64,000 nucleotides of DNA from an uncultured Spirochaetota bacterium (GCA_963820525.1 CAWGAA010000001.1:2112001-2176000); one strand, 5' to 3'. Positions 1 through 64,000 are shown, counted from the stretch's first letter. A program made the numbers and translations. Notes: generated by a model not told the origin, from the sequence alone.

Positions 1-1916
1 GTCTTCACGCTCACCAGGTTCACGATCGTTTTGTACAGAAGGATGCCCTGGGAGATGATGGCCCGGATCGTGCGCAAGAGCTCAAGCTCGTGCGCGTCAA
101 CGTTCTGACTCCCCGTTCGGTTGGAGAGGATGAGCATCCCCAGCGTGTCGCGGCCGCCGCGGAGAGGCAGAAACACGAAGGAAGAAATAAGGCTCTTCAC
201 CCCCGCGTCGATGTCGGGCCTATTGGCGAGGATCCTGTTGATGTCTTCCATGGGGATGGGGAGAACTTCCCCGGGGCTCTTGGATTCCGCCGTGAGCTGC
301 AGATGCAGCTCGCATGCCACGCCGGCCGCCGCTTCGCTCACCGGGTCCAGCGAATACTTCTTGAAGCTTCCCCCCTTCTCGAAGGACACAAGCGCGCACG
401 CATCGCAGGTGAGGAAGCTCTTGAGTATCTGCACGATGGAGGTCATGACGGAGTCGAAATCGGCGGAGCTTCGAAACCGCTCGCTCAGGATGAACAGAAG
501 CGTCTGCTCGGACAGCCTCCTTTCCATTTCACGGAAGATGATGCTCTTCTCGATTGCCGTGGCAGTCTGGTTGGCTATTGTATTGAGGAACCGCAGGTCC
601 TCGTTGTTGTACATTGTGCCGGCAAGCTTCGGTCCCATAATCAGGGTTCCCATGAGCTTGTCTTTCAACAACACCGGCACCACCAGGGAGATGTCGGCAC
701 CTTTGAAGAGGTGGTGGTTGTCCTCGAGGATGGGGCGGGCGCAGGGATCCATGAGGGCCTCTTCCCTCACCAGCGGCTTGCCCTCCTTACTGAGCCAGCG
801 CGCCAGGGTGCTCTGCTCCCCGATGCCCAGATCCGTGGAGGGTCCGGGAGCGGAGCCGGCGGACTTGCGCACAGTGAAGGCGTTTCTCTGTTCATCGAGC
901 AGCGCGATGGAAAGCCCCACGGGTTTGACGGTTTCCGCCACGGCATTGCCGACGAGATCGAGGATCCGCTCGGTGTCGTAGAGGTGGGTTACGTCGCGGC
1001 TGAAGGACTGGGTCGCTTTCTGGTAGTCCGACTTCTCCCGGAAAAATATCTTGTCCAAAGCATTCTGCAGAAGGTTTCGAAGCGGAAGGAAGATCAGGCC
1101 GAGGATGAGGATCACGATGATTCCATATGACTGTCCCGTGTACCCGATGCTCTGCTTGAGGACGCTCTCCATGACGAAGACGACCCCGAGGTAGACCGCG
1201 ACGAGGGCCAGCGTGAGGATCGAGTAGAAAAGGCTTCGCGCCAGAAAAAAACGGATGTCGAGCAGCCGGTGGCGTACCACCGCGTACCCGATGATGAGCG
1301 CGCTCACGAGGTTGAAGGAGATGTCCACGGGGTAATCGCGCAGCCCTGTAAGGTTCGAGCTCAGCCCGATCACCATGACACTGGCGCCGAGCAGCACGTA
1401 GATGATGCGGTTCCTCTGCACGGGGGACTTTTCCCGCACGAACGCCCTGACCAGGTTGTAGATCCCGCAGAGCCAGAAGAAGTACGAGCCCGCGATTATG
1501 ACGAAGACCCTGGGATTGTTGAACACGGGGACGAAGTAGCCGCTGCGGCCGAACTCTACTTCCTGAAATTGCAAGCTGAGGAAACCGCCGGCCAGGATGA
1601 CCGCGCAGCTGGCGTATGACAGGATGACCAGCGCCCTCTGTCTCTTGATATTCAGAAACGAACGGGAAAAAAGGAAGAAGAATGCGTTGATCGTGCCTGA
1701 GCAGGCCAGAAGGAGGTTGTACAACACCAATGCCGTCTGGGCCGCTTTGGTAAAGTTGACAATAAGGGACGTTAACTGCAAGCAGAGAATCGCCAGGAGA
1801 TATGTGGAGAAGAAGATCCGCACACCACGCTCCGCCCTGCTGCGCAGGGTAAGCAGAGCCAGAACAAGGTAGCTCAGAAGCGCGACAAGCTTGACGATCG
1901 TGGATAGTACCAGCAT
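1..1916 (-). CDS. Membrane 7TM-GAF sensor protein, paralog of 2048..4972; runs off the left edge, so the output domain is not visible
   Basis: Absent from the ORF track (no stop in window). Hand translation from ATG 1916 gives MLVLSTIVKLVALLSYLVLALLTLRSRAERGVRIFFSTYLL..., and the frame ends ...LYKTIVNLVSVK at base 3. Both ends are colinear with the 974-aa neighbour (MLVFFTAIKIVALLSYLTLALFTL...LYRTIVNLVSVKT). Confidence 0.9.
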   Translation of the reverse strand, partial: MLVLSTIVKLVALLSYLVLALLTLRSRAERGVRIFFSTYLLAILCLQLTSLIVNFTKAAQTALVLYNLLLACSGTINAFFFLFSRSFLNIKRQRALVILSYASCAVILAGGFLSLQFQEVEFGRSGYFVPVFNNPRVFVIIAGSYFFWLCGIYNLVRAFVREKSPVQRNRIIYVLLGASVMVIGLSSNLTGLRDYPVDISFNLVSALIIGYAVVRHRLLDIRFFLARSLFYSILTLALVAVYLGVVFVMESVLKQSIGYTGQSYGIIVILILGLIFLPLRNLLQNALDKIFFREKSDYQKATQSFSRDVTHLYDTERILDLVGNAVAETVKPVGLSIALLDEQRNAFTVRKSAGSAPGPSTDLGIGEQSTLARWLSKEGKPLVREEALMDPCARPILEDNHHLFKGADISLVVPVLLKDKLMGTLIMGPKLAGTMYNNEDLRFLNTIANQTATAIEKSIIFREMERRLSEQTLLFILSERFRSSADFDSVMTSIVQILKSFLTCDACALVSFEKGGSFKKYSLDPVSEAAAGVACELHLQLTAESKSPGEVLPIPMEDINRILANRPDIDAGVKSLISSFVFLPLRGGRDTLGMLILSNRTGSQNVDAHELELLRTIRAIISQGILLYKTIVNLVSVK

Positions 1917-1922
1917 CTGTCC

Positions 1923-2022
1923 TCAGTTCTTCCAGGAACGTATAAGTGCGCAAGGTCCCTCCGGACGCTTGCCTCTCGCCATAGTATCTACGAAACATTC
2001 CCTTGGAAAGCAGAGAGATGCG
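1923..2022 (-). pseudogene. Degenerate 3' remnant of a GH3-family gene
   Basis: Translates ISLLSKGMFRRYYGERQASG and, in another frame, LIRSWKN*. The intact GH3 C-terminus reads VSILSKGTFHRYYEERQAAG...RMSSWKI*. DNA CCTTGGAAAG is identical at 2001-2010 and 5111-5120. Confidence 0.8.
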
Positions 2023-2047
2023 CCACACCCCGGGCAGCGTATCGGCA

Positions 2048-4972
2048 CTATATCTCCTTGAAGAGGATCGTGAAGCGGGTCCCGCGGCCGCTTTCAAGCT
2101 CGATTCTGCCCTTGAGCTGCTCCGTGAGCGTGCACACGAGCTTCAGCCCCAGGGACTCCGTGTCGCGAAAGTTCAGGCCCGGGGGGAAGCCCTTCCCATC
2201 GTCAGAGACCGTCAGGCGGAACCACTTCTCCGCCGGCCCGCCCTTCATGCCGTCGGGCGGATCCGCGGGATTCATCACGATCCGCACCTTCCCCGATCGA
2301 TCCGCCGAGAAAGCGTGCTTGAGGGAGTTGGAGACCAGCTCGTTGATGATGAGGCCGCAGGGCACGGCGGTGTCCATCCCGAGGGTGATGTTGGCCACCT
2401 CCAGGCAGAGGTCCACCGCGCTGGCCTGCTCGCCGTATGACATGAAGAGGTTTCGCATCAGGTCCCGGATGTATTCGGAGAAGGCAATGCCGGCGGGGCT
2501 GTTGGACTGGTAGAGCTTTTCATGGAGCAGCGCCATGGAGCGGACGCGGTTCTGGCTCTCCCGGAACATCTCCCGCGTCTTCTCCTCCTGGACGTAGCAG
2601 GACTGGAGGTACAGGAGGCTGGAGATCACCTGGAGGTTGTTCTTGATCCGATGGTGGATCTCCTTGATGAGGAGCATGTTCTTCGACATCTCCTCCGCCT
2701 TGAGGCGCTCCGTGATGTCCCGCGCGATCCCGACGATCTCGCGGGTCTTGCCGTCCTCTCCCGTCATGACGGAGCCGGAAAAGAGCATCGGCACTTCGGT
2801 CCCGTCACTGGTGCGGTACTTCATCTCGTAGTTGGAGACGGACCCGGCGGCGAGCAGGCCAACGATGCCTTCCTCGGTGAACAGGGCCTCCCCCTTTCCC
2901 GCAACCTCCCTCATGTGCCGGCCGACGAGCTCCTCCTCCCTGTAGCCCAGCCGCCTGCGGGTGGCCCTGTTCACGCTCTTGATGGTGCCCGCTAGGTCCA
3001 GGATCACAAGCGTGTCCCCCATGTTGTTGAGGCTGCCGAGGATGTTCTCGTTGTACGTCTTCACGCTCACAAGGTTCACGATCGTTCTGTACAGAACGAT
3101 GCCCTGGGAGATGATGGCCCGGATCGTGCGCATCAGCTCAAGCTCGCGCGCCTCCACGTTGGGGCCCCCCGTGCGGTTGGGCAGGATCAGCATCCCCAGT
3201 GTGTCGCTGCCGCCGCGGAGGGGCAGAAACACGAAGGAGGCAATGAGGCCCCGGAGCCCCGTGTCGATGTCAGGCCGCCGGGCGAGAATGCCGTCGATCT
3301 CCTCCGGGGGGATGGGGAGGGCCTCCCCTGTGCTCTTGGATTCCGCCAACAGCCGCGCTTGAAGCTCGCACGCCACGCCCGCCGCCGCGTCGCTCACCGC
3401 GTCCAGGGAATACCTCTTGGAGCTTCCCGCCTTCTCGAAGGAGACAAGGGCGCAGTAGTCGCAGGTGAGGAAGCTCTTGAGAATCTGCACGATGGAGGTC
3501 ATGACGGAGTCGAAATCGGCGGAGCTTCGAAAGCGCTCGCTCAGGATGAATAGGAGCGTCTGCTCGGACAACCGCCTTTCCATCTCCCGGAAGGTGATGC
3601 TCTTCTCGATTGCCGTGGCGGTCTGGTTGGCAATGGTGTTGAGGAACCGCAGGTCCTCGTCGTTGTACATCGTGCCGGAACGTTTCGGCCCCATGAACAA
3701 CATTCCCATCAGCCTGTTCTTCAGCATGATGGGGGCCACGAGCGATACGTCGGCGGCTTCCAGCAGGTGCCGGTTCTCCTCCGCCACCGTCCGCATCACC
3801 GGATCGATCAGCGCTTCCTCGCGCAGGACGGGCCGGCCGTTTGCCCGAAGCCAGCGGGCCAGGGAGCCATGCTCCGCCAGTGCCATATCCGCCGCCGGCG
3901 CCGCAGTCCTGCCAAGCGATTTGCGCACGGAGAAGACCTTGCGCTCCTCGTCGAGAAGCGAGATGGTGAGCCCCGACGGCTTGATGGCTCTGGACACGGT
4001 GTCGGCGACCAGATCGAGGATGCGGTCAGTGTCGTACAGCGAGGTGACGTCGCGGCTGAAGGACTGCGTCGCCTTCTGGTAGTCCGACTTCTCCCGGAAG
4101 AAGAGCCTGTCCAAGGTGTTTTGCAGCATATTGCGGAGCGGCAAGAAAAGAATGGCCACGATGATGATGCCCGCAATGCCGTACGCCGGGCCGGTATAGC
4201 CAATTTGACGTTGGATAAGGCTTCCAAGCCCTACGGCAATGCCCAGGTATGCGGCGACGAGGCTGCTTGTGAGCAAGGAATATAAAAGGCTTCGAGCGAG
4301 CAGAAAACGGATGTCGAGAAGCCTGTGGCGGACGACGGCGTAGCCGATAATGAACGCGCTCACGAGATTGAAGGAAATGTCAACGGGATAATCCCGCAAA
4401 CCTGTCAGGTTCGACGTGAGCCCGATCATGACGCTCAGCGCCCCCAGGAGAACGTAGAAAATGCGGTTGCGCTGCATTGGGGAGCTTTCCGCCCTCAGCC
4501 TCCGGACGAGATTGAAAATCCCGAAGAAAAAGAAAAAGGCTGAGATGCCGACCAACGCAAAGAGTCCCTTTGCGTTGAACACGGGAACCCAGTAACCGCC
4601 TCGACCGACGCTCACCCCCTGCCATGGCAATCCCATGAGCGAGCCCGCCAGAAGAGCTGCGCAGGAGATGAAGGCGAGAACCATGAGAAACTTCTGGCGC
4701 GTGATCCCGATGAAGGCCCTCGTGAAGGGGAAGAAAAGAATCGCCCAATTGAAGGTGCCGGCGAACACGAGCTTGTACCAAAACAACGCGGCTTCGGCGT
4801 TCTGTGACAGATTCACCATGATCGCGGTGAACTGCCAGAACGCCATCCCGTACAGATAGATGGAGAAGTACACCCGTGTGCGCCGATCGGACTTGCTGAG
4901 CAGGGTAAAAAGGGCGAGGGTCAGGTAGCTGAGTAATGCGACGATCTTGATGGCGGTGAAGAATACGAGCAT
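2048..4972 (-). CDS. Membrane sensor histidine kinase: N-terminal 7TM-type membrane domain, GAF, PAS, HisKA_2, HATPase_c
   Basis: About 280 hydrophobic N-terminal aa; GAF motif (PIMLKNRLMGMLFMGPKRSG..Y..EDLRFL..IANQ); PAS ending ARDITER; H-box EIHHRIKNNLQVISSLL; N-box NELVSNSLKHAF; DDGKG; G2 SLGL. Confidence 0.93.
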   Translation of the reverse strand: MLVFFTAIKIVALLSYLTLALFTLLSKSDRRTRVYFSIYLYGMAFWQFTAIMVNLSQNAEAALFWYKLVFAGTFNWAILFFPFTRAFIGITRQKFLMVLAFISCAALLAGSLMGLPWQGVSVGRGGYWVPVFNAKGLFALVGISAFFFFFGIFNLVRRLRAESSPMQRNRIFYVLLGALSVMIGLTSNLTGLRDYPVDISFNLVSAFIIGYAVVRHRLLDIRFLLARSLLYSLLTSSLVAAYLGIAVGLGSLIQRQIGYTGPAYGIAGIIIVAILFLPLRNMLQNTLDRLFFREKSDYQKATQSFSRDVTSLYDTDRILDLVADTVSRAIKPSGLTISLLDEERKVFSVRKSLGRTAAPAADMALAEHGSLARWLRANGRPVLREEALIDPVMRTVAEENRHLLEAADVSLVAPIMLKNRLMGMLFMGPKRSGTMYNDEDLRFLNTIANQTATAIEKSITFREMERRLSEQTLLFILSERFRSSADFDSVMTSIVQILKSFLTCDYCALVSFEKAGSSKRYSLDAVSDAAAGVACELQARLLAESKSTGEALPIPPEEIDGILARRPDIDTGLRGLIASFVFLPLRGGSDTLGMLILPNRTGGPNVEARELELMRTIRAIISQGIVLYRTIVNLVSVKTYNENILGSLNNMGDTLVILDLAGTIKSVNRATRRRLGYREEELVGRHMREVAGKGEALFTEEGIVGLLAAGSVSNYEMKYRTSDGTEVPMLFSGSVMTGEDGKTREIVGIARDITERLKAEEMSKNMLLIKEIHHRIKNNLQVISSLLYLQSCYVQEEKTREMFRESQNRVRSMALLHEKLYQSNSPAGIAFSEYIRDLMRNLFMSYGEQASAVDLCLEVANITLGMDTAVPCGLIINELVSNSLKHAFSADRSGKVRIVMNPADPPDGMKGGPAEKWFRLTVSDDGKGFPPGLNFRDTESLGLKLVCTLTEQLKGRIELESGRGTRFTILFKEI

Positions 4973-4979
4973 CTGACCT

Positions 4980-6587
4980 TCAAATCTTCCAGGAGCTCAT
5001 CCGTAAAAGGTTCTCGATGACCTTGTCGGATGCGTTGACGTGCGGGGGTTTCAGGTGCCCGAGATCCGCGCCCGCCGCCTGTCTCTCCTCATAATAGCGG
5101 TGGAACGTCCCCTTGGAAAGGATCGAAACGGTCAAGGGCTTCATGCCGATCATCTCTTCCAGATCATGATAGGGCCGGTCGATTTTTTTCAACTCCTCAT
5201 GAATTTTTTCGGCGACCGCCGCTGCTGTCGCGGTCCCTTCGCGGAGCTCGAGGTAGAGATGGAGAATAGGCTGGCCTCCGCGACTCTCTTTCCGCACCGT
5301 CCACTCCTCATAGGGTACGCCGGAAGCTTCAATGGCCAGCCATATGATTTTTTCCGTCAAACGGGTGAAATTACCGATATCGATCAATCCGTCGATCCGG
5401 GAGACGTATGTGATCTGTGGGAGAAGGATGCCGGCCGCCGGATCCTCGAGAGCGGTGACCTTGACGAGGTCCCCGACGATGTAGCGTATCATGGCGCCGC
5501 CGTAGAAATTTGTTCCCACAAGCACGTATTCCGAGCCTGGCTGCACCTCATCCATCAGGAACGACCGGGGAATGAGGGAAGAGTCCTGTACGACTGCCCT
5601 GTAGTCCTTTTCGGGAAGGAACTCCCAGAAATCAAACTCGGGGTGGAAGACGAAACCGCCGCGAGTCCAGGACTGGGGGCCCATCCCCAGGTACTCCGTG
5701 GCCACGTACGCTTCGAGGGGTTCGACGCCCCAGGATTGCGCAACTGTATTCTTGAAGATCGACGTATCGGTGCCGCCGCAGAGCACACCGCTCACTTTCC
5801 ACATGTCCTTGAGTTGGATCGGTTTTCCCGTGAGCGCCCTCTTGAGAAGCGCCTTCGAGATTCGGAAAAGCGCCCTGGGATCCATGGGGATCTTTGCCGC
5901 CGAGCCGCGCTGTCCGATGCGGCCAAGACTTTCGCTTATCTTCAGCAGTATCGAGGTGACGCCGAAGAAAAAGTCCAGGCCTTCGCTCAACGCCCTGCGG
6001 AAAGCCTCCCGGATCCTCTCCTGAAACTCCATGGTGACCGCTTTCTCGATGGGGGGAAATGCGACGAAATCGAACTGCTCCATCAGACTCTGAAAGAGGA
6101 GTCCCGATGCATAGGGAGGAGGGGCCACGAGATAGGGGATTTTCATGCCCGCGTGCAGTTTGACGTCGCCCCTCTTCTTCGCCATGGCGATGATGAATGC
6201 GCTCAGGGACACTTCTCCGAGAATATCGTACATCCTCCTCGTATAGGGGATCCACTTCAGCGCGTACTCCCCGCTGTTGCCCGAGGTGTGGGCCCAAACG
6301 AAAGGTTTTTCGGGCAGTACGTCTTCATTACGACTGAGCAGGAAGGGTTCGTAGTCCTTGTACGTGGTGAAAGGGACAGTCGCGCGGAAATCCTCCATCG
6401 TTTTCGGTCGCGCGCCTCGCATGATGCGGGCGCCGAGCTCGCAGCCGGCGAGTCTCGGCAGCTGCTCCTCGAGGAGCTTGCGCTGAATGGCCATGTACTG
6501 GCCGATATTCAAATCGAGAAATCCGCAATACTTCTGCCAGATTTCTCGCTTTTTCCCCTGCCTCAGAAGCTCGGTAGCGGTAGCCAT
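4980..6587 (-). CDS. GH3-family adenylate-forming enzyme (acyl acid-amido synthetase-like)
   Basis: 535 aa with GH3 motifs: VPFTTYKDY, HTSGNSG..KWIPYT (P-loop), YVATE, YVLVGTN..G.IRYIVGD. Confidence 0.85.
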   Translation of the reverse strand: MATATELLRQGKKREIWQKYCGFLDLNIGQYMAIQRKLLEEQLPRLAGCELGARIMRGARPKTMEDFRATVPFTTYKDYEPFLLSRNEDVLPEKPFVWAHTSGNSGEYALKWIPYTRRMYDILGEVSLSAFIIAMAKKRGDVKLHAGMKIPYLVAPPPYASGLLFQSLMEQFDFVAFPPIEKAVTMEFQERIREAFRRALSEGLDFFFGVTSILLKISESLGRIGQRGSAAKIPMDPRALFRISKALLKRALTGKPIQLKDMWKVSGVLCGGTDTSIFKNTVAQSWGVEPLEAYVATEYLGMGPQSWTRGGFVFHPEFDFWEFLPEKDYRAVVQDSSLIPRSFLMDEVQPGSEYVLVGTNFYGGAMIRYIVGDLVKVTALEDPAAGILLPQITYVSRIDGLIDIGNFTRLTEKIIWLAIEASGVPYEEWTVRKESRGGQPILHLYLELREGTATAAAVAEKIHEELKKIDRPYHDLEEMIGMKPLTVSILSKGTFHRYYEERQAAGADLGHLKPPHVNASDKVIENLLRMSSWKI

Positions 6588-6605
6588 CCTGCGCCCCCTG
6601 TACCT

Positions 6606-7223
6606 TCAATTTATATCCTTATCTCCTTGCGATTTCAAAGGAAAACGATACGTTTGCATGCACCTGGCGATGCTCGACGGCGTCGGAATGAGAAAGGGCA
6701 CCGTGCGGCGGTATGCGTCGTATGCGCTTCCGAAAATGCGCGGGAAAAGGATCACGTCCTCCACGGCCACCAGGAGGGCATCCGCGACGGTCCACAGGGG
6801 GACCGCCAGGAGCAGGAGACGTGAGCCGCTCAACGCCGCGATGGACAGGAGAAAAAGGGGAAGCCAGAGGACCCCCGGATGTCGACAGAGCGCGTACGTG
6901 CCCGTGGTGACCACCCGCCTCTCCGCTCTCCCTTCGGCGCGGGACGGGAAAACGGCAATCTCCAGGAAAAGAGAGGATGCGAGGAGGAAGAGGAATACAG
7001 CCGAGCAAATCCCTCCCGCCGCCCGCAGGAGAACCGGCGGGGCGAAGCGGTCGCCGTTCAACAGCAGCGCCGCAAGGGCGGCGAGCAGGAGCGCCGCGGA
7101 GCCCGCGATCGAGCCCACGCGAAGCGCCCGCAGCCCGCGCCAATCGGCCCAATCGGAGAGGAGAAAGAGGGGAAAGCTCGCCGTGCCCGCGATGAGAGCG
7201 ATCACGCCTTGAGGTCCCGACAT
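6606..7223 (-). CDS. Integral-membrane methyltransferase, isoprenylcysteine carboxyl methyltransferase (ICMT)/PEMT-like
   Basis: Several TM segments; VVTTGTYALCRHP motif; ED..L...FG..Y..YRR.VPFLIP C-terminal motif. Confidence 0.82.
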   Translation of the reverse strand: MSGPQGVIALIAGTASFPLFLLSDWADWRGLRALRVGSIAGSAALLLAALAALLLNGDRFAPPVLLRAAGGICSAVFLFLLASSLFLEIAVFPSRAEGRAERRVVTTGTYALCRHPGVLWLPLFLLSIAALSGSRLLLLAVPLWTVADALLVAVEDVILFPRIFGSAYDAYRRTVPFLIPTPSSIARCMQTYRFPLKSQGDKDIN

Positions 7224-7224
7224 C

Positions 7225-8751
7225 TCATTCGCGTTCGAAGGCGATCAGGCAGATGTCGTCCTCGAAATCCCTGCTCACCCGCCACTGCAAAAGCTGGGCG
7301 TCGATTGCTGCCACTGCATCCTGAAGGTTCGCGCTCCTCGTCTTCCTGATCAGCGCCATGACCCGATCCTCCGAGAACTTCACCATGTCCGGGTTCCCGC
7401 AGTCGATGAGGCCATCAGAGTAGAAGAAAAGCCGGTCGCCCGGCTCCAGGGCGAGCTCGGATTCGGCAAGCTCGAGCTCGGGCGCGAGCCCGAGGGCGCG
7501 GCCGGGGACCCGCAGGATGTGGAGGCCGCCGTCGCCTTTCTGCCATACGGGATACGGCTGGCCCGCCCGCGCGATGGTGACCTTCCAATCCGTGGTGTCG
7601 ATGATGCCGTACAGGATGGAGAAATAGGGGATCCCCGAGGCCGGGACGAACTTCTCGTTCAGCTTCTCCATGACATCCCGCGGCGAGAGGGGATCCGCAT
7701 CGAGCAGCGGCAGCCGGCCGTGCGGGCTGGAGGGTGAGGGAAAGATCAGGCGGTGCAGGAGAAGCGAATTGACGGCGGAAGCAAGACCGTGGCCCGCAAC
7801 GTCGATCATGTACAGGCAGACGTGGCGGGAATCAACGGGGAAGGCGTTGAACAGGTCTCCGGCGGCGAGGTCCGAGGGATGGAACAGCCATTGCACGCGA
7901 AGGCCGGGAATCTCCACGTCTTCGCGGGGAAGCAGGTTCCTCTGCAGCTCGAGGGCCTGCGCGAGCTCGCGGGAAACGATGTCGCGGAACTTCGTGCGCT
8001 CCGTGACGTCCCGGAACGCCAGAACGACCCCGCGGACATTGCCGTTTTCATCCCGATAGGGGGCGAGGGTGCAATCCACGCGGATCCGCCCGCGGTCCCT
8101 GGTGAGGAGAATGAGATCCGTCATCTCCGCGATCTCGCCGCTCTTGACCACCCGGGCGAGCGGAACAACCACCTTTTCCAGGGTCTCGGCGTCGAAGACC
8201 GTGAGGATCTGTCCAAGGCACACGCCGGAGCCGGCGTGCTCGCTGCCCAGGAGGGTCCTCTGCGCCGTGGGGTTGAGATACTCGACCAGCCCCTTGGTAT
8301 CCGCCACGACCACCCCTTCGCCGATGGAGCGCAGGATCGTCTGCAGCTTTTCCTTTGCGCGCCAGAGCTTCCCCTCCATCGTCGACTTGTAGAGGGCCAT
8401 CTCCACGGTGGCCTGCAGGGTCCTCTCTTCGAAGGGCTTGGTGATATAGCCGAAGGGCTCCGTCAGCTTCGCCCTCTCCAGGGTCTTCTCTTCCGAGTAT
8501 GCCGTAAGATAGACGATGGGCACGCGGAATGCCTCCCGGATCATCCCCGCCGCCTCGACACCATCGATGACGCCCTTGAGGCGGATGTCCATGAGGATGA
8601 GGTCGGGCTCCACCTCCATGGCCTTGCGCACCGCCTCCTCGCCGGTGGATACGGTGACGGGCACCTCGTAGCCCATGTTCTTGAGGCTTTTCTCAATCGC
8701 GAGCGCGACGAGACTTTCGTCCTCGACGATCATGATTCGCGATTTCTCCAT
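7225..8751 (-). CDS. Response regulator receiver + PAS + SpoIIE (PP2C-type) phosphatase
   Basis: REC (IMIVEDE, LILMD, LTAY, ITKPF); PAS ending FRDVTER; SpoIIE motifs LQRNLLP, AGDLF, IDVAGHG, YSDGL, EDD. Start placed at MEKSR (8751); the ORF extends to 8844. Confidence 0.92.
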   Translation of the reverse strand: MEKSRIMIVEDESLVALAIEKSLKNMGYEVPVTVSTGEEAVRKAMEVEPDLILMDIRLKGVIDGVEAAGMIREAFRVPIVYLTAYSEEKTLERAKLTEPFGYITKPFEERTLQATVEMALYKSTMEGKLWRAKEKLQTILRSIGEGVVVADTKGLVEYLNPTAQRTLLGSEHAGSGVCLGQILTVFDAETLEKVVVPLARVVKSGEIAEMTDLILLTRDRGRIRVDCTLAPYRDENGNVRGVVLAFRDVTERTKFRDIVSRELAQALELQRNLLPREDVEIPGLRVQWLFHPSDLAAGDLFNAFPVDSRHVCLYMIDVAGHGLASAVNSLLLHRLIFPSPSSPHGRLPLLDADPLSPRDVMEKLNEKFVPASGIPYFSILYGIIDTTDWKVTIARAGQPYPVWQKGDGGLHILRVPGRALGLAPELELAESELALEPGDRLFFYSDGLIDCGNPDMVKFSEDRVMALIRKTRSANLQDAVAAIDAQLLQWRVSRDFEDDICLIAFERE

Positions 8752-8905
8752 GCCATTACCCCGAAGAGCCGTCCCGTTTGATATGCACCTCACAATGTAG
8801 CGAAAAAGAGGACGAATTTCCATGGCGGGGCAGCCGTGCAACACACACCCGTTTGTCTCCCCCGAACGGACGGATTACTTTTTTTACGTGAAGGGAGAAT
8901 GTCCC

Positions 8906-9091
8906 ATGTCGCACGCGGGTCGCTCGCTGAACACCGATTCGTCGACTTACTCCGCGGCACTTCCCTACACTACCCTGCCGCAGCTTTTGCGCGCCGTTAC
9001 AGCCTCCTTCAACCGGGATGACGCCCTGAACTATCCCCTCGATGGGCCTCAGCCCGTAGAGGCGGCGCCCGGCCCGTTGGACGCATTGTAA
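8906..9091 (+). pseudogene. Possible N-terminal remnant of a long-chain acyl-CoA synthetase (AMP-binding family)
   Basis: RBS-like GGGAGA upstream. Peptide TLPQLLRAVTASFNRDDALNYPLDG resembles FadD-type N-termini but stops after 61 codons. Confidence 0.35.
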
Positions 9092-9107
9092 AAAGATGAT
9101 CTTTTGC

Positions 9108-9149
9108 TTGACAGAATGTATAACATTTGTTATAATAACTTGAGTTATA
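9108..9149 (+). promoter_or_regulatory. Consensus sigma70 promoter overlapped by two palindromic operators
   Basis: TTGACA 9108-9113, 17-bp spacer, TATAAT 9131-9136. Operators TATAAC-N4-GTTATA (9119-9134) and ATAAC-N4-GTTAT (9135-9148). RBS GAGGAGG before ATG 9161. Confidence 0.9.
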
Positions 9150-9160
9150 CAGAGGAGGCT

Positions 9161-9742
9161 ATGACACAGAAGATTTCATTCACAAAGGAGATGATCGTCG
9201 AGGTCGCCTTTTCCCTGACCAGGGAGTTGGGGTGGTCCGCCGTGACAGCCCGAAGCATCGCCAAGAAGCTCGGATCTTCCACCATGCCGATTTACTCGAG
9301 CATGAGATCAATGGAAGAGATCGAGCAGGAGGTGAGAAAAAAGGGTGAGAAGCTCATGTTCGATTACCAAAAGCGCTCCTTTACCGACAAGCCGATGCTC
9401 AACATGGCGATCGGCTATGTCACCTTCGCCCGGGACGAGCAGAAGCTTTTCCGCTTCCTGTTCGTGGATCGCCCCGTTGCCGTCAGCCGGCAGGACGTAG
9501 AGCCGGAGCCCGGAGAGCCGGAGCCGGGCTACGCACCGTTGAACGGAGTCGTAACCCTCGCCGATCAAGCGCCCACCGCGATGAAGAACCCGCTCGTACT
9601 GAAGAACTGGATCTTCACGCACGGCCTGGCATCGATGATCTCGGCCGGGGTCCTGGACCTGGCGGACGAGAGGATTCGAAGCCTGCTCGAGGAGGCGGGG
9701 GGAGCGTTCTACAAAGAAAGGAAGGAAAGAAGGAATGGGTGA
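9161..9742 (+). CDS. TetR/AcrR family transcriptional regulator (WHG-type C-terminus)
   Basis: N-terminal HTH (VTARSIAKKLGSSTMPIYS); C-terminal WIFTHGLA; strong RBS. Confidence 0.9.
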   Translation: MTQKISFTKEMIVEVAFSLTRELGWSAVTARSIAKKLGSSTMPIYSSMRSMEEIEQEVRKKGEKLMFDYQKRSFTDKPMLNMAIGYVTFARDEQKLFRFLFVDRPVAVSRQDVEPEPGEPEPGYAPLNGVVTLADQAPTAMKNPLVLKNWIFTHGLASMISAGVLDLADERIRSLLEEAGGAFYKERKERRNG

Positions 9743-10664
9743 AGTCGTGGTTTCCGTGAGGAACTTCAGAAAGCGCTATGGGGACACCGTGGCGGTCAAG
9801 GGTATCACCTTTGAGGTGAACCGGGGCGAGATCTTCGCGCTCCTGGGGCCGAACGGCTCGGGCAAGACGAGCACCCTGGAAAGCCTCGAAGGGCTGCGGC
9901 ATCCCGACGGAGGAGTCCTTTCGATCTCCGGGATAGACCCCAGCAGGCAGCCGCGGAGGCTTCGAAACATCATCGGGGTCCAGCTGCAGACCTCTGCGCT
10001 TCCGGCGGCGATGACCGTGGACGAGGCGATGAGCTTCTTCTGCAGCTACCATGGAGTGGCGGTCCGAAACGATCTGGTCCAGCGGCTGGGCATCTCGGAG
10101 AAGCGCGCCACCCAGTATGGAAAGCTTTCCGTGGGTCAGCAGAGGCGGCTCGCCCTGGCAATCGCCATCGCTCACGAGCCCGGCGTGCTCTTCCTCGACG
10201 AGCCGACGGCGGGTCTGGACGTGCAGTCGCGCGCCGATCTCCACGCCCTGGTGAGGGAGCTGCGAGAGAAGGGCACGACCGTGATACTGGCCACCCACGA
10301 CATGGCGGAGGCGGAGAAGCTGGCGGACCGCGCGGCGATCCTTCTCGGCGGCGAGATTGCCGCAATCGGCAGCCCCCGGCAGCTTACCGCGGCGGGAAGC
10401 CGAAAGACGCGCATCTCCGTGGCCACGGAGAACGGCAGCATGCAGACGGGGAAGGTCGCATTTCCCGACGCCGTATTCCAGGCCCACGCTGACGGCTACT
10501 CGATGTACCTCTCCGAGAACCCGGGAAAGGCGGTGAGCTCGATCATCGCCTGGCTGGAGCAGGCCGGCGACTCTCTCATCGACCTGCGCGTCGAGCGGCC
10601 CAGCCTCGAGGAGCGCTTCCTGGAGATCACATCTGAAAACACCGCAAAAGGAGCAATGAAATGA
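9735..10664 (+). CDS. ABC transporter ATP-binding protein (ABC-2 exporter type)
   Basis: Walker A GPNGSGKT, signature LSVGQQRR, Walker B LFLDEPTAGLD, H-loop ATHDM. Confidence 0.95.
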   Translation: MGEVVVSVRNFRKRYGDTVAVKGITFEVNRGEIFALLGPNGSGKTSTLESLEGLRHPDGGVLSISGIDPSRQPRRLRNIIGVQLQTSALPAAMTVDEAMSFFCSYHGVAVRNDLVQRLGISEKRATQYGKLSVGQQRRLALAIAIAHEPGVLFLDEPTAGLDVQSRADLHALVRELREKGTTVILATHDMAEAEKLADRAAILLGGEIAAIGSPRQLTAAGSRKTRISVATENGSMQTGKVAFPDAVFQAHADGYSMYLSENPGKAVSSIIAWLEQAGDSLIDLRVERPSLEERFLEITSENTAKGAMK

Positions 10665-11473
10665 GCGCGTTCATACACCACCTCGCCTACGATTTCAAGA
10701 CCGGCATCAGGGACAGGTCAAAGCTCCTGATGTTCTACCTCTTCCCCTTCGTGTTCTTCATCCTGGTTGGAGCCCTGATGTCGGGAGTCAACCCCGGCTT
10801 CAAGCAGACCATGCTTCCCGCCATGGCGCTGTTCGCCTTCATGTGCTCGGCGCTCTTGAGCCTGCCAAGCCTCCTTGTGAGCGCGCGGGAAGCGGGGGTC
10901 TTCAGGAGCTACAGGATAAACGGCGTGCCCTCGGCCTCCATCATCTCCATCCCCGTGATCGGAACGGCCGTCCACATGGCCCTGATCGCCGTCATCATAA
11001 CCCTGGCCGGCGAACGCTTCTTTGGCGGCACCGCTCCGGCGAACATCGCGGGATATGCGCTAGCGGCGCTTCTTTCGTACCTCGCATACGCGGGGATCGG
11101 GGTTCTCATTGGCGTGGCGGCGGGCAACATCACGGTTTGCACCCTCGTGAGCCAGCTCATCTACATCCCCTCGATCATCCTCGGCGGGCTCATGGTGCCC
11201 TTGTCGATCCTGCCCGGGGGACTCCAGCGGGTGGCGCTCCTCCTGCCGGCGACGCACAGCATGAAGGTGTTCACCGATCTCGGGATGCCCGGCTCGGCGG
11301 GAACGCCCTGGCTTTCCATTTGCGTCCTTGCCGCGAGCGCCGCGCTCAGCTTCGGCCTGGCGGCCCTGCTGTTCGAATGGGATTCGCGCACAAGCCAGCC
11401 TAGCCGCAAGGCCATCGCCGCGATTCTGGGCATCGCGCCGTACGCGGTTGCCGCGCTGATCGGGACAAGCTGA
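10661..11473 (+). CDS. ABC-2 type transporter permease
   Basis: About 6 TM helices; RE.G motif; LGGLMVP...LP...LLPATH; ATGA overlap with the ATPase gene. Confidence 0.92.
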   Translation: MSAFIHHLAYDFKTGIRDRSKLLMFYLFPFVFFILVGALMSGVNPGFKQTMLPAMALFAFMCSALLSLPSLLVSAREAGVFRSYRINGVPSASIISIPVIGTAVHMALIAVIITLAGERFFGGTAPANIAGYALAALLSYLAYAGIGVLIGVAAGNITVCTLVSQLIYIPSIILGGLMVPLSILPGGLQRVALLLPATHSMKVFTDLGMPGSAGTPWLSICVLAASAALSFGLAALLFEWDSRTSQPSRKAIAAILGIAPYAVAALIGTS

Positions 11474-11491
11474 AGAGGCGCACCTTAATAG

Positions 11492-11537
11492 CAGGCAGTT
11501 GAGAACATCTCAACTGCCTGTCCGATCCTGCTCCCCC
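11492..11537 (-). repeat. Left copy of a perfect 46-bp inverted repeat (tRNA 3'-end bases plus 13-bp-stem hairpin)
   Basis: CAGGCAGTTGAGAACATCTCAACTGCCTGTCCGATCCTGCTCCCCC is the exact reverse complement of 20874-20919. Confidence 0.95.
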
Positions 11538-11539
11538 TA

Positions 11540-12556
11540 TTGTACTTGGTGTCCATGACGGCGAGGCAGGTGCCGGCGTCTGCATCGTGGAGAAACAAAA
11601 TGCTTCGGGGCGTATCAGTGGGGCAGCTTCTCATCGATGCGGAGGCGGTCGTCGACGGCGGCGTGACGCTTGCAGCCCTTGTGCTCTTTGGCACTCGGAG
11701 CGCCCTCAGGAAGCACCTCGCCCAGGCAGAGGTGATATTCGAGTACCGGTCCTCCGAAACAGCGGGACCGGCGCAGCAACGGAAGGAATACCAGGATGGG
11801 CTTTTCGTTCTCGACGTGCCGACATTCGATGAGCGATCAATCCGTGAGGCGATTCTGAACGCGGTGAGCTACCGTGACTACAGGCAGAGTGGCAACGTCT
11901 TCGTTCGTCAGTACCCCCGTCGGGTCGCCATTGAGAGCCCCAGTGGGTTCCCGCCAGGCATCAACGAAGCAAACGTGCTGGAACGGCAAAACCCGAGGAA
12001 TCGGCGTATCTCGGACATCTTCGCGAAGTGTGGTCTGGTCGAGCGCTCCGGGCAAGGTATGAATCTGATTTTCGACGCGGCAATCCGACAGAGCAAACCG
12101 ACGCCAGACTTCGCGGGTACGGACCGCTTCCAAGTCAGACTGACGCTGGAAGGCGAAGTACGTGATCCTGCATTCGTCCGTTTCCTGGAACGTGTCACCG
12201 CAGAGTCATCGGTATCCTTCTCGACTACCGACCTCGTGGTTCTCGATCACATCAGGCGCGATATGCCTGTCTCGGAGGGACTTGGGTCCAGAATAACCGC
12301 ACTGGTCGAGAATGGAATCGTGGAAAGAGTCAGCCATGGGCGAGGCCAGCGGTACGTCCTGTCGCGCCGCTTCTACCAGTTCATCGGGCAGGCCGGGGTG
12401 TACACGAGGAAGCACGGTCTGGACCGCGACACAAACAAGGCACTCCTCGTCAAGCACATTAAGGAGAACGCCCTGAGTGGTGCCAAGATGGAGACGCTCC
12501 GGCAGGTGTTGCCGAACCTTTCGCGAAGCCAGATTCAGGTCCTCCTGCGGGAGTGA
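11540..12556 (+). pseudogene. Truncated ATP-binding protein (HATPase_c_4/RecG-C-like domain plus winged HTH; family usually has an N-terminal Schlafen/AlbA_2 domain)
   Basis: IREAILNAVSYRDY...IESPSGFP...PRNRRISDIFAKCGLVERSGQGM. No N-terminal domain or convincing start; begins right at the island boundary. Confidence 0.7.
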
Positions 12557-13383
12557 ACGAAGGCTGGAGTTATCCACCATCATGGTGCGACCCGTGCGGC
12601 TCTCTGGTACCCTGGACTGGAGACCGTGGATTGCAACCACGATAAAGTCTAGTTGCAATACCAAAGCAATCCGCCATTAAGCAATGACGTGTAAGTGTAA
12701 TCATGTGCAAGAATTATCTTGCACTGAAGATTGCAACTTCAGGCATGGAATCTCTGCCACCAAAGCCACGTCATCGACCACGGCGCGGCGAGGTGAGGAT
12801 CAAGCGCCCCCTATGTTTAAAACAGATCCAGCGCGCGGAACTGATGCCCCAAAAAATGTCCCCCGGGAAGCGGTGTGGCGCTTCAAACGCCGGTGCGCCG
12901 AGGAGAGGGAGCACCTCGCCTGGCTCTTCACCCGCCTGCTGGTGCTGAGCGAGGAACGCGGTCCCCCACGCCACGGGCGCGGCTTGGCTCGACCTTGACG
13001 GCGGGCACCGGCTCTTCAAGCGGCCGGTTACGGCCGAGCGGTTCGTGATGGACAAGGGCTTTTTCGAACTCCTGGCTGGCCTGGACAACCGCGCCACGCT
13101 CCTGCTCGGGCACACGCTTCGGCGCACCCGTGGGGAGCTATCCGAGTCATCACCGGGGGCCAAGTTATGCCGGTTACATTTTCCCACCCCTTCCTCATCC
13201 CCACCAGTAGCCCGAGAACGTTTCAGCGATTATTGTTTCGGCTCAGCGATGTAGCTAAACCGATTTCACGTTGAGCAGCGGCTGCTTCATTGCGCACAAG
13301 AATAACCGCGGGAGGGAAGACCGGCGGGGACGCGCCCGATACGCCTCAGCCCCCACAGTCCAAGAGCCTCCCGCGAGGATCTT

Positions 13384-13569
13384 CTACATGGGCGCTGTAG
13401 AGGAAACGCGAGGAAGCTTCTCCTTAAGATCGGGGTCGGCGCGCAATATCTCAAAGGCCTCCTTCCATAATTCAACGGCCTTCGCGGTATCTGTACACCT
13501 TTGGGAGCGCGCCCCGATAAAAGCCGCGGTGAGTTCGGTTGCGACTTGTATCATTTCAGACTCTTTCAT
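13384..13569 (-). CDS. Small hypothetical protein (61 aa)
   Basis: RBS AAGGAGAG before ATG 13569 (MKESEMIQVATELTAAFIG...); plausible helical sequence. Confidence 0.5.
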   Translation of the reverse strand: MKESEMIQVATELTAAFIGARSQRCTDTAKAVELWKEAFEILRADPDLKEKLPRVSSTAPM

Positions 13570-14101
13570 AAATGGCTCTCCTTTTCCGGCTAAAGGTATC
13601 AACGGATCCATCATGTACCTAGTGGGAGCTTTTTGACAGTATGGGATCAGGTAACCCGACGAGGGCTCCGCGGATGTGATACAAGCCCGCCGCGCGCGTC
13701 CGGGTACATTTTAGGCAAAAAACGGCGGGAGGCAAGCGGCATAAGGGCGGGAGGTAATGCAGGCGGGCATGGATAGGTAATGAATAAAAGTTCTGTACAT
13801 GCGTCACCCGCCCCGCCCCACTCCATGAGATCATCCCAACGCTGCCCGTCTACCTGCGGTATGCCGACCAATCGCCATGACGGCGCTCCTGCGTCAGCCG
13901 CGCCCGGAGTAGCCTGCGCACCTACCACATCGAGGTCCTTCAGATCCATGATGTCGGTGCCATACTGATCGCGGAGAAGGGGAGGTTTCCCGCGAAGCTT
14001 CAAGGGCATAGAGCCATGACACGGACAAGGTTTTCGCATCCGCCAAACGGGTGCTTGCGGTCGTCGCGCGTTGGGTCGAAGCCTGATCGGCCGAAACGAG
14101 A

Positions 14102-15269
14102 CTACCCGGTCCCGGCAAATTGCGGAAGCGGAGCCGCAGTCCGCTCGATGTGACGGGCCGTGAGGCGCCAGAGCGACGTCAGCTCCGCCGCGCGTGCCAC
14201 GTGGAGCGGGTCGGTGTCATCGGAAACCCGCGGATGGTTCGGCCGTACATCCATCCGTCCCGCGACCGTTAATCCCGCCTCGTCGAATGCGGCGAGCAGC
14301 CCGGCCCGCGAACGCAGGCCCAGATGCTCGGCGAGATCCGAGAGCACCAGCCAACCCTCGCCCCCCGGCTCCAGGTGCGATGCCAGTCCGCCGAGGAATC
14401 CGCGCAGCATGCGGCTCTCGGGATCGAAAACCGCATGCTCGATGGGGGAGCTTGGCCGCGCCGGGATCCAGGGCGGGTTGCAGACGATGAGCGGAGCCCG
14501 CGCCTCGGGGAAGAAATCCGCCTGCACGACCTCCACCCGCCTGTCCAGCCCGAGCCGCGTGAGGTTCTCGCGGGCGCACGCCAGTGCGCGGGGGTCCCGA
14601 TCGGTGGCCACGACGCGCGCGACGCCCCGGCGGGCAAGCACCGCGGCCAGCACGCCGGTCCCAGTGCCGATGTCGAAGGCCAGGTCCCGCGAGGGCAACG
14701 GCGCTTCGGCCACCAGACCCACGTACTCTCCGTGAACCGGCGCGAACACGCCGTAGTGCGGGTGGATGCGGCCGCCAAGCGCCGGGATCTCGATGCCCCT
14801 CTTGCGCCACTCATGCGCGCCGATCAGGCCCAGCAACTCCCGCAGCGAGGCGACGGAGGGCCCCTCTCCCGGGCCGTAGGCCTCCACGCACGCTTGCCGC
14901 ATGTCCGGTGCCCGTCGCAGGGGGATGCCGTAGTCGCCCTCGATCGGTATCAACAGCATCCCCAGCGTGCGTGCGCGCCGGTACTGGACCTGGCGATATA
15001 GATGGAAGGCTACGGCCGGCGACGAGGCCGGCTTGCGGGGCTTGCGGTCGGCGCGCCGCGCCAGCGCCTGCAGCAGCTGGCGTGCGTTCTGGAAATCGCC
15101 CCGCCAGAGCATCGCGGTGCCCCCACAGGCAAAACGATATGCGTCGTCGGCCGGTCATGAGGTCGGTGGCGATGATCATGCGCTTGGGCGGCGGCGCCCC
15201 GTTCTCGGAGTGCCAACGGGCGACGCGGGCCTTCCCTTCCTCGGTCCAGGCAACGACCGGACAAGCCAT
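14102..15269 (-). pseudogene. Class I SAM-dependent methyltransferase (MTS/HemK-like), split by a +1 frameshift near 15151
   Basis: FDIGTGTG and CNPPW motifs in 14102..15112. The N-terminus (MACPVVAWTEEGKARVARWHSENG...) is in another frame and joins as ...DLMT/ADDAYRFACGGTAMLWRGD after removing one base. Confidence 0.8.
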
Positions 15270-15559
15270 AATTCACGACTATGGCATTCAAACAGGGAAT
15301 AGGCTACATATCTCCCGTGCCGCAAAGTGCAAGTCCGCCAATATGCCTGCGGAAAACCGATACGGCCCATGTCGATCGTACAAACCACAATGGGAGCGCT
15401 CCCGGTGACAAGGCGACAAGCGACCTACCGGACCGTCTCATCGGGCCGCCATCCGAGGGCCTGGTAGTGTTTGCCGCAGCGTTTTTCAGATATGGAGCGT
15501 CACAACCCCGCTCCAGAATCTCGGCGTGCGGCGCGTCGCTCTCTGTAGCGGAAGCGCGC

Positions 15560-15770
15560 CTTCGCACGGAGCCTCGAGAGGGGCCGGTCGATAGCCTCAA
15601 GGGTCGTGACGTGGAAGTACCGCTCCCCCCACTTGCATGCAGACTTCCACTTCCACGTTCTCGACGATATACAGCTTGGCGTTGGGTCAGTGCTACTTTT
15701 CCACGGTCTTCTTCGAGGTGGTACCATCGCATCTCTCGCAGATCACCGTGTTTCCCGAGTAGTTTTTCAT
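15560..15770 (-). pseudogene. YgiT/MqsA-type zinc-finger gene remnant
   Basis: Hand translation MKNYSGNTVICERCDGTTSKKTVEK* ... KLYIVENVEVEVCMQ / (frameshift) GERYFHVTTLEAIDR fits the CxxC...IVENV...CxxCGERY pattern, with stops and a frameshift. Confidence 0.6.
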
Positions 15771-15775
15771 GATGC

Positions 15776-16144
15776 CTATCTCCCCCTCGCCCACTCGCGA
15801 TACGCTTCGATCCACTCCGCACCTTCTGGTCGAGCAGAAGGAAGGGGAAGGTCCACAACTGGGATTCTCTGCCTTTCTGGGCCTCTAGCACAAACCGCAA
15901 CTATCTCCCCGGCGTCATTGAGTTCGATCTTCTCCACATTGACCAGGATGCCAAGCATGGCAGTCGTAAACGGCAGTCGGAGTTTCTCCGCGATCATATT
16001 GAAAAGACCCATCGCCTGCTCACTGTCATTATAGCAGTCGACAATAGCCTCTGAGATCATTCGCTCGAGACGAGAGGGAGACACGGAACTGCGGCGGCTA
16101 CTCGACCTTTGACGCTTGCGCTTCGTGCTTTTCTCTCGTTTCAT
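15776..16144 (-). CDS. CcbP-like (calcium-binding family) small protein
   Basis: I.EAIVDCYNDSEQAMG....I.E.L.LPF and IPVVDLPLP....GAEWIEAYREW pattern. Start MKREK overlaps the helicase stop. Confidence 0.7.
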   Translation of the reverse strand: MKREKSTKRKRQRSSSRRSSVSPSRLERMISEAIVDCYNDSEQAMGLFNMIAEKLRLPFTTAMLGILVNVEKIELNDAGEIVAVCARGPERQRIPVVDLPLPSARPEGAEWIEAYREWARGR

Positions 16145-18614
16145 GATTGTCCTCTTTTCGCGCGTACCCCATCGCCCGATAGCCACGGAGACGCTTCTCG
16201 AACATGCGAAGAAGCATCGGGACTTCGCGGTCCACGTAGTCGTATATCCGCACCTCCGTCTTGCCGGCATAAAGGCGATGAAGACGGCCGGAATACTGAA
16301 TCAGGGTTCCTTTCCACGACACCGGCATGGCAAGAAACAGGGTATCCAATCGCGCGTCGTCAAATCCTTCTCCGATGTTCCGACCTGTTGCAAGGAGAAG
16401 CCGTGCCTCCCCATCTGGCACCGTGGCGAGGTACGCAAGCGCCTCTCGACGCGCCGAAGCCTTCATTGTCCCGTGTAGCACGATAAGATGCGGAACGTGT
16501 TCACTCAAGCGTTCGGCCAGGCTTTCCAGGTGATCGCGTCGCTCCGTGAGGACTATGGGACATCGTCTGTCTTCAAGGGCGCGGATCACATCCGTACAGA
16601 TGAGCTCATTGCGAGTCTGATCGGCCGCAAGCATGGCATAGAGCTCCTGGATGCCGGTTCGATCGGTCTGCGTTTTCAGCGCGAATGTGGTCTCGCGGAC
16701 GATGAGGGAATGTGCGAATGGGCGTTGTGCGTTCTTGTTTCGAGAATCGACAGCGAACCGCACCGGACCGAGCTGCATATAAAGTATGGGTTGCTGACCA
16801 TCACGGCGACGTGGAGTGGCAGTGAGCCCCGTGACGAACCGAGCCTTCACCTCTGAAAGGACGCGCTCGAATGAAACGGCAGGGACGTGGTGGCACTCAT
16901 CCACAATGATGTTCCCATAACCAGACACAAGGTCCGCCACGCGGCCAAGGCGAACCAGGCTCTGCATCATTGCTACGTCGACCTTGCCGGTAGGTCTATT
17001 TTTTCCCGAGCCGATTTGACCGATTTCTTTCGGCTCCTTGCCAAGGAATAGCGCAAGCTGTGCAACCCATTGATCGAGGAGTGGCTTTCGGTGGACGAGA
17101 ACGAGCGTATTCCGACGTCGCATAGCGATAAGAAAAGTCCCAAGGACGGTCTTGCCGGTCCCCGGGGGCGCAACCAGAACGCCTGTGTCGTGAGCCAGCA
17201 GTGCCTTTGCGGCTTGTTCCTGAACTGAGGTGAGAGTACCGGTGAAGGAGCAATCGAGAACGGCACCCTCCTCACGTTGGTCAACGACGGAAAGGGAGAC
17301 GCCATGCACGCTCAACAAGGCCTCTACTTCGGGCAAGCACCCGCGAGGCAAGGCGACGTGTTCGGAAAGCTCTTCGGCACATGCAATAACCCGAGGGGTA
17401 AGCGCCGTGGAAAGCCTCATGCTCTGCCTTTTATAGAACTCTGGGTTCTGGAAGGCAGCCAGACGCTTGATCTGATTCAGAAGTGGAGAAGGAAGGCCGT
17501 GTCGTTCGATAAACAAGCGTTGCGAAATGACCGCGTGTACCTCTCGCGGCAGTGGCTCATGAATGGATATCCGATCCGCGTAGCCGGAGGGTGGCCGCCT
17601 CCATGGAGTATGGTCGGGTTCCTCTTCAGTATCCACCATGCGTAGGCCCATCACCTGGCCGTGGTGGCCGGCGTCCTGAACGATTTCTCGAACACGATTC
17701 GGATCGATGCGCTGGATGCTCGACAAGAAGGCCCACTGGTCTGAGTAAGGAGCTAGTGATGCATCCACGAATGCCGAATTGCCCATCGCCCTGGCTTCCC
17801 GTTGAAGGGGAAGCGCAATGAGGTTGCCGAATCCACCCTTGGGGAGCGTATCCTGGTTTGGGAAGAGCCTGTCGTAGGATGACATCGAAAGCTGGTGCCG
17901 ATGAGCCATGGATTCGGTTATCAGGAAACACCCCAAATTCCTTGCGAGGCCGGAGGAAACGGGCGCGGAAAAAAAGAACCAAGCGTGAGCGCCGTTTCCT
18001 GAACGCGATCGCTCGATCGCGACGGGAACGTCGTGTGAACGACACGTTTCACGGAACGATGCGATATCTTCCTGCCACGCTCCATCATCGAAGTCCGCGG
18101 CAAGAAACCAGCACGTCTCATCGACGAGGAGCGGATACACTCCCATGACCTGAAAGCCTTTGAGATGCTTCTCGATCTCCTCGTCGGTGACGGGAAAGAA
18201 AGCATGCTGACAGCAGTCGACACAGCTTGACATCCGGCCTGTGCCAGAACCCTTCTTTTTCGTACACAGCAGCGGATCCCACTCGTTCGCGCAAGCCGGC
18301 GAATAGCCGGACTTTCCTGTCTTATGACTCTCCCAGCGGCGCGGGAAAACGTCTTCTCGACCGTGGAACAGCGTGCGAAAGAGTCGCACCTTCTCCCCTC
18401 TTGCCAAGGCTGTCGCCATCGAAGACGCCGCCTCGGCCGGAGCTTGTGCTCTGTCAGTGCCTTCTTCAATCCCTGCCAACTGTGCTTGGATAGAGAAAAC
18501 AAGAGCACGGTGCTGCTCGAGTTCAGTATGGAGTTCTGAGATGCGTTGCTCTTCCTGGGCTATCCGTTCGGTGAGTTTTCGGCGTCGTTCGTCGCTACTT
18601 CGGATATCGCTCAA
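16098..18614 (-). CDS. Archaeo-eukaryotic primase-like (TOTE-type AEP) domain fused to an SF2 DEAD/DEAH helicase
   Basis: LF.GREDVF, GYSPACANEW, GVYPLL...CWFLAADFD, ERSRSGNGAHAW, GFGNLIALPLQ. Helicase motifs APPGTGKT, VDECHH, GLTATP, EGFDDARLD, QYSGRLHR. Confidence 0.88.
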   Translation of the reverse strand: MSDIRSSDERRRKLTERIAQEEQRISELHTELEQHRALVFSIQAQLAGIEEGTDRAQAPAEAASSMATALARGEKVRLFRTLFHGREDVFPRRWESHKTGKSGYSPACANEWDPLLCTKKKGSGTGRMSSCVDCCQHAFFPVTDEEIEKHLKGFQVMGVYPLLVDETCWFLAADFDDGAWQEDIASFRETCRSHDVPVAIERSRSGNGAHAWFFFSAPVSSGLARNLGCFLITESMAHRHQLSMSSYDRLFPNQDTLPKGGFGNLIALPLQREARAMGNSAFVDASLAPYSDQWAFLSSIQRIDPNRVREIVQDAGHHGQVMGLRMVDTEEEPDHTPWRRPPSGYADRISIHEPLPREVHAVISQRLFIERHGLPSPLLNQIKRLAAFQNPEFYKRQSMRLSTALTPRVIACAEELSEHVALPRGCLPEVEALLSVHGVSLSVVDQREEGAVLDCSFTGTLTSVQEQAAKALLAHDTGVLVAPPGTGKTVLGTFLIAMRRRNTLVLVHRKPLLDQWVAQLALFLGKEPKEIGQIGSGKNRPTGKVDVAMMQSLVRLGRVADLVSGYGNIIVDECHHVPAVSFERVLSEVKARFVTGLTATPRRRDGQQPILYMQLGPVRFAVDSRNKNAQRPFAHSLIVRETTFALKTQTDRTGIQELYAMLAADQTRNELICTDVIRALEDRRCPIVLTERRDHLESLAERLSEHVPHLIVLHGTMKASARREALAYLATVPDGEARLLLATGRNIGEGFDDARLDTLFLAMPVSWKGTLIQYSGRLHRLYAGKTEVRIYDYVDREVPMLLRMFEKRLRGYRAMGYARKEDNHETREKHEAQASKVE

Positions 18615-19114
18615 ATAAGCTCATCCAGATGATCACAAGGCGAACGGTAGCCGCTGTCTATCATTTGCTCAAGCAAGGTGTTTCCTTCTTCAAGCGGCAG
18701 GAGACCCGCGTGAATCATCTCGACAAGCAAGCCCACCGTCCCGGTAAGACGTACCTTGCGCCGGGCGGCGAGCTTCCTTGCCGCGAGGTCATCCGTCACA
18801 AGAATCATCTTTCGCGATACCGCGAGGACCAAACAGGATGATTCTCCGGGGTGCAGGAACTCATCGAGCTCCTGTCGGAGCAGGTTTTCATCAAGCGACT
18901 TCAATACGAGGATCTCCAACCACCCCTTGGAGCTTTCAGCGGCATTCAGAGCGGGGACCAGATAAAGGTAGCCCCTTTCAATGCCTCGTTTTACTTCGTC
19001 CATCACCTCGATCGTTGTGAATGAATTCTTCATAAAAAGCTTCGCCAGCAGATCCACCTTGCCGATCGCAGCGAAGTTCGACAACACGGTATTATCAAAT
19101 ATGAAGTCGGGCAT
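18611..19114 (-). CDS. PIN-domain protein (DUF3368-like), putative toxin
   Basis: IFDNTVL, EV.DE, LHPGESSCL, VTDDLAAR, TGTVGLL motifs. Confidence 0.85.
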   Translation of the reverse strand: MPDFIFDNTVLSNFAAIGKVDLLAKLFMKNSFTTIEVMDEVKRGIERGYLYLVPALNAAESSKGWLEILVLKSLDENLLRQELDEFLHPGESSCLVLAVSRKMILVTDDLAARKLAARRKVRLTGTVGLLVEMIHAGLLPLEEGNTLLEQMIDSGYRSPCDHLDELI

Positions 19115-19406
19115 TGGCGACGTCTTGTTTCAGCTCATCGATGGTGAGAGGGCCTAGATGGATCTGCCCCCCAGTTTCACGGATGATGTCTTTCATCTCT
19201 TCCTGGGAAACACCCATAATCTGTGCAGCCTTGCCGAGGCTGATGTCGCCGTTGGTGTATGCCGCGACCACCATCTTCCGTTTGAGCTCCGGTTTAGCTT
19301 CGAACAAGGATCTCATAGCGCTTCTCAGCACAGACTGTTCATCCGGGAACAATCTGGCTTTCACAAGCTGGTTGATCTCCCATTCAATGCTTTTGATGTC
19401 AGCCAT
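19095..19406 (-). CDS. UPF0175 family protein, putative antitoxin
   Basis: Y..GDISLGKAAQIMGVS HTH motif; RBS AGGAG; overlaps the PIN gene start. Confidence 0.85.
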   Translation of the reverse strand: MADIKSIEWEINQLVKARLFPDEQSVLRSAMRSLFEAKPELKRKMVVAAYTNGDISLGKAAQIMGVSQEEMKDIIRETGGQIHLGPLTIDELKQDVANARLHI

Positions 19407-19925
19407 AGATTTTCTCCTTATCATAGTCTACTATACCTCCGGCAGAATGGACAACGTAGGCTCCCTCCTCCTTTCTCCCATACAGATGTGCCCGCTGAAC
19501 CACTTCCTTTGTAATAAATTGCCCTCCTCTCTGCATCCGCACGGGGCATCAGCCAAGCCCCCAAGGTCGAGTGGTATCAAAAGTGGTAAACGCCGTGGAG
19601 AGCCCGATCCGTTGTTTGCCCTATGGCACAAACGACAGCCTGGTGGTTCTGGAACACCCCGGGCGCACTTCAACTCCTCTCTAAGGATGCGGCGAGAGGT
19701 TCCCGAGTCCAACGGACGTCCGGACATTCTCAGAAGCTTGCGGAGGCAAGGTGCGGCTCTTGAAGCTTGCCGAGCTTCTGATAGAATGGATCCGGAAGCT
19801 GGTTCTCGGCAGGGAACGCTCTCTCCTAGAACGCGTTTGCTTGAAGCTGGTCCGAGGTAGCATGGCTCGCTAACGTGAGGAAAACCGGCATCGACCCGCG
19901 GCTCGATATTTGGGGAGGATAGCAG

Positions 19926-20231
19926 ATGGTGAACCCGGTCCTCAAGACCAATGATGCAACCTTAGCGGCATTCTGCCTCAAGCATCACATCCAACGCCTC
20001 TCTTTGTTCGGATCTCAGCTCGGAGGCAGCGCGCAGCCAGACAGCGATATTGACATCCTAGTTGAATTCGATCCTGGAGATGAGCCGGGTCTCCTCGGTC
20101 TGGCTGAAATGGAAGCTGAGCTATCAGCCTTGCTCGATGGGCGGCCTGTTGATATGCGCACGCCTAGAGATCTTAGCCGCTACTTCAGGGACGAAGTAAT
20201 GCGGACCTCAGAGGTCCAGTATGCGCGCTGA
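19926..20231 (+). CDS. Minimal nucleotidyltransferase (MNT) antitoxin
   Basis: LFGS......[10 protein letters not shown] and GRPVD motifs; RBS GGAGG. Confidence 0.9.
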
Positions 20232-20497
20232 TGACCGCGTGCGCATCCTGCACATGATCGACGCCGCGGAATCTCTGGAGCAATTCACCACCGGAAGAGA
20301 GCGCGCTGACCTGGAGTCCGATCGCATGCAGCTGTTCGCCATAATCCGGGCCATTGAGGTAATAGGGGAAGCGGGCAGCAAGGAACAGGCTGATCCACGG
20401 CTACTTTGATGTTGATTCGGACGTTGTCTGGAAGACGGTCACTGAAGAAATCCCGGCACTTCTGCGCTCTCTAAAGGCTCTTGTCGAGAATCACTAA
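20221..20497 (+). pseudogene. HEPN (DUF86/HepT-like) toxin with an internal deletion and frameshift
   Basis: First half ...AIIRAIEVIGEAGSK; second half in another frame RNRLIHGYFDVDSDVVWKTV...VENH*. The usual ~20-aa linker between these motifs is missing. Confidence 0.82.
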
Positions 20498-20840
20498 AGC
20501 GTCGAGCGCAGCACGACAGAATGACTATCTCTTCCTGAGCATCGGCGGGCAGTCCTCGCCGGGCATCCTCGCGCCTATCTTGGGGGATTTGTGCGATGGC
20601 ATTCAGTCAGGAGCTTACCTCAGCATCTCATGTCTATGTGCAACTCAACGGCTGCCAACAGCCATATCGAGTATATGTTCCTTCCATTGCTCTTCTGTCG
20701 ATAATGGCCCGCAAACTCGAAAAGCAAGGTGGGAATCAAGCGACCTTGAATGGCGCGTGTCTGTCTCTTGCCGATCCGGCATGTTCAAGATGGATCCAGC
20801 GAGGGAGACAGTGTCCTCTATGGTCGAGACCGTTGGGAGT

Positions 20841-20882
20841 GTTAGCCACCCTGTCGCTGGTTCGAGTCCGTCCGGGGGAGCA
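20841..20882 (+). other. Degenerate 3' half of a tRNA-Asn(GTT)-like gene (probable att-site relic)
   Basis: GTTAGCCACCCTGTCGCTGGTTCGAGTCCGTCCGGGGGAGCA: starts at an anticodon-like GTT, has T-loop TTCGAGT and a 3' acceptor strand. No D-arm or 5' acceptor strand upstream. Confidence 0.7.
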
Positions 20883-20923
20883 GGATCGGACAGGCAGTTG
20901 AGATGTTCTCAACTGCCTGTTTT
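20874..20923 (+). repeat. Right copy of the 46-bp inverted repeat; hairpin plus T-run resembles an intrinsic terminator
   Basis: GGGGGAGCAGGATCGGACAGGCAGTTGAGATGTTCTCAACTGCCTG followed by TTTT. Confidence 0.95.
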
Positions 20924-20986
20924 CTCGAACTTCGGTATCAATCGCAGGCGCGACGCCCAGAGGCGCCTCACCGCTTGAGCTTTTTT

Positions 20987-22588
20987 TCAGCTCTCCAGGA
21001 TCCTGGCTGCGTCCTCCTGGAAGGCGTCCATGACATAGGTGATCCCGCTCACCTTGGCCGCCTCCTCGGTGAGGGCGACGATATCGCTCCTGTTCACCGA
21101 ATCCAGGCGGAAGCTTCGGGCCCCGGCCATGAACTGGGTAAGACCCGTGCGCAGCTTGTCCACCAGTGTGTAGATGGCCACCGCTCCCAGGGGCAGGCGC
21201 GATGCGTCCTTTCCGAACCTTTCCTGGATGGCTGACCAGCCCGCGAATATCTGCTCCGGGGTGGTTCCGAACTGGCTCACCGTGTTGGGGAGGTTTTCCC
21301 AGTTCCTGCCCGCCTTCTTGGCCAGGACATCGGAGATGTTGTCGCCCACGAACCCGGGGATCATCAGGGCGCGGCCCATGCACACCGCCTTGAAGTATGG
21401 AGCGCCCATTGCGATGGCCTTGAAGATGTGATCCTCTGTGGAGAATCCGCCCGCCATGGCGAGGTCGGGAATCCACTTGCCGCGCGTGGCAAGCTTTTGG
21501 GCGCACTGGTACGCCATCGATTGCAGATAGAATGTCGGGATGCCCCACTCCTCCATCATCCTCCAGGGGCTCATGCCCGTTCCGCCGCCGGCCCCGTCGA
21601 TGGTGACCAGGTCCACCCGTGCCTCGGCGGACCACTTGATGGCCATGGCCAGCTCTCGCATCCCATAGGCCCCGGTCTTCAGGGTCACCCGCTCCGCGCC
21701 GACGGCGCGGCGGAGGTACTCGACCCTGCGGAGGAACTCCTCCTCGTCCACGAACCCCAGGCGGGAATGCCGCTCGAACTCCTTGATCCCCCCGTTCTTG
21801 AACGCGGTTTGAACGGCGGCGTTGGAGGGGTTGGGGGTGACGATATACCCGCGTCTCTGGAGCTCGATGGCCCTGTCCAGCTCGCGGATCTTGATCTCCC
21901 CGCCGATGCACTTGGCCCCCTGTCCCCACTTCAGCTCGATGGACTTCACGCCGAGCTTCTCCACGACGTACTCCGCCACGCCCAGCCGAGCGTCCTCCAC
22001 GTTGAGCTGCACGATGATATCGCCGAACTTGTCCTGCCATTCCTTGTAGATCTTGACCCTGCGCTCCATCTCGGGAGAGTGCGACACCTTTCCCTTGTCG
22101 TTGACCTTGAGCCCTGGATCTATTCCGCACACGTTCTCGCCGATGACCACGGTGATGCCGGAGATGGCGGCGCCCGCAGCGTAGCTCTCCCAATGCTTTC
22201 TGGCGATGTCCGTGGAGCCGAGGGCCCCCGTGAAGATGGGCATCTTCATTCTGACGGGATGGTTGTGGCCGTAGACGGTGGAGGTGTCCACATCGGGAAA
22301 GATCGCCTTGTCCGGGTTGGCCTCATCGATCGCCTTGGCGCCCAGGGCATATCCCATGATGTTGAGGTGGGAGTAATCGACGGGATATTCCTTGTCGCCG
22401 CCGGCCGTGATCGAGCCGAAGGGACCGGGATAGATCACCTCGCGGCCGCGCAGCGAGGCACGGAATATGTCGCAGTTGCCCGTGCAGTCGTCCATGCATC
22501 TGGTGCAGATGCCGGAGAACGGAGCGACATCCCGGGAGCGGTTTTTCGTGGAAATGGCATCATTTTGACCTGGTTGCTGTAGATTCAT
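20987..22588 (-). CDS. FMN-binding glutamate synthase family protein (stand-alone synthase domain)
   Basis: N-terminal CTRCMDDCTGNC; ELKWGQGAKCIGGE; TLKTGAY; TIDGAGGGTGMSP; AGG; MGR. Confidence 0.9.
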   Translation of the reverse strand: MNLQQPGQNDAISTKNRSRDVAPFSGICTRCMDDCTGNCDIFRASLRGREVIYPGPFGSITAGGDKEYPVDYSHLNIMGYALGAKAIDEANPDKAIFPDVDTSTVYGHNHPVRMKMPIFTGALGSTDIARKHWESYAAGAAISGITVVIGENVCGIDPGLKVNDKGKVSHSPEMERRVKIYKEWQDKFGDIIVQLNVEDARLGVAEYVVEKLGVKSIELKWGQGAKCIGGEIKIRELDRAIELQRRGYIVTPNPSNAAVQTAFKNGGIKEFERHSRLGFVDEEEFLRRVEYLRRAVGAERVTLKTGAYGMRELAMAIKWSAEARVDLVTIDGAGGGTGMSPWRMMEEWGIPTFYLQSMAYQCAQKLATRGKWIPDLAMAGGFSTEDHIFKAIAMGAPYFKAVCMGRALMIPGFVGDNISDVLAKKAGRNWENLPNTVSQFGTTPEQIFAGWSAIQERFGKDASRLPLGAVAIYTLVDKLRTGLTQFMAGARSFRLDSVNRSDIVALTEEAAKVSGITYVMDAFQEDAARILES

Positions 22589-22684
22589 AAATATTCCTCC
22601 TATGAATAATATTGCATGAGTGATAAGTCAAATCTCCAATTTTGTCAATTACGGCAATGAGACGGAAATGAGACGCCACAAAGG

Positions 22685-23224
22685 CTATTCGGTGGGCCCG
22701 GCCCCCTTCACCTGTTCCTTGTAGAGGGCCCGGATCTCGTTGAGGATGGCGATGTAGGCAGGGCTTCGATAGTCGGGGTAGGTCCACTCCACTGCACGGA
22801 AGCTCCCCCCCTGGTAGAGGAGGGTCACCTCGGCGTAGATGCCCTGGGAGAGGGGAATGCGATGAGAACCGTCCTTCGTCGTGGCAAGGGAGAAACGACT
22901 GAGGCAGAGGAGGCCTGGATCGAGGTTGACCTTCCGCATGCCCTCCTCGCGGCGGCCATCCTCCAGGGCGTTGGTGGCTATCTTGATCCCGGCGAGGATG
23001 GAGGGGTCGACGAGCCTTTGGAAGGAGACGAACAACCGCTGGATCCCCTCGCCCATCTCCTGGTCGTAGTAGTGAGTGTAGGTGAAAGTAAGGGGTGCGC
23101 TCACGAAGTCCGCGGGACCGAAGGAGTGGACAAGCTCCTGGATGATCTCGTCCTTTTCATCGATTCTGCTCGTGAGAATTGCGATGACGAGCTTCTCCGG
23201 AAGAAATCGAGCGGGGGTTCCCAT
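22685..23224 (-). CDS. DUF4416 family protein
   Basis: YY..EMG, R.VNLDPG, LATTK...HRIPL..GIYAE, WTYPDY motifs. Confidence 0.85.
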   Translation of the reverse strand: MGTPARFLPEKLVIAILTSRIDEKDEIIQELVHSFGPADFVSAPLTFTYTHYYDQEMGEGIQRLFVSFQRLVDPSILAGIKIATNALEDGRREEGMRKVNLDPGLLCLSRFSLATTKDGSHRIPLSQGIYAEVTLLYQGGSFRAVEWTYPDYRSPAYIAILNEIRALYKEQVKGAGPTE

Positions 23225-23262
23225 TGCGATCCGGCTTGAGTTTACCCTATAATCTCCTGTTA

Positions 23263-24678
23263 ATGGAAGGTTTCGAGGAGTTCCAGCGCAGGCTTGAAGG
23301 CTCCCTCGAGTCCCGGCGGGCGTACCTCGACACCCAGAGGCTGCCCCAGCTCAAGGAGTCTTTCAGAACGCTGCAGACCCAGGTCGAGGGGCTGCTCAAC
23401 ATCCTCACGAGAAAGGGCCTCCTGCGCGAGGATCCCTACAAATACAGCCAGAGGATATCGGAGATCGAAGCCCCTGCCGACGATCCGTTTCCGGAATCCG
23501 AGAAGACCGACGAGATGAGCTACCGGCTGTCCGGCTACAGGACCCAGCTGGACCACCTGAATACATACTACCAGTTCAGCGTCGCATTCTTCGACCTGCC
23601 GCGCCTGAAACGGCTCTCCGCTTTCCTGAGCTACATCCCGTGGAGATCCCTCTCGGAAACCGCCAAGAGCCCCACCACCCGCGCCCTCTCCCAGTTCCTG
23701 GGAAAGATCCGCGCGGGAAGCGACACCATGGCGGCCAGTATCGTGAAGGACTCGCTCATCCAGATGGAGAAGGTCGTCTCGCTGATCACCTCCTCCCTCG
23801 CCGAAGTCGTCTCCTTTCACAGGGAGTCGTTCAAATGCGAGCTGCGAAAGAAGGTCCTCCCCCACGTGGAGGCGAACGCGGAGGCGGTTTCGGCCAGGCG
23901 CGACGAGGTGATGCGCGCCGTCAAGCGAACGTTCGCTCAAGCGCTGCCGGGACAGCCGTACTACCCCGAGCTGGTGGAAGAGGTCCTCGAGGAGGATTTC
24001 GGGCCGGACGCCGAAAGCCTGCGGCAGAAGCTGCTGGATGCCCTCGCCGTGAAGGAACAGAAGAGAGAGGAAATAAAAAAGAAGGAAGACGTGCCGCACA
24101 AGGAGCTCCTCCTGGAGGCCGTGAGCGCGCTCTCCCGCATCGCCCCCGACCTCGGCTCCGCCGTGCTCAGCCTGGCGGACAACCAGGCGGTGATCTCCGC
24201 CCGGCGGCGCAGCCTCGGAGAGCGGATCCGCCAATGGCTTGAGCGCAGAGTATCCGGAAGACGGGAGGAGCAGGTCTACGAGGTGGAGTATTTCGAGGGC
24301 GATGACGCGGCGCCCAGGAGCGAGAAGATCAGCTTCATCCCGTTCGTCGATGGCCTGCGGAAAAAGAATACCCTTCTCAGCTCCCTGGCCAACCGCGCAA
24401 GCGGGGCGTACCAGAAAATGGAAGCGACGGGGGAGGACGCGCTCCTGGAGTTCGTGAGCAGGCAGCTGGCGGAGCTGAACCTCATCTATCGCAGGATGGG
24501 AGGGCTCGCCACCTACTTCCAGAGCGAGGTGAGCCGGGAGCAGAGACAGCGCCTGAAGGGGATCAAGATCGAGCTCACCGCGATCAAGAACGGCATCGTC
24601 AAGGCCAACCAGAAAAAGCACGAGTACGTCTCACGCAAAGAGGAAGAGGAGCAGATGAGGCGCCTGGGCATCCATTGA
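23263..24678 (+). CDS. Hypothetical helical protein
   Basis: Long ORF with normal codon usage and charged coiled-coil character; start placed at MEGFEE. Confidence 0.8.
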   Translation: MEGFEEFQRRLEGSLESRRAYLDTQRLPQLKESFRTLQTQVEGLLNILTRKGLLREDPYKYSQRISEIEAPADDPFPESEKTDEMSYRLSGYRTQLDHLNTYYQFSVAFFDLPRLKRLSAFLSYIPWRSLSETAKSPTTRALSQFLGKIRAGSDTMAASIVKDSLIQMEKVVSLITSSLAEVVSFHRESFKCELRKKVLPHVEANAEAVSARRDEVMRAVKRTFAQALPGQPYYPELVEEVLEEDFGPDAESLRQKLLDALAVKEQKREEIKKKEDVPHKELLLEAVSALSRIAPDLGSAVLSLADNQAVISARRRSLGERIRQWLERRVSGRREEQVYEVEYFEGDDAAPRSEKISFIPFVDGLRKKNTLLSSLANRASGAYQKMEATGEDALLEFVSRQLAELNLIYRRMGGLATYFQSEVSREQRQRLKGIKIELTAIKNGIVKANQKKHEYVSRKEEEEQMRRLGIH

Positions 24679-24714
24679 CCCTGCCGCAGCCGGATTGTCG
24701 ACCATGAGGGTGAT

Positions 24715-25401
24715 GTGAGCGACTCGTACTTCCGCGAGATCCTCGGCGTGGAACCGCGGGCCTCGCGAGACGACATCAAGCGGGCCTACCACAGGCTCGT
24801 GATGGAGAATCATCCCGATCGCTTCCCGCCGGAGAAAAAGCCGGTTCAGGAGCTGGCCATGATAACCCTGAACGAGGCGTACGGCTTTCTCATGAGCTGG
24901 GTGGACTCGGAGGCTCGAAGTGAAGCGGGCCGGAGCGCCGGGACGAGCGAGCCCGTCTCCCGCCGCTCGAAGCCGGCGGGCCGGACGCGCGCGGGGAGGA
25001 GCTCCGCGGCCCCGGCAAGCGCCGGGCAGGGCGCTCCCCCGGGCGGGCAAAGCGCCCCTGCCCCGCGCCCCGGGGTGACCCATCCCAAGGATCCCTCCTA
25101 CGCGTACTACAAGCAGGGATTCATAAACTTCTCCGTGGCCCTCCATGGAATCGCGGAGATGAACAGGAAGATCGCCTCCCAGAAATCAACAGCCTTCAAG
25201 CCGTACCGCGTCGCGCAGGACTTCGCCAACAGCCTCTCACTTCTGGCCGCCGCCCACGCCTACTTCCTGCGGGTGGTGGAAGAGTACTCAGCCAGCGTCT
25301 GGTGCGCGGACGCGCAGGCGAAGCTCAAGCGCATCGAGCGCTTCACCAAGCTCTACAGGAAGATCCTGGCCAACATGAGCGCGAGATATCGAAGGCGGTA
25401 G
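24715..25401 (+). CDS. J-domain (DnaJ-like) protein
   Basis: ILGV...AS.DDIKRAYH.L...NHPDR...LNEAY; Pro/Ala/Gly-rich linker; helical C-terminal domain. Confidence 0.88.
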   Translation: MSDSYFREILGVEPRASRDDIKRAYHRLVMENHPDRFPPEKKPVQELAMITLNEAYGFLMSWVDSEARSEAGRSAGTSEPVSRRSKPAGRTRAGRSSAAPASAGQGAPPGGQSAPAPRPGVTHPKDPSYAYYKQGFINFSVALHGIAEMNRKIASQKSTAFKPYRVAQDFANSLSLLAAAHAYFLRVVEEYSASVWCADAQAKLKRIERFTKLYRKILANMSARYRRR

Positions 25402-25405
25402 GCGG

Positions 25406-27337
25406 CTAGACCCTGTATGTGCCCAGGACGCGCAGGTCTTCGGTCACGCCGGAAAGCTCCTGAACGGACCGGGAAAACACGGTGAGATCCGCGGGAAGAT
25501 CCACGTCCACGTAGAACAGGTATTCCCAGGGCTTTCCCATGATGGGGCGCGACTCCAGCTTCTTCATGTTCAGGCCGTGCGCGGCGATCACCTCCAGCGC
25601 CTTGAACAGGGAACCGGGCGTGTCCGCCACGGCGAAGCAGAAGGAGGCCTTGTTGGGGCCCCCGGGGGAAGCGCCGACGGACTGCGGCGGGGCTCCCAGC
25701 TCTTCGCGGCAGATCACCACGAAGCGGGTGTAGTTTTGCACGTCGGTCTCGATGCCCGCCTTGAGCACGGCAAGTCCGTAGACGCGCGCGGCCTCCTCGC
25801 TGGCGATGGCCGCGTTCTCCTTGGATCGGGTCTCCGCCACGAAGCGCACGGCGCCCGCCGTGTCGTAGTAGAAGTGGCGCTCCCACTGCGGATGCGCATC
25901 CAGGAGCTTGGCGCACTGGGCCAGGCCCTGGGGATGGGAGTATACGTGCCGGATGTCGGAGAGCCGGGCATCGGCAAGGCCGATGAGGTTGTGCACGATC
26001 CTGATCTTCTGCTCGCCCACGATGTGCACGTCCGGGTATTGGAGGAGAAGGTCGTAGTTCTGGTGGATGGAGCCCGTGAGGGAGTTCTCCACGGGAACCA
26101 TCCCGTAGGCGACCTTTCCCTGGAGCACGGAATCGAAGACGTCGCGGAACTCGGGCACCGGCACGCTCTTCACATCCTCGGTGAAGTAGCGGCGCACCGC
26201 ATGCTCCCCGAAGGCCCCGCGCTCGCCCTGGAAGGCCACCGAAATCTGCCCCCCGGTGGGAAGGGCGGCGGGCATGGCGCCGCGCTCGCCGCCGAGCGCC
26301 GCAGCGGCGCGCACCTCCGGCAGCCGGGCGATCTCCTTGCCCAGAACGGGAGCCAGGGCCTCGATGTCCCTCATGAGCTTCTCGAACTGCTCGGGATACA
26401 GCGACTGGGGTCCGTCGGATAGGGCCCGATCGGGGTCGGGGTGGACCTCCACGGTGATCCCATCCGCCCCCGCCGCCACGGCTGCCAGCGCCATGGGGCT
26501 CACTTTGTCCCGCAGGCCCGTGCCGTGACTGGGGTCGACGATGATGGGGAGGTGGCTGAGCTTCTTCACCACGGGGATCGCGGAGAGGTCGAGTGTGTTT
26601 CGCGTGGAGGTCTCGAAAGTCCTGATCCCCCTCTCGCAGAGGATGACCCAGTCGGTGCCGGCCGCCAGGAGGTACTCGGCGGACATGAGAAGGTCCTGGA
26701 TCGTCGCCGCCAGTCCCCGCTTGAGGAGCACGGGCTTTCCCAGGGAGCCGACGCGCTTCAAGAGCTCGAAGTTCTGCATGTTTCGCGCGCCGATCTGAAG
26801 CACGTCCACGTAGTCCCGCATGAGGGAGGCGTGCTCGGGAGTGACGATCTCGGAAACCACCGGCATCCCGTATTTCTCACCGGCTTCCTTGAGGTAGCCG
26901 AGGCCTTCCTCTCCAAGGCCCTGGAAGGCGTAGGGAGAGGTTCGGGGCTTGTAGGCGCCCCCGCGGAAGAGCACGGCGCCGGACTCCCTCACCCGCCGGG
27001 CGCACTCCATGACCTGCTCGCGGGACTCCACGGCGCAGGGTCCGGCGATCACCACCACCCGCAGGCCCCCGATGCGGACCGGTCCCACGGGGATGACCGT
27101 GTCCTCTTTTCTGAACTCGCGCGAGGCCAGCTTGTAGGGCGAGCTGATGGGGATGACGCGCGCCACGCCGGGGAGAAGCTCCACCTCCCGGGCGTCGATG
27201 CCGACGATGCCCACGGCGCCGAGGATCGTCTCCTCTTCCCCGACGATCTCCCGGATGGTGAAGCCCTTGGAGGTGAGGAATTCCCTCACCCTGTTTTTAT
27301 CCTGCTCGCGGATCGAGCGGTCGAGAACGATGATCAT
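25406..27337 (-). CDS. aroF: DAHP synthase (type I-beta) fused to prephenate dehydratase + ACT domain
   Basis: [34 protein letters not shown]. Then [37 protein letters not shown]. Confidence 0.93.
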
Positions 27338-27343
27338 CCTGGA

Positions 27344-28390
27344 TTACCTGTCCGAGAATACGCTCACGCGGTTTCTGCCGCGCTCCTTCGATTGGTAGAG
27401 GGCCTTGTCCGCAGAGCGAACGATCTCCGAGGGCGCGTAGTCCGCCTCGGGATCGAACTGGGTGACCCCCACGGATATCGTGACGTGAAGCGGCTCGGCG
27501 TCGCTGGGAAAGGCGAAGCCCCCGATGACCTTCCGCAGGCGCTCCGCCACCACGACCGCCCCCTTGGCGTCCACCTCGGGCAGGATTACCGCGAACTCCT
27601 CCCCTCCGTAGCGGGCGGGAAGGTCTACCTGCCGGATCGAGCGGGTGAGAAGCCTCGCCACCTCCTTGATGATGCAGTCTCCCTGGAGGTGGCCATAGCT
27701 GTCATTGAAATCCTTGAAATGGTCGATGTCGAACATGACGAGGCTGAAGGTGGACTTGTAGCGCCGGCCCCTCTCCATCTCCTCTTCCAGCATCTTCTCG
27801 AAGAAGTGGTGCGAGTACAGCCCCGTCATGCGGTCCGTGGTTGCCTGCCGGAAAAGCGTGGAGTTCTCGATGGCGATGGCGGCAAAACGGATCACCCGGG
27901 TGATGTACTGGATCTCCAGCAGGCCATAGGGCTGGCCCGTCCCGCTCTTGGGCAACAGGAGGATCCCGAACACGCCCTTGTCGGTTCGAAGCGGGGCGAT
28001 GAGATCGACGGCCAGCCCGGAAAGCTTCTCGAGGATCTCCTTGTCCGGAAAGGAATCCTTGAGAAACGAGAAGGAGATCTGGGCGTACTCGTCCTTGTTC
28101 AGAAACGCGAAGAGGGGAAGCAGGGTGGACAGATCCGGCGCGACCTCCTCCTTCTTGGTGCCCCGGTAGGAGTAGACAGCGATCGCGTTTTCGTCGACAT
28201 CCTCGCGGACGACGAATGTGACGGCCTCGGGCTGAAACCTCGACACGAGGCTCAGCGCAACATTCTTGATGATGTTCTCGACATCGAGCTGCGCCGTGAC
28301 CTGCAGGGCCATCTCGAGGATCTCCTTGAGGTCCTGGTTCTCCTTCTCCAGCGAGACTTCGTGCAGCTCGTCCACCAGACCGCCGCTCAT
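27344..28390 (-). CDS. GAF-like sensor diguanylate cyclase
   Basis: TDRMTGL, DIDHFK.FND.YGH..GD, RQVD (I-site RxxD), ARYGGEEF, ADKALY.SK. Confidence 0.93.
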   Translation of the reverse strand: MSGGLVDELHEVSLEKENQDLKEILEMALQVTAQLDVENIIKNVALSLVSRFQPEAVTFVVREDVDENAIAVYSYRGTKKEEVAPDLSTLLPLFAFLNKDEYAQISFSFLKDSFPDKEILEKLSGLAVDLIAPLRTDKGVFGILLLPKSGTGQPYGLLEIQYITRVIRFAAIAIENSTLFRQATTDRMTGLYSHHFFEKMLEEEMERGRRYKSTFSLVMFDIDHFKDFNDSYGHLQGDCIIKEVARLLTRSIRQVDLPARYGGEEFAVILPEVDAKGAVVVAERLRKVIGGFAFPSDAEPLHVTISVGVTQFDPEADYAPSEIVRSADKALYQSKERGRNRVSVFSDR

Positions 28391-28528
28391 TTCAGCCGGC
28401 AGTATAGCGCGGATCGTCCCGCTTGCCAAGTTTGGCGGGTGGGACGTACCGGGCGGCGCTGCCGCCATCCATGGCTCCGCCCGCCTCCGGCATCCAACGC
28501 GGCGTTCGCTTCGCGAGCCGCCGCGGGC

Positions 28529-29893
<1,365 letters not shown>

Positions 29894-29978
29894 CGATTTT
29901 GCGCTACCATAGTGCACAGCCGCTCTCATGGTCAAGTGCACCCTTGCTTTTTCCCTCGATCGAGACTATGGTCACTCA

Positions 29979-30527
29979 ATGAAGCTTCGCGTCGCCTCCC
30001 TTTCGCTCGTCCTGCTGGCAGGGCTTTTCGTCGGCTGCGCCCCCACAGTGGCTGAAAAGAAGGTCATCCAGATCACCTATACGGGCACCCTTTCCGACGG
30101 GACCGTCTTCGATACGAGAGACGAGAAATCCCCGCTCGAGTTCACCATTGGCGCGGGCAAGATCAATCCGATCATCGAAAAAGCGCTCATCGGCATGAGA
30201 GTGGGAGAGAAGAAGAAGATCGAGGTCAAGGCGGCGGACGCCTACGGCGAGTATGACAAGGATGCGGTCCAGGAAGTTCCGAAATCGCTGCTTCCGGCGG
30301 ATCTGAAGCCCGAAGCGGGGATGAGGCTCACCGCCCAGTCTCCTTCAGGACCGCTCGTCGTCAGGATAATCGAGGTCAAAGACAAATCGGTCCTCGTCGA
30401 CTTCAACCACCCCTTGGCGGGAAAAGACCTCAGCTTCGAAGTCACGGTCGTGAAAGTCAGAAACACCACCGCGGAGGAGCTCGCCCGGAGTCAGACCCCG
30501 GCCGGACAGCCGCTTGAAAAGAAGTAG
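29979..30527 (+). CDS. FKBP-type peptidyl-prolyl isomerase (SlyD-like) with a lipoprotein-like signal peptide
   Basis: Y.GTL.DG.VFD, AYG, VDFNHPLAGKDLSF. N-terminal MKLR + hydrophobic stretch + FVGC. Confidence 0.88.
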   Translation: MKLRVASLSLVLLAGLFVGCAPTVAEKKVIQITYTGTLSDGTVFDTRDEKSPLEFTIGAGKINPIIEKALIGMRVGEKKKIEVKAADAYGEYDKDAVQEVPKSLLPADLKPEAGMRLTAQSPSGPLVVRIIEVKDKSVLVDFNHPLAGKDLSFEVTVVKVRNTTAEELARSQTPAGQPLEKK

Positions 30528-30557
30528 GTCCCGCCGGGGCTCTGCCAGGAGCAAACA

Positions 30558-31142
30558 ATGAAGCTCATTGCGTTTCTCGGCAGCCCCCGATCCAACGGAA
30601 ACACGGACACTCTGGCCAACCGGATCCTGGACGGCGCACGGTCCGCCGGAGTGGAGGTGGAAAGCGTGGCCCTCCGCGGGCTGGACATCCAGCCCTGCAC
30701 CGGATGCGACCGCTGCTGGAAGAACGGGCGGCCCTGCATCTTCAGCGACGACATGGCGCGTCTCTACGACTCGATCTCCCGCGCCGATGTCCTGCTCTTC
30801 GCCACGCCCGTCTACTGGTACGGGCCCACAACCATCATGAAAGCCCTCATCGACCGCCTGGTGGTTTTCAATCGTCCCCAGGGACGCCCCCTCGTCGAGG
30901 GAAAGGCGGCCCTCCTCGTCTCCGCCTACGAGGAGAAGGGCCCGGAGGCGGTGGAGCCCCTGCTGCGGATGTTCGAGCTCAGCTTCCGGTACCTCGGCCT
31001 TCGCTGGATCGATCGCGTGGTGGTCGATGGCACGGGACCCAAGGGGTCCATTCTCGCCAAGCCGCACGCCCTGGAGAGGGCCGCGGCCATCGGCCGCGGC
31101 CTGCCCCAGTCGGCTCGCCAGGCAATGCCGAAGCCGGGGTGA
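30558..31142 (+). CDS. Flavodoxin-like iron-sulfur flavoprotein / NADPH-dependent FMN reductase family
   Basis: GSPR.NGNT, CTGCDRC...C, ATPVYW, K.LIDR. Confidence 0.9.
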   Translation: MKLIAFLGSPRSNGNTDTLANRILDGARSAGVEVESVALRGLDIQPCTGCDRCWKNGRPCIFSDDMARLYDSISRADVLLFATPVYWYGPTTIMKALIDRLVVFNRPQGRPLVEGKAALLVSAYEEKGPEAVEPLLRMFELSFRYLGLRWIDRVVVDGTGPKGSILAKPHALERAAAIGRGLPQSARQAMPKPG

Positions 31143-31197
31143 AAGCCCCCTGTCTTTCGGGCGGCTGCCGTCATTGACAGCTCAATCTTGGTTTGCA

Positions 31198-33894
31198 ATG
31201 CTTGTCAGTGGAGCTCTGCGCGTGAGCCGATTGGCGCCAAGGCAAAAGCGGTACTTTCTTTCCATCATATTCTGCCTGCTCGCAGTTGTGGGCTTCGCCC
31301 AGGGCCGGTCGCCTTCCGTTCTCATCCTCGACTCCTACCACCCGGGGTATGCCTGGTCGGACAATGAGCTGGCCGGGCTCATGGAGAGGCTACGTGAGGG
31401 CTACCCCGATATCGACCCTTCCATCGAGTTCCTCGACGCGAAGCGCTTTCCCAGCTGGGAACATCTGCAGACGGTCAGGGACTTCCTCCAGAAGAAATAC
31501 GTACGCGAAAAGCTGGACCTGATCCTCGCGCTGGACAATTCTGCCCTTGATATGTTGGTGAGCTTCGCCAAGAGCCTGTTCCCCGATGTGCCGGTGGTAT
31601 TCGCAGGTTATAACGGTTTCTCCCCCGAGGTCGTCACGGGACGGAAGAAGGTGACCGGGGTTGCCGAGCTGGAGGACGAGGCGGGGACGATCAGGATCGC
31701 GCTCTCGCTCTTCCCGCATGCCACTCACCTGCTCGTGCTCGACGACCAGACCGCCACCGGCATCGCCGCGCGCAAGAACACGGAGAAGCTTCTTCCCGTG
31801 TTTTCGCACCGCGTATCGGCAACCTTTGCCCCGCCCGTCTCCTTCCGGCAGGCCGCGGATCTCATCAAGCGCCTGCCGCCCGATTCCTTCGTAATGATCG
31901 GGCCTTTTTCCACGGACAAGGACGGGCTCAGCCTGCCGCTGGATCAGGGTACCCAGCTTCTCACCGCGGCCGCGAATGTGCCCGCGTTCTCGAATACCGA
32001 AGTATGCCTTGGATATGGGATCATCGGCGGCAGCCTCCTTCGCGGCCAGGACCAGGGCAGGCGCGCCGGGGATATAGCGCTGCGTGTCCTGGCGGGGGAA
32101 AACCCCGAGAAAATCCCCGTGGTCATGGAGAGCACGTCGCGGCCGATGTTCGACTACCGCCTGCTTTCCCGCTACAAGATCCCCCTTAATGCCCTTCCGA
32201 CGCGAAGCATCGTGATAAACAAGCCGGTGAGCTTATTCGATCGATATGGAACCGCGGCGCTGTGGGCCCTGGCGATCTTCGGCGCGCTTTGCGCAATGGT
32301 CGTTTTTCTTTTCGTGGCCGTCATCCGGCGCAGGAAGGCGGAGCGGGAGCTTGCGCAAAGCGAGTCCCGCCTCAGGGTCATCCTCGATTCGACAAGCGAC
32401 GTGATTCTGGCCACGGATGTCTCGAGGATTGCCACGGCCTGCAACCCTGCCATGGAGCAGCTCTTCGGCTATCGGCCCCAGGAAGTGCTCGGCCGCTCCG
32501 TGGAGATGCTCCACTTCTCCGCCGAGCACTTCAAGAGGTTCGGCGAGATCGCCTTCCCCATCGTGGAGAGGGACGGCTTCTGGCGCGGCGAGTGGGAGTA
32601 TAGAAGGAAGGACGGAAGCCCGCTTTCCGCGGAGTCCGTAATAACCGCGCAGAAGACGGCCGAGGGAAAGCTGCTGGGATACGTGGGAGTGATCAGGGAT
32701 ATCCGGGAGCGAAAGCGCGCCCAGGAAGCCTTGCACAAGACCGAGGAGAAGCTCCAGCAGGCGCAAAAGATGGAGGCGGTGGGCAGGCTCGCCGGAGGAA
32801 TAGCCCACGATTTCAACAACCTCCTCACGGTGATCCGGGGCTACGGGGACCTCGCCCTCGAGCGCACGGGGCAGGCGGATCCCCTTCGCGCCGACCTGGT
32901 GGAGATCAGGAGGGCGTCCGAACGGGCGACGATGTTGACGGCCCAGCTTCTCGCCTTCAGCCGCAAGCAGATCTTCCAGCCCCGGGTCTTCAGCCTGAAC
33001 GACCTGGTGGCGGATATGACCAAGATGCTCCAGCGCCTGATCGGCGAGGACATCGAGCTTTCAACGTCGCTGGCCCAGGGCTCGCGCAGCGTCAAGGCGG
33101 ATCCCGGCCAGATCGAGCAAGTGATCATGAACCTGGTGTTGAACGCCCGGGACGCAATGCCCCAGGGCGGAAGGCTCGTCCTGGAAACGGCGGAGATGGA
33201 TCTCGGGGACGAATTCGTGAGGGAGCATCCCGAGGTGCGAAAGGGGCGCTACGTCTCCCTCACAATCCGCGATACCGGAATCGGCATGGACAAGGAAACG
33301 CTGTCCCACCTCTTCGAGCCGTTCTTCACGACAAAGGAGAAGGGAAAGGGCACGGGACTGGGGCTTTCAACCGTCTATGGAGTCATGAAGCAGAGCGGCG
33401 GCCACGTGTTCTGCGCGAGCACGCCGGGATCCGGGACTTCCTTCACCCTCTACCTTCCCTGCACGGAGGCGAGCGCTCAGAAGGAGCTGCACGGCGCCGG
33501 CGGCGACGCTGTCCGCGGCGGGAGCGAAACCATCATCCTGGTGGAGGACGAGGATGCCGTGCGCGGGTTCGTGAAATCCACTTTGACCGGCTGGGGGTAC
33601 ACGGTACGGGAGTCTCGCGATGGTCAGGAGGCTCTCCAGCTCATTTTCGATGAGAAGGCCCCGGCAGATCTCGTGATAACGGACGTCGTGATGCCCCACA
33701 TGAGCGGCAGGGAGCTCGCCCAACGGATCAGAAGCGTCAGGCCCGACGCCAAGATCCTCTTCATCTCGGGATATGCGGGAGGCTCGATGGACTCCCCGGA
33801 CGGAAGCAGGGTCGAAGAGCATTTCATCCAGAAGCCATTCAGCCCGGAAGATCTGGTGAAGGAGGTGAGGATCGTTTTAGACGAGCCGGTGTGA
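31198..33894 (+). CDS. Hybrid sensor histidine kinase (periplasmic binding-protein-like domain, TM, PAS, HisKA, HATPase, REC)
   Basis: LDSYHPGY.W; TM helix; PAS ending RDIRER; AHDFNNLL; NLVLNARDAM; FFTTK..G.GTGLGL; REC DVVMP. Start uncertain (31198 ATG or 31222 GTG). Confidence 0.93.
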   Translation: MLVSGALRVSRLAPRQKRYFLSIIFCLLAVVGFAQGRSPSVLILDSYHPGYAWSDNELAGLMERLREGYPDIDPSIEFLDAKRFPSWEHLQTVRDFLQKKYVREKLDLILALDNSALDMLVSFAKSLFPDVPVVFAGYNGFSPEVVTGRKKVTGVAELEDEAGTIRIALSLFPHATHLLVLDDQTATGIAARKNTEKLLPVFSHRVSATFAPPVSFRQAADLIKRLPPDSFVMIGPFSTDKDGLSLPLDQGTQLLTAAANVPAFSNTEVCLGYGIIGGSLLRGQDQGRRAGDIALRVLAGENPEKIPVVMESTSRPMFDYRLLSRYKIPLNALPTRSIVINKPVSLFDRYGTAALWALAIFGALCAMVVFLFVAVIRRRKAERELAQSESRLRVILDSTSDVILATDVSRIATACNPAMEQLFGYRPQEVLGRSVEMLHFSAEHFKRFGEIAFPIVERDGFWRGEWEYRRKDGSPLSAESVITAQKTAEGKLLGYVGVIRDIRERKRAQEALHKTEEKLQQAQKMEAVGRLAGGIAHDFNNLLTVIRGYGDLALERTGQADPLRADLVEIRRASERATMLTAQLLAFSRKQIFQPRVFSLNDLVADMTKMLQRLIGEDIELSTSLAQGSRSVKADPGQIEQVIMNLVLNARDAMPQGGRLVLETAEMDLGDEFVREHPEVRKGRYVSLTIRDTGIGMDKETLSHLFEPFFTTKEKGKGTGLGLSTVYGVMKQSGGHVFCASTPGSGTSFTLYLPCTEASAQKELHGAGGDAVRGGSETIILVEDEDAVRGFVKSTLTGWGYTVRESRDGQEALQLIFDEKAPADLVITDVVMPHMSGRELAQRIRSVRPDAKILFISGYAGGSMDSPDGSRVEEHFIQKPFSPEDLVKEVRIVLDEPV

Positions 33895-34027
33895 TATCGA
33901 CGGCCGCGGCATGCCGGCCCTGCCTCGGACGCCGGTCTTCGCCCCGCCTCCTCTTGACCATGTGTGTCCAAATCCGTACTCTCCTTGACAAATCCACTTA
34001 AGTTCCGGAATGACTCACGGAGTAGTT

Positions 34028-35461
34028 ATGGGATACAGCATACTTCTGCCCGTTTGCGTCTTCACGCCTCTGGCGGGCGCATTCCTCCTCCCCATTGCTG
34101 GCCGCTTTTCACCGGCCTTGAGAAACTATCTCTCCCTTCTCCTGGTTCTCGTGTCCCTGGCATGTTCCCTGGCTCTGGCTGCCGGCGCGATCTCGGGCCA
34201 GACCGTCTCTTTCCTCATCCCCGGTCCCCTCGGCTTCTCGTTCTCGCTCACCGCGGACGCCCTGGCTGTCTTCATGGCGGCGGTTTCCTCCCTGGTGGGG
34301 GCCGTCATCATCCTTTTCTCCTTCGACTACATCGGCCACTACTCCAACCAGAACGAGTACTACCTGATGGCGGTGCTCTTCCTCGGATCCATGATGGGGT
34401 TGATCTTCTCCACCAACCTCGTGTTCCTCTTCGTCTTCTGGGAGATCACGGGCATCGCAAGCTGGCGGCTCATCGGCTTCTCTAGGGGGAAAACCGACGT
34501 CCTGCGCGCGGACAAGGCCTTCCTCATCACGTCCTTCGGCGCGCTGGTCATGCTGGTCGGCATCCTCGCCGTCTACGGGCTTACGGGCACCTTCGACCTT
34601 GAGGCCATGAAGGGCACCGTTCTGCCCCTGGGAGTGTCGGCCCTCCTGCTCGTCGGGATGCTGTCCAAGTCCGCAACATTCCCCTTCCACACGTGGCTTC
34701 CCGACGCGGGCGTGGCCCCCTCTCCGGTGACCGCCCTCCTGCACGCGGCGGTCCTTGTCAAGATAGGCGTCTATGTCTTTGCGAGGCTTTTCCTGGCCAC
34801 CTTCGGCATTGGAGAGGATCTGCGGACCGCGGTGGCGATCATCGCCGCTATCAGCGCCCTGGTCAGCGCCGGAGCGGCGCTCATCGATACCGATTTCAAG
34901 CGGATCGTAGCCTACTCCACCATCAGCCAGATCGGCTTCATATTCCTGGGGCTCGCAATGGGAAGCTCCCTGGGAGTGACGGGGGCCCTTCTCTATATCC
35001 TCATGCACGGCCTGGCCAAGGCGGGACTGTTCCTCTCCGCGGGGATCGTGGAGCAGAACGCGGGCACCAAGGACATCACCAGGCTGGGCGGCCTGATGCG
35101 AACCATGCCGGTGACGGCCGTGGCGTTCCTCTTCTGCGCCTTTTCCGTCATGGGAATTCCGCCCTTCGGCGGGTTCCTGGCCAAATACATGGTGGTCTCC
35201 GCGGCCGTGAACGGCGGCGAGCTCGCCCTGGGCGCCGTGTTCCTGAGCGGCGCCCTCATGACGATCCTCTACCTGCTTCGGCTGTTCTCCCGCGTCTTCC
35301 TCGGGGAGGCCAGGGGCGCGCCGGCGAGCGAGGGCTCGCCCCTCATGGTGGCGAGCGTCGTGATCCTCGCCGTCCTCTCGCTGGCCGGAGGGTTCCTGGC
35401 GGCATGGCCGGGAGCGCTCGCCGGGATCGCGGTCGCTCAGATGCCGGGGGTGATTCCATGA
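34028..35461 (+). CDS. Antiporter-like (NuoL/MrpA-type) membrane subunit of the hydrogenase complex
   Basis: FWE, KSA.FPFHTWLPDA, LLHAA, AYST.SQ, HG..KA.LF. Confidence 0.9.
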   Translation: MGYSILLPVCVFTPLAGAFLLPIAGRFSPALRNYLSLLLVLVSLACSLALAAGAISGQTVSFLIPGPLGFSFSLTADALAVFMAAVSSLVGAVIILFSFDYIGHYSNQNEYYLMAVLFLGSMMGLIFSTNLVFLFVFWEITGIASWRLIGFSRGKTDVLRADKAFLITSFGALVMLVGILAVYGLTGTFDLEAMKGTVLPLGVSALLLVGMLSKSATFPFHTWLPDAGVAPSPVTALLHAAVLVKIGVYVFARLFLATFGIGEDLRTAVAIIAAISALVSAGAALIDTDFKRIVAYSTISQIGFIFLGLAMGSSLGVTGALLYILMHGLAKAGLFLSAGIVEQNAGTKDITRLGGLMRTMPVTAVAFLFCAFSVMGIPPFGGFLAKYMVVSAAVNGGELALGAVFLSGALMTILYLLRLFSRVFLGEARGAPASEGSPLMVASVVILAVLSLAGGFLAAWPGALAGIAVAQMPGVIP

Positions 35462-37311
35462 ACGGAAATCTTCTGATCCTTCCCATAGTCGTGCCCGCCG
35501 TGGGAGGGCTCCTGGCTTTCCTTCTCCCCTCCCGAAGGCTTCGATGGGCCGCGGGCGCGCTCGCCGTCCTGGTATCGGTAATCCAGGCCGCGCTTGCAAT
35601 CCTGCTCTTCCCGCTGGATCTCTCTTTTACGATCCCCTGGCTGGGGATGGGAATGGATTTCGCGCTCAGGCTCACCCGCCTGTCCGCTTTCATTCTCCTT
35701 GCCGTGGCGGGCTTTGGCCTCCTGGTCTCCCTCTACGCGAGCCGCTTCATGGCGGGCTCGCCATCCGGCCGGCAGTTCCATGCCTGGCTGCTCCTCACCC
35801 TGTCTTTCGCAGCCGGCGCTGCGCTGGCCGACAACCTGGTGCTCCTTCTTGGATTCTGGGAGGGGCTGCTGCTCACCCAGTTCGCAATGATCGCCGCGGG
35901 AAAGACTCGGGCCTTTAGGACCGCCATCAAGGCCTTCATCATCGTCGGGGTTTCGGACCTCGCCCTGATGCTGGGCGTCATGCTCACCTCCCGCCTGGCG
36001 GGCACGCTTACCATGTCGGCCATCAGGCTTCCCCTGGACGGGCTGGGAAGCGCCGCTTTCCTCCTTATGGCCATCGGGGCCATGGGCAAGGCAGGGGCCA
36101 TGCCCTTCCATAGCTGGATCCCCGACGCGGCGCTGGATGCGCCGCTTCCCTTCATGGCCATCCTTCCGGCGAGCATCGAGAAGCTCCTGGGCATCTATCT
36201 CCTGGCGCGCGTATCGCTGGATCTCTTCGCCCTGGTTCCCGGCTCGTGGGTCTCCATGGCCCTGATGACAGTCGGGGCTCTCACGATCCTTCTTGCGGTC
36301 ATGATGGCCCTGGTGCAGAAGGATTTCAAACGCCTGCTCTCCTACCACGCCATAAGCCAGGTCGGCTACATGATCCTGGGTATCGGCACGGCTCTTCCCG
36401 TGGGAATCGTGGGCGGGCTTTTCCACATGGTGAATCACGCCATGTACAAGTCCTGCCTCTTTCTCACCGGCGGCTCGGTCGAAAAACAGGCGGGGACCAC
36501 GGACCTTACCAGGCTGGGGGGCCTCGCGCGAAGCATGCCGGTGACAACCCCGTGCTTCATCGTGGCCGCCGCCTCCATCTCGGGGGTGCCGCCCTTCAAC
36601 GGCTTCTTCTCGAAGGAGCTGGTCTATGACGGCGCCCTGGAGCGGGGGTGGATCTTCTACGCCGCCGCGCTCCTCGGATCGCTCCTCACGGCAGCCTCTT
36701 TCCTCAAGCTCGGTCACGCCGCCTTCTTCGGAAAGCGGGCGGACAACGCTCCCCAGGTCAAGGAAGCGCCCCCCGCAATGCTCGCCCCCATGATCGTTCT
36801 TGCCGGCCTGTGCGTCCTGTTCGGCGTTGCCAACCGCCTCCCGCTGGAGGGCTTCATCCAGCCCGGCGTCAGCTCGTCGATCCTCCAGGGGGTCTCCTTT
36901 GCCGGATGGCCCGCAAAGTCCCTCCTGGTCTGGCTGACTCTCGCGGTTCTCGCGGCCGCGGGCTTGAATCACTGGTACGGCGTTCGACGGTCGGGAAGCG
37001 GCCTGGGCGCCGTTGACCACATCCACCGCGCCCCGGTTCTGGCCCCCATCTATTCAATTGCGGAGAAAGGACGGCTGGATCCTTACTGGATCGGCCGCTG
37101 GGCTGTGAAGGGCATTTCCGCAGCGCTCTGGGGGATCGATCGCGGCGTCGATTGGCTGTATGACGCTCTTGCCGTGAAATCCGCGCTCGGCCTGACGGCG
37201 CTCCTGCGCCGGCTTCACAACGGGAGGGTCAACCGCTACCTGTTGTGGTCTCTTGCCGGCGGGGCGGCGATCGTGATCGCCGTCGTGGCCTGGCTGGGGG
37301 CCGGACGATGA
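35458..37311 (+). CDS. Antiporter-like membrane subunit 2
   Basis: Real start MNGNLL at 35458 (ATGA overlap); FWE, KAG..PFH.WIPDA, LLSYHAISQ, NHA.YK. Confidence 0.9.
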   Translation: MNGNLLILPIVVPAVGGLLAFLLPSRRLRWAAGALAVLVSVIQAALAILLFPLDLSFTIPWLGMGMDFALRLTRLSAFILLAVAGFGLLVSLYASRFMAGSPSGRQFHAWLLLTLSFAAGAALADNLVLLLGFWEGLLLTQFAMIAAGKTRAFRTAIKAFIIVGVSDLALMLGVMLTSRLAGTLTMSAIRLPLDGLGSAAFLLMAIGAMGKAGAMPFHSWIPDAALDAPLPFMAILPASIEKLLGIYLLARVSLDLFALVPGSWVSMALMTVGALTILLAVMMALVQKDFKRLLSYHAISQVGYMILGIGTALPVGIVGGLFHMVNHAMYKSCLFLTGGSVEKQAGTTDLTRLGGLARSMPVTTPCFIVAAASISGVPPFNGFFSKELVYDGALERGWIFYAAALLGSLLTAASFLKLGHAAFFGKRADNAPQVKEAPPAMLAPMIVLAGLCVLFGVANRLPLEGFIQPGVSSSILQGVSFAGWPAKSLLVWLTLAVLAAAGLNHWYGVRRSGSGLGAVDHIHRAPVLAPIYSIAEKGRLDPYWIGRWAVKGISAALWGIDRGVDWLYDALAVKSALGLTALLRRLHNGRVNRYLLWSLAGGAAIVIAVVAWLGAGR

Positions 37312-38720
37312 GCGATATCCTCCTCCTGGTCCCCTTCGCGGCGCTGATCGCGCTGAACCTCCTGCCCAAAAGCGCCCGCGGCGCGGCAGGCAGCGTATGC
37401 ATTGCGCTTCTCTTCCTGCAGACGGCGACGGCTGCGATTCACGCCTTCGGCCTGTTCGACTGGTCTTTTCTCGCGCCCCTGGAGAGGGCCCTCGGGTTCA
37501 ACCTGCAGGTCGACAACCTGAGCGTCCTGCTCCTCATAAGCTCGGGGCTCGCCGGAATGGCCGCATTGCTGGTGGCGAGGCCGGTGCTCCGCCAGAAGAG
37601 CGACACCTTCACGTTCGCAAACCTTCTCCTGGTGGCCCTGATCGGAATGAACGGAATCGCCGTTGTGCGCGACCTGTTCACCCTGTACGTTTTCATCGAG
37701 GTGACGGCCGTTTCCACCTTCATCCTCATCGGCCTCCGCCACGGCGCGGATGCCTTCGAGGGGGCATGGAAGTACATCATCCTTTCCGCCGTGGCGAGCG
37801 TGTTCATTCTTTGCTCGATCGGGCTGTTTCTCCTCACCGCGGGTGGCGTCGGCTTCCCGGCCGTGGCCATCGCGCTGGCCGCGCCGGGGCCGCTCACCTG
37901 GGCCGCGGTGGCGCTTTTGCTCTGCGGGCTTTTCGTCAAGGGGGGGCTCGTGCCCTTCCACGGCTGGATTGCGGATGCATATACCGCGGCCCCCGCTCCC
38001 GTGTCCATTTTCATGGCGGGAGTCGTCACCAAGGCATCCGGGATCTTCGCCCTCATCCGCCTTTCCCGATTCGCCCTCTCCCAGGCGGCCCCGGCGCGTG
38101 AAGTGTTCCTCGTGGTCGGCGCCCTGACGATCGTCGTGGGGGCGTTCCTCGCCCTGGGGCAATCCGACATGAAAAGGATGCTCGCCTACTCCAGCGTGAG
38201 CCAGATCGGCTACATCGTGCTCGCCCTCGGGGGGGCCCCGGCCCTGGGGATCGTCGCCGCGGCGCTTCACTTCTTCAACCACGCCGTATCCAAGGCGCAG
38301 CTCTTCACCAACGCCGCCGCGATAGAGACCCAGCTGGGCACCCTCGACATGGACAGGATGGGAGGGATCGCATCCCGGATGCCGGTGACGGGGGCCACCT
38401 CGGCCGTGGCGAGCCTCTCGATCGCCGGGCTCCCGCCCCTTGCGGGCTTCTGGAGCAAGCTCCTCATCGTCATCGCCCTGTGGCAGGCCGGGCAGTACGC
38501 CTTCGCCGTGGTGGCGATCCTCGCCAGCCTGGTGACGCTGGCCTATTTCCTCTCTCTACAACGCAGGGTGTTCTTCGGAAAGACCCTTCCCGAATGGACC
38601 GGGGTTCGCGAGGCGGGGTTCCGCTACATCTTTCCCGCCGCGCTCCTGGCCCTGATCACCGTGGCAATCGGGCTGGCGTTCCCCTTCGTGCTCTCGATAC
38701 TCCTGGGAGGCGGCGTATGA
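37308..38720 (+). CDS. Antiporter-like membrane subunit 3 (MrpD/NuoN-like)
   Basis: FIE, K.G..PFH.W..DAY, KRMLAYSS.SQ, NHA..KA.LF. Confidence 0.9.
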   Translation: MSDILLLVPFAALIALNLLPKSARGAAGSVCIALLFLQTATAAIHAFGLFDWSFLAPLERALGFNLQVDNLSVLLLISSGLAGMAALLVARPVLRQKSDTFTFANLLLVALIGMNGIAVVRDLFTLYVFIEVTAVSTFILIGLRHGADAFEGAWKYIILSAVASVFILCSIGLFLLTAGGVGFPAVAIALAAPGPLTWAAVALLLCGLFVKGGLVPFHGWIADAYTAAPAPVSIFMAGVVTKASGIFALIRLSRFALSQAAPAREVFLVVGALTIVVGAFLALGQSDMKRMLAYSSVSQIGYIVLALGGAPALGIVAAALHFFNHAVSKAQLFTNAAAIETQLGTLDMDRMGGIASRMPVTGATSAVASLSIAGLPPLAGFWSKLLIVIALWQAGQYAFAVVAILASLVTLAYFLSLQRRVFFGKTLPEWTGVREAGFRYIFPAALLALITVAIGLAFPFVLSILLGGGV

Positions 38721-39211
38721 CCCTGATGACCATCATCCTGGTTCTCCTGGTTCTTGCCGCGCTGTGGGCCTCGATGACGATGCTCCTCCTGCGCGCGGCG
38801 ATAGCCCTGGCCCTCACCAGCGCCATGCTCGCCGTGGTCATGTACAGCCTCGGAGCCACCCTCGCCGCCGTCATCGAGCTTTCCGTATGCGCGGGGCTCA
38901 TCTCGGTGGTCTTCGTGAGCGTCATCAGCCTCACCCAGCGGCGGCCCTTCCGGGAGTACATCGAGCGCAGACGCAGCCGCATCCGCCGCTTCTGGCCGCT
39001 GCCCCTGGTGCTGATAGCGGCCGGAGCGGCGCTCTCCTTCGTGCATGCCCCCGTCCAGATCGCCCTTCCCCTCCCGTCGGGAGCCGGGGACGTGCGCACC
39101 GTCCTGTGGAACCTCCGCCAGATCGACCTGTTCGGGCAGATCCTGATTCTCCTGGCCGGAGTATTCGGGGTGCTGGTACTTTTCAAGAGGGAAGAAAAAG
39201 ATGCCGATTGA
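38717..39211 (+). CDS. NuoJ-like membrane subunit
   Basis: Hydrophobic; ELSVCAGLI, LW..R..DL.GQ; ATGA overlap. Confidence 0.78.
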   Translation: MTLMTIILVLLVLAALWASMTMLLLRAAIALALTSAMLAVVMYSLGATLAAVIELSVCAGLISVVFVSVISLTQRRPFREYIERRRSRIRRFWPLPLVLIAAGAALSFVHAPVQIALPLPSGAGDVRTVLWNLRQIDLFGQILILLAGVFGVLVLFKREEKDAD

Positions 39212-39521
39212 GATCCCCCAGTCCTTCTGGTTGTACTTCATATTCTTCGTCCTTCTCCTCGTGGACGGGCTGTGGTGCCTGCTGGCCACGTACAACCTCC
39301 TTCGCATGCTCATTGGCCTTGAGATCCTCATGAAGTCCGTCACCTTCTTCCTCATCGTGGCGGGCGCCTTGAGCGGTAGAATGGGCCTGGCCCAGGCCAT
39401 GGTGATCACCGTCATCGTCATCGAGGTGGTGGTCGTGGTCGTGGCGGCGGGGGTCATCCTGGGCTTCTTCCGCGCCCATGATTCGCTGAACATCAGGAAC
39501 ACGGGAAGGATGAAGGGGTAG
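39201..39521 (+). CDS. NuoK/MrpC-like membrane subunit
   Basis: NLLRMLIGLEIL, 3 TM helices, second TM Glu (IEV). Confidence 0.85.
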   Translation: MPIEIPQSFWLYFIFFVLLLVDGLWCLLATYNLLRMLIGLEILMKSVTFFLIVAGALSGRMGLAQAMVITVIVIEVVVVVVAAGVILGFFRAHDSLNIRNTGRMKG

Positions 39522-39524
39522 CCC

Positions 39525-39857
39525 ATGGCGATGCTCTTCCTCGTTCCCCCCGTCGCCCTCACCCTTCTCGTGCTCACCGTGTGGGGGCTTTCAGCGGCTT
39601 CCCGCTCCCTTTCGTTCAAGAGGAAAGGCCCGCGCGGCGCCCTGGACAAGCCGTACGCCGGCGGCGAGGACGTCCAGAAGCAAAGGTTCCAGCCCGACTA
39701 CAGCCAGTTCTTTCCCTTTGCCTTCTTCTTCACTATCCTTCACGTGGTGACGCTGATCGTAGCCACGGCCCCGGCGCGGACCATAGAAAGCTTCGCCATC
39801 GCGGTCATCTACGTTCTTGGCGCAGTGCTTGCGCTGTTCATTCTGTTTCGGAGGTAA
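39525..39857 (+). CDS. NuoA-like membrane subunit
   Basis: KPYAGGE loop, FAFFFTILHV, 3 TM helices. Confidence 0.75.
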   Translation: MAMLFLVPPVALTLLVLTVWGLSAASRSLSFKRKGPRGALDKPYAGGEDVQKQRFQPDYSQFFPFAFFFTILHVVTLIVATAPARTIESFAIAVIYVLGAVLALFILFRR

Positions 39858-39867
39858 TCATCGACCA

Positions 39868-40305
39868 ATGAACGTATTTCGAAGGATCGTCCGCTGGGCG
39901 CAGAGGAAATCCCCCTGGATGCTTCACTTCAACACGGGGGCCTGCAACGCCTGCGACATCGAGATCATTGCGGCCCTCACCCCGCGCTTCGACCTGGAGC
40001 GGCTGGGGGTCCAGCTCAAGGGGACCCCTCGGCACTGCGACATCCTGGCCTGCTCGGGGCCCGTGACCAGGCAGATCAAGGACAGGCTGGTGCGCATCTA
40101 CGAGCAGGTGCCGGAGCCGAAGATCGTGGTGGCCGTTGGAAGCTGCGCCACCAGCGGCGGAGTGTTCAACGGCCTGTACAATGTCATGGGCGGAATCGAC
40201 AAGGCGATCCCCGTGACGGCCTACATCCCCGGCTGCCCGGCGAGCCCCCAGGCCATCATCGACGGGTTCGCCAAGCTCATCAAGAGCCTCGAAGAGAAGA
40301 AATGA
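39868..40305 (+). CDS. Group 4 [NiFe]-hydrogenase small subunit (NuoB-like)
   Basis: CNACDIE, GSCA..GG, IPGCP. Confidence 0.93.
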   Translation: MNVFRRIVRWAQRKSPWMLHFNTGACNACDIEIIAALTPRFDLERLGVQLKGTPRHCDILACSGPVTRQIKDRLVRIYEQVPEPKIVVAVGSCATSGGVFNGLYNVMGGIDKAIPVTAYIPGCPASPQAIIDGFAKLIKSLEEKK

Positions 40306-40775
40306 GCGACGCACAGGCCGTGAAGGCCGATCTTGAAGGAACCTTCCCGTTTCTGGCGGGCGCCGTCACGATACAGCGCGAGAAGCGGCTGTGGGTCGAG
40401 GTCTCCCGGGAAGCCTTCGCCGAGGTGTTCGACCGTCTGGTGAAGGGCATGGGCTTTTCCACCCTCTGCACGATTACGGGCCTCGACGAGGGCGCCGATC
40501 TCGGCTTCATCCATCACCTGGCGCGCGACGGGGGCCTCGTGGCGAGCGTGAAGACGCGCTGTCCCAAGGGCCAGGGGATCAAAACCGTCACCCCCTGGTT
40601 CCCCGGCGCCGCCATCTACGAGAGGGAGCTGGAGGACCTGTTGGGCGCGCGCGTCGAGGGCCTTCCCCCCGGCCAGCGCTACCCGCTTCCCGACGACTGG
40701 CCCAAGGACGATCATCCCCTCCTGAAGGACTGGAAGCCCAAGGCGGCCGCCGAGGAGAAAGGAGCCGGAGCGTGA
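40302..40775 (+). CDS. NuoC-like subunit
   Basis: LCTITGLD, A.IYERE..DL.G, PDDWP...HPLLKD. Confidence 0.9.
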   Translation: MSDAQAVKADLEGTFPFLAGAVTIQREKRLWVEVSREAFAEVFDRLVKGMGFSTLCTITGLDEGADLGFIHHLARDGGLVASVKTRCPKGQGIKTVTPWFPGAAIYERELEDLLGARVEGLPPGQRYPLPDDWPKDDHPLLKDWKPKAAAEEKGAGA

Positions 40776-42005
40776 GCGACAGGGACAGGATCGTTACAGT
40801 CCCCATCGGGCCCCAGCATCCGGCGCTCAAGGAGCCGGAGAGCTTCATGGTGGACCTTCGGGGAGAGAAGATCGACGCGGTGCGTATGAAGATCGGCTAC
40901 AACCACCGCGGCATCGAGAAGGGCTGCGAGAGCCGCTCCTACACTCAGGACCTCTACCTGGTGGAGCGCATCTGCGGAATCTGCTCCTACGCCCACTCCA
41001 CGGCGTTCGTCCAGGCCGTGGAGGAGATCGCGGGCCTCGAGGTCCCGCGCAGAGCTCGCTTCATCAGGCACCCTGATCGCGGAGCTGGAGCGGATCCACA
41101 GCCATCTGTTGTGGCTGGGGGTGGCGGGGCACGAGATCGGCTTCGACACTCTGCTCATGTACACGTGGCGGGACCGCGAGCAGGTGATGATCCTCCTGGC
41201 CCAGCTCACCGGCAACAGGGTCAACTATGGAATGAACACGTTTGGCGGAGTCAGGCGCGACATCACCCCGGAGCAGATCCCCGAGATCCTTCGGGTGGTG
41301 GACCTGCTGGAAGAGCGCACGAAATACTACATCGAGCTTGCCCAGAGCGAGGAGACCGTGATCCGGCGTCTGTCCGGCGTCGGGAAACTGAGCAGGGACG
41401 ATTGTCTCAGGCTGGGCGCCGTCGGGCCTACGGCCCGCGCGTCGGGAGTGGACCGCGATACGCGGCGGGACGATCCGTACGCGGCGTACTCCGAGGTCTC
41501 TTTCAAGGTGATCACGGACACCCACTGCGACGTGTACGGAAGGACCGTCGTGCGCCTCGGCGAGCTCATGGAGTCCTACTCCATCATCCGGCAGCTGGCC
41601 AAGAACCTTCCCGAGGGGCCCATTGCGGTCAAGGCTCCCCGCCGAATCCCGGCCGGGGAGGCGGTGAGCCGCTACGAAGCGCCGCGGGGAGAAGACTTCC
41701 ACTACGTGCGGGGAAACGGCTCCGAGAAGCCGGAGAGGGTCAAGGTGCGGGCGCCCACCCTTGCCAACACCCAGGCGGTGGCCAAGATGCTGGAGGACGG
41801 CTATCTGGCAGACCTCCCCATCGTCATTGCGGCCATCGATCCCTGTTTCTCCTGCACGGACAGGATGGTTGCAGTCAGGGATCGCTCGAAGCGGGAATCC
41901 CGGAGCCTCACGTGGGGAGAGATCTCCCGCTACGGCGTGGACTGGTATCGCGCGCGCGGCATCGACTTTTCGAAGGTTTCCATCCCGGGAGGGCCACGGG
42001 CATGA
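40772..42005 (+). CDS. Group 4 [NiFe]-hydrogenase large subunit, with a +1 frameshift near 41069
   Basis: GPQHP, HRGIEK, L1 ERICGICSYAH. After removing one base: FIRTLIAELERIHSHL ... EAPRGE ... L2 DPCFSCTDR plus a C-terminal extension. Confidence 0.92.
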
Positions 42006-42943
42006 ACGCGCTCCTCGCGCTCTTCAACATCCTGATCTTCCCCGGGCTTCTCTTTCTCCTCGTCCTCGGCCTGGCGGGCCAATGGGTGGACAGGAAGCTG
42101 TACGCCCGCCTTCAAAACAGGGTGGGCCCCCCGTGGTTCCAGCCCGTGGCCGACCTGTTCAAGCTCCTGGGAAAGGAGGAGGTGATCCCCGTGGAGGCGG
42201 ACCGGCGGATGTTCATCCTCGCCCCCGTGTTCGCCCTGGCCGCGGTGATAGCCGCTTTCCTCTATATCCCGCTGTGGAGCGTGAATCCCCTGTTTTCCTT
42301 CAATGGGGACCTGATCGTTGTGTTGTACCTGCTTCTCATCCCCACCCTCACCTTCTTTCTGGGCGGCTGGTACTCGCGGTCGATCTTCTCCACCCTGGGG
42401 GCCATCCGCTCCATCACGGTGCTCTTCGCCTACGAGATCCCCCTGCTCATCGCGCTTCTCTCTCCCGCCCTGCTCGCCGGCACGTGGTCGATCTCGGGAA
42501 TGGCGAGCTACTACGCCGCCCGTCCCTGGAACTGGACCTTCAACCTCCTTGGATTCGGCGTCGCGCTCATCACGCTCCTGGGGAAGCTGGAGAAGGTGCC
42601 CTTCGACATCCCCGAAGCGGAGACCGAGATCGTGGCGGGAAGCTTCACCGAGTACAGCGGACGCCACCTCGCCTTCTTCAGAATGGCCATCGACTGCGAG
42701 GCCATCGTTTCCTCGTCCCTGGTAGCCGCGGTGTTCCTCCCCTTCGGCTTTGGCTTTGCGCCCTGGCTCTCGGTGCCCATCTATCTGGCGAAGGTGCTCG
42801 GCATCCTGGGGGTGCTTTCGATCTTGAGGACGGTATTCGCGCGGCTTCGCCTGGATCAAATGATCGATTTCTGCTGGAGGTACGTGGCTCCGATCGCGTT
42901 CCTGCAGGTCGTGATCGACCTCGTCCTGAAGGAGTTCGTCTGA
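42002..42943 (+). CDS. NuoH-like membrane subunit
   Basis: DRK..AR.QNRVGP, AD..KL..KE, PFD.PEAE.E..AG..TEYSG. Confidence 0.93.
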   Translation: MNALLALFNILIFPGLLFLLVLGLAGQWVDRKLYARLQNRVGPPWFQPVADLFKLLGKEEVIPVEADRRMFILAPVFALAAVIAAFLYIPLWSVNPLFSFNGDLIVVLYLLLIPTLTFFLGGWYSRSIFSTLGAIRSITVLFAYEIPLLIALLSPALLAGTWSISGMASYYAARPWNWTFNLLGFGVALITLLGKLEKVPFDIPEAETEIVAGSFTEYSGRHLAFFRMAIDCEAIVSSSLVAAVFLPFGFGFAPWLSVPIYLAKVLGILGVLSILRTVFARLRLDQMIDFCWRYVAPIAFLQVVIDLVLKEFV

Positions 42944-42944
42944 C

Positions 42945-43352
42945 ATGAAGAAAAACCCATTTCGCAGGCCAGGAATGATGATCGAGAGCGTGCTCGCATC
43001 CCTGTTCCGAAGGCCCGCGACGATTCGCTACCCCTTCGAGAAGTTCACGATGCCCAAGGGCTTCCGGGGCATGCCCAAGTTCCGCTCGCAGTTGTGCACC
43101 GGCTGCCGGCTGTGCATCCGGGACTGCCCATCCCAGGCCATCACCATCACTAAAGTTGGGGAAAAGCGCTTCGAGGCCTCGATAGATCTGGGCAAGTGCG
43201 TGTACTGCGCCCAATGCGCCGAAACCTGCCCCCGGAAGGTGATCGAGATCACAACGGAGTTCGAGCTTGCCTCACTCGAGCGCGGCGTTTTAAAGGTAAC
43301 CTTCCATGGAGAGCCGAGCGCCCCTCAGGCGTGCCCTGACCCGGAGGCTTGA
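42945..43352 (+). CDS. NuoI-like 2x[4Fe-4S] ferredoxin subunit
   Basis: T.RYPFE, FRG, CTGCRLC...CP, CVYCAQC...CP. Confidence 0.93.
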   Translation: MKKNPFRRPGMMIESVLASLFRRPATIRYPFEKFTMPKGFRGMPKFRSQLCTGCRLCIRDCPSQAITITKVGEKRFEASIDLGKCVYCAQCAETCPRKVIEITTEFELASLERGVLKVTFHGEPSAPQACPDPEA

Positions 43353-43848
43353 GGCCTCGAGGCCGGACCAACGCGGAGACGGCGCCTCCCAGCCCCCGCG
43401 CGGCAAGGCCGTGCCCCTTGTCGTGCTGGGGGTGGGAAGCGAGCTTCGCGGGGACGATGCCGCCGGCATCCGTGTCGCTTCCGCCCTGGCCCGGCGCCGC
43501 CTTCGGGGCGTTCGCTGCCTTGCGGGCGGAACGGCACCGGAAAACCTCACGGCGGAGATCAAGCGCCTTTCCCCCTCCCACCTCCTCATCGTGGACGCAG
43601 CCGACATGGGCAGGCCCGCGGGAAGCGTCGCTCTGATCGAGCCGGAAGAAGCGGGGGGCACCGCGTTCGGGACGCATGCGATGCCCTTAAGCGTTCTCGC
43701 AGGCTATCTCCGCCGGGAGACGGGCTGCCGCGTGACGCTGATCGGGATCCAACCCGGCTCCCTCGAGCTTGGAGCCGCCCTGTCTCCCGAGGTGGGCGAT
43801 GCCGTGGAGCAAACCGTGGAGCTGATCGCGGAGTGCCTGAGAGCCTGA
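43306..43848 (+). CDS. Hydrogenase maturation endopeptidase (HycI-like)
   Basis: LGVGSELRGDDAAG, GT.PEN, IVDAAD, TH.MP, IGIQP. Start uncertain. Confidence 0.9.
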   Translation: MESRAPLRRALTRRLEASRPDQRGDGASQPPRGKAVPLVVLGVGSELRGDDAAGIRVASALARRRLRGVRCLAGGTAPENLTAEIKRLSPSHLLIVDAADMGRPAGSVALIEPEEAGGTAFGTHAMPLSVLAGYLRRETGCRVTLIGIQPGSLELGAALSPEVGDAVEQTVELIAECLRA

Positions 43849-43933
43849 CGCCGCGATCGCTTCGCAGCCCGCTTCCAGTGGCCGCCGGAGCGGGACATAA
43901 GTAAATTTCAATCGAGGAAAAATCGCGCGGGCC

Positions 43934-44173
43934 ATGAAACACGCGATCACCATTATTTCCTGGCTCCAAATCCTGGGCATGATCGGCTGCATGGTCCTCG
44001 TGGGAGCGACGCTTTCAGCGGCACGTGCCTATCGGGGCAGATCGGGTGAGCGCTACTCTCCCCCGAACCACTTCATCTCGGTGCCGAAGGCGCTCACCAT
44101 CGCGGGTATCGTGTTCGCTTCGACGATTCTGTGGTGTTTCAGCCTGGGGCTGTCGGTTCTGAGGGCGCTCTGA
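43934..44173 (+). CDS. Small two-TM hypothetical protein
   Basis: 79 aa with two hydrophobic helices; fills the gap exactly up to the convergent gene. Confidence 0.45.
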   Translation: MKHAITIISWLQILGMIGCMVLVGATLSAARAYRGRSGERYSPPNHFISVPKALTIAGIVFASTILWCFSLGLSVLRAL

Positions 44174-45331
44174 TCAGAGGGGGATGTCCTTCTCGTAGAC
44201 CCGGTAGGTCTTCACGGGGGTGAGCTCCAGCTTCTCCAGCGCATTCCTGATCTTGAAGTTGTCTTCGAGGATGTAGTTGGCTTCCAGCCGTGTGATCCGG
44301 GACTGGAGGGCCCGGCAGATGGACGTGTAGAGAAGGACATCGAGGCCCTTGTTGTGGTATTCGGGAAGCACGGCGAGGCCGAAAAGCCTGTAGTCCTTCA
44401 CCCTCTTGATCCCGAAGAGGATGTGGATGAAGCCAAAGGGGAAGAGTCTCCCCCGCGATTTTCTGAGCGCCACGTTGAGATCGGGAAAGCCGAGGGCGTA
44501 TCCCACCGGCTTTCCCCCGTCTTCGACGAACCAGACCGCGTCGGGGTCCGCGATCGGCTTCAGCCGCTTCAACATGTCGAGAAGCTCGCCCCGGTCCAGC
44601 GGAACGTATCCCCAGTTGTCCTTGAGGGCGAGGTTTGAAATGCTCCAGATGGCTTCCGCTTCCCGCTCGAGGTTCTTCAGGGAGAGGGGACGCGCGCGGA
44701 TGCCTGGACGGCTCTCCAGGAGTTTGTCCGTAAAATCAGAGAATCTGCGGGGCAGAATGTAGCCGCGGTCCGTGCTCGCCTCATAGGCCAGGAGGTCCTT
44801 CGCCTTGCCGTAACCGAGGCCGTCCATGAAGTCGTTGTAATAGGGCGGGTTGTAAGGCGCCATGAAAACGGGGGGCGTTTCGAAGCCCGAAAGAAGGAAG
44901 CCCCAGCTCTCCGCCACGGGATGGATGGGACCGCGCACCCGGTCCATGCCCCGCGACGCGAGCCACCGGACGGCGGCCTCGTCGAGCGCCTTGGCGGCGG
45001 AGAAGTCCCGCGTGCACTCGAATGCGCCGAAGAATCCGGTCCGCGTCCCGTAGAACGCGTTGAAGTTTCGATCCACGTACGCGAGGCTCCGCCCAACGAT
45101 ATCACCGTCATTTTCAGCCAGGAGCAGGGTGTACTCGGAATGAGCCAGGACGGCGTTCCTCCGCGCCGTATACGCGCCCCGTTCGTCGGCCCAGAGGGGA
45201 GGGGCCCAGCATGGGTCTCCGCTGTAGAGAGCGCTGGGGAAGAACACGAACTTTCGCATGTCTGAAGCCGAATGCACCTCGCGCACGCGCATGGTTCCCT
45301 GCATGATGCGGACTATAGCCCGAGATTCCAC
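44174..45331 (-). CDS. Double-GNAT-like N-acetyltransferase family protein
   Basis: F..FP..LY..DP.W.PPL, GFFGAFEC, YNPPYY, NWGYVP, AVLPEY..KG. True start may be 45292 or 45304. Confidence 0.75.
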   Translation of the reverse strand: MESRAIVRIMQGTMRVREVHSASDMRKFVFFPSALYSGDPCWAPPLWADERGAYTARRNAVLAHSEYTLLLAENDGDIVGRSLAYVDRNFNAFYGTRTGFFGAFECTRDFSAAKALDEAAVRWLASRGMDRVRGPIHPVAESWGFLLSGFETPPVFMAPYNPPYYNDFMDGLGYGKAKDLLAYEASTDRGYILPRRFSDFTDKLLESRPGIRARPLSLKNLEREAEAIWSISNLALKDNWGYVPLDRGELLDMLKRLKPIADPDAVWFVEDGGKPVGYALGFPDLNVALRKSRGRLFPFGFIHILFGIKRVKDYRLFGLAVLPEYHNKGLDVLLYTSICRALQSRITRLEANYILEDNFKIRNALEKLELTPVKTYRVYEKDIPL

Positions 45332-45464
45332 GGCGGAACAAGTGAGAGTCGCGTCCTGCCGCGCGAAGGCCCGCCGTGCCGAAGGCCGCGGCGGCTCCAG
45401 GCTGGGGCGGCTGAGGTGGCGCGAGGGCCCTTTCTTCTCGGCGAGATGGGAAAGCGGGCGTCCC

Positions 45465-45743
45465 TCAGCGAAGCTCGAACAACACCGCCTCTCCTCCTAT
45501 GGCGGAGATCACGGCCGGCTCCCGCCCGATTGGAAACTCTGCGCTCTGCCCGGCCTCAAGAACTATATCGAGTCCGTTTGCGCTTATCCATGCCGTTCCC
45601 GAAAGCACCCGCACGCTCCTTCTGGGAAGCGCGATGCTCAGGGCTTCAGATCGATACAGCACGAGGCGGAACGCGCGCTGCCGGACGCTCGGCGCGTCTC
45701 TCTCGGCGTTTCGAAGAAAAAGGGCCATTTCGGCTGTGCTCAT
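45465..45743 (-). CDS. DUF2917-like small beta-strand (cupin-like) protein
   Basis: VRVLSGTAWIS..G.DIVL.AGQ pattern. Confidence 0.7.
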   Translation of the reverse strand: MSTAEMALFLRNAERDAPSVRQRAFRLVLYRSEALSIALPRRSVRVLSGTAWISANGLDIVLEAGQSAEFPIGREPAVISAIGGEAVLFELR

Positions 45744-45765
45744 TTTCGCTCCCCCGCTTTCACGC

Positions 45766-46248
45766 TCAATCGTCCACGTCCTGTGCCGGCTCCACGCGCG
45801 GGGACTCCTTTCGCGTGGAAAGCACGATGTTCGTGACCGACCTGACGCTCCTCGTTGACCTTTGAATCCTTGCCATCAGCTGCTCCAATTGCTTCGGGCC
45901 GACGGCTCGCACCTTCAAGACGTAGCAGTCCTCTCCGGCCACGTGGTGGCACTCCAGGATGTCCGGCTCGTCGGCGAGGAGCGCCGTCACGCCCGACTTC
46001 CTCGCCTCCGGGCTCCCCACGGGGCCTGGCTGGACGGTAAGCCTGATGAACGCGAGGAGAGGCTTTCCCAGCTTCTCCGGGTCCACGGTCGCCACATAGC
46101 CCGTGATGATCCCTTTCTTCTCCAGCTTTTTCACCCGCTCGTGCACCGAAGAGGCGGTGAGCCCGACCTTCTGGGCTATCTCTGCGTTGGATAGCCGGGC
46201 ATTGCCCTGCAGGAGCCCGATGATCTTTCTGTCAATCACCTCTATCAT
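45766..46248 (-). CDS. Lrp/AsnC family transcriptional regulator
   Basis: DRKII..LQ.NAR.S.AEIA..VGL...SVHERVKKLE..GII.GY; ECHHVAGEDCY. Confidence 0.95.
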   Translation of the reverse strand: MIEVIDRKIIGLLQGNARLSNAEIAQKVGLTASSVHERVKKLEKKGIITGYVATVDPEKLGKPLLAFIRLTVQPGPVGSPEARKSGVTALLADEPDILECHHVAGEDCYVLKVRAVGPKQLEQLMARIQRSTRSVRSVTNIVLSTRKESPRVEPAQDVDD

Positions 46249-46542
46249 GCGAATAATATACAGGCAAATCAGAAGAAAGGCAAATTTCATTCGGCAAATA
46301 TTCCTTTTTGCCGAATATTATTCGTAGCCGCTCTTTTCCGCCATGGCCCGCCGTCGGCACAGCGGCGTTTTTCTCGCTCCGCTCGAAAAGCCGCCGCAGG
46401 GCTCCGAAGCCCCCACGCGATCTTTGTCCGCTCCACGGTCCAAAAGAGCCTGAAAAAGCTGCGGCGAACAACCCGATTCTTGCTCTCCGCTCGAGAGCTT
46501 CGGCTTGTCTTTGGCCCCGGTTGTAAGCTACACTCGGCAGCT

Positions 46543-47091
46543 ATGAGAAAGCTCATCCAGCAGTATGCAAAGGACCTGACGGCGGGGAGGCTCGCCTCGG
46601 GCTTCGACCACTCATTCCGCGTCTACCATTTCACCCGCACAATCGGCGAGGGCATGGATTACGACGACGAGGTGCTGCACGCCGCCTGCTTCCTCCACGA
46701 CGTGGAGATGTCGGTGGGGCATCCCAAGAGCTCGGCCGACAAGGCCGAGGCCATCCTCCACGAGACGGGCTTCACGCCGGACAAGATCCCGCTGGTGATC
46801 GACGCCATCCTCAACCACATGCCCGACGGAAAGCCTGTTTCCACGGAAGCCAAGCTGCTGTTCGACGCGAACCTCCTGGACTCCCTGGGCGCGGTGGGCT
46901 TCGCCCGCCTCACCATCGGGGCGTTCATCTGGTACCACTACAAGACGATGCAGGAGGTCCTTACCTACGTAAAGCGGGAGCTCTCCTTCACCGAGCGGCT
47001 GCACTTCGACAAGAGCAGGCAGATCGCGGCGGAAAAGATCGCCTTCACCAAGTCCGCGGCGGAGCGCTTCGAGCGGGAGCTCGCCCTGTAG
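46543..47091 (+). CDS. HD-domain protein
   Basis: HS.RV, ACFLHD, H...SA, I.NH, LFDA..LD.LGA.G.AR. Confidence 0.85.
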   Translation: MRKLIQQYAKDLTAGRLASGFDHSFRVYHFTRTIGEGMDYDDEVLHAACFLHDVEMSVGHPKSSADKAEAILHETGFTPDKIPLVIDAILNHMPDGKPVSTEAKLLFDANLLDSLGAVGFARLTIGAFIWYHYKTMQEVLTYVKRELSFTERLHFDKSRQIAAEKIAFTKSAAERFERELAL

Positions 47092-47103
47092 AGGCGAGGC
47101 CCC

Positions 47104-48321
47104 ATGACGCCGCTCTCACGCCGGCTCTTCGCCGAAGGCCACCTCATCGATTCGGGCATCATCACCCGCATCCTCAACGCCATCGTGGACGCGGGCGCCG
47201 ATTACAGGGTCGTCTCCTTCACCATGGGGAAGAGCCGAGCGGACTCATCACACCTCGAGCTGGAGCTTCGGGCCGGCACTCCCGAGACGCTGGAATCCCT
47301 TACAGGACATCTGGTCAACCTCGGCTGTTTCGAGAGAAACGCCGCCGAGGCGAAGCTCTCCCCGGCGCCGGCCCGCTCCTGCGTGCCGGAGGATTTCTAC
47401 GCCACCACAAACCGCCGCACCCAGGTCTTCCTCGCGGGAGCGTGGCGGGACGTGGCGAATCTCCGCATGGACGGGGTCATCGTGGCCCACGGGACGGACC
47501 TTCGCTGCAAGCTCATCCGCGACGTGGAGGCGGGCGAGCAGGTGGTGTGCACGAGCCGCTCCGTTCGGATCTTCCCCCTGTTCCGCGACCAGGAGAGCGG
47601 GGAGTTCGGCTTCATGGCGAGCGACGTCTCCTCCGAGCGCAGCGTCGCGGTGACCGTGGCCCGCGTGGCGGAGGAGCTCAAGCGCCAGAAGCGCGCGGGG
47701 GGAAAGGTCATCGTTGTCGCCGGGCCCGTGGTCATCCACACGGGAGGCGGACCTGCCCTGGCTTCCCTCATCCGGCAAGGATTCGTTTCGCGGCTCCTGG
47801 CAGGCAATGCCCTTGCCGTCCACGACGTCGAGAGCGCCCTGTTCGGAACTTCCCTGGGAATCGACCTGGAGACGGGCCTGCCTGTCGCCGAGGGACACAG
47901 GAACCACATCCGCGCCATCAATGCAGTTTTTCGCGCCGGCTCCCTCCGCGCCGCCGTGGAGAACGGAACTCTCACGCGCGGCGTCATGTACGAAGCCGTG
48001 AAGGCGGGGGTGCCCTTCATCCTGGCGGGGTCGCTGCGGGACGATGGGCCGCTGCCCGAGACCGAGATGGACATGCTGGCGGCCCAGCGCAGATACATGG
48101 AGGAGGCAAGGGGCGCCACGATGGCGATCATGCTCTCCACCATGCTCCATTCCATCGCGACGGGAAACATGATCCCCGCCTGGGTGAAGACGATCTGCGT
48201 TGACATCAACCCCGCCGTCGTGACAAAACTCTCCGATAGAGGCTCCGGCCAGTCCATCGGTATCGTGACGGACGTGGGGCTGTTCTTGAGGTCTCTGGAA
48301 GAAAAACTCCGCTCGAGGTGA
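47104..48321 (+). CDS. TIGR00300 family protein (ornithine cyclodeaminase-like, LOR/SDH domain)
   Basis: EGHLIDSG, DFYATTN, F.FM.S.VSSER, GP.VIHTG, GNALAVHD, GSLRDDGPLP, TMLHSIA.GN, TKL.DRGS. Confidence 0.88.
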   Translation: MTPLSRRLFAEGHLIDSGIITRILNAIVDAGADYRVVSFTMGKSRADSSHLELELRAGTPETLESLTGHLVNLGCFERNAAEAKLSPAPARSCVPEDFYATTNRRTQVFLAGAWRDVANLRMDGVIVAHGTDLRCKLIRDVEAGEQVVCTSRSVRIFPLFRDQESGEFGFMASDVSSERSVAVTVARVAEELKRQKRAGGKVIVVAGPVVIHTGGGPALASLIRQGFVSRLLAGNALAVHDVESALFGTSLGIDLETGLPVAEGHRNHIRAINAVFRAGSLRAAVENGTLTRGVMYEAVKAGVPFILAGSLRDDGPLPETEMDMLAAQRRYMEEARGATMAIMLSTMLHSIATGNMIPAWVKTICVDINPAVVTKLSDRGSGQSIGIVTDVGLFLRSLEEKLRSR

Positions 48322-49878
48322 CGACTCGCATGGAACAAAACGCGCGCGCTCGGGAGCTCCATCCCCTGGAAATCAAGGTTCTCATCGCCTACGGCGCGGG
48401 AGACGAGCTGACCAACGCCCGGCTCGCCCGGGAGCTGGATTTCAAGGAAGGCCAGGCCAACCAGGCGCTGAGCTGGCTGTCTGCAAAGGGCTTCGTGACG
48501 GAGAGGGGGCGCCGAACCCGGGTGCTCTTCGAGATCACCGAGCTGGGCAGGGAGTGCGTCCAGAAAGGGACACCCGAGGAGAGGATCCTGGACCTCATCG
48601 AGGAAGAAGGCCCCAAAACTCTGCCCGAGATCTCAGGCACGCTGGGCATCGAGGGCAGGGACGTCGGGTCCGCGTTCGGCATCCTGGCCAAGGACGGGGC
48701 GCTCTCCATGGCCGAGGACAAGCGGGTGGCTATTGCAAAAAAAGGGAGGCCGCCGCGGGTCCTGCTGACGCGGGCGCTTCTGGAGCGGGCCATGCAATCG
48801 GGATCTCTCGACGAGGGAGAAGCTCACCAAGGAGGAGGGGGACCTCATCGTCTCCCTGGCCAAGAAGAGGGGCGCCGCATCGAGCCTCTTCCGCCTGGTG
48901 GAGCACGAGGAGGTCACCTACGCGGTCACCCGGGAGGGGGGCGCCGCGCGGGAAGGCCTGAAGAAGGCCGGCGCCACGGGAGAGGAGATCGGGGCCCTCA
49001 CCCCGGAGCTCCTCAAGAACGGGGCCTGGAAGTCCAGGAGCTTCCGGCGGTACAACATCGACGTTCCCCCCTCCCGGGTCCTTACGGGGCGGAAGAACCC
49101 CTACTGCTCGTTTCTCGACAGGCTGAAGGACAAGCTCGCCTCGCTGGGCTTCGAGGAGTTCGATGGGCCGCTGGTGGAGACCGAGTTCTGGAACTGCGAT
49201 GCCCTGTTCATGCCCCAGTTCCATTCCGCCCGCGACATCCACGACGTCTACCATTTGAAAGATCCCACCCACGCGAAGGCGATCGAGCAGCCCTTCCTCG
49301 ACCAGGTGGCGGCGGCGCACGAGAACGGCTGGAAGACGGGAAGCCGCGGCTGGGGGTACCGGTTCGACCGCGATTTCACCCGCAGGCTCATCCTTCGCAG
49401 CCAGGGCACCGTGCTCTCGGCCAAGACCCTGCCCCGCGCCAAGGTGCCGGGCAAGTACTTCGGGGTCGTGCGCTGCTTCCGCTACGACAAGGTGGACGCG
49501 ACGCACCTGTCCGACTTCTATCAGACCGAGGGAATCGTTCTGGGCGAGGAGGTGAACCTCCGCACGCTCCTAGGCCTGCTGAAAATGTTCGCCGAGGAGG
49601 TGGCGCTGGCCAGGGAGGTGAAGTACGTGCCCGGTTTCTTCCCCTTCACCGAGCCTTCCGTGGAGGTGCACATCAAGCATCCAACCCTGGGATGGTTCGA
49701 GCTGGGCGGCTCGGGGATCTTCCGCCCCGAGGTCACCGAGCCCCTGGGGATAAAGGTCCCCGTGCTCGCCTGGGGGATCGGGATCGACAGGATGGCCATG
49801 GTCTCGATGGGGCTCTCCGATATCCGGGACCTCTTCTCCAATACCCTAGAAGAGGTCCGAATGAGGAGGATCAGCTAG
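48318..49878 (+). CDS. pheS: Phenylalanyl-tRNA synthetase alpha subunit, archaeal/eukaryotic type, with a +1 frameshift near 48815
   Basis: Long N-terminal winged-helix region (LHPLE); WNCDALFMPQFHSARD, FRYDKVDATH, FFPFTEPS, GIFRPE, AWGIGIDR. Extra G in GAGGGAG at 48813-48819. Confidence 0.93.
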
Positions 49879-49881
49879 GCC

Positions 49882-51579
49882 ATGCCGAAAATCGACGTCA
49901 ACGAAAAGCTCTTCTTCCAGACCATCGGGAAGCGCTTCGACCGGACCGAGCTTTCCGAGCTTCTCACCGCGGCCAAGGCGGAGCTGGACGACTGGCAGGA
50001 AGCGGAAGGGGTGCTGCGCATCGAGCTCAACGACACCAACCGCCCCGACCTCTGGTCCACCATGGGGCTCGCCCGCCAGCTCTCCATCTATCTCACGGGG
50101 AAGATACCCTCGTATCCCTTCTTTTCCCGGCAGGGCGCCGCCAAGGAAACGGCGGACAGGCGGGTGGAGGTGGACGCGGGCCTCAAGGATATCCGGCCGT
50201 ACATCGCCTCATTCGTGGCGGAGGGCAAGGAGATCACCGACGCGCTTTTGCGCGAGATCATCCAGTCACAGGAGAAGCTCTGCGGAAACTTCGGAAGGAA
50301 GAGGAAGACCATCGCCATGGGGGTCTCACGGGCGGATCTCATCTCCTGGCCGGTACGCTACTCCGCGGCTGATCCCGACAAGACCCGCTTCGTGCCGCTG
50401 GATTTCACGAGCGCGCTTTCCATGCGCCAGATCCTCGCGGACCACCCAAAGGGGCGGGAATACGGGCCCATCGTGGCCGGCTTTCCGAAGTTCCCCCTCC
50501 TGTCTGACGGCAAAGGCGAGGTCCTCACCTTCCCGCCAGTCATCAACTCGGCCTTTATCGGCGGGGTGCGGGTGGGAGACTCGCGCCTGTTCATCGACCT
50601 CACCGGGCCGGACCTGGATACCATCCTCACCGCCTGCTCCATCGCCGCATGCGATTTCGCGGACATGGGCTTCACGATCCTTCCCGTGAAGGTGGAGTAC
50701 CGCTGCGAAACGCCGTACGGAAAGAGCATCGTCACGCCCTTCTATTTCCAGAAGGAAGTGACGGTGGACGTCGATGCGGCCGAGAGGCGCCTGGGGGATT
50801 CCTTCAGCCCCGAGGAGGCGGCCGGCTACATCAGGAAGATGGGAAACACGGTGCGCGTGGACGGCAGGCGCCTCCTGGTGGCTCCGCCCGAATACAGAAA
50901 CGATTTCATGCACCCCGTTGACGCCGTCGAGGAGATCATGATCGGCCGCGGGATGGACAGCTTCACGCCCGTGATGCCGCGGGATTTCACGGTGGGCCGC
51001 CTCTCCCCCGCCGAGGAGTACGGCCGAAAGGTTCGCGAGATCGTGGTCGGGCTCGGCTACCAGGAGATGATCTACAACTACCTCGGCTCCCGCCGCGACT
51101 TCGTCGACAGAATGTGCATGGGCCAGGAAAGCGTGATCGAGATCGCCAACCCCATGGCGGAGAGCGCCGACGTGGTGAGAAACTCGATCATCCCCAACCT
51201 CCTGGGATCCGAGGCCGTGTCGGCAAACGCCGTCTACCCCCACCGGATCTTCGAGGTGGGAAAGGTGGTGGTGCGTGACGCGGCGGACAACCAGGGCTGC
51301 CGCACGGTGAACAGCCTCGGCCTGTTCTGGGCGGACCGGGAGGTCGGCTTCAACGAAGTGGATTCACACATCCTCACCATCTTCTACTACCTGTCGCTGG
51401 AGCCGAAGCTCGAGCCCGTGGAAGATCCGCGTTTCATCCCGGGAAGGGCGGCGAGAATCCTTCTCAAAGGCAGAAGAGTCGGGATCATGGGAGAGGTCAG
51501 CCCCCAAGTGCTTGAGAACTGGGGCATCACGATGCCCTGCGCCGCGGCGGAGATCGAGCTGGACGCGCTGCAGGAATGA
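49882..51579 (+). CDS. pheT: Phenylalanyl-tRNA synthetase beta subunit, short archaeal type
   Basis: 565 aa; DTNRPDLWS, QEKL...GRKR, PPVINS, P.YR.D..H..D..E, NPM, IFEVG. No tRNA-binding OB or anticodon-binding domain. Confidence 0.95.
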   Translation: MPKIDVNEKLFFQTIGKRFDRTELSELLTAAKAELDDWQEAEGVLRIELNDTNRPDLWSTMGLARQLSIYLTGKIPSYPFFSRQGAAKETADRRVEVDAGLKDIRPYIASFVAEGKEITDALLREIIQSQEKLCGNFGRKRKTIAMGVSRADLISWPVRYSAADPDKTRFVPLDFTSALSMRQILADHPKGREYGPIVAGFPKFPLLSDGKGEVLTFPPVINSAFIGGVRVGDSRLFIDLTGPDLDTILTACSIAACDFADMGFTILPVKVEYRCETPYGKSIVTPFYFQKEVTVDVDAAERRLGDSFSPEEAAGYIRKMGNTVRVDGRRLLVAPPEYRNDFMHPVDAVEEIMIGRGMDSFTPVMPRDFTVGRLSPAEEYGRKVREIVVGLGYQEMIYNYLGSRRDFVDRMCMGQESVIEIANPMAESADVVRNSIIPNLLGSEAVSANAVYPHRIFEVGKVVVRDAADNQGCRTVNSLGLFWADREVGFNEVDSHILTIFYYLSLEPKLEPVEDPRFIPGRAARILLKGRRVGIMGEVSPQVLENWGITMPCAAAEIELDALQE

Positions 51580-51609
51580 ACCGCGCCTGCTCAGGGCGGG
51601 TACGGGCGG

Positions 51610-51687
51610 TTCGCCGGCGGGCGCGGGACATTCGCCGGCAGGCGTGGGACATTCGTCGGCAGGCGTGGGACGTCGTCGGCAGGCGTG
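51610..51687. repeat. Imperfect 21-bp tandem repeat, about 3.7 copies
   Basis: TTCGCCGGCGGGCGCGGGACA / TTCGCCGGCAGGCGTGGGACA / TTCGTCGGCAGGCGTGGGACG / TCGTCGGCAGGCGTG. Confidence 0.9.
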
Positions 51688-51762
51688 CATGGCGCCCCAG
51701 CCGGCGGCGAATATGGAAACGGCCACGCACTGCGGCCGTTTTGTTTTTCACATCGGTATATT

Positions 51763-52086
51763 TCAGGGCTCGCGCCGTTCCATCTCCGCCCTCATGATCA
51801 TCAGCGCGGCCATCATGCGGGGAAAACCGGCGCTGGTCGCCGTGAGAAGGATCGCGTGCTCGATGTCTTCGGGGGTGCACGCCGCCTCCCGGGCCTGCCC
51901 GATATGAAATCGAAGGGCATAGTCGAACTGAGAGGCGGCGGCGATTCCCACCTTGATGAGCGCGCGCTCCCGCTCGGTGAGCGGTCCCCCCTTCTCATGG
52001 ACCGCCTTCGCGAATGCCTCGTAGGAAGCATCGATCTCGGGGTGCCGCCGCTTGAAATAGCTCCAATTCTCCGCACGTGCGTCCAT
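51763..52086 (-). CDS. Carboxymuconolactone decarboxylase (AhpD-like) family protein
   Basis: GPL..RERALIK.GIA, H...A......EDI..A.L....AGFP; RBS GAGGAGG. Confidence 0.88.
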   Translation of the reverse strand: MDARAENWSYFKRRHPEIDASYEAFAKAVHEKGGPLTERERALIKVGIAAASQFDYALRFHIGQAREAACTPEDIEHAILLTATSAGFPRMMAALMIMRAEMERREP

Positions 52087-52256
52087 ACTTTCCTCCTCTC
52101 CAGAACGTACACCCGCGGCGGTGCGACGGGAAGAGGCACGATTGCGGTGAAGGCACGGCGTGGCGCGGAATCCGGCGAAGCTTGGGCGCCTCACCCAGCG
52201 CGCCCTTGTCACCGCCTCCGCCGGCGTGGTTTAATCCTCACTGCGGAGGCAATCTC

Positions 52257-52745
52257 ATGGAGGCGAAAGTGACCGCCGTTCAGCTCTCCTGGCAGGAGGG
52301 AGCGAACATCATCGTGGGCCAGACCCACTTCATCAAGACCGTGGAGGACCTGGCGGAGATCATGAACTCCGCGGTGCCCGGAGTGAAATACGGGCTCGCG
52401 TTCTGTGAAGCGTCAGGCCCCTGCCTGGTGCGCACCGAGGGAAACGACGAGGCGCTTGTCTCCGATGCCGCGCGGGCGGCCCAGGCCGTCGGCGCCGGCC
52501 ACGCCTTTTTCCTCGTGCTGAAGAACGCCTTCCCCATCAACGTCCTCAACCAGATCAAGGGCTGCCAGGAAGTGTGCCGCATCTTCTGCGCCACGGCCAA
52601 CCCCCTTCAGATTCTCGTGGCCTCCACAGCCCAGGGCAATGGGATCGTCGGGGTCATCGACGGCTCGCCGCCCAAGGGCGTGGAAACCGAAAAGGACAGG
52701 GCGGACAGGAAGGCGATGCTTCGAAGGTTCGGGTATAAGTTCTGA
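52257..52745 (+). CDS. Adenosine-specific kinase family protein
   Basis: N.I.GQ.HFIKTVED, AFCEASG, GH.F, FPINVL, CATANP, GVIDG, LR.FGYK. Confidence 0.9.
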   Translation: MEAKVTAVQLSWQEGANIIVGQTHFIKTVEDLAEIMNSAVPGVKYGLAFCEASGPCLVRTEGNDEALVSDAARAAQAVGAGHAFFLVLKNAFPINVLNQIKGCQEVCRIFCATANPLQILVASTAQGNGIVGVIDGSPPKGVETEKDRADRKAMLRRFGYKF

Positions 52746-52801
52746 AAAACTCGGGCATCGCAGGCTCGGGGGGCGCGACCTTCGCGGCCAAGGCGGCACG
52801 G

Positions 52802-53182
52802 GTGCTCCTCATCCTCCTGGGCGTCACCATCCTCGTGCTCTCCCTCACCCCGCGGGCGATACGCCTCCCGCACGAATTCCGCTTCGAGGACAAGCTGGAG
52901 CATCTGATCTCGTACATCGCCCTCGGCGCCTGCATGATGCTGGCGGTGAACCGCAGGGGCGTGCTGCCGTGCCTGATCGTCATTGCGCTGTGCTCCGCAT
53001 ACGGGGGAGCGATAGAGATCGTTCAACCGATCGTGGGGCGCACCAGGGACATCTGGGATTTCATGGCCGATCTTTCAGGGGCGGCCTTCGGAGCGATTAT
53101 CATCGTGCTCCTGCGCGCCGGACAGAGACGGCGAGGTGAGGGGGGAACCCCCCCGCGCGGGGACGCGAAGCCCTCGGGATAG
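52802..53182 (+). CDS. VanZ family membrane protein
   Basis: DK..H...Y, YG..IE..Q...GR...WD..AD..G. Confidence 0.85.
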   Translation: MLLILLGVTILVLSLTPRAIRLPHEFRFEDKLEHLISYIALGACMMLAVNRRGVLPCLIVIALCSAYGGAIEIVQPIVGRTRDIWDFMADLSGAAFGAIIIVLLRAGQRRRGEGGTPPRGDAKPSG

Positions 53183-53235
53183 ATTGCGATGCGCGGCCGT
53201 CTCGCACCCATCAGAGGGGCTGAAAGTGATTCTTC

Positions 53236-54129
53236 TCATGTGTTTCTCTTTTCTCCCCGTGATGAAATATATATTCCGGCGAGGATGAGCCCCGCGCCCG
53301 CCGCCTTGACGGCGGAAGGGACCTCGGAAAGAAGCGGAATCGCGATGAGGGTGGCGCCGATGGGCTCTGCGAGAAGCGTCACCGTCACGAAGGTCGCGGA
53401 GACATACTTCAGGGCCCAGTTGTACGAGGTGTGTCCGATGAGCTGCGGCCCCACGGCGAGAAGCGCCACGAGCAGGTACCCCATCGCCGGGTATCCCAGG
53501 AAGCGCGCCCCGCTGATCGCCGCAAGGCTCACGAGCACCGCCGCGGCAATGGCGTAGACGATGCCCGTATACGCAAGAAGCGACATGCCCTTCCTCAACG
53601 CCCGCCCGAAAAGGAGATACCCGGAAACGGCAGCGGCGCCGAGGAGCGCAAGGATGTCTCCCCGCGCGCTTGCGGCGCCCGGGCGGCCGAGGTCCGAGAG
53701 TGCAATGACCAGTGCTCCCGCCACGGCCGCCGCGATCCCGGCGATGGTCCAGCGCGTGAGCGGCTCGCGGAGGATCAGCAGGGAGGCAAGTCCGACAAAC
53801 AGCGGGTTGGTGCTGACGAGCACGACGGAGCTCATCACGGACGTGTATTGAAGGGAGGAGATCCAGAAGGCGAAATGGAGGGCGAGGAGCAGCCCTGAGG
53901 CGAGGAGGCGAAGGGCGTCATGGAGGGTGATGCGGAGGATCTCAGCCCTGGCGCGCACGACGGCCAGGGGCAGGAGGATGACGGCTGAGAACGCGAGGCG
54001 GAGCGCCGCAATGACCAGGGGCGGCACTCCCTGGCGCAGGGCGAAGGAGATGAGGATTGCGGCCGAGGAAACGGCCAGCACCCCGGCCGCCAGAACGAGG
54101 TATCGTTTGAGCCCGAGCTGCCCTCCCAT
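53236..54129 (-). CDS. DMT/EamA family transporter
   Basis: About 10 TM helices; LALHF..WI.SL..TSV, PQLIGHT.YNW, EPIGA. Start placed at MGGQL. Confidence 0.92.
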   Translation of the reverse strand: MGGQLGLKRYLVLAAGVLAVSSAAILISFALRQGVPPLVIAALRLAFSAVILLPLAVVRARAEILRITLHDALRLLASGLLLALHFAFWISSLQYTSVMSSVVLVSTNPLFVGLASLLILREPLTRWTIAGIAAAVAGALVIALSDLGRPGAASARGDILALLGAAAVSGYLLFGRALRKGMSLLAYTGIVYAIAAAVLVSLAAISGARFLGYPAMGYLLVALLAVGPQLIGHTSYNWALKYVSATFVTVTLLAEPIGATLIAIPLLSEVPSAVKAAGAGLILAGIYISSRGEKRNT

Positions 54130-54253
54130 GGGGGAATCATACACCGTCGGGAGCCGATCGAAGAAGCGGCATCCACCGGCAAACGGTGTCGACGGCGGCG
54201 ACAATCCTCCGCACGGTCCTCTGCGCCGCGGCGGAAGAGTATATTCTGCATAG

Positions 54254-55633
54254 ATGGAAAGCATGCTCGTCATTGAAGCGGATCGGGCGCTCACCACGCG
54301 GCTCGCCCATTTCTTCGGGGCGCAGGGCCACATCGTGGAGACCGCCCCGGACCAGGCGTCCGCCATCCGCAAGATCGAGCAGCACAGCTTCGAGATCGTC
54401 ATCGCGGACTCAAAGACCGTGGGAGCCGGAATGGAGGGGCTCCTCCTCGCGCTGGCGAGCAGGACCTCCCACTCGGTCACCATCGTCATGTGCGAGCCCG
54501 AAAGGATCGACGAGGCCATCCACGCCATCCGCGAAGGGGCCGCGGATTTCATCCAGAAGCCGGTCAACCTCGCCGCGCTGGACATCAAGGTGAGCAAGGG
54601 AATCGAGCTGATGCGGCTGGCGCACGAGCGGCAGGTCCTGCGGGGAGATCAGGATTTCATCTACCGGACCACGAACTTCGTCGGCCAGAGCCCCGCCATC
54701 CGCAAGGTGCTCGACCTTGTGGAGAAGGTGGCCAAGAGCAGCTCCAGCGTGGTCCTCCTGGGCGAGACGGGGACGGGCAAGGAGCTTCTCGCCGGCGCCA
54801 TCCACTTCAACAGCCTCAGATCGGCCCACGCCTTCGTCAAGGTCAACTGCGCGACGCTGCCCGACACGCTCCTGGAGAGCGAGCTCTTCGGACACGAGAG
54901 GGGAGCGTTCACGGGGGCGGAGAAGACGCGGATCGGACGCTTCGAGCAGGCGAACGGCGGAACGATATTCCTGGACGAGATCGCCGACATCAGCCCTCCC
55001 ATCCAGTCGAAACTCCTGCGGGTCCTCCAGGAGAAGGAGTTCGAGCGGCTGGGAAGCAACCGGACGATCAGCGTCGATGTCAGGGTCATCTCCGCCACGA
55101 ACAAGGACCTCTCGCGCGAGATCGAGGCAGGGCGGTTCCGGACCGACCTCTTCTATCGACTCAACGTCGTGAGCATTCCGATTCCCCCGCTGCGCGAACG
55201 CGAGGGGGATGTCGGGCTTCTGGCCATGCATTTCCTGCGCAAATTCGCCACGGACATGAAAAAGAAGGTGACGGAAATCGACGCCGAAGCGATGCGCTTC
55301 TTGATCGAATACTGGTGGCCGGGGAACATCAGGGAGTTGAAGAACACGATAGAGAGGGCCGTGATCATGGCGGACTCGGATACCATCACCCAGGCCGACA
55401 TCAGCCTTCCTTTCCTGAGACCCGGCCCGCCGGAGGCTCCCAGCCCCGATGGATTCCCGCCGGCGGGAATGAAGTGGGAGGAAATGGAAAAGGGGCTCAT
55501 CGTGAAAGCGCTCGAAAAGGGCGGCTGGATACAGAAGGAAGCGGCCAAAATTCTGGGCCTGTCGACTCGAGTCCTCAATTACAAGATCAAGAAATTCGGC
55601 ATCACTCACCCCAGCTGGAGACAGAACAGATAG
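54254..55633 (+). CDS. Sigma54-dependent NtrC-family activator (REC-AAA+-HTH)
   Basis: GETGTGKE, ELFGHERGAFTGA, LDEI, FR.DL.YRL, WPGNIREL, C-terminal HTH. Confidence 0.95.
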   Translation: MESMLVIEADRALTTRLAHFFGAQGHIVETAPDQASAIRKIEQHSFEIVIADSKTVGAGMEGLLLALASRTSHSVTIVMCEPERIDEAIHAIREGAADFIQKPVNLAALDIKVSKGIELMRLAHERQVLRGDQDFIYRTTNFVGQSPAIRKVLDLVEKVAKSSSSVVLLGETGTGKELLAGAIHFNSLRSAHAFVKVNCATLPDTLLESELFGHERGAFTGAEKTRIGRFEQANGGTIFLDEIADISPPIQSKLLRVLQEKEFERLGSNRTISVDVRVISATNKDLSREIEAGRFRTDLFYRLNVVSIPIPPLREREGDVGLLAMHFLRKFATDMKKKVTEIDAEAMRFLIEYWWPGNIRELKNTIERAVIMADSDTITQADISLPFLRPGPPEAPSPDGFPPAGMKWEEMEKGLIVKALEKGGWIQKEAAKILGLSTRVLNYKIKKFGITHPSWRQNR

Positions 55634-55644
55634 AGAATAATCCC

Positions 55645-55660
55645 GTAACGAATTACGGTA
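55645..55660. promoter_or_regulatory. Candidate upstream activator site (palindrome)
   Basis: CCGTAA-CGAA-TTACGG about 110 bp upstream of the -24 element, followed by an AT-rich tract. Confidence 0.5.
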
Positions 55661-55767
55661 ATCGGTTACGAATTTGAAATCTCTGGTCTAACCTGAGACC
55701 ACATAGCAAAAAAGAATACTTCACCTAATTCCTTACTATATAAATCTTTATTTTCTCTATTTCGTGG

Positions 55768-55784
55768 TTGGCATGCTTCATGCC
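55768..55784 (+). promoter_or_regulatory. Sigma54 (-24/-12) promoter
   Basis: TTGGCATGCTTCATGC: GG 55770-71 and GC 55782-83 separated by exactly 10 nt; RBS AAGGAGG downstream. Confidence 0.75.
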
Positions 55785-55815
55785 TAATATCTGCGGCCTG
55801 GGAAAGGAGGCGAAA

Positions 55816-56808
55816 ATGGCACCGCAGAAAGCATGCCGAACCATAGCGACGCGCGTCGTCATGCTCCCCGCTCTTCTTCTTATGGTCGCCTCCTGCAATC
55901 TGCCGGGGCTCTTTGGTCCACAAGAGAGCATCGGCGCGCTCGATCTCACGATTGGAGATGCCTCAGCGCGGACGCTCATCCCCGGCTTCGATATGACTCC
56001 GGCAAGCTTCGTCATTTCCGGGTCCGGTCCACGGGGCAAGAGCTTCTCCAGGACGAGCACGTCGACGAGCGTTCAGATCAACGGACTTGCCACCGGCCAG
56101 TGGAGCGTGAGCGTGACGGTGAAAAATGCTTCAGCCGCGGCAATCGGCCAGGGCACGGGCTCCGTTTCGATCAGCAACAACCAGAGAGCCAGGCTCACGG
56201 TTGCCGTCGCCCCCTTTGCGGGAAACGGAGCCCTGCACCTTTCCGTTTCCTGGACGCCGGCCAATCTCATTGCACCTTCGGTCTCGGCCCAGCTCCTCCC
56301 CGCGTCGGGATCTCCGATCCCCCTTGCCTTCGTCATGGGCCCCGGGAGCGCAAGCTCCGACACGGGCGGCATTCCCGCCGGCTACTACACCCTCACGCTC
56401 CAGCTCCTGGACAACGACGCGCCGGTCACCGGCGCCGTGGAGGTGGTGAGGATCGTAGAGGGGCAGACGACTTCAGGCTCCTTCGACTTCACGCAGGCCG
56501 CCGGTGACGGAGGCGGGGCAATCTCCGTGGCAATCGCCGCCGAGGCGAGTGATCCGCTTTCCGTGACCGTGACGGGACAGGCTCTGGAGCTGAGCGCCGG
56601 CGCCGGCATGACCGTCACGGCCGCAGCAAGCGGATATTCGGGAAACGCGACCTACATCTGGTATCTCAACGGCCAACCGGAGTCAACCGGGGCCAGCCTG
56701 ACGCTAGGGAGCGCGCTCCCCGCGGGGATCTATCGGCTCGACGTGACGGCTTTCAGCGCGTACGGGATTCGCGCGGGAGCGGCCACGCTCGCTTTCACCG
56801 TGTCCTAG
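55816..56808 (+). CDS. Putative lipoprotein with beta-sandwich (Ig-like) domains
   Basis: RBS AAGGAGG; signal ending VASC; Ser/Thr/Gly-rich beta strands; paralogous to the next gene. Confidence 0.82.
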   Translation: MAPQKACRTIATRVVMLPALLLMVASCNLPGLFGPQESIGALDLTIGDASARTLIPGFDMTPASFVISGSGPRGKSFSRTSTSTSVQINGLATGQWSVSVTVKNASAAAIGQGTGSVSISNNQRARLTVAVAPFAGNGALHLSVSWTPANLIAPSVSAQLLPASGSPIPLAFVMGPGSASSDTGGIPAGYYTLTLQLLDNDAPVTGAVEVVRIVEGQTTSGSFDFTQAAGDGGGAISVAIAAEASDPLSVTVTGQALELSAGAGMTVTAAASGYSGNATYIWYLNGQPESTGASLTLGSALPAGIYRLDVTAFSAYGIRAGAATLAFTVS

Positions 56809-56837
56809 ACGCGGTTATCACCTGGAGGAATACGAAG

Positions 56838-58103
56838 ATGGAGTATTCAAGCAATCAGAACGGAAATACGCGCACGGGGATTCGTGGAAAGAGCGTACTC
56901 GCCCTGGCGGGGATCATCCTCCTGGCGGCGGCCGTCGGCCTGCTCGGCTCGTGCTCTCCGATCGGGCTGGGCCCCGGGATGGGCTCCCTGGAGATCCGAA
57001 TCGCGGCGGATAACGCGAAGACCCTCACCCCGCCCATCGACATGACGACCGCCAGCTACGTCGTCTCCGGAACCGGGCCGAACGCCGGCACTTTCTCCAC
57101 GACCGTCACGGGCTCTTCGGCCACGGTATCGGGGCTCGCAGTGGGCGCATGGACCGTGAGCGTCGATGGGAAAAACGCCGCCGGAACATTCATCACCCAT
57201 GGGTCCGCAACCACGCAGGTGAGCACGGGAAGCACGCAGAGCGTGAGCGTGTCCGTTGCGCCAATCGCGGGCCTGGGGTCCCTCGGCCTGGCGGTGAGCT
57301 GGCCGGCGGCGCAGGTTCCCACGCCGCAGATCCAGGCGCAGCTCCTTCCGGCATCGGGCAGCGCCGTCACCCTTGTCTTCTCGGCGCCGCAGAACGGCTC
57401 CTCGTCGAGCTCGACGAGCGGTCTTCAGAACGGGTACTATACCCTCACCCTCCAGCTCCTGGACAACGGGCAGCTTCTCATGGGGGCGGTTGAGGTCGTG
57501 AGGATCGTGAAGGACCAGACGACAAGCGGGACCTTCGCCTTCTCCAACATAAACACCGGCAAAGGGGGCATCAAGGTCAACATCACGCCCCTCCTCGCGG
57601 ACCCGATCACCGTGACAATCAGCGGCCAGCAGGCCGAGATCGGCACCGGTGTGCCCCTCACGGTCACCGGCTCCGTGCCCGCGGGCACGGCCAACGTGAC
57701 CTACGTGTGGTACATCAACGCAGCGGCCAAGGGCACGGGCTCAAGCTTCACCTTCAACAGCTCGACCAGTCCTCTGGCTGCCGGGTACTACAGGCTTGAC
57801 GTGACGGCCTTCACCTCCGACGGGCTTCGCGCGGGGTCCGCCACCTGTTCCCTGAAGGTGGATGCTGTCGCACCCGTTGCCCTTACGTGGAACGCGAACG
57901 CGGAGGGCGATCTTGCCGGGTACAAGTTGTACATAGGAACGACATCGGGAACCTACGGGGCGCCGACGGATGTGGGACTGAACGTCACGGCGACGGTGCC
58001 GGGAATGGTGTGCGGGTGCACCTATTACTTCGTCGTGACCGCGTACAACAGCTCCGGGATGGAAAGCGCGAAATCGACCGAGCTGGCCTACACAATTCCC
58101 TAG
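56838..58103 (+). CDS. Putative lipoprotein, Ig-like domains plus a C-terminal fibronectin type III domain
   Basis: Signal ending LGSC; FN3 signature LTWNAN.E.DLAGYKLY.G..SG.Y...YYFVVTAYN..G.ES. Confidence 0.87.
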   Translation: MEYSSNQNGNTRTGIRGKSVLALAGIILLAAAVGLLGSCSPIGLGPGMGSLEIRIAADNAKTLTPPIDMTTASYVVSGTGPNAGTFSTTVTGSSATVSGLAVGAWTVSVDGKNAAGTFITHGSATTQVSTGSTQSVSVSVAPIAGLGSLGLAVSWPAAQVPTPQIQAQLLPASGSAVTLVFSAPQNGSSSSSTSGLQNGYYTLTLQLLDNGQLLMGAVEVVRIVKDQTTSGTFAFSNINTGKGGIKVNITPLLADPITVTISGQQAEIGTGVPLTVTGSVPAGTANVTYVWYINAAAKGTGSSFTFNSSTSPLAAGYYRLDVTAFTSDGLRAGSATCSLKVDAVAPVALTWNANAEGDLAGYKLYIGTTSGTYGAPTDVGLNVTATVPGMVCGCTYYFVVTAYNSSGMESAKSTELAYTIP

Positions 58104-58148
58104 GGCCGTCCGTGGACTGAGGCGACGAGCGCGGCGACCGCTCGAGAG

Positions 58149-58183
58149 GGCCGCGCAACCCACCGGTTGCGCGGCCTTTTTTT
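58149..58183 (+). terminator. Rho-independent terminator
   Basis: 12-bp stem GGCCGCGCAACC/GGTTGCGCGGCC, 4-nt loop, 7 T. Confidence 0.9.
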
Positions 58184-58415
58184 CCCTCGCGGCACCAAGA
58201 GGATTTGTCGATCATTCTCAAACGTTGCTACATTTCTCCAAGGAAGGTTGGGAAGACAAAAAGAAGATGGCAGAAAACAAAAAGTTCGCGCATGGGCGCT
58301 TCACCATCCTTCCCCACATTAGGATGTCCAGCAGGGCTCGCGATCAGGGAGGACCGGAATGCCGTTTATTCGGCCGGTCTCTCCGTGGCCGGCCGCGCTG
58401 AGAAGAAAAAACACT

Positions 58416-59636
58416 ATGCAAAACTCATCCAGAGATCTCCCCCGCACGCTTTATAACGTGGGAGCCTTGGTCGCCGGAGGCGACTACCAGGGTCTCGGCA
58501 TCGTCCGCAGCCTCGGGCGCCAGGGCCTGCCCGTCTGCGTGATCGATGACGAGCCCTCCATCTCCCGCTTCTCGCGATACACGTCCCGCTATCTTCGTCT
58601 AGACGACATGCGTGATCCCGACCGTATCGTGGAAAGCGTTCTTTCGATCGGCCGCAAGCACGCTCTCCACGGATGGGTCCTCTATCCCACCCGGGACGAG
58701 ATCGTCGCCGCATTCTCCCGCCGCCGCGAGGAGCTTTCCGAGATCTATCGAGTGCCGACGCCGGGCTGGAACACCGTGAAAGCGGCATGGGACAAGCGCC
58801 AGACCTATGCCATCGCCTGCGAGCTGGGCATTCCCACCCCGCGAACGCAGTTCGCCAGTGACGCCCTCGCCCTGTCCCGGCAGGTCGTCGAGATGCCGGT
58901 GGCGCTCAAGCCCGCCATCAAGGAGCACTTCATCTACACTACGCGGGTAAAGGCGCTCCGCGCCGACAGCCGGGAAGAGCTCGAGGCGCTCTATGACCGG
59001 GTCTGCACCGTCATCCCGGGGGACGAGGTGTTGCTCCAGGAGCTGATCCCGGGAAGCGGTGAGAGCCAGTTCAGCTACTGCACCTTCTTCAAGAACGGCG
59101 CGCCGCTGGCTAAGATGACGGCCCGCCGCGTCCGCCAGCACCCCATGGATTTCGGCCGTTCCAGCACGTACGTGGAGACCGTTGAAATACCGGAGATCGA
59201 GGGCCCCTCGGAGCGGTTCCTCTCCGCCATCGACTACTATGGCCTTGCGGAGCTCGAGTACAAGTACGACGCGCGCGACCGGCAGTACAAGCTTCTGGAC
59301 GTGAACCTTCGCACATGGGGCTACCATTCGATCGGCAGGCGGGCCGGGGTGGACTTCCCCTACCTGCTGTTCCGCGATCAGATGGGCGAAGAGGTGGAGC
59401 CGTGCCGCGCCGAGACGGGAATCCGCTGGATCCGCATTTCAACGGACCTTCCCACGGCCCTGGGAGAGGTCCTCCGCGGCCGCATGGCCATGCGGGCGTT
59501 TCTCCGCAGCCTCAAGGGGCTCAACATCGAGGCCGTTTTCGAGCGCGGGGACCTGCTCCCCGCGTTTGCCGAGTTCCTGCACCTGCCGTACCTGTACCGC
59601 ACGCGCGGCACGAGCGGCTGGGGGAAGGAGAAGTGA
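58416..59636 (+). CDS. ATP-grasp carboxylate-amine ligase (D-aspartate ligase-like)
   Basis: LGIVRSLGR, SRY, PTRD, DK, GIPTP.T, LKPA, LQELIPG, E.E.K.D.RD..YKLLD.N.R. Confidence 0.87.
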   Translation: MQNSSRDLPRTLYNVGALVAGGDYQGLGIVRSLGRQGLPVCVIDDEPSISRFSRYTSRYLRLDDMRDPDRIVESVLSIGRKHALHGWVLYPTRDEIVAAFSRRREELSEIYRVPTPGWNTVKAAWDKRQTYAIACELGIPTPRTQFASDALALSRQVVEMPVALKPAIKEHFIYTTRVKALRADSREELEALYDRVCTVIPGDEVLLQELIPGSGESQFSYCTFFKNGAPLAKMTARRVRQHPMDFGRSSTYVETVEIPEIEGPSERFLSAIDYYGLAELEYKYDARDRQYKLLDVNLRTWGYHSIGRRAGVDFPYLLFRDQMGEEVEPCRAETGIRWIRISTDLPTALGEVLRGRMAMRAFLRSLKGLNIEAVFERGDLLPAFAEFLHLPYLYRTRGTSGWGKEK

Positions 59637-60790
59637 TGGGCAAAGCTTCCGCCGTCGCGATTATCGGGGCCGGACCCTACGCGCTTTCCACGGCGGCATT
59701 CCTCAAGCGCGCCGGCGTTGAGGCGATGCTGTTCGGCGAGCTCATGGGCTTCTGGAGAAAGATGCCCCAGGGGATGTTCCTGAGGTCATTCAGAAAAGCC
59801 TCCAACATCGCGGACCCCGAAGGGGTCCTGACCCTCGAAAATTTCGAGCGTTCGACGGGATGCCGGGTGCCCTCCCCTATTCCGCTTGAAAGCTTCACCG
59901 CCTATGGCGATTGGTTTCGCGAGCGGGCGGGGATCAATGTGGACCCTCGACGGGTCACGCTCGTTGAAAAGGCCGGCGCCGTATTCAGGCTCCGCCTGAG
60001 CGACGGGGGGTACGTGGAGGCCGACCGCCTCGTCGTGGCATGCGGCATCTCCTCTTTCGCGTGGAGGCCCCCGCTGTTCGACGGCCTGGACGCGGCGTAC
60101 GTGTCGCATACATCGCAGCACGTCCGCTTCGACGGTTTCCGCGGCATGAGCGTGCTCGTCGTGGGCGGCGGCCAGAGCGCATTGGAGGACGCCGCCCTGC
60201 TCAACGAGTCCGGGGCGGCCGTCGAGGTCGTCGTTCGAAGAGGGGAGCTTCGCTTCCTCCGCGGGGAGCGATTCTACGAGAGCAGAGTGCTCTACCCCTC
60301 CTGGGGCGTCGGCCCCCCGGCGCTGAACCGCGTCATGGGCCGGCCCGCCGTATTCCGCCTGCTGCCCTCCTGGATCGGCCAGCCGCTTGCGCAGAGGGCC
60401 ATACGCCCGGCGGCCGCCGCGTGGCTGCGCCCGCGCCTGGAGAGCGTCAGGCTCACGATGGGGCAGAACGTCGAGAGAATACGCCGATGCAATAGCGGGG
60501 TCGAGGTTCGGTTGGACGGAGGCGACAGGCGGATTGTCGACCACGTGCTCCTGGGGACCGGCTACCGCATCGATCTCACTCGGCTGGAGCTGCTCGCCCC
60601 CGAGCTCCTGCGGCGGATCAAGCTGTTCGGGGGCTCGCCGTCGCTTTCGCCGCGGTTCGAGTCGAGCGTGGAAGGCCTGCATTTCGTCGGGGCGCTTGCC
60701 GCGGCAAGCTGCGGCCCCGGGCTGCGCTTCGTGTCGCACACGGGATTCGCGGCGCGGGCGATCGAAAAGAGCGTTCGGCAAAAAGAATAG
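59636..60790 (+). CDS. FAD/NAD(P)-dependent oxidoreductase (flavin monooxygenase-like)
   Basis: IIGAGPY, W..MP.GM.L.S, VVGGGQSA, GTGY, FESSV.GLHF.G. Confidence 0.87.
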   Translation: MGKASAVAIIGAGPYALSTAAFLKRAGVEAMLFGELMGFWRKMPQGMFLRSFRKASNIADPEGVLTLENFERSTGCRVPSPIPLESFTAYGDWFRERAGINVDPRRVTLVEKAGAVFRLRLSDGGYVEADRLVVACGISSFAWRPPLFDGLDAAYVSHTSQHVRFDGFRGMSVLVVGGGQSALEDAALLNESGAAVEVVVRRGELRFLRGERFYESRVLYPSWGVGPPALNRVMGRPAVFRLLPSWIGQPLAQRAIRPAAAAWLRPRLESVRLTMGQNVERIRRCNSGVEVRLDGGDRRIVDHVLLGTGYRIDLTRLELLAPELLRRIKLFGGSPSLSPRFESSVEGLHFVGALAAASCGPGLRFVSHTGFAARAIEKSVRQKE

Positions 60791-60821
60791 ATGGAGGGAG
60801 AGGGGGAGGGTTGAGGAGGGA

Positions 60822-62117
60822 TTAGAGGGATTTCATCAGGGCGTCATAGTGAGCGGCAATTGTTTTTTCAATGTCTTCGGGGGTATGCGCCAGGGAAAGG
60901 AAGACCGCCTCGTACTGCGAGGGGGCGAGGGAGACCCCGTTTTCGAGCATGCGAGAGAAATATCGCGAAAACTTGTCCGTGTCCGAGGTCCTGGCCGAAT
61001 CGGCGTCGAACACTTTAGCGGCGGTGAAAAACATGCACATCATCGAGCCGACGCGATTCAGGCTGTACGGGAGGCCCAGGTCCTTCAGATTGGCGGCGAA
61101 GCCTCCCTCGAGCATCGCGGCTTTCCGCTCGAGAGCCTCGTAGGCGCCGGGAGCCTTGAGGATCGAGATCGTCGCCAGGCCGGCCGCCAGGGCGACGGGA
61201 TTTCCCGAAAGGGTGCCGGCCTGGTACACGGGGCCCTGCGGCGCCAGGAGCTCCATGATGCCGGCCCTGCCGCCGAACGCGCCGACGGGGAATCCTCCGC
61301 CGATGATCTTTCCCAGGCAGGTGAGATCCGGCTTGATTCCGTAGAGCTCCTGGGCTCCGCCCAGCGCCACCCTGAATCCGGTGATCACCTCGTCAAAGAT
61401 CAGAAGGACGCCTTCCCGCTGCGTCAGCGCCCTGAGGTTTTTCAGGAAATCACCCCGGGGCGGAATGACCCCGATGTTGCCCGCCACGGGCTCGACGATG
61501 ACGGCGGCCACCCTGCCCCGATGCTTCTCGAGCAGGCGCTCCACGGAGCCGATGTCATTGTAGCGCGCCACCAGGGTGTCCTGCGCCGTCGCGCGGGTCA
61601 CGCCGGGGCACTGTGAAATGCCGTAGGTGGCCAGCCCCGATCCGGCGCTCACCAGAAACCCGTCCGCGTGGCCGTGGTAGCACCCGTCGAACTTGATGAC
61701 GGCGTCCCTTCCCGTGAAGGCCCTCGCCAGGCGCACGGCGCTCATCGTCGCCTCGGTGCCCGAGTTGACCATCCGCACCCGCTCGATCGAGGGGTAGATC
61801 TCCGTGATGAGCCGGGCCATCTCGAGCTCCAGCTCCGTGTTGGCGCCGAAGCTGGTGCCTTTCGGCACGATGGCGCAAACCGCCTCGATCACCCGCGGAT
61901 CCGCGTGGCCGAGAATGAGGGGCCCCCAGGAACAGATGTAGTCGATGTACTCCCGGCCGTCCACGTCGACGATGCGCGAGCCCCTGCCGCTCTCGATGTA
62001 CAGGGGAGTCCTTCCGACCGACCTGTACGCGCGCACCGGGCTGTTTACGCCGCCCGGAATGTACCGCAGGGCTTCGCGGAACAGGCTCTCAGATCTCTTC
62101 ATGGCGGCTCCCGCCAT
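60822..62117 (-). CDS. hemL: Glutamate-1-semialdehyde 2,1-aminomutase
   Basis: PGGVNSPVRA, SWGP.ILGH, VNSGTEATM, GCYHGH, EPVAGN, DEVITGFR, LGKIIGGG, YQAGTLSGNP. Start at 62117 or 62102. Confidence 0.93.
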   Translation of the reverse strand: MAGAAMKRSESLFREALRYIPGGVNSPVRAYRSVGRTPLYIESGRGSRIVDVDGREYIDYICSWGPLILGHADPRVIEAVCAIVPKGTSFGANTELELEMARLITEIYPSIERVRMVNSGTEATMSAVRLARAFTGRDAVIKFDGCYHGHADGFLVSAGSGLATYGISQCPGVTRATAQDTLVARYNDIGSVERLLEKHRGRVAAVIVEPVAGNIGVIPPRGDFLKNLRALTQREGVLLIFDEVITGFRVALGGAQELYGIKPDLTCLGKIIGGGFPVGAFGGRAGIMELLAPQGPVYQAGTLSGNPVALAAGLATISILKAPGAYEALERKAAMLEGGFAANLKDLGLPYSLNRVGSMMCMFFTAAKVFDADSARTSDTDKFSRYFSRMLENGVSLAPSQYEAVFLSLAHTPEDIEKTIAAHYDALMKSL

Positions 62118-62709
62118 CGGAGCCTGATCCCAGCACCTCGCCCTCCGCCTTCCACTTGCGGAAAAGCTCCAGCTCGATGCCGTAGAGGTCCAGGATCTTG
62201 CCGATGGTATGGTTCACCAGCTCCCCCACCGTGCTCGGCCTGAAGTAGAAGGCGGGAACGGGCGGCAGGATCACCGCCCCCATCTCCGTGGCGCGCTCCA
62301 TGAGCCTGAGGTGCCCGATATGGTACGGGGTCTCGCGCACGGCCAGCACCAGCCTGCGCCGCTCCTTGAGGGTGACGTCCGCCGCGCGGTCAAGAAGTGT
62401 CGAGCAGCCGGAGTTGGCTACAGCGGAGAGAGTCCGGATGGAACAGGGGATCACCACCATCCCGTCGGCCGGGAAGGTGCCGCTGGAAATGCGCGCGGCA
62501 AGGTCCTCGTTGTCGTAGACGAAGGAGGCCAGGGAGGTGACCTCGCTCAGGGGATACGAGGTCTCGATATCGATCGTCCTCTCCGCCCACCGGGTTACCA
62601 CCAGGTGCGTCTCCACGCGTCCCTTCAGCGCTTCCAGCATCCGGATGCCATAGATGGCGCCCGATGCCCCCGTGATGCCGACGATCAATCTCTTCGTTCC
62701 AAAGGCCAC
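62089..62709 (-). CDS. ubiX: Flavin prenyltransferase
   Basis: VGITGASGA.YG, SSG, PCS, RAADV.LKE.R.L.L..RETP, P.PAFY. GTG start at 62709. Confidence 0.93.
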   Translation of the reverse strand: MAFGTKRLIVGITGASGAIYGIRMLEALKGRVETHLVVTRWAERTIDIETSYPLSEVTSLASFVYDNEDLAARISSGTFPADGMVVIPCSIRTLSAVANSGCSTLLDRAADVTLKERRRLVLAVRETPYHIGHLRLMERATEMGAVILPPVPAFYFRPSTVGELVNHTIGKILDLYGIELELFRKWKAEGEVLGSGSDGGSRHEEI

Positions 62710-62714
62710 TGTTC

Positions 62715-63764
62715 CTACTCTCCCTTCGAACCGAAGATCCTGTGCGCCCTTCCCGCCAGCTGGAAGAGCCGGAAGGCCTGATGCCTGAGAAGCGCTGTCT
62801 GGACGCGGTGGCGGATGCGGGAGCCGTGGAAGTCCGTCATGCCGATCTTGGAAAGAAGGCAGTACAGCATGTGGTCTTCCGCTCCCGGCCTTCCCACCGC
62901 CGTCCCGCGGAATATCGCATCGCTCCTCATGGAAATGGCGCTGACGCGGAACAGGCGGCAATCGGGGTTGACGCTTGTAACCCCCGCGTAATCCATGTAG
63001 GGGCCGTCGCTCACCGGCCTTCCGGTCTCGATAATGCCCTCCAGGACGATCTCGGATGATGCGGGGACTTCCATTGCGATGGTGGAGCACTTCGTGAGCT
63101 CCACCGGCTTTCCGGCAAGACCGCCGGCAAGGGCGAGCTCGTCCACGCCGTACGGAGGCGCGGCGCCGGCAGAGATCATGAGCGTCTCGCTCACCCCGAT
63201 GGCCACCGCCATGGCGAGCGGCGCGCCGGCCTTCTCCGCCTTGGCGACGTGCCGGGAAAGGTGGCTCCTCGGAGAGAAGCTCACCGTGGCCGCATCCTTT
63301 CCCGCCAGCATCATCCGGTATACCCCGACGTTCCGCCTCCCCGACTCGGGATCTACCGTGATGTTCAGGTGCCACGTGCCGACGTAGCGCTGGCCGTCTT
63401 CCCTGCTCCACCACGGAACGGGCAGCGCCGTGAGGTCGATGTCCCCGCCGGTAATGACGAGCTCCTTGACCGGCGCCCGATCCACCGTCACCGGCACGAT
63501 GGGGGAGCGGAACCTCTCCGCCACGACGCGGGCCGTTTCCCCCAGCGGCGAGCTTTCCTCAAGGCCGAGAGCCAGTGCGATCGTGGCGGGCTGGATCAGC
63601 CCATTGGTGAAGAGCCTCTTTCCGGGATAGCCGGCGATGTTCTCGAAGAGAAGGGGGGATCGCGTGGCTTTCAGGATGTCCCCGATCTCGTATTTCCAGC
63701 TTACCTCCCGCGTGACGCGCGTCAGGCGGCCGGAGCGCTCCAGGACCGAGATGAACTGCCGCAT
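62715..63764 (-). CDS. UbiD-family (prenylated-FMN) decarboxylase, short form
   Basis: MR.F...LE..G.L, LLFEN, DL..LP.P, DG..Y, NVGVYR, EIVLEG, DGPYMDYAG. Only 349 aa. Confidence 0.87.
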   Translation of the reverse strand: MRQFISVLERSGRLTRVTREVSWKYEIGDILKATRSPLLFENIAGYPGKRLFTNGLIQPATIALALGLEESSPLGETARVVAERFRSPIVPVTVDRAPVKELVITGGDIDLTALPVPWWSREDGQRYVGTWHLNITVDPESGRRNVGVYRMMLAGKDAATVSFSPRSHLSRHVAKAEKAGAPLAMAVAIGVSETLMISAGAAPPYGVDELALAGGLAGKPVELTKCSTIAMEVPASSEIVLEGIIETGRPVSDGPYMDYAGVTSVNPDCRLFRVSAISMRSDAIFRGTAVGRPGAEDHMLYCLLSKIGMTDFHGSRIRHRVQTALLRHQAFRLFQLAGRAHRIFGSKGE

Positions 63765-63827
63765 ATCCGCTTCCCCTTTTTCCTTGAAAACCGTTTTCGA
63801 TCAAAGACCGCAGTCATCTCAATACTC

Positions 63828-64000
63828 TTAATACTCCATGCGGATGGTCAAGTGTTTCTTGAAGCCGTCCACCGCGGCAAGCCACGTGCCATCCTCCATC
63901 TGGACGGGATCCACGTGATGCATCCCGTGCCTCTCCCAGCCGGTGCCGTGCCCGCGCACGATCGGCGTTGATCGCGCGCCCTCCTCCCGGTAGCTCGTCC
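63828..64000 (-). CDS. 3' end of a probable beta-propeller glycoside-hydrolase-like protein (GINT1 N-terminal-like), partial
   Basis: Hand translation ...SYREEGARSTPIVRGHGTGWERHGMHHVDPVQMEDGTWLAAVDGFKKHLTIRMEY*, with stop at 63828-63830. Confidence 0.6.
   Translation of the reverse strand, partial: TSYREEGARSTPIVRGHGTGWERHGMHHVDPVQMEDGTWLAAVDGFKKHLTIRMEY

Follow-up and report, generated by a model that had tools for sequence, protein, structure and literature searches.

Gene layout of the locus

The analyzed window is a 64,000-nt stretch of DNA from an uncultured Spirochaetota bacterium. An operon on its minus strand encodes a REC-PAS-SpoIIE response regulator, an ICMT-like membrane protein, a GH3 enzyme and a 7TM-GAF-PAS-HisKA_2 kinase, followed by a second receptor. 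The tight packing of the four-gene set reported in a sequence-only reading was borne out in both open reading frames and spacings, with intergenic gaps of 1, 18 and 7 nt counted with stop codons included. The non-coding region upstream (8752..9114, minus strand) is common to the operon and a divergent TetR gene. It contains a weak sigma-70-like match at 9114–9085, which is only a consensus match, with 9 of 12 positions in agreement. Weak promoter-like and terminator-like matches were also found at 2015..2074 (minus strand), in the 131-nt kinase/paralogue spacer. Terminator-like sites in the region were no more numerous than in shuffles (9 found, 6.9 expected), and no Rfam family was found in the window. 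The locus is bordered by operons for RND and ABC-2 transporters. A PADLOC search for anti-phage defence gave two weak matches to the REC region alone (19 and 17 bits), and the other four proteins had no match.

The first gene (7225..8751, minus strand) encodes the 508-aa REC-PAS-SpoIIE response regulator, a PP2C phosphatase with Pfam matches to Response_reg (75.7 bits), PAS_4 (49.1 bits) and SpoIIE (110.9 bits). Its ORF spans 7225..8844, with the ATG at 8751 as likely start, inferred partly from the REC position in paralogues. The sequence-only reading had placed the output in the kinase and phosphatase. This stands insofar as SpoIIE is the usual HisKA_2 partner in this genome, which carries two further HisKA_2 kinase and REC-PAS-SpoIIE pairs (three in all). 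It does not extend to the conserved cassette described below: the best 80 of the 413 GH3 loci include one with a PP2C homologue close to GH3. We infer that SpoIIE is a lineage-specific output of the HisKA_2 kinase, outside that cassette.

The second gene (6606..7223, minus strand) encodes a 205-aa, five-helix membrane protein, designated ICMT-like from its family profile against the PDB and an AF2 model. Single-sequence searches were weakly ICMT-like: DUF1295 scored 19.4 bits, under the cut-off of 20.4, the NCBIfam isoprenylcysteine methyltransferase model NF040696 gave 16.6 bits against 160, and no curated ICMT or PEMT model was passed. A profile of 30 family sequences matched the ICMT structures 4a2n (E 3.5e-6), 5vg9 (3.4e-4) and 5v7p (4.5e-4), with no reductase among its four PDB matches. 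The alignment retained the C-terminal ICMT motifs of the cofactor site (G-x-Y...R-H-P and E/D-x...F-G-x-x-Y-x-x-Y...P). Structural comparison of the AF2 model (pLDDT 90.3) was more even, with VIA Z scores of 10.6, 10.3 and 9.9 to ICMTs, 11.4 to the NADPH-dependent sterol reductase 4quv, and 9.4 and 8.5 to steroid reductases. The top three Foldseek matches were ICMTs, at E 0.03–0.07. ICMT::GH3 fusions occur as proteins P0032, P0063 and P0082 and at loci L023, L028, L056 and L070, with PF04191 assigned to P0082 in precomputed annotation. From these comparisons gene 2 is probably a SAM-dependent carboxyl methyltransferase. The classical ICMT substrate is a protein carboxylate; for gene 2, a small lipid is the likely substrate rather than a prenylated protein.

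The third gene (4980..6587, minus strand), single copy in this genome, encodes a 535-aa predicted GH3-family adenylating amido synthetase. Its earlier assignment to GH3 held: all three Pfam models were above their cut-off of 23.6 bits (GH3, PF03321, 40.0; GH3_M, PF23571, 34.3; GH3_C, PF23572, 30.5). The best solved relative of the family profile was JAR1 (4epl, E 1.2e-15). The nucleotide-binding residues T101, G103, K111, E298, R368 and D373, which belong to the conserved motifs of adenylating enzymes, were invariant in 15 sequences. In an 81-sequence alignment, T101 was conserved in 76/79, G103 in 79/79, and E298 and R368 each in 81/81. Identification as OlsH was rejected (NCBIfam equivalog NF052613, 33.2 bits against a cut-off of 620, C-terminal half alone).

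The sensor kinase (2048..4972, minus strand, 974 aa) was assigned from Pfam and an AF2 model of residues 1–460 (pLDDT 85.3). It comprises about nine TM helices (HisKA_7TM, 56.8 bits), a GAF domain (GAF_3, 62.1), a second, unassigned region, PAS (PAS_9, 44.2), HisKA_2 (102.3) and HATPase_c (44.6). Residues 1–230 aligned to GPCR bundles with Z scores of 14–16.7 at 4–12% identity, a range in which helical bundles can match by arrangement; in this model the GPCR likeness is one of topology only. The GAF domain gave a structural alignment Z of 17.9.

The second receptor is a tandem paralogue of the kinase (1..1916, minus strand; ORF 3..1916, open at the window start), of which the window holds the first 638 codons. 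It extends beyond the window (G000:C1:2111637-2113916) as a 759-aa 7TM-GAF-PAS protein. Its description as a second 7TM-GAF receptor was correct, with the amendment that it has no kinase domain, HisKA_2 and HATPase being absent from the full 759 aa. HisKA_7TM (PF16927, cut-off 28.6 bits) was passed by the kinase and also by the paralogue (47.7 bits for the window part, 47.2 in full). The two proteins share 69% identity over 765 columns, with dN/dS of 0.13–0.39 in all domains and dS falling from at least 1.0 in the 5' part to 0.10 in PAS. Homologues are nearly all full-length kinases. Identification of either protein as PrsK was rejected, as the equivalog TIGR02916 (cut-off 300) scored 37.6 and 48.1 bits, aligning to residues 12–457 of the paralogue. 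The scanned genes flanking the window cassette included no exosortase or PEP-CTERM genes.

Conservation of the cassette across genomes

Among 413 GH3 loci the best 80 were examined, with 78 evaluable for the sensor and 73 for the methyltransferase. Their MAGs are labelled as five phyla. Because 67 of the 80 loci carry the label Chloroflexota, they do not count as independent cases, and MAG labels may be wrong. In 68 of the 78 evaluable loci, one of the first three genes downstream of GH3 encodes a 7TM homologue in the same orientation; 51 of these are directly adjacent. Seven loci lacked a sensor, five of which have less than 2.4 kb of downstream flank. GH3 was present in 7 genomes of a 201-genome sample of the window's own phylum, with the best sensor match directly downstream in all seven. 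The GH3/7TM linkage central to the sequence-only reading holds in distant genomes. The arrangement exceeds chance, with GH3-sensor adjacency seen in those 68 of the 78 evaluable loci, across MAGs with labels of five phyla. Synteny inherited among related genomes, without functional meaning, would fit the labelling of most loci as one phylum. However, the pair persists where GH3 identity to the window falls to 39–47% and with differing sensor outputs, enzyme fusions exist, and sensor phylogeny (below) tracks the partner rather than the taxon. We find this explanation barely credible.

The methyltransferase was an ICMT-like separate gene in 37 of the 73 evaluable loci and GH3-fused in 4. In 14 it was replaced by a nearby class I enzyme non-homologous to the ICMT-like gene, and in 18 there was none. 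Such replacement points to methyl transfer as a conserved step and gives indirect support to SAM-dependent carboxyl methylation by the ICMT-like enzymes. Sensor outputs varied. Among 54 complete sensors, 27 were kinases (HisKA_2, 6; hybrid HisKA-REC, 8; HisKA_3, 5; HisKA, 8) and 27 were c-di-GMP enzymes (GGDEF+HD-GYP, 23; GGDEF, 1; HD-GYP, 3). All 54 carried an N-terminal module homologous to the window 7TM region, most with Pfam HisKA_7TM and GAF matches. The input module of the sensor is constant and its output variable. What is conserved is a core of methyltransferase, GH3 and 7TM/GAF sensor, co-inherited across phyla. No exporter and no uptake system was conserved in the cassette, and literature searches found no description of it.

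One alternative is that the enzymes make a bulk amino lipid, after the manner of the OlsH pathway, and that the 7TM sensor monitors membrane state or this amino lipid, regulating envelope adaptation and not communication. OlsH, the sole characterized bacterial GH3 of this kind, yields a membrane-lipid precursor (PMC12493201). Both the sensor and the ICMT-like enzyme are predicted to be membrane-embedded, and transporter operons flank the window locus. Those RND and ABC-2 transporters are not kept in related loci, however, and no OlsI/OlsA-type O-acyltransferase is among the neighbor families conserved across loci. The window GH3 also falls far short of the OlsH model (33.2 bits against 620), and the cassette is rare and patchy (7/201 genomes of the phylum), unlike a core lipid pathway. 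We regard a role in lipid homeostasis as improbable.

Sensor phylogeny and enzyme partners

The sensor tree had 52 members, and a branch supported at 97% sets 14 that lack GH3 and come from the window's own phylum apart from a clade of 38. Within the latter fall all 32 GH3-linked sensors, from MAGs labelled Spirochaetota, Chloroflexota and Bacillota, together with five GNAT-clade sensors and one long-branch orphan. The GH3-linked label required 3 changes on the tree; shuffles needed 16.3, and none of 500 came down to 3. The sensor phylogeny, as reconstructed, follows partner and not taxon. Its major clades recur in the GH3 tree.

The nested GNAT subclade, which is not in the window, carries a fused GNAT domain in place of GH3. 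This domain was confirmed in four of its five sensors, and the ICMT-like gene is kept beside three of the five. Its best Pfam match was FeeM (PF21926, 40.8 and 32.8 bits, cut-off 27), an assignment made through Pfam alone. NCBIfam gave generic GNAT matches only, below cut-off, and a GNAT profile against the PDB retrieved generic acetyltransferases, not FeeM. Its Atlas neighbors were GNAT clusters, some with FeeM or Acetyltransf_5. FeeM-type synthases use acyl-ACP. Other 7TM-GAF sensors lie directly behind a PilZ-aminotransferase, a PilZ-HMG-CoA reductase, a Methyltransf_20 protein, an SDR, and a PilZ protein with a sub-threshold radical SAM match. The placement of these sensors behind varied small-molecule enzymes fits the enzymes as ligand makers.

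These partners also bear on the possibility that GH3 and the methyltransferase act on the sensor itself, acylating or amidating a residue or methylating a carboxylate in CheR/CheB-like adaptation. The enzymes are strictly tied to the sensor input module, and a protein carboxylate is what ICMTs classically modify. However, an aminotransferase, an HMG-CoA reductase and an SDR are unlikely protein modifiers, and a soluble class I enzyme can replace the membrane methyltransferase. No K, C, S, T, D or E was conserved at 90% or above in an alignment of 38 sensor modules, which argues against a fixed modification site. No GH3 protein of at least 938 residues, such as a sensor fusion, was found, which is weak evidence. 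We consider receptor modification very improbable.

A further alternative is signal processing, in which the enzymes act on an incoming carboxylic acid, for example a fatty or aromatic acid from a host or the environment, either activating it for the sensor or inactivating it so that the sensor is reset. All the linkage evidence fits this equally well, and the sequence-only reading had itself allowed for a system that makes or inactivates its acyl-amide. Plant GH3s do both, JAR1 activating jasmonate and others inactivating auxin. The window operon has no dedicated acid-synthesis gene, and OlsH takes free fatty acids and not acyl-ACP (PMC12493201). Against this, the cassette of 13 Dehalococcoidia loci contains a beta-ketoacyl synthase, with GH3 on one side and the sensor on the other, suggesting that the acid is made in place. 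The GNAT-fused subclade, with its FeeM match, speaks for synthesis out of endogenous pools, and no uptake system is conserved. We judge signal processing unlikely.

Proposed signal and comparison with known systems

The conserved cassette suggests a module, so far undescribed, that would both produce a lipid-like signal and sense it. At about even chances, we hold that the product of the enzymes is an N-acyl amino acid, probably as its methyl ester, and that the sensor reads it. The ICMT::GH3 fusions, the class I replacements, the constant input with varied output and the OlsH precedent all fit this. The acyl-amide circuit first envisaged is supported in part, in its GH3 identity and linkage; its SpoIIE component falls outside the conserved cassette. 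GH3, at the cytoplasmic membrane face, would adenylate a lipophilic carboxylic acid, for which a fatty acid is the likeliest candidate, and join it to an amino acid. The ICMT-like enzyme would then methyl-esterify the free alpha-carboxylate of the N-acyl amino acid, a plausible step because a lipid-bearing amino-acid carboxylate is an ICMT kind of substrate. The neutral lipid would bind in the roughly nine-helix sensor membrane domain, whose first seven helices resemble a GPCR bundle, and the signal would travel via a long helix and the GAF domain. In the spirochaete of the window, the HisKA_2 kinase would phosphorylate the product of the operon's first gene, the REC-PAS-PP2C phosphatase, whose probable targets are STAS-type partner-switching proteins. 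The paralogue, lacking a kinase domain, probably sequesters ligand or pairs with the kinase in mixed dimers.

Tentatively, and with more doubt than belief, we also entertain a wider reading. GH3 ligases, sensor-fused FeeM-like GNATs and PEP-CTERM-linked N-acyl amino acid synthases may be unrelated synthases that interchangeably feed the 7TM-GAF module. If so, orphan N-acyl amino acid synthases would be given a function, and the conjugation of an acid to yield the active ligand, the logic of plant JA-Ile, would be common to bacteria. It would also name the long-obscure stimulus of PrsK. The sensor shares the 7TM and GAF N-terminal layout of PrsK (of the PEP-CTERM/exosortase PrsK/PrsR system) and scores far below its cut-off. 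Haft 2006 calls the PrsK stimulus obscure (PMC1569441). A route to N-acyl alanine methyl esters (NAMEs) and similar compounds would likewise be provided. For the NAMEs of Roseovarius tolerans, one report states that the synthase genes are not known (PMC11580390), and they have no established link to GH3 or ICMT-like genes.

Gene 2 shares fold superfamily and C-terminal motifs with ICMT/Ste14 (4a2n, 5vg9), at a distance too great for the Pfam and NCBIfam ICMT models. Plant GH3s (JAR1/GH3.11) belong to the same family as the window enzyme at about 20% identity or less. JA-Ile, the JAR1 conjugate, is the form read by the plant receptor. That receptor is a soluble F-box complex encoded by unlinked genes, in contrast to the adjacent polytopic membrane sensor here. 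A bacterial relative of the plant hormone-conjugating GH3s, together with a membrane methyltransferase, is encoded just ahead of the membrane sensor in this spirochaete and in dozens of unrelated uncultured bacteria.

OlsH of Singulisphaera acidiphila is likewise a bacterial GH3 with conserved nucleotide-binding motifs. It is a GH3-like lyso-ornithine lipid synthetase that uses ATP to couple free fatty acid with ornithine, giving N-acyl ornithine (PMC12493201). Its partner there is the O-acyltransferase OlsI and its product a bulk membrane lipid, whereas the window pairs GH3 with a methyltransferase and a sensor. In Ralstonia, two reports describe a SAM-dependent methyltransferase, PhcB, yielding a fatty-acid methyl ester that PhcS, a sensor histidine kinase, detects (PMC8578825, PMC11960443). 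As described there, that system differs in having no GH3 step and in the soluble nature of PhcB.

In the Vibrio pairs CqsA/CqsS and LuxM/LuxN, the synthase gene adjoins that of a polytopic kinase, which binds a hydrophobic autoinducer in its membrane domain. These pairs use other enzyme and receptor families, with no methyl transfer. At locus L090, a PilZ-fused Aminotran_1_2 enzyme precedes a related 7TM-GAF sensor, and CqsA belongs to that same Pfam family. As in the autoinducer pairs, a predicted synthase gene lies beside a membrane receptor in 68 of the 78 evaluable GH3 loci among the best 80 of 413.

Gene content of the cassette and its surroundings

Window positions 1–8751 are occupied by five same-direction genes on the minus strand. 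Gene 1 encodes a REC-PAS-SpoIIE regulator (7225–8751, ORF open to 8844), gene 2 a membrane protein of 205 aa (6606–7223), gene 3 a GH3 enzyme passing all three Pfam GH3 models (4980–6587) and gene 4 a sensor kinase with the Pfam architecture HisKA_7TM-GAF-PAS-HisKA_2-HATPase_c (2048–4972), the intergenic gaps being 1, 18 and 7 nt. Gene 5, a second receptor, starts at 1916 and leaves the window; its full length in the genome is 759 aa, with a 7TM-GAF-PAS layout and 69% identity to gene 4. The sequence-only reading had described this gene set, and every part of that description was borne out, with the amendment that the second receptor has no kinase domain. The source genome carries one GH3 gene, one ICMT-like gene and two 7TM paralogues. 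PADLOC returned no defence-system match for the cassette proteins, and scanning the window for Rfam families and tRNAs gave no hits.

Single-sequence matches of gene 2 to ICMT-type models fall below threshold. An alignment of 30 family members, made up of the window's gene and 29 of the 37 unfused genes found upstream in related loci, retains the motifs G-x-Y-x-L-x-R-H-P and F-x-x-x-F-x-x-x-Y-x-x-Y-x-x-x-x-P. The resulting profile matched the ICMTs 4a2n (3.5e-6), 5vg9 (3.4e-4) and 5v7p (4.5e-4) among PDB sequences, the sole other match being weak and unrelated. An AF2 model (pLDDT 90.3) gave Z 9.9–10.6 to ICMTs and matched a sterol reductase, a member of their superfamily, equally well (Z 11.4); Foldseek placed three ICMTs on top with weak E-values. 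The fold superfamily is settled. Methyl transfer rather than reduction is the predicted activity, given the sequence profile and the displacement of this gene by class I methyltransferases in other loci.

Divergent from the cassette, a TetR-like gene and an ABC-2 transporter pair lie on the plus strand (9104–11473). Only the C-terminal domain of the TetR-like protein was matched, below the Pfam cut-off. For its start, the ATG near 9161 is more probable than the TTG at 9104, because a 12/12 sigma-70 consensus with extended -10 lies at 9108–9136. Beside the transporter genes is a HATPase_c_4 gene, RecG C-terminal-like (11540–12556, plus strand). Just outside the window start, an AcrB-type RND pump gene (L001:7088–10268 in the surrounding stretch; G000:C1:2107088–2110268 on the contig) is convergent with gene 5. 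It consists of two overlapping ORFs of 787 aa (Pfam ACR_tran 5–590) and 433 aa (604–1020), a probable frameshift or assembly error. The TetR/ABC-2 and RND operons were considered as signal exporters and dropped, as related loci do not conserve them.

Conserved core and spirochaete-specific additions

Metagenomic GH3 homologues were common at 45–68% identity, and three among the 120 homologues listed were ICMT-like::GH3 fusions of 739–750 aa; none of at least 938 residues was found, which we count as weak evidence. A scan of species genomes yielded 413 GH3 loci, of which the best 80 were analyzed. Their MAG labels were Chloroflexota (67), Spirochaetota (10), and Bacillota, Calditrichota and Saccharimonadota (one each). 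A homologue of the 7TM region lay at most three genes downstream of GH3 on the same strand in 68 of the 78 evaluable loci among these 80, at position +1 in 51, +2 in 15 and +3 in 2. Three further loci had the sensor elsewhere and seven had none, the downstream flank being shorter than 2.4 kb in five of the seven. Of the 73 loci evaluable for a methyltransferase, 37 had a stand-alone ICMT-like gene and 4 carried it as a fusion with GH3; 14 had a class I Rossmann methyltransferase nearby, and 18 showed no methyltransferase. GH3 and sensor are separated by a beta-ketoacyl synthase in 13 Dehalococcoidia loci. Within the window's phylum, the GH3 clade is present in 7 of 201 sampled genomes, the window's included, and in all seven the best sensor-module match is directly downstream of GH3. 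The methyltransferase, GH3 and sensor genes very probably form one functional unit; that their adjacency is chance synteny is extremely improbable.

In one relative the GH3 gene preceding the sensor (G155:C45:10976–12588) reads in two frames (query 1–290 and 284–535), from a frameshift or a sequencing error. Radical SAM genes of two families recur in some Chloroflexota loci and may add a further modification step. Family f18 adjoins the cassette in L018, L037, L044, L059 and L060, with a B12-binding domain in the L018 representative; family f16 does so in L043 and L072, with a Radical_SAM_C domain in the L043 representative.

The first interpretation, a signal enzyme coupled to co-encoded receptors with output through kinase and phosphatase, is supported in part: its core idea holds, and quorum sensing would be a possible role. 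The SpoIIE phosphatase proved peripheral, just one of the 80 loci having a PP2C homologue close to GH3. The source genome encodes two further pairings of a HisKA_2 kinase with a REC-PAS-SpoIIE protein, their inputs being CHASE4 and PAS, so that the phosphatase is the usual response regulator of HisKA_2 kinases there. In partner switching, PP2C phosphatases usually act on small STAS proteins, and the genome has 8 STAS and 6 STAS_2 matches.

Gene 5 is under purifying selection (dN/dS 0.13–0.39); with its frame intact at 31% divergence, a pseudogene was ruled out. Its homologues at E <= 1e-50 (n=49) are nearly all full-length kinases. Divergence between the two receptors drops steeply from 5' to 3' (window 1–4972 and L001:11637–13916), with dS of 1.2 in the 7TM region, 1.9 in the linker, 1.0 in GAF, 0.35 in the middle part and 0.10 in PAS. 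Such a gradient suggests that the 3' part underwent gene conversion, or that the ligand-binding half is diverging.

Sensor architecture, partners and lineage

Pfam scanning covered 54 of 55 complete sensors, excluding a split fragment of 245 aa (L024). All 54 have in common the N-terminal module, recognized as homologous to the 7TM region in the window, with HisKA_7TM and GAF matches in most. Outputs were GGDEF + HD-GYP in 23, hybrid HisKA-HATPase-REC in 8, HisKA in 8, HisKA_2 kinase in 6, HisKA_3 in 5, HD-GYP only in 3 and GGDEF only in 1. Since the N-terminal module is constant and the C-termini differ, the enzymes belong to the sensor's input side.

An AF2 model of gene 4 residues 1–460 (alignment of 38 sequences; pLDDT 85.3, pTM 0.62) contains nine membrane helices, as hydropathy also indicates, a loop at 117–132 with a short beta hairpin, a long helix at 263–309 and a GAF domain (Z 17.9 when searched against 48,161 chains). 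Residues 1–230 resemble GPCR seven-helix bundles (8jmt, Z 16.7 over 215 residues, rmsd 5.2), several lipid-binding GPCRs matching at Z 14.4–15.4. Identities are 4–12%; the modeled likeness is one of topology and does not speak for kinship. The predicted bundle fits an intramembrane ligand pocket.

Full-length 7TM-GAF sensors without GH3 occur in many genomes of the phylum. From different families we hand-picked 20 high-scoring examples and inspected the genes next to them. Five form one group (L085–L089), in which four kinases of about 1040–1060 aa end in a GNAT domain (L085:3550–6660, L087:1717–4905, L088:4992–8135 and L089:1453–4608); the fifth, L086, is cut by a contig end. The best Pfam match of this domain is FeeM, a synthase of N-acyl amino acids (32.8 and 40.8 bits for L085 and L087, the two scanned, against a cut-off of 27), and tblastn detected the domain in L088 and L089 as well. 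The FeeM identity was not confirmed by NCBIfam or by a PDB profile search; these two and the Atlas support no more than a GNAT close to clusters of FeeM/Acetyltransf_5 type, so the label is moderate evidence. An ICMT-like gene adjoins three of the five sensors (L086, L087 and L088), and a divergent REC-HD-GYP gene all five, L086 included.

Three other GH3-less sensors, with 7TM-GAF-HD-GYP architecture, lie directly behind proteins fused to PilZ, a c-di-GMP-binding domain. The PilZ partners are a protein with a sub-threshold radical SAM match (L084:3009–4943), an Aminotran_1_2 enzyme (L090:3338–4993) and HMG-CoA reductase (L091:3567–5357). This layout looks like a feedback loop between sensor output and enzyme. 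Elsewhere in the 20, upstream neighbours were a Methyltransf_20 gene (one), an SDR (one) and ECF sigma/anti-sigma pairs (four); the remaining sensors had no obvious enzyme neighbour.

A quick maximum-likelihood tree was built from 52 sensor modules (32 of 72 GH3-linked and the 20 GH3-less). In this unrooted tree, of heterogeneous composition and with related genomes that are not independent, 14 GH3-less Spirochaetota sensors are set apart from a clade of 38 by a branch supported at 97%. This clade comprises all 32 GH3-linked sensors, whose MAGs bear the labels of three phyla, together with the five sensors of the GNAT group and an orphan on a long branch. The GH3-linked label changes 3 times against 16.3 in shuffles (0 of 500 as low), and a similarly quick GH3 tree (31 rows) has the same major clades. 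The sensor lineage therefore tracks enzyme partner, not taxonomy. The GNAT group lies nested within the clade of 38, its sister being the GH3-linked sensor of the Clostridia-labelled MAG (96%). In this one lineage GH3 appears to have been swapped for an unrelated acyltransferase type predicted to make the same product class, with the methyltransferase retained.

Proposed chemistry and known systems

The cassette is a candidate signal-enzyme and membrane-sensor pair. In the proposed mechanism, GH3 would form an N-acyl amino acid, the methyltransferase would esterify it, and the sensor would read the ester with its membrane domain. That the enzymes make the ligand of the sensor is given even odds; that they process an exogenous acid is unlikely. 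Covalent modification of the receptor itself, which the tight enzyme-sensor linkage might accommodate, is very unlikely: the sensor alignment has no K, C, S, T, D or E conserved to 90% or more, and related sensors partner chemically diverse enzymes.

ICMTs prefer a lipid-bearing amino-acid carboxylate. That preference, the bacterial GH3 enzyme OlsH, which makes N-acyl ornithine, and the ketoacyl synthase and FeeM-like substitutions together point, by analogy, to a methyl-esterified N-acyl amino acid as a tentative product class, at somewhat less than even odds. To our knowledge, bacterial GH3 enzymes are almost uncharacterized, and we know of no ligand for the HisKA_7TM sensor domain. A GH3 enzyme and carboxyl methyltransferase hard-wired to a sensor would offer a testable handle on both. 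If the proposal is true, bacterial signalling would gain a new chemical class. Its carriers would be anaerobes that are mostly uncultured, Chloroflexota and Spirochaetota among them, with phosphorelays and c-di-GMP turnover both under its control.

A literature search, supplements aside, found no published description of the GH3-sensor cassette. OlsH is a characterized bacterial GH3 making a membrane lipid (PMC12493201); an analogous role for the cassette in bulk amino-lipid homeostasis seems improbable. PrsK, the kinase of PEP-CTERM/exosortase systems, has the same 7TM and GAF layout as the window's sensors, and its stimulus is called "obscure" by Haft 2006 (PMC1569441). For PhcB/PhcS, two papers describe a methyl-esterified fatty acid as a signal read by a sensor kinase (PMC8578825, PMC11960443).
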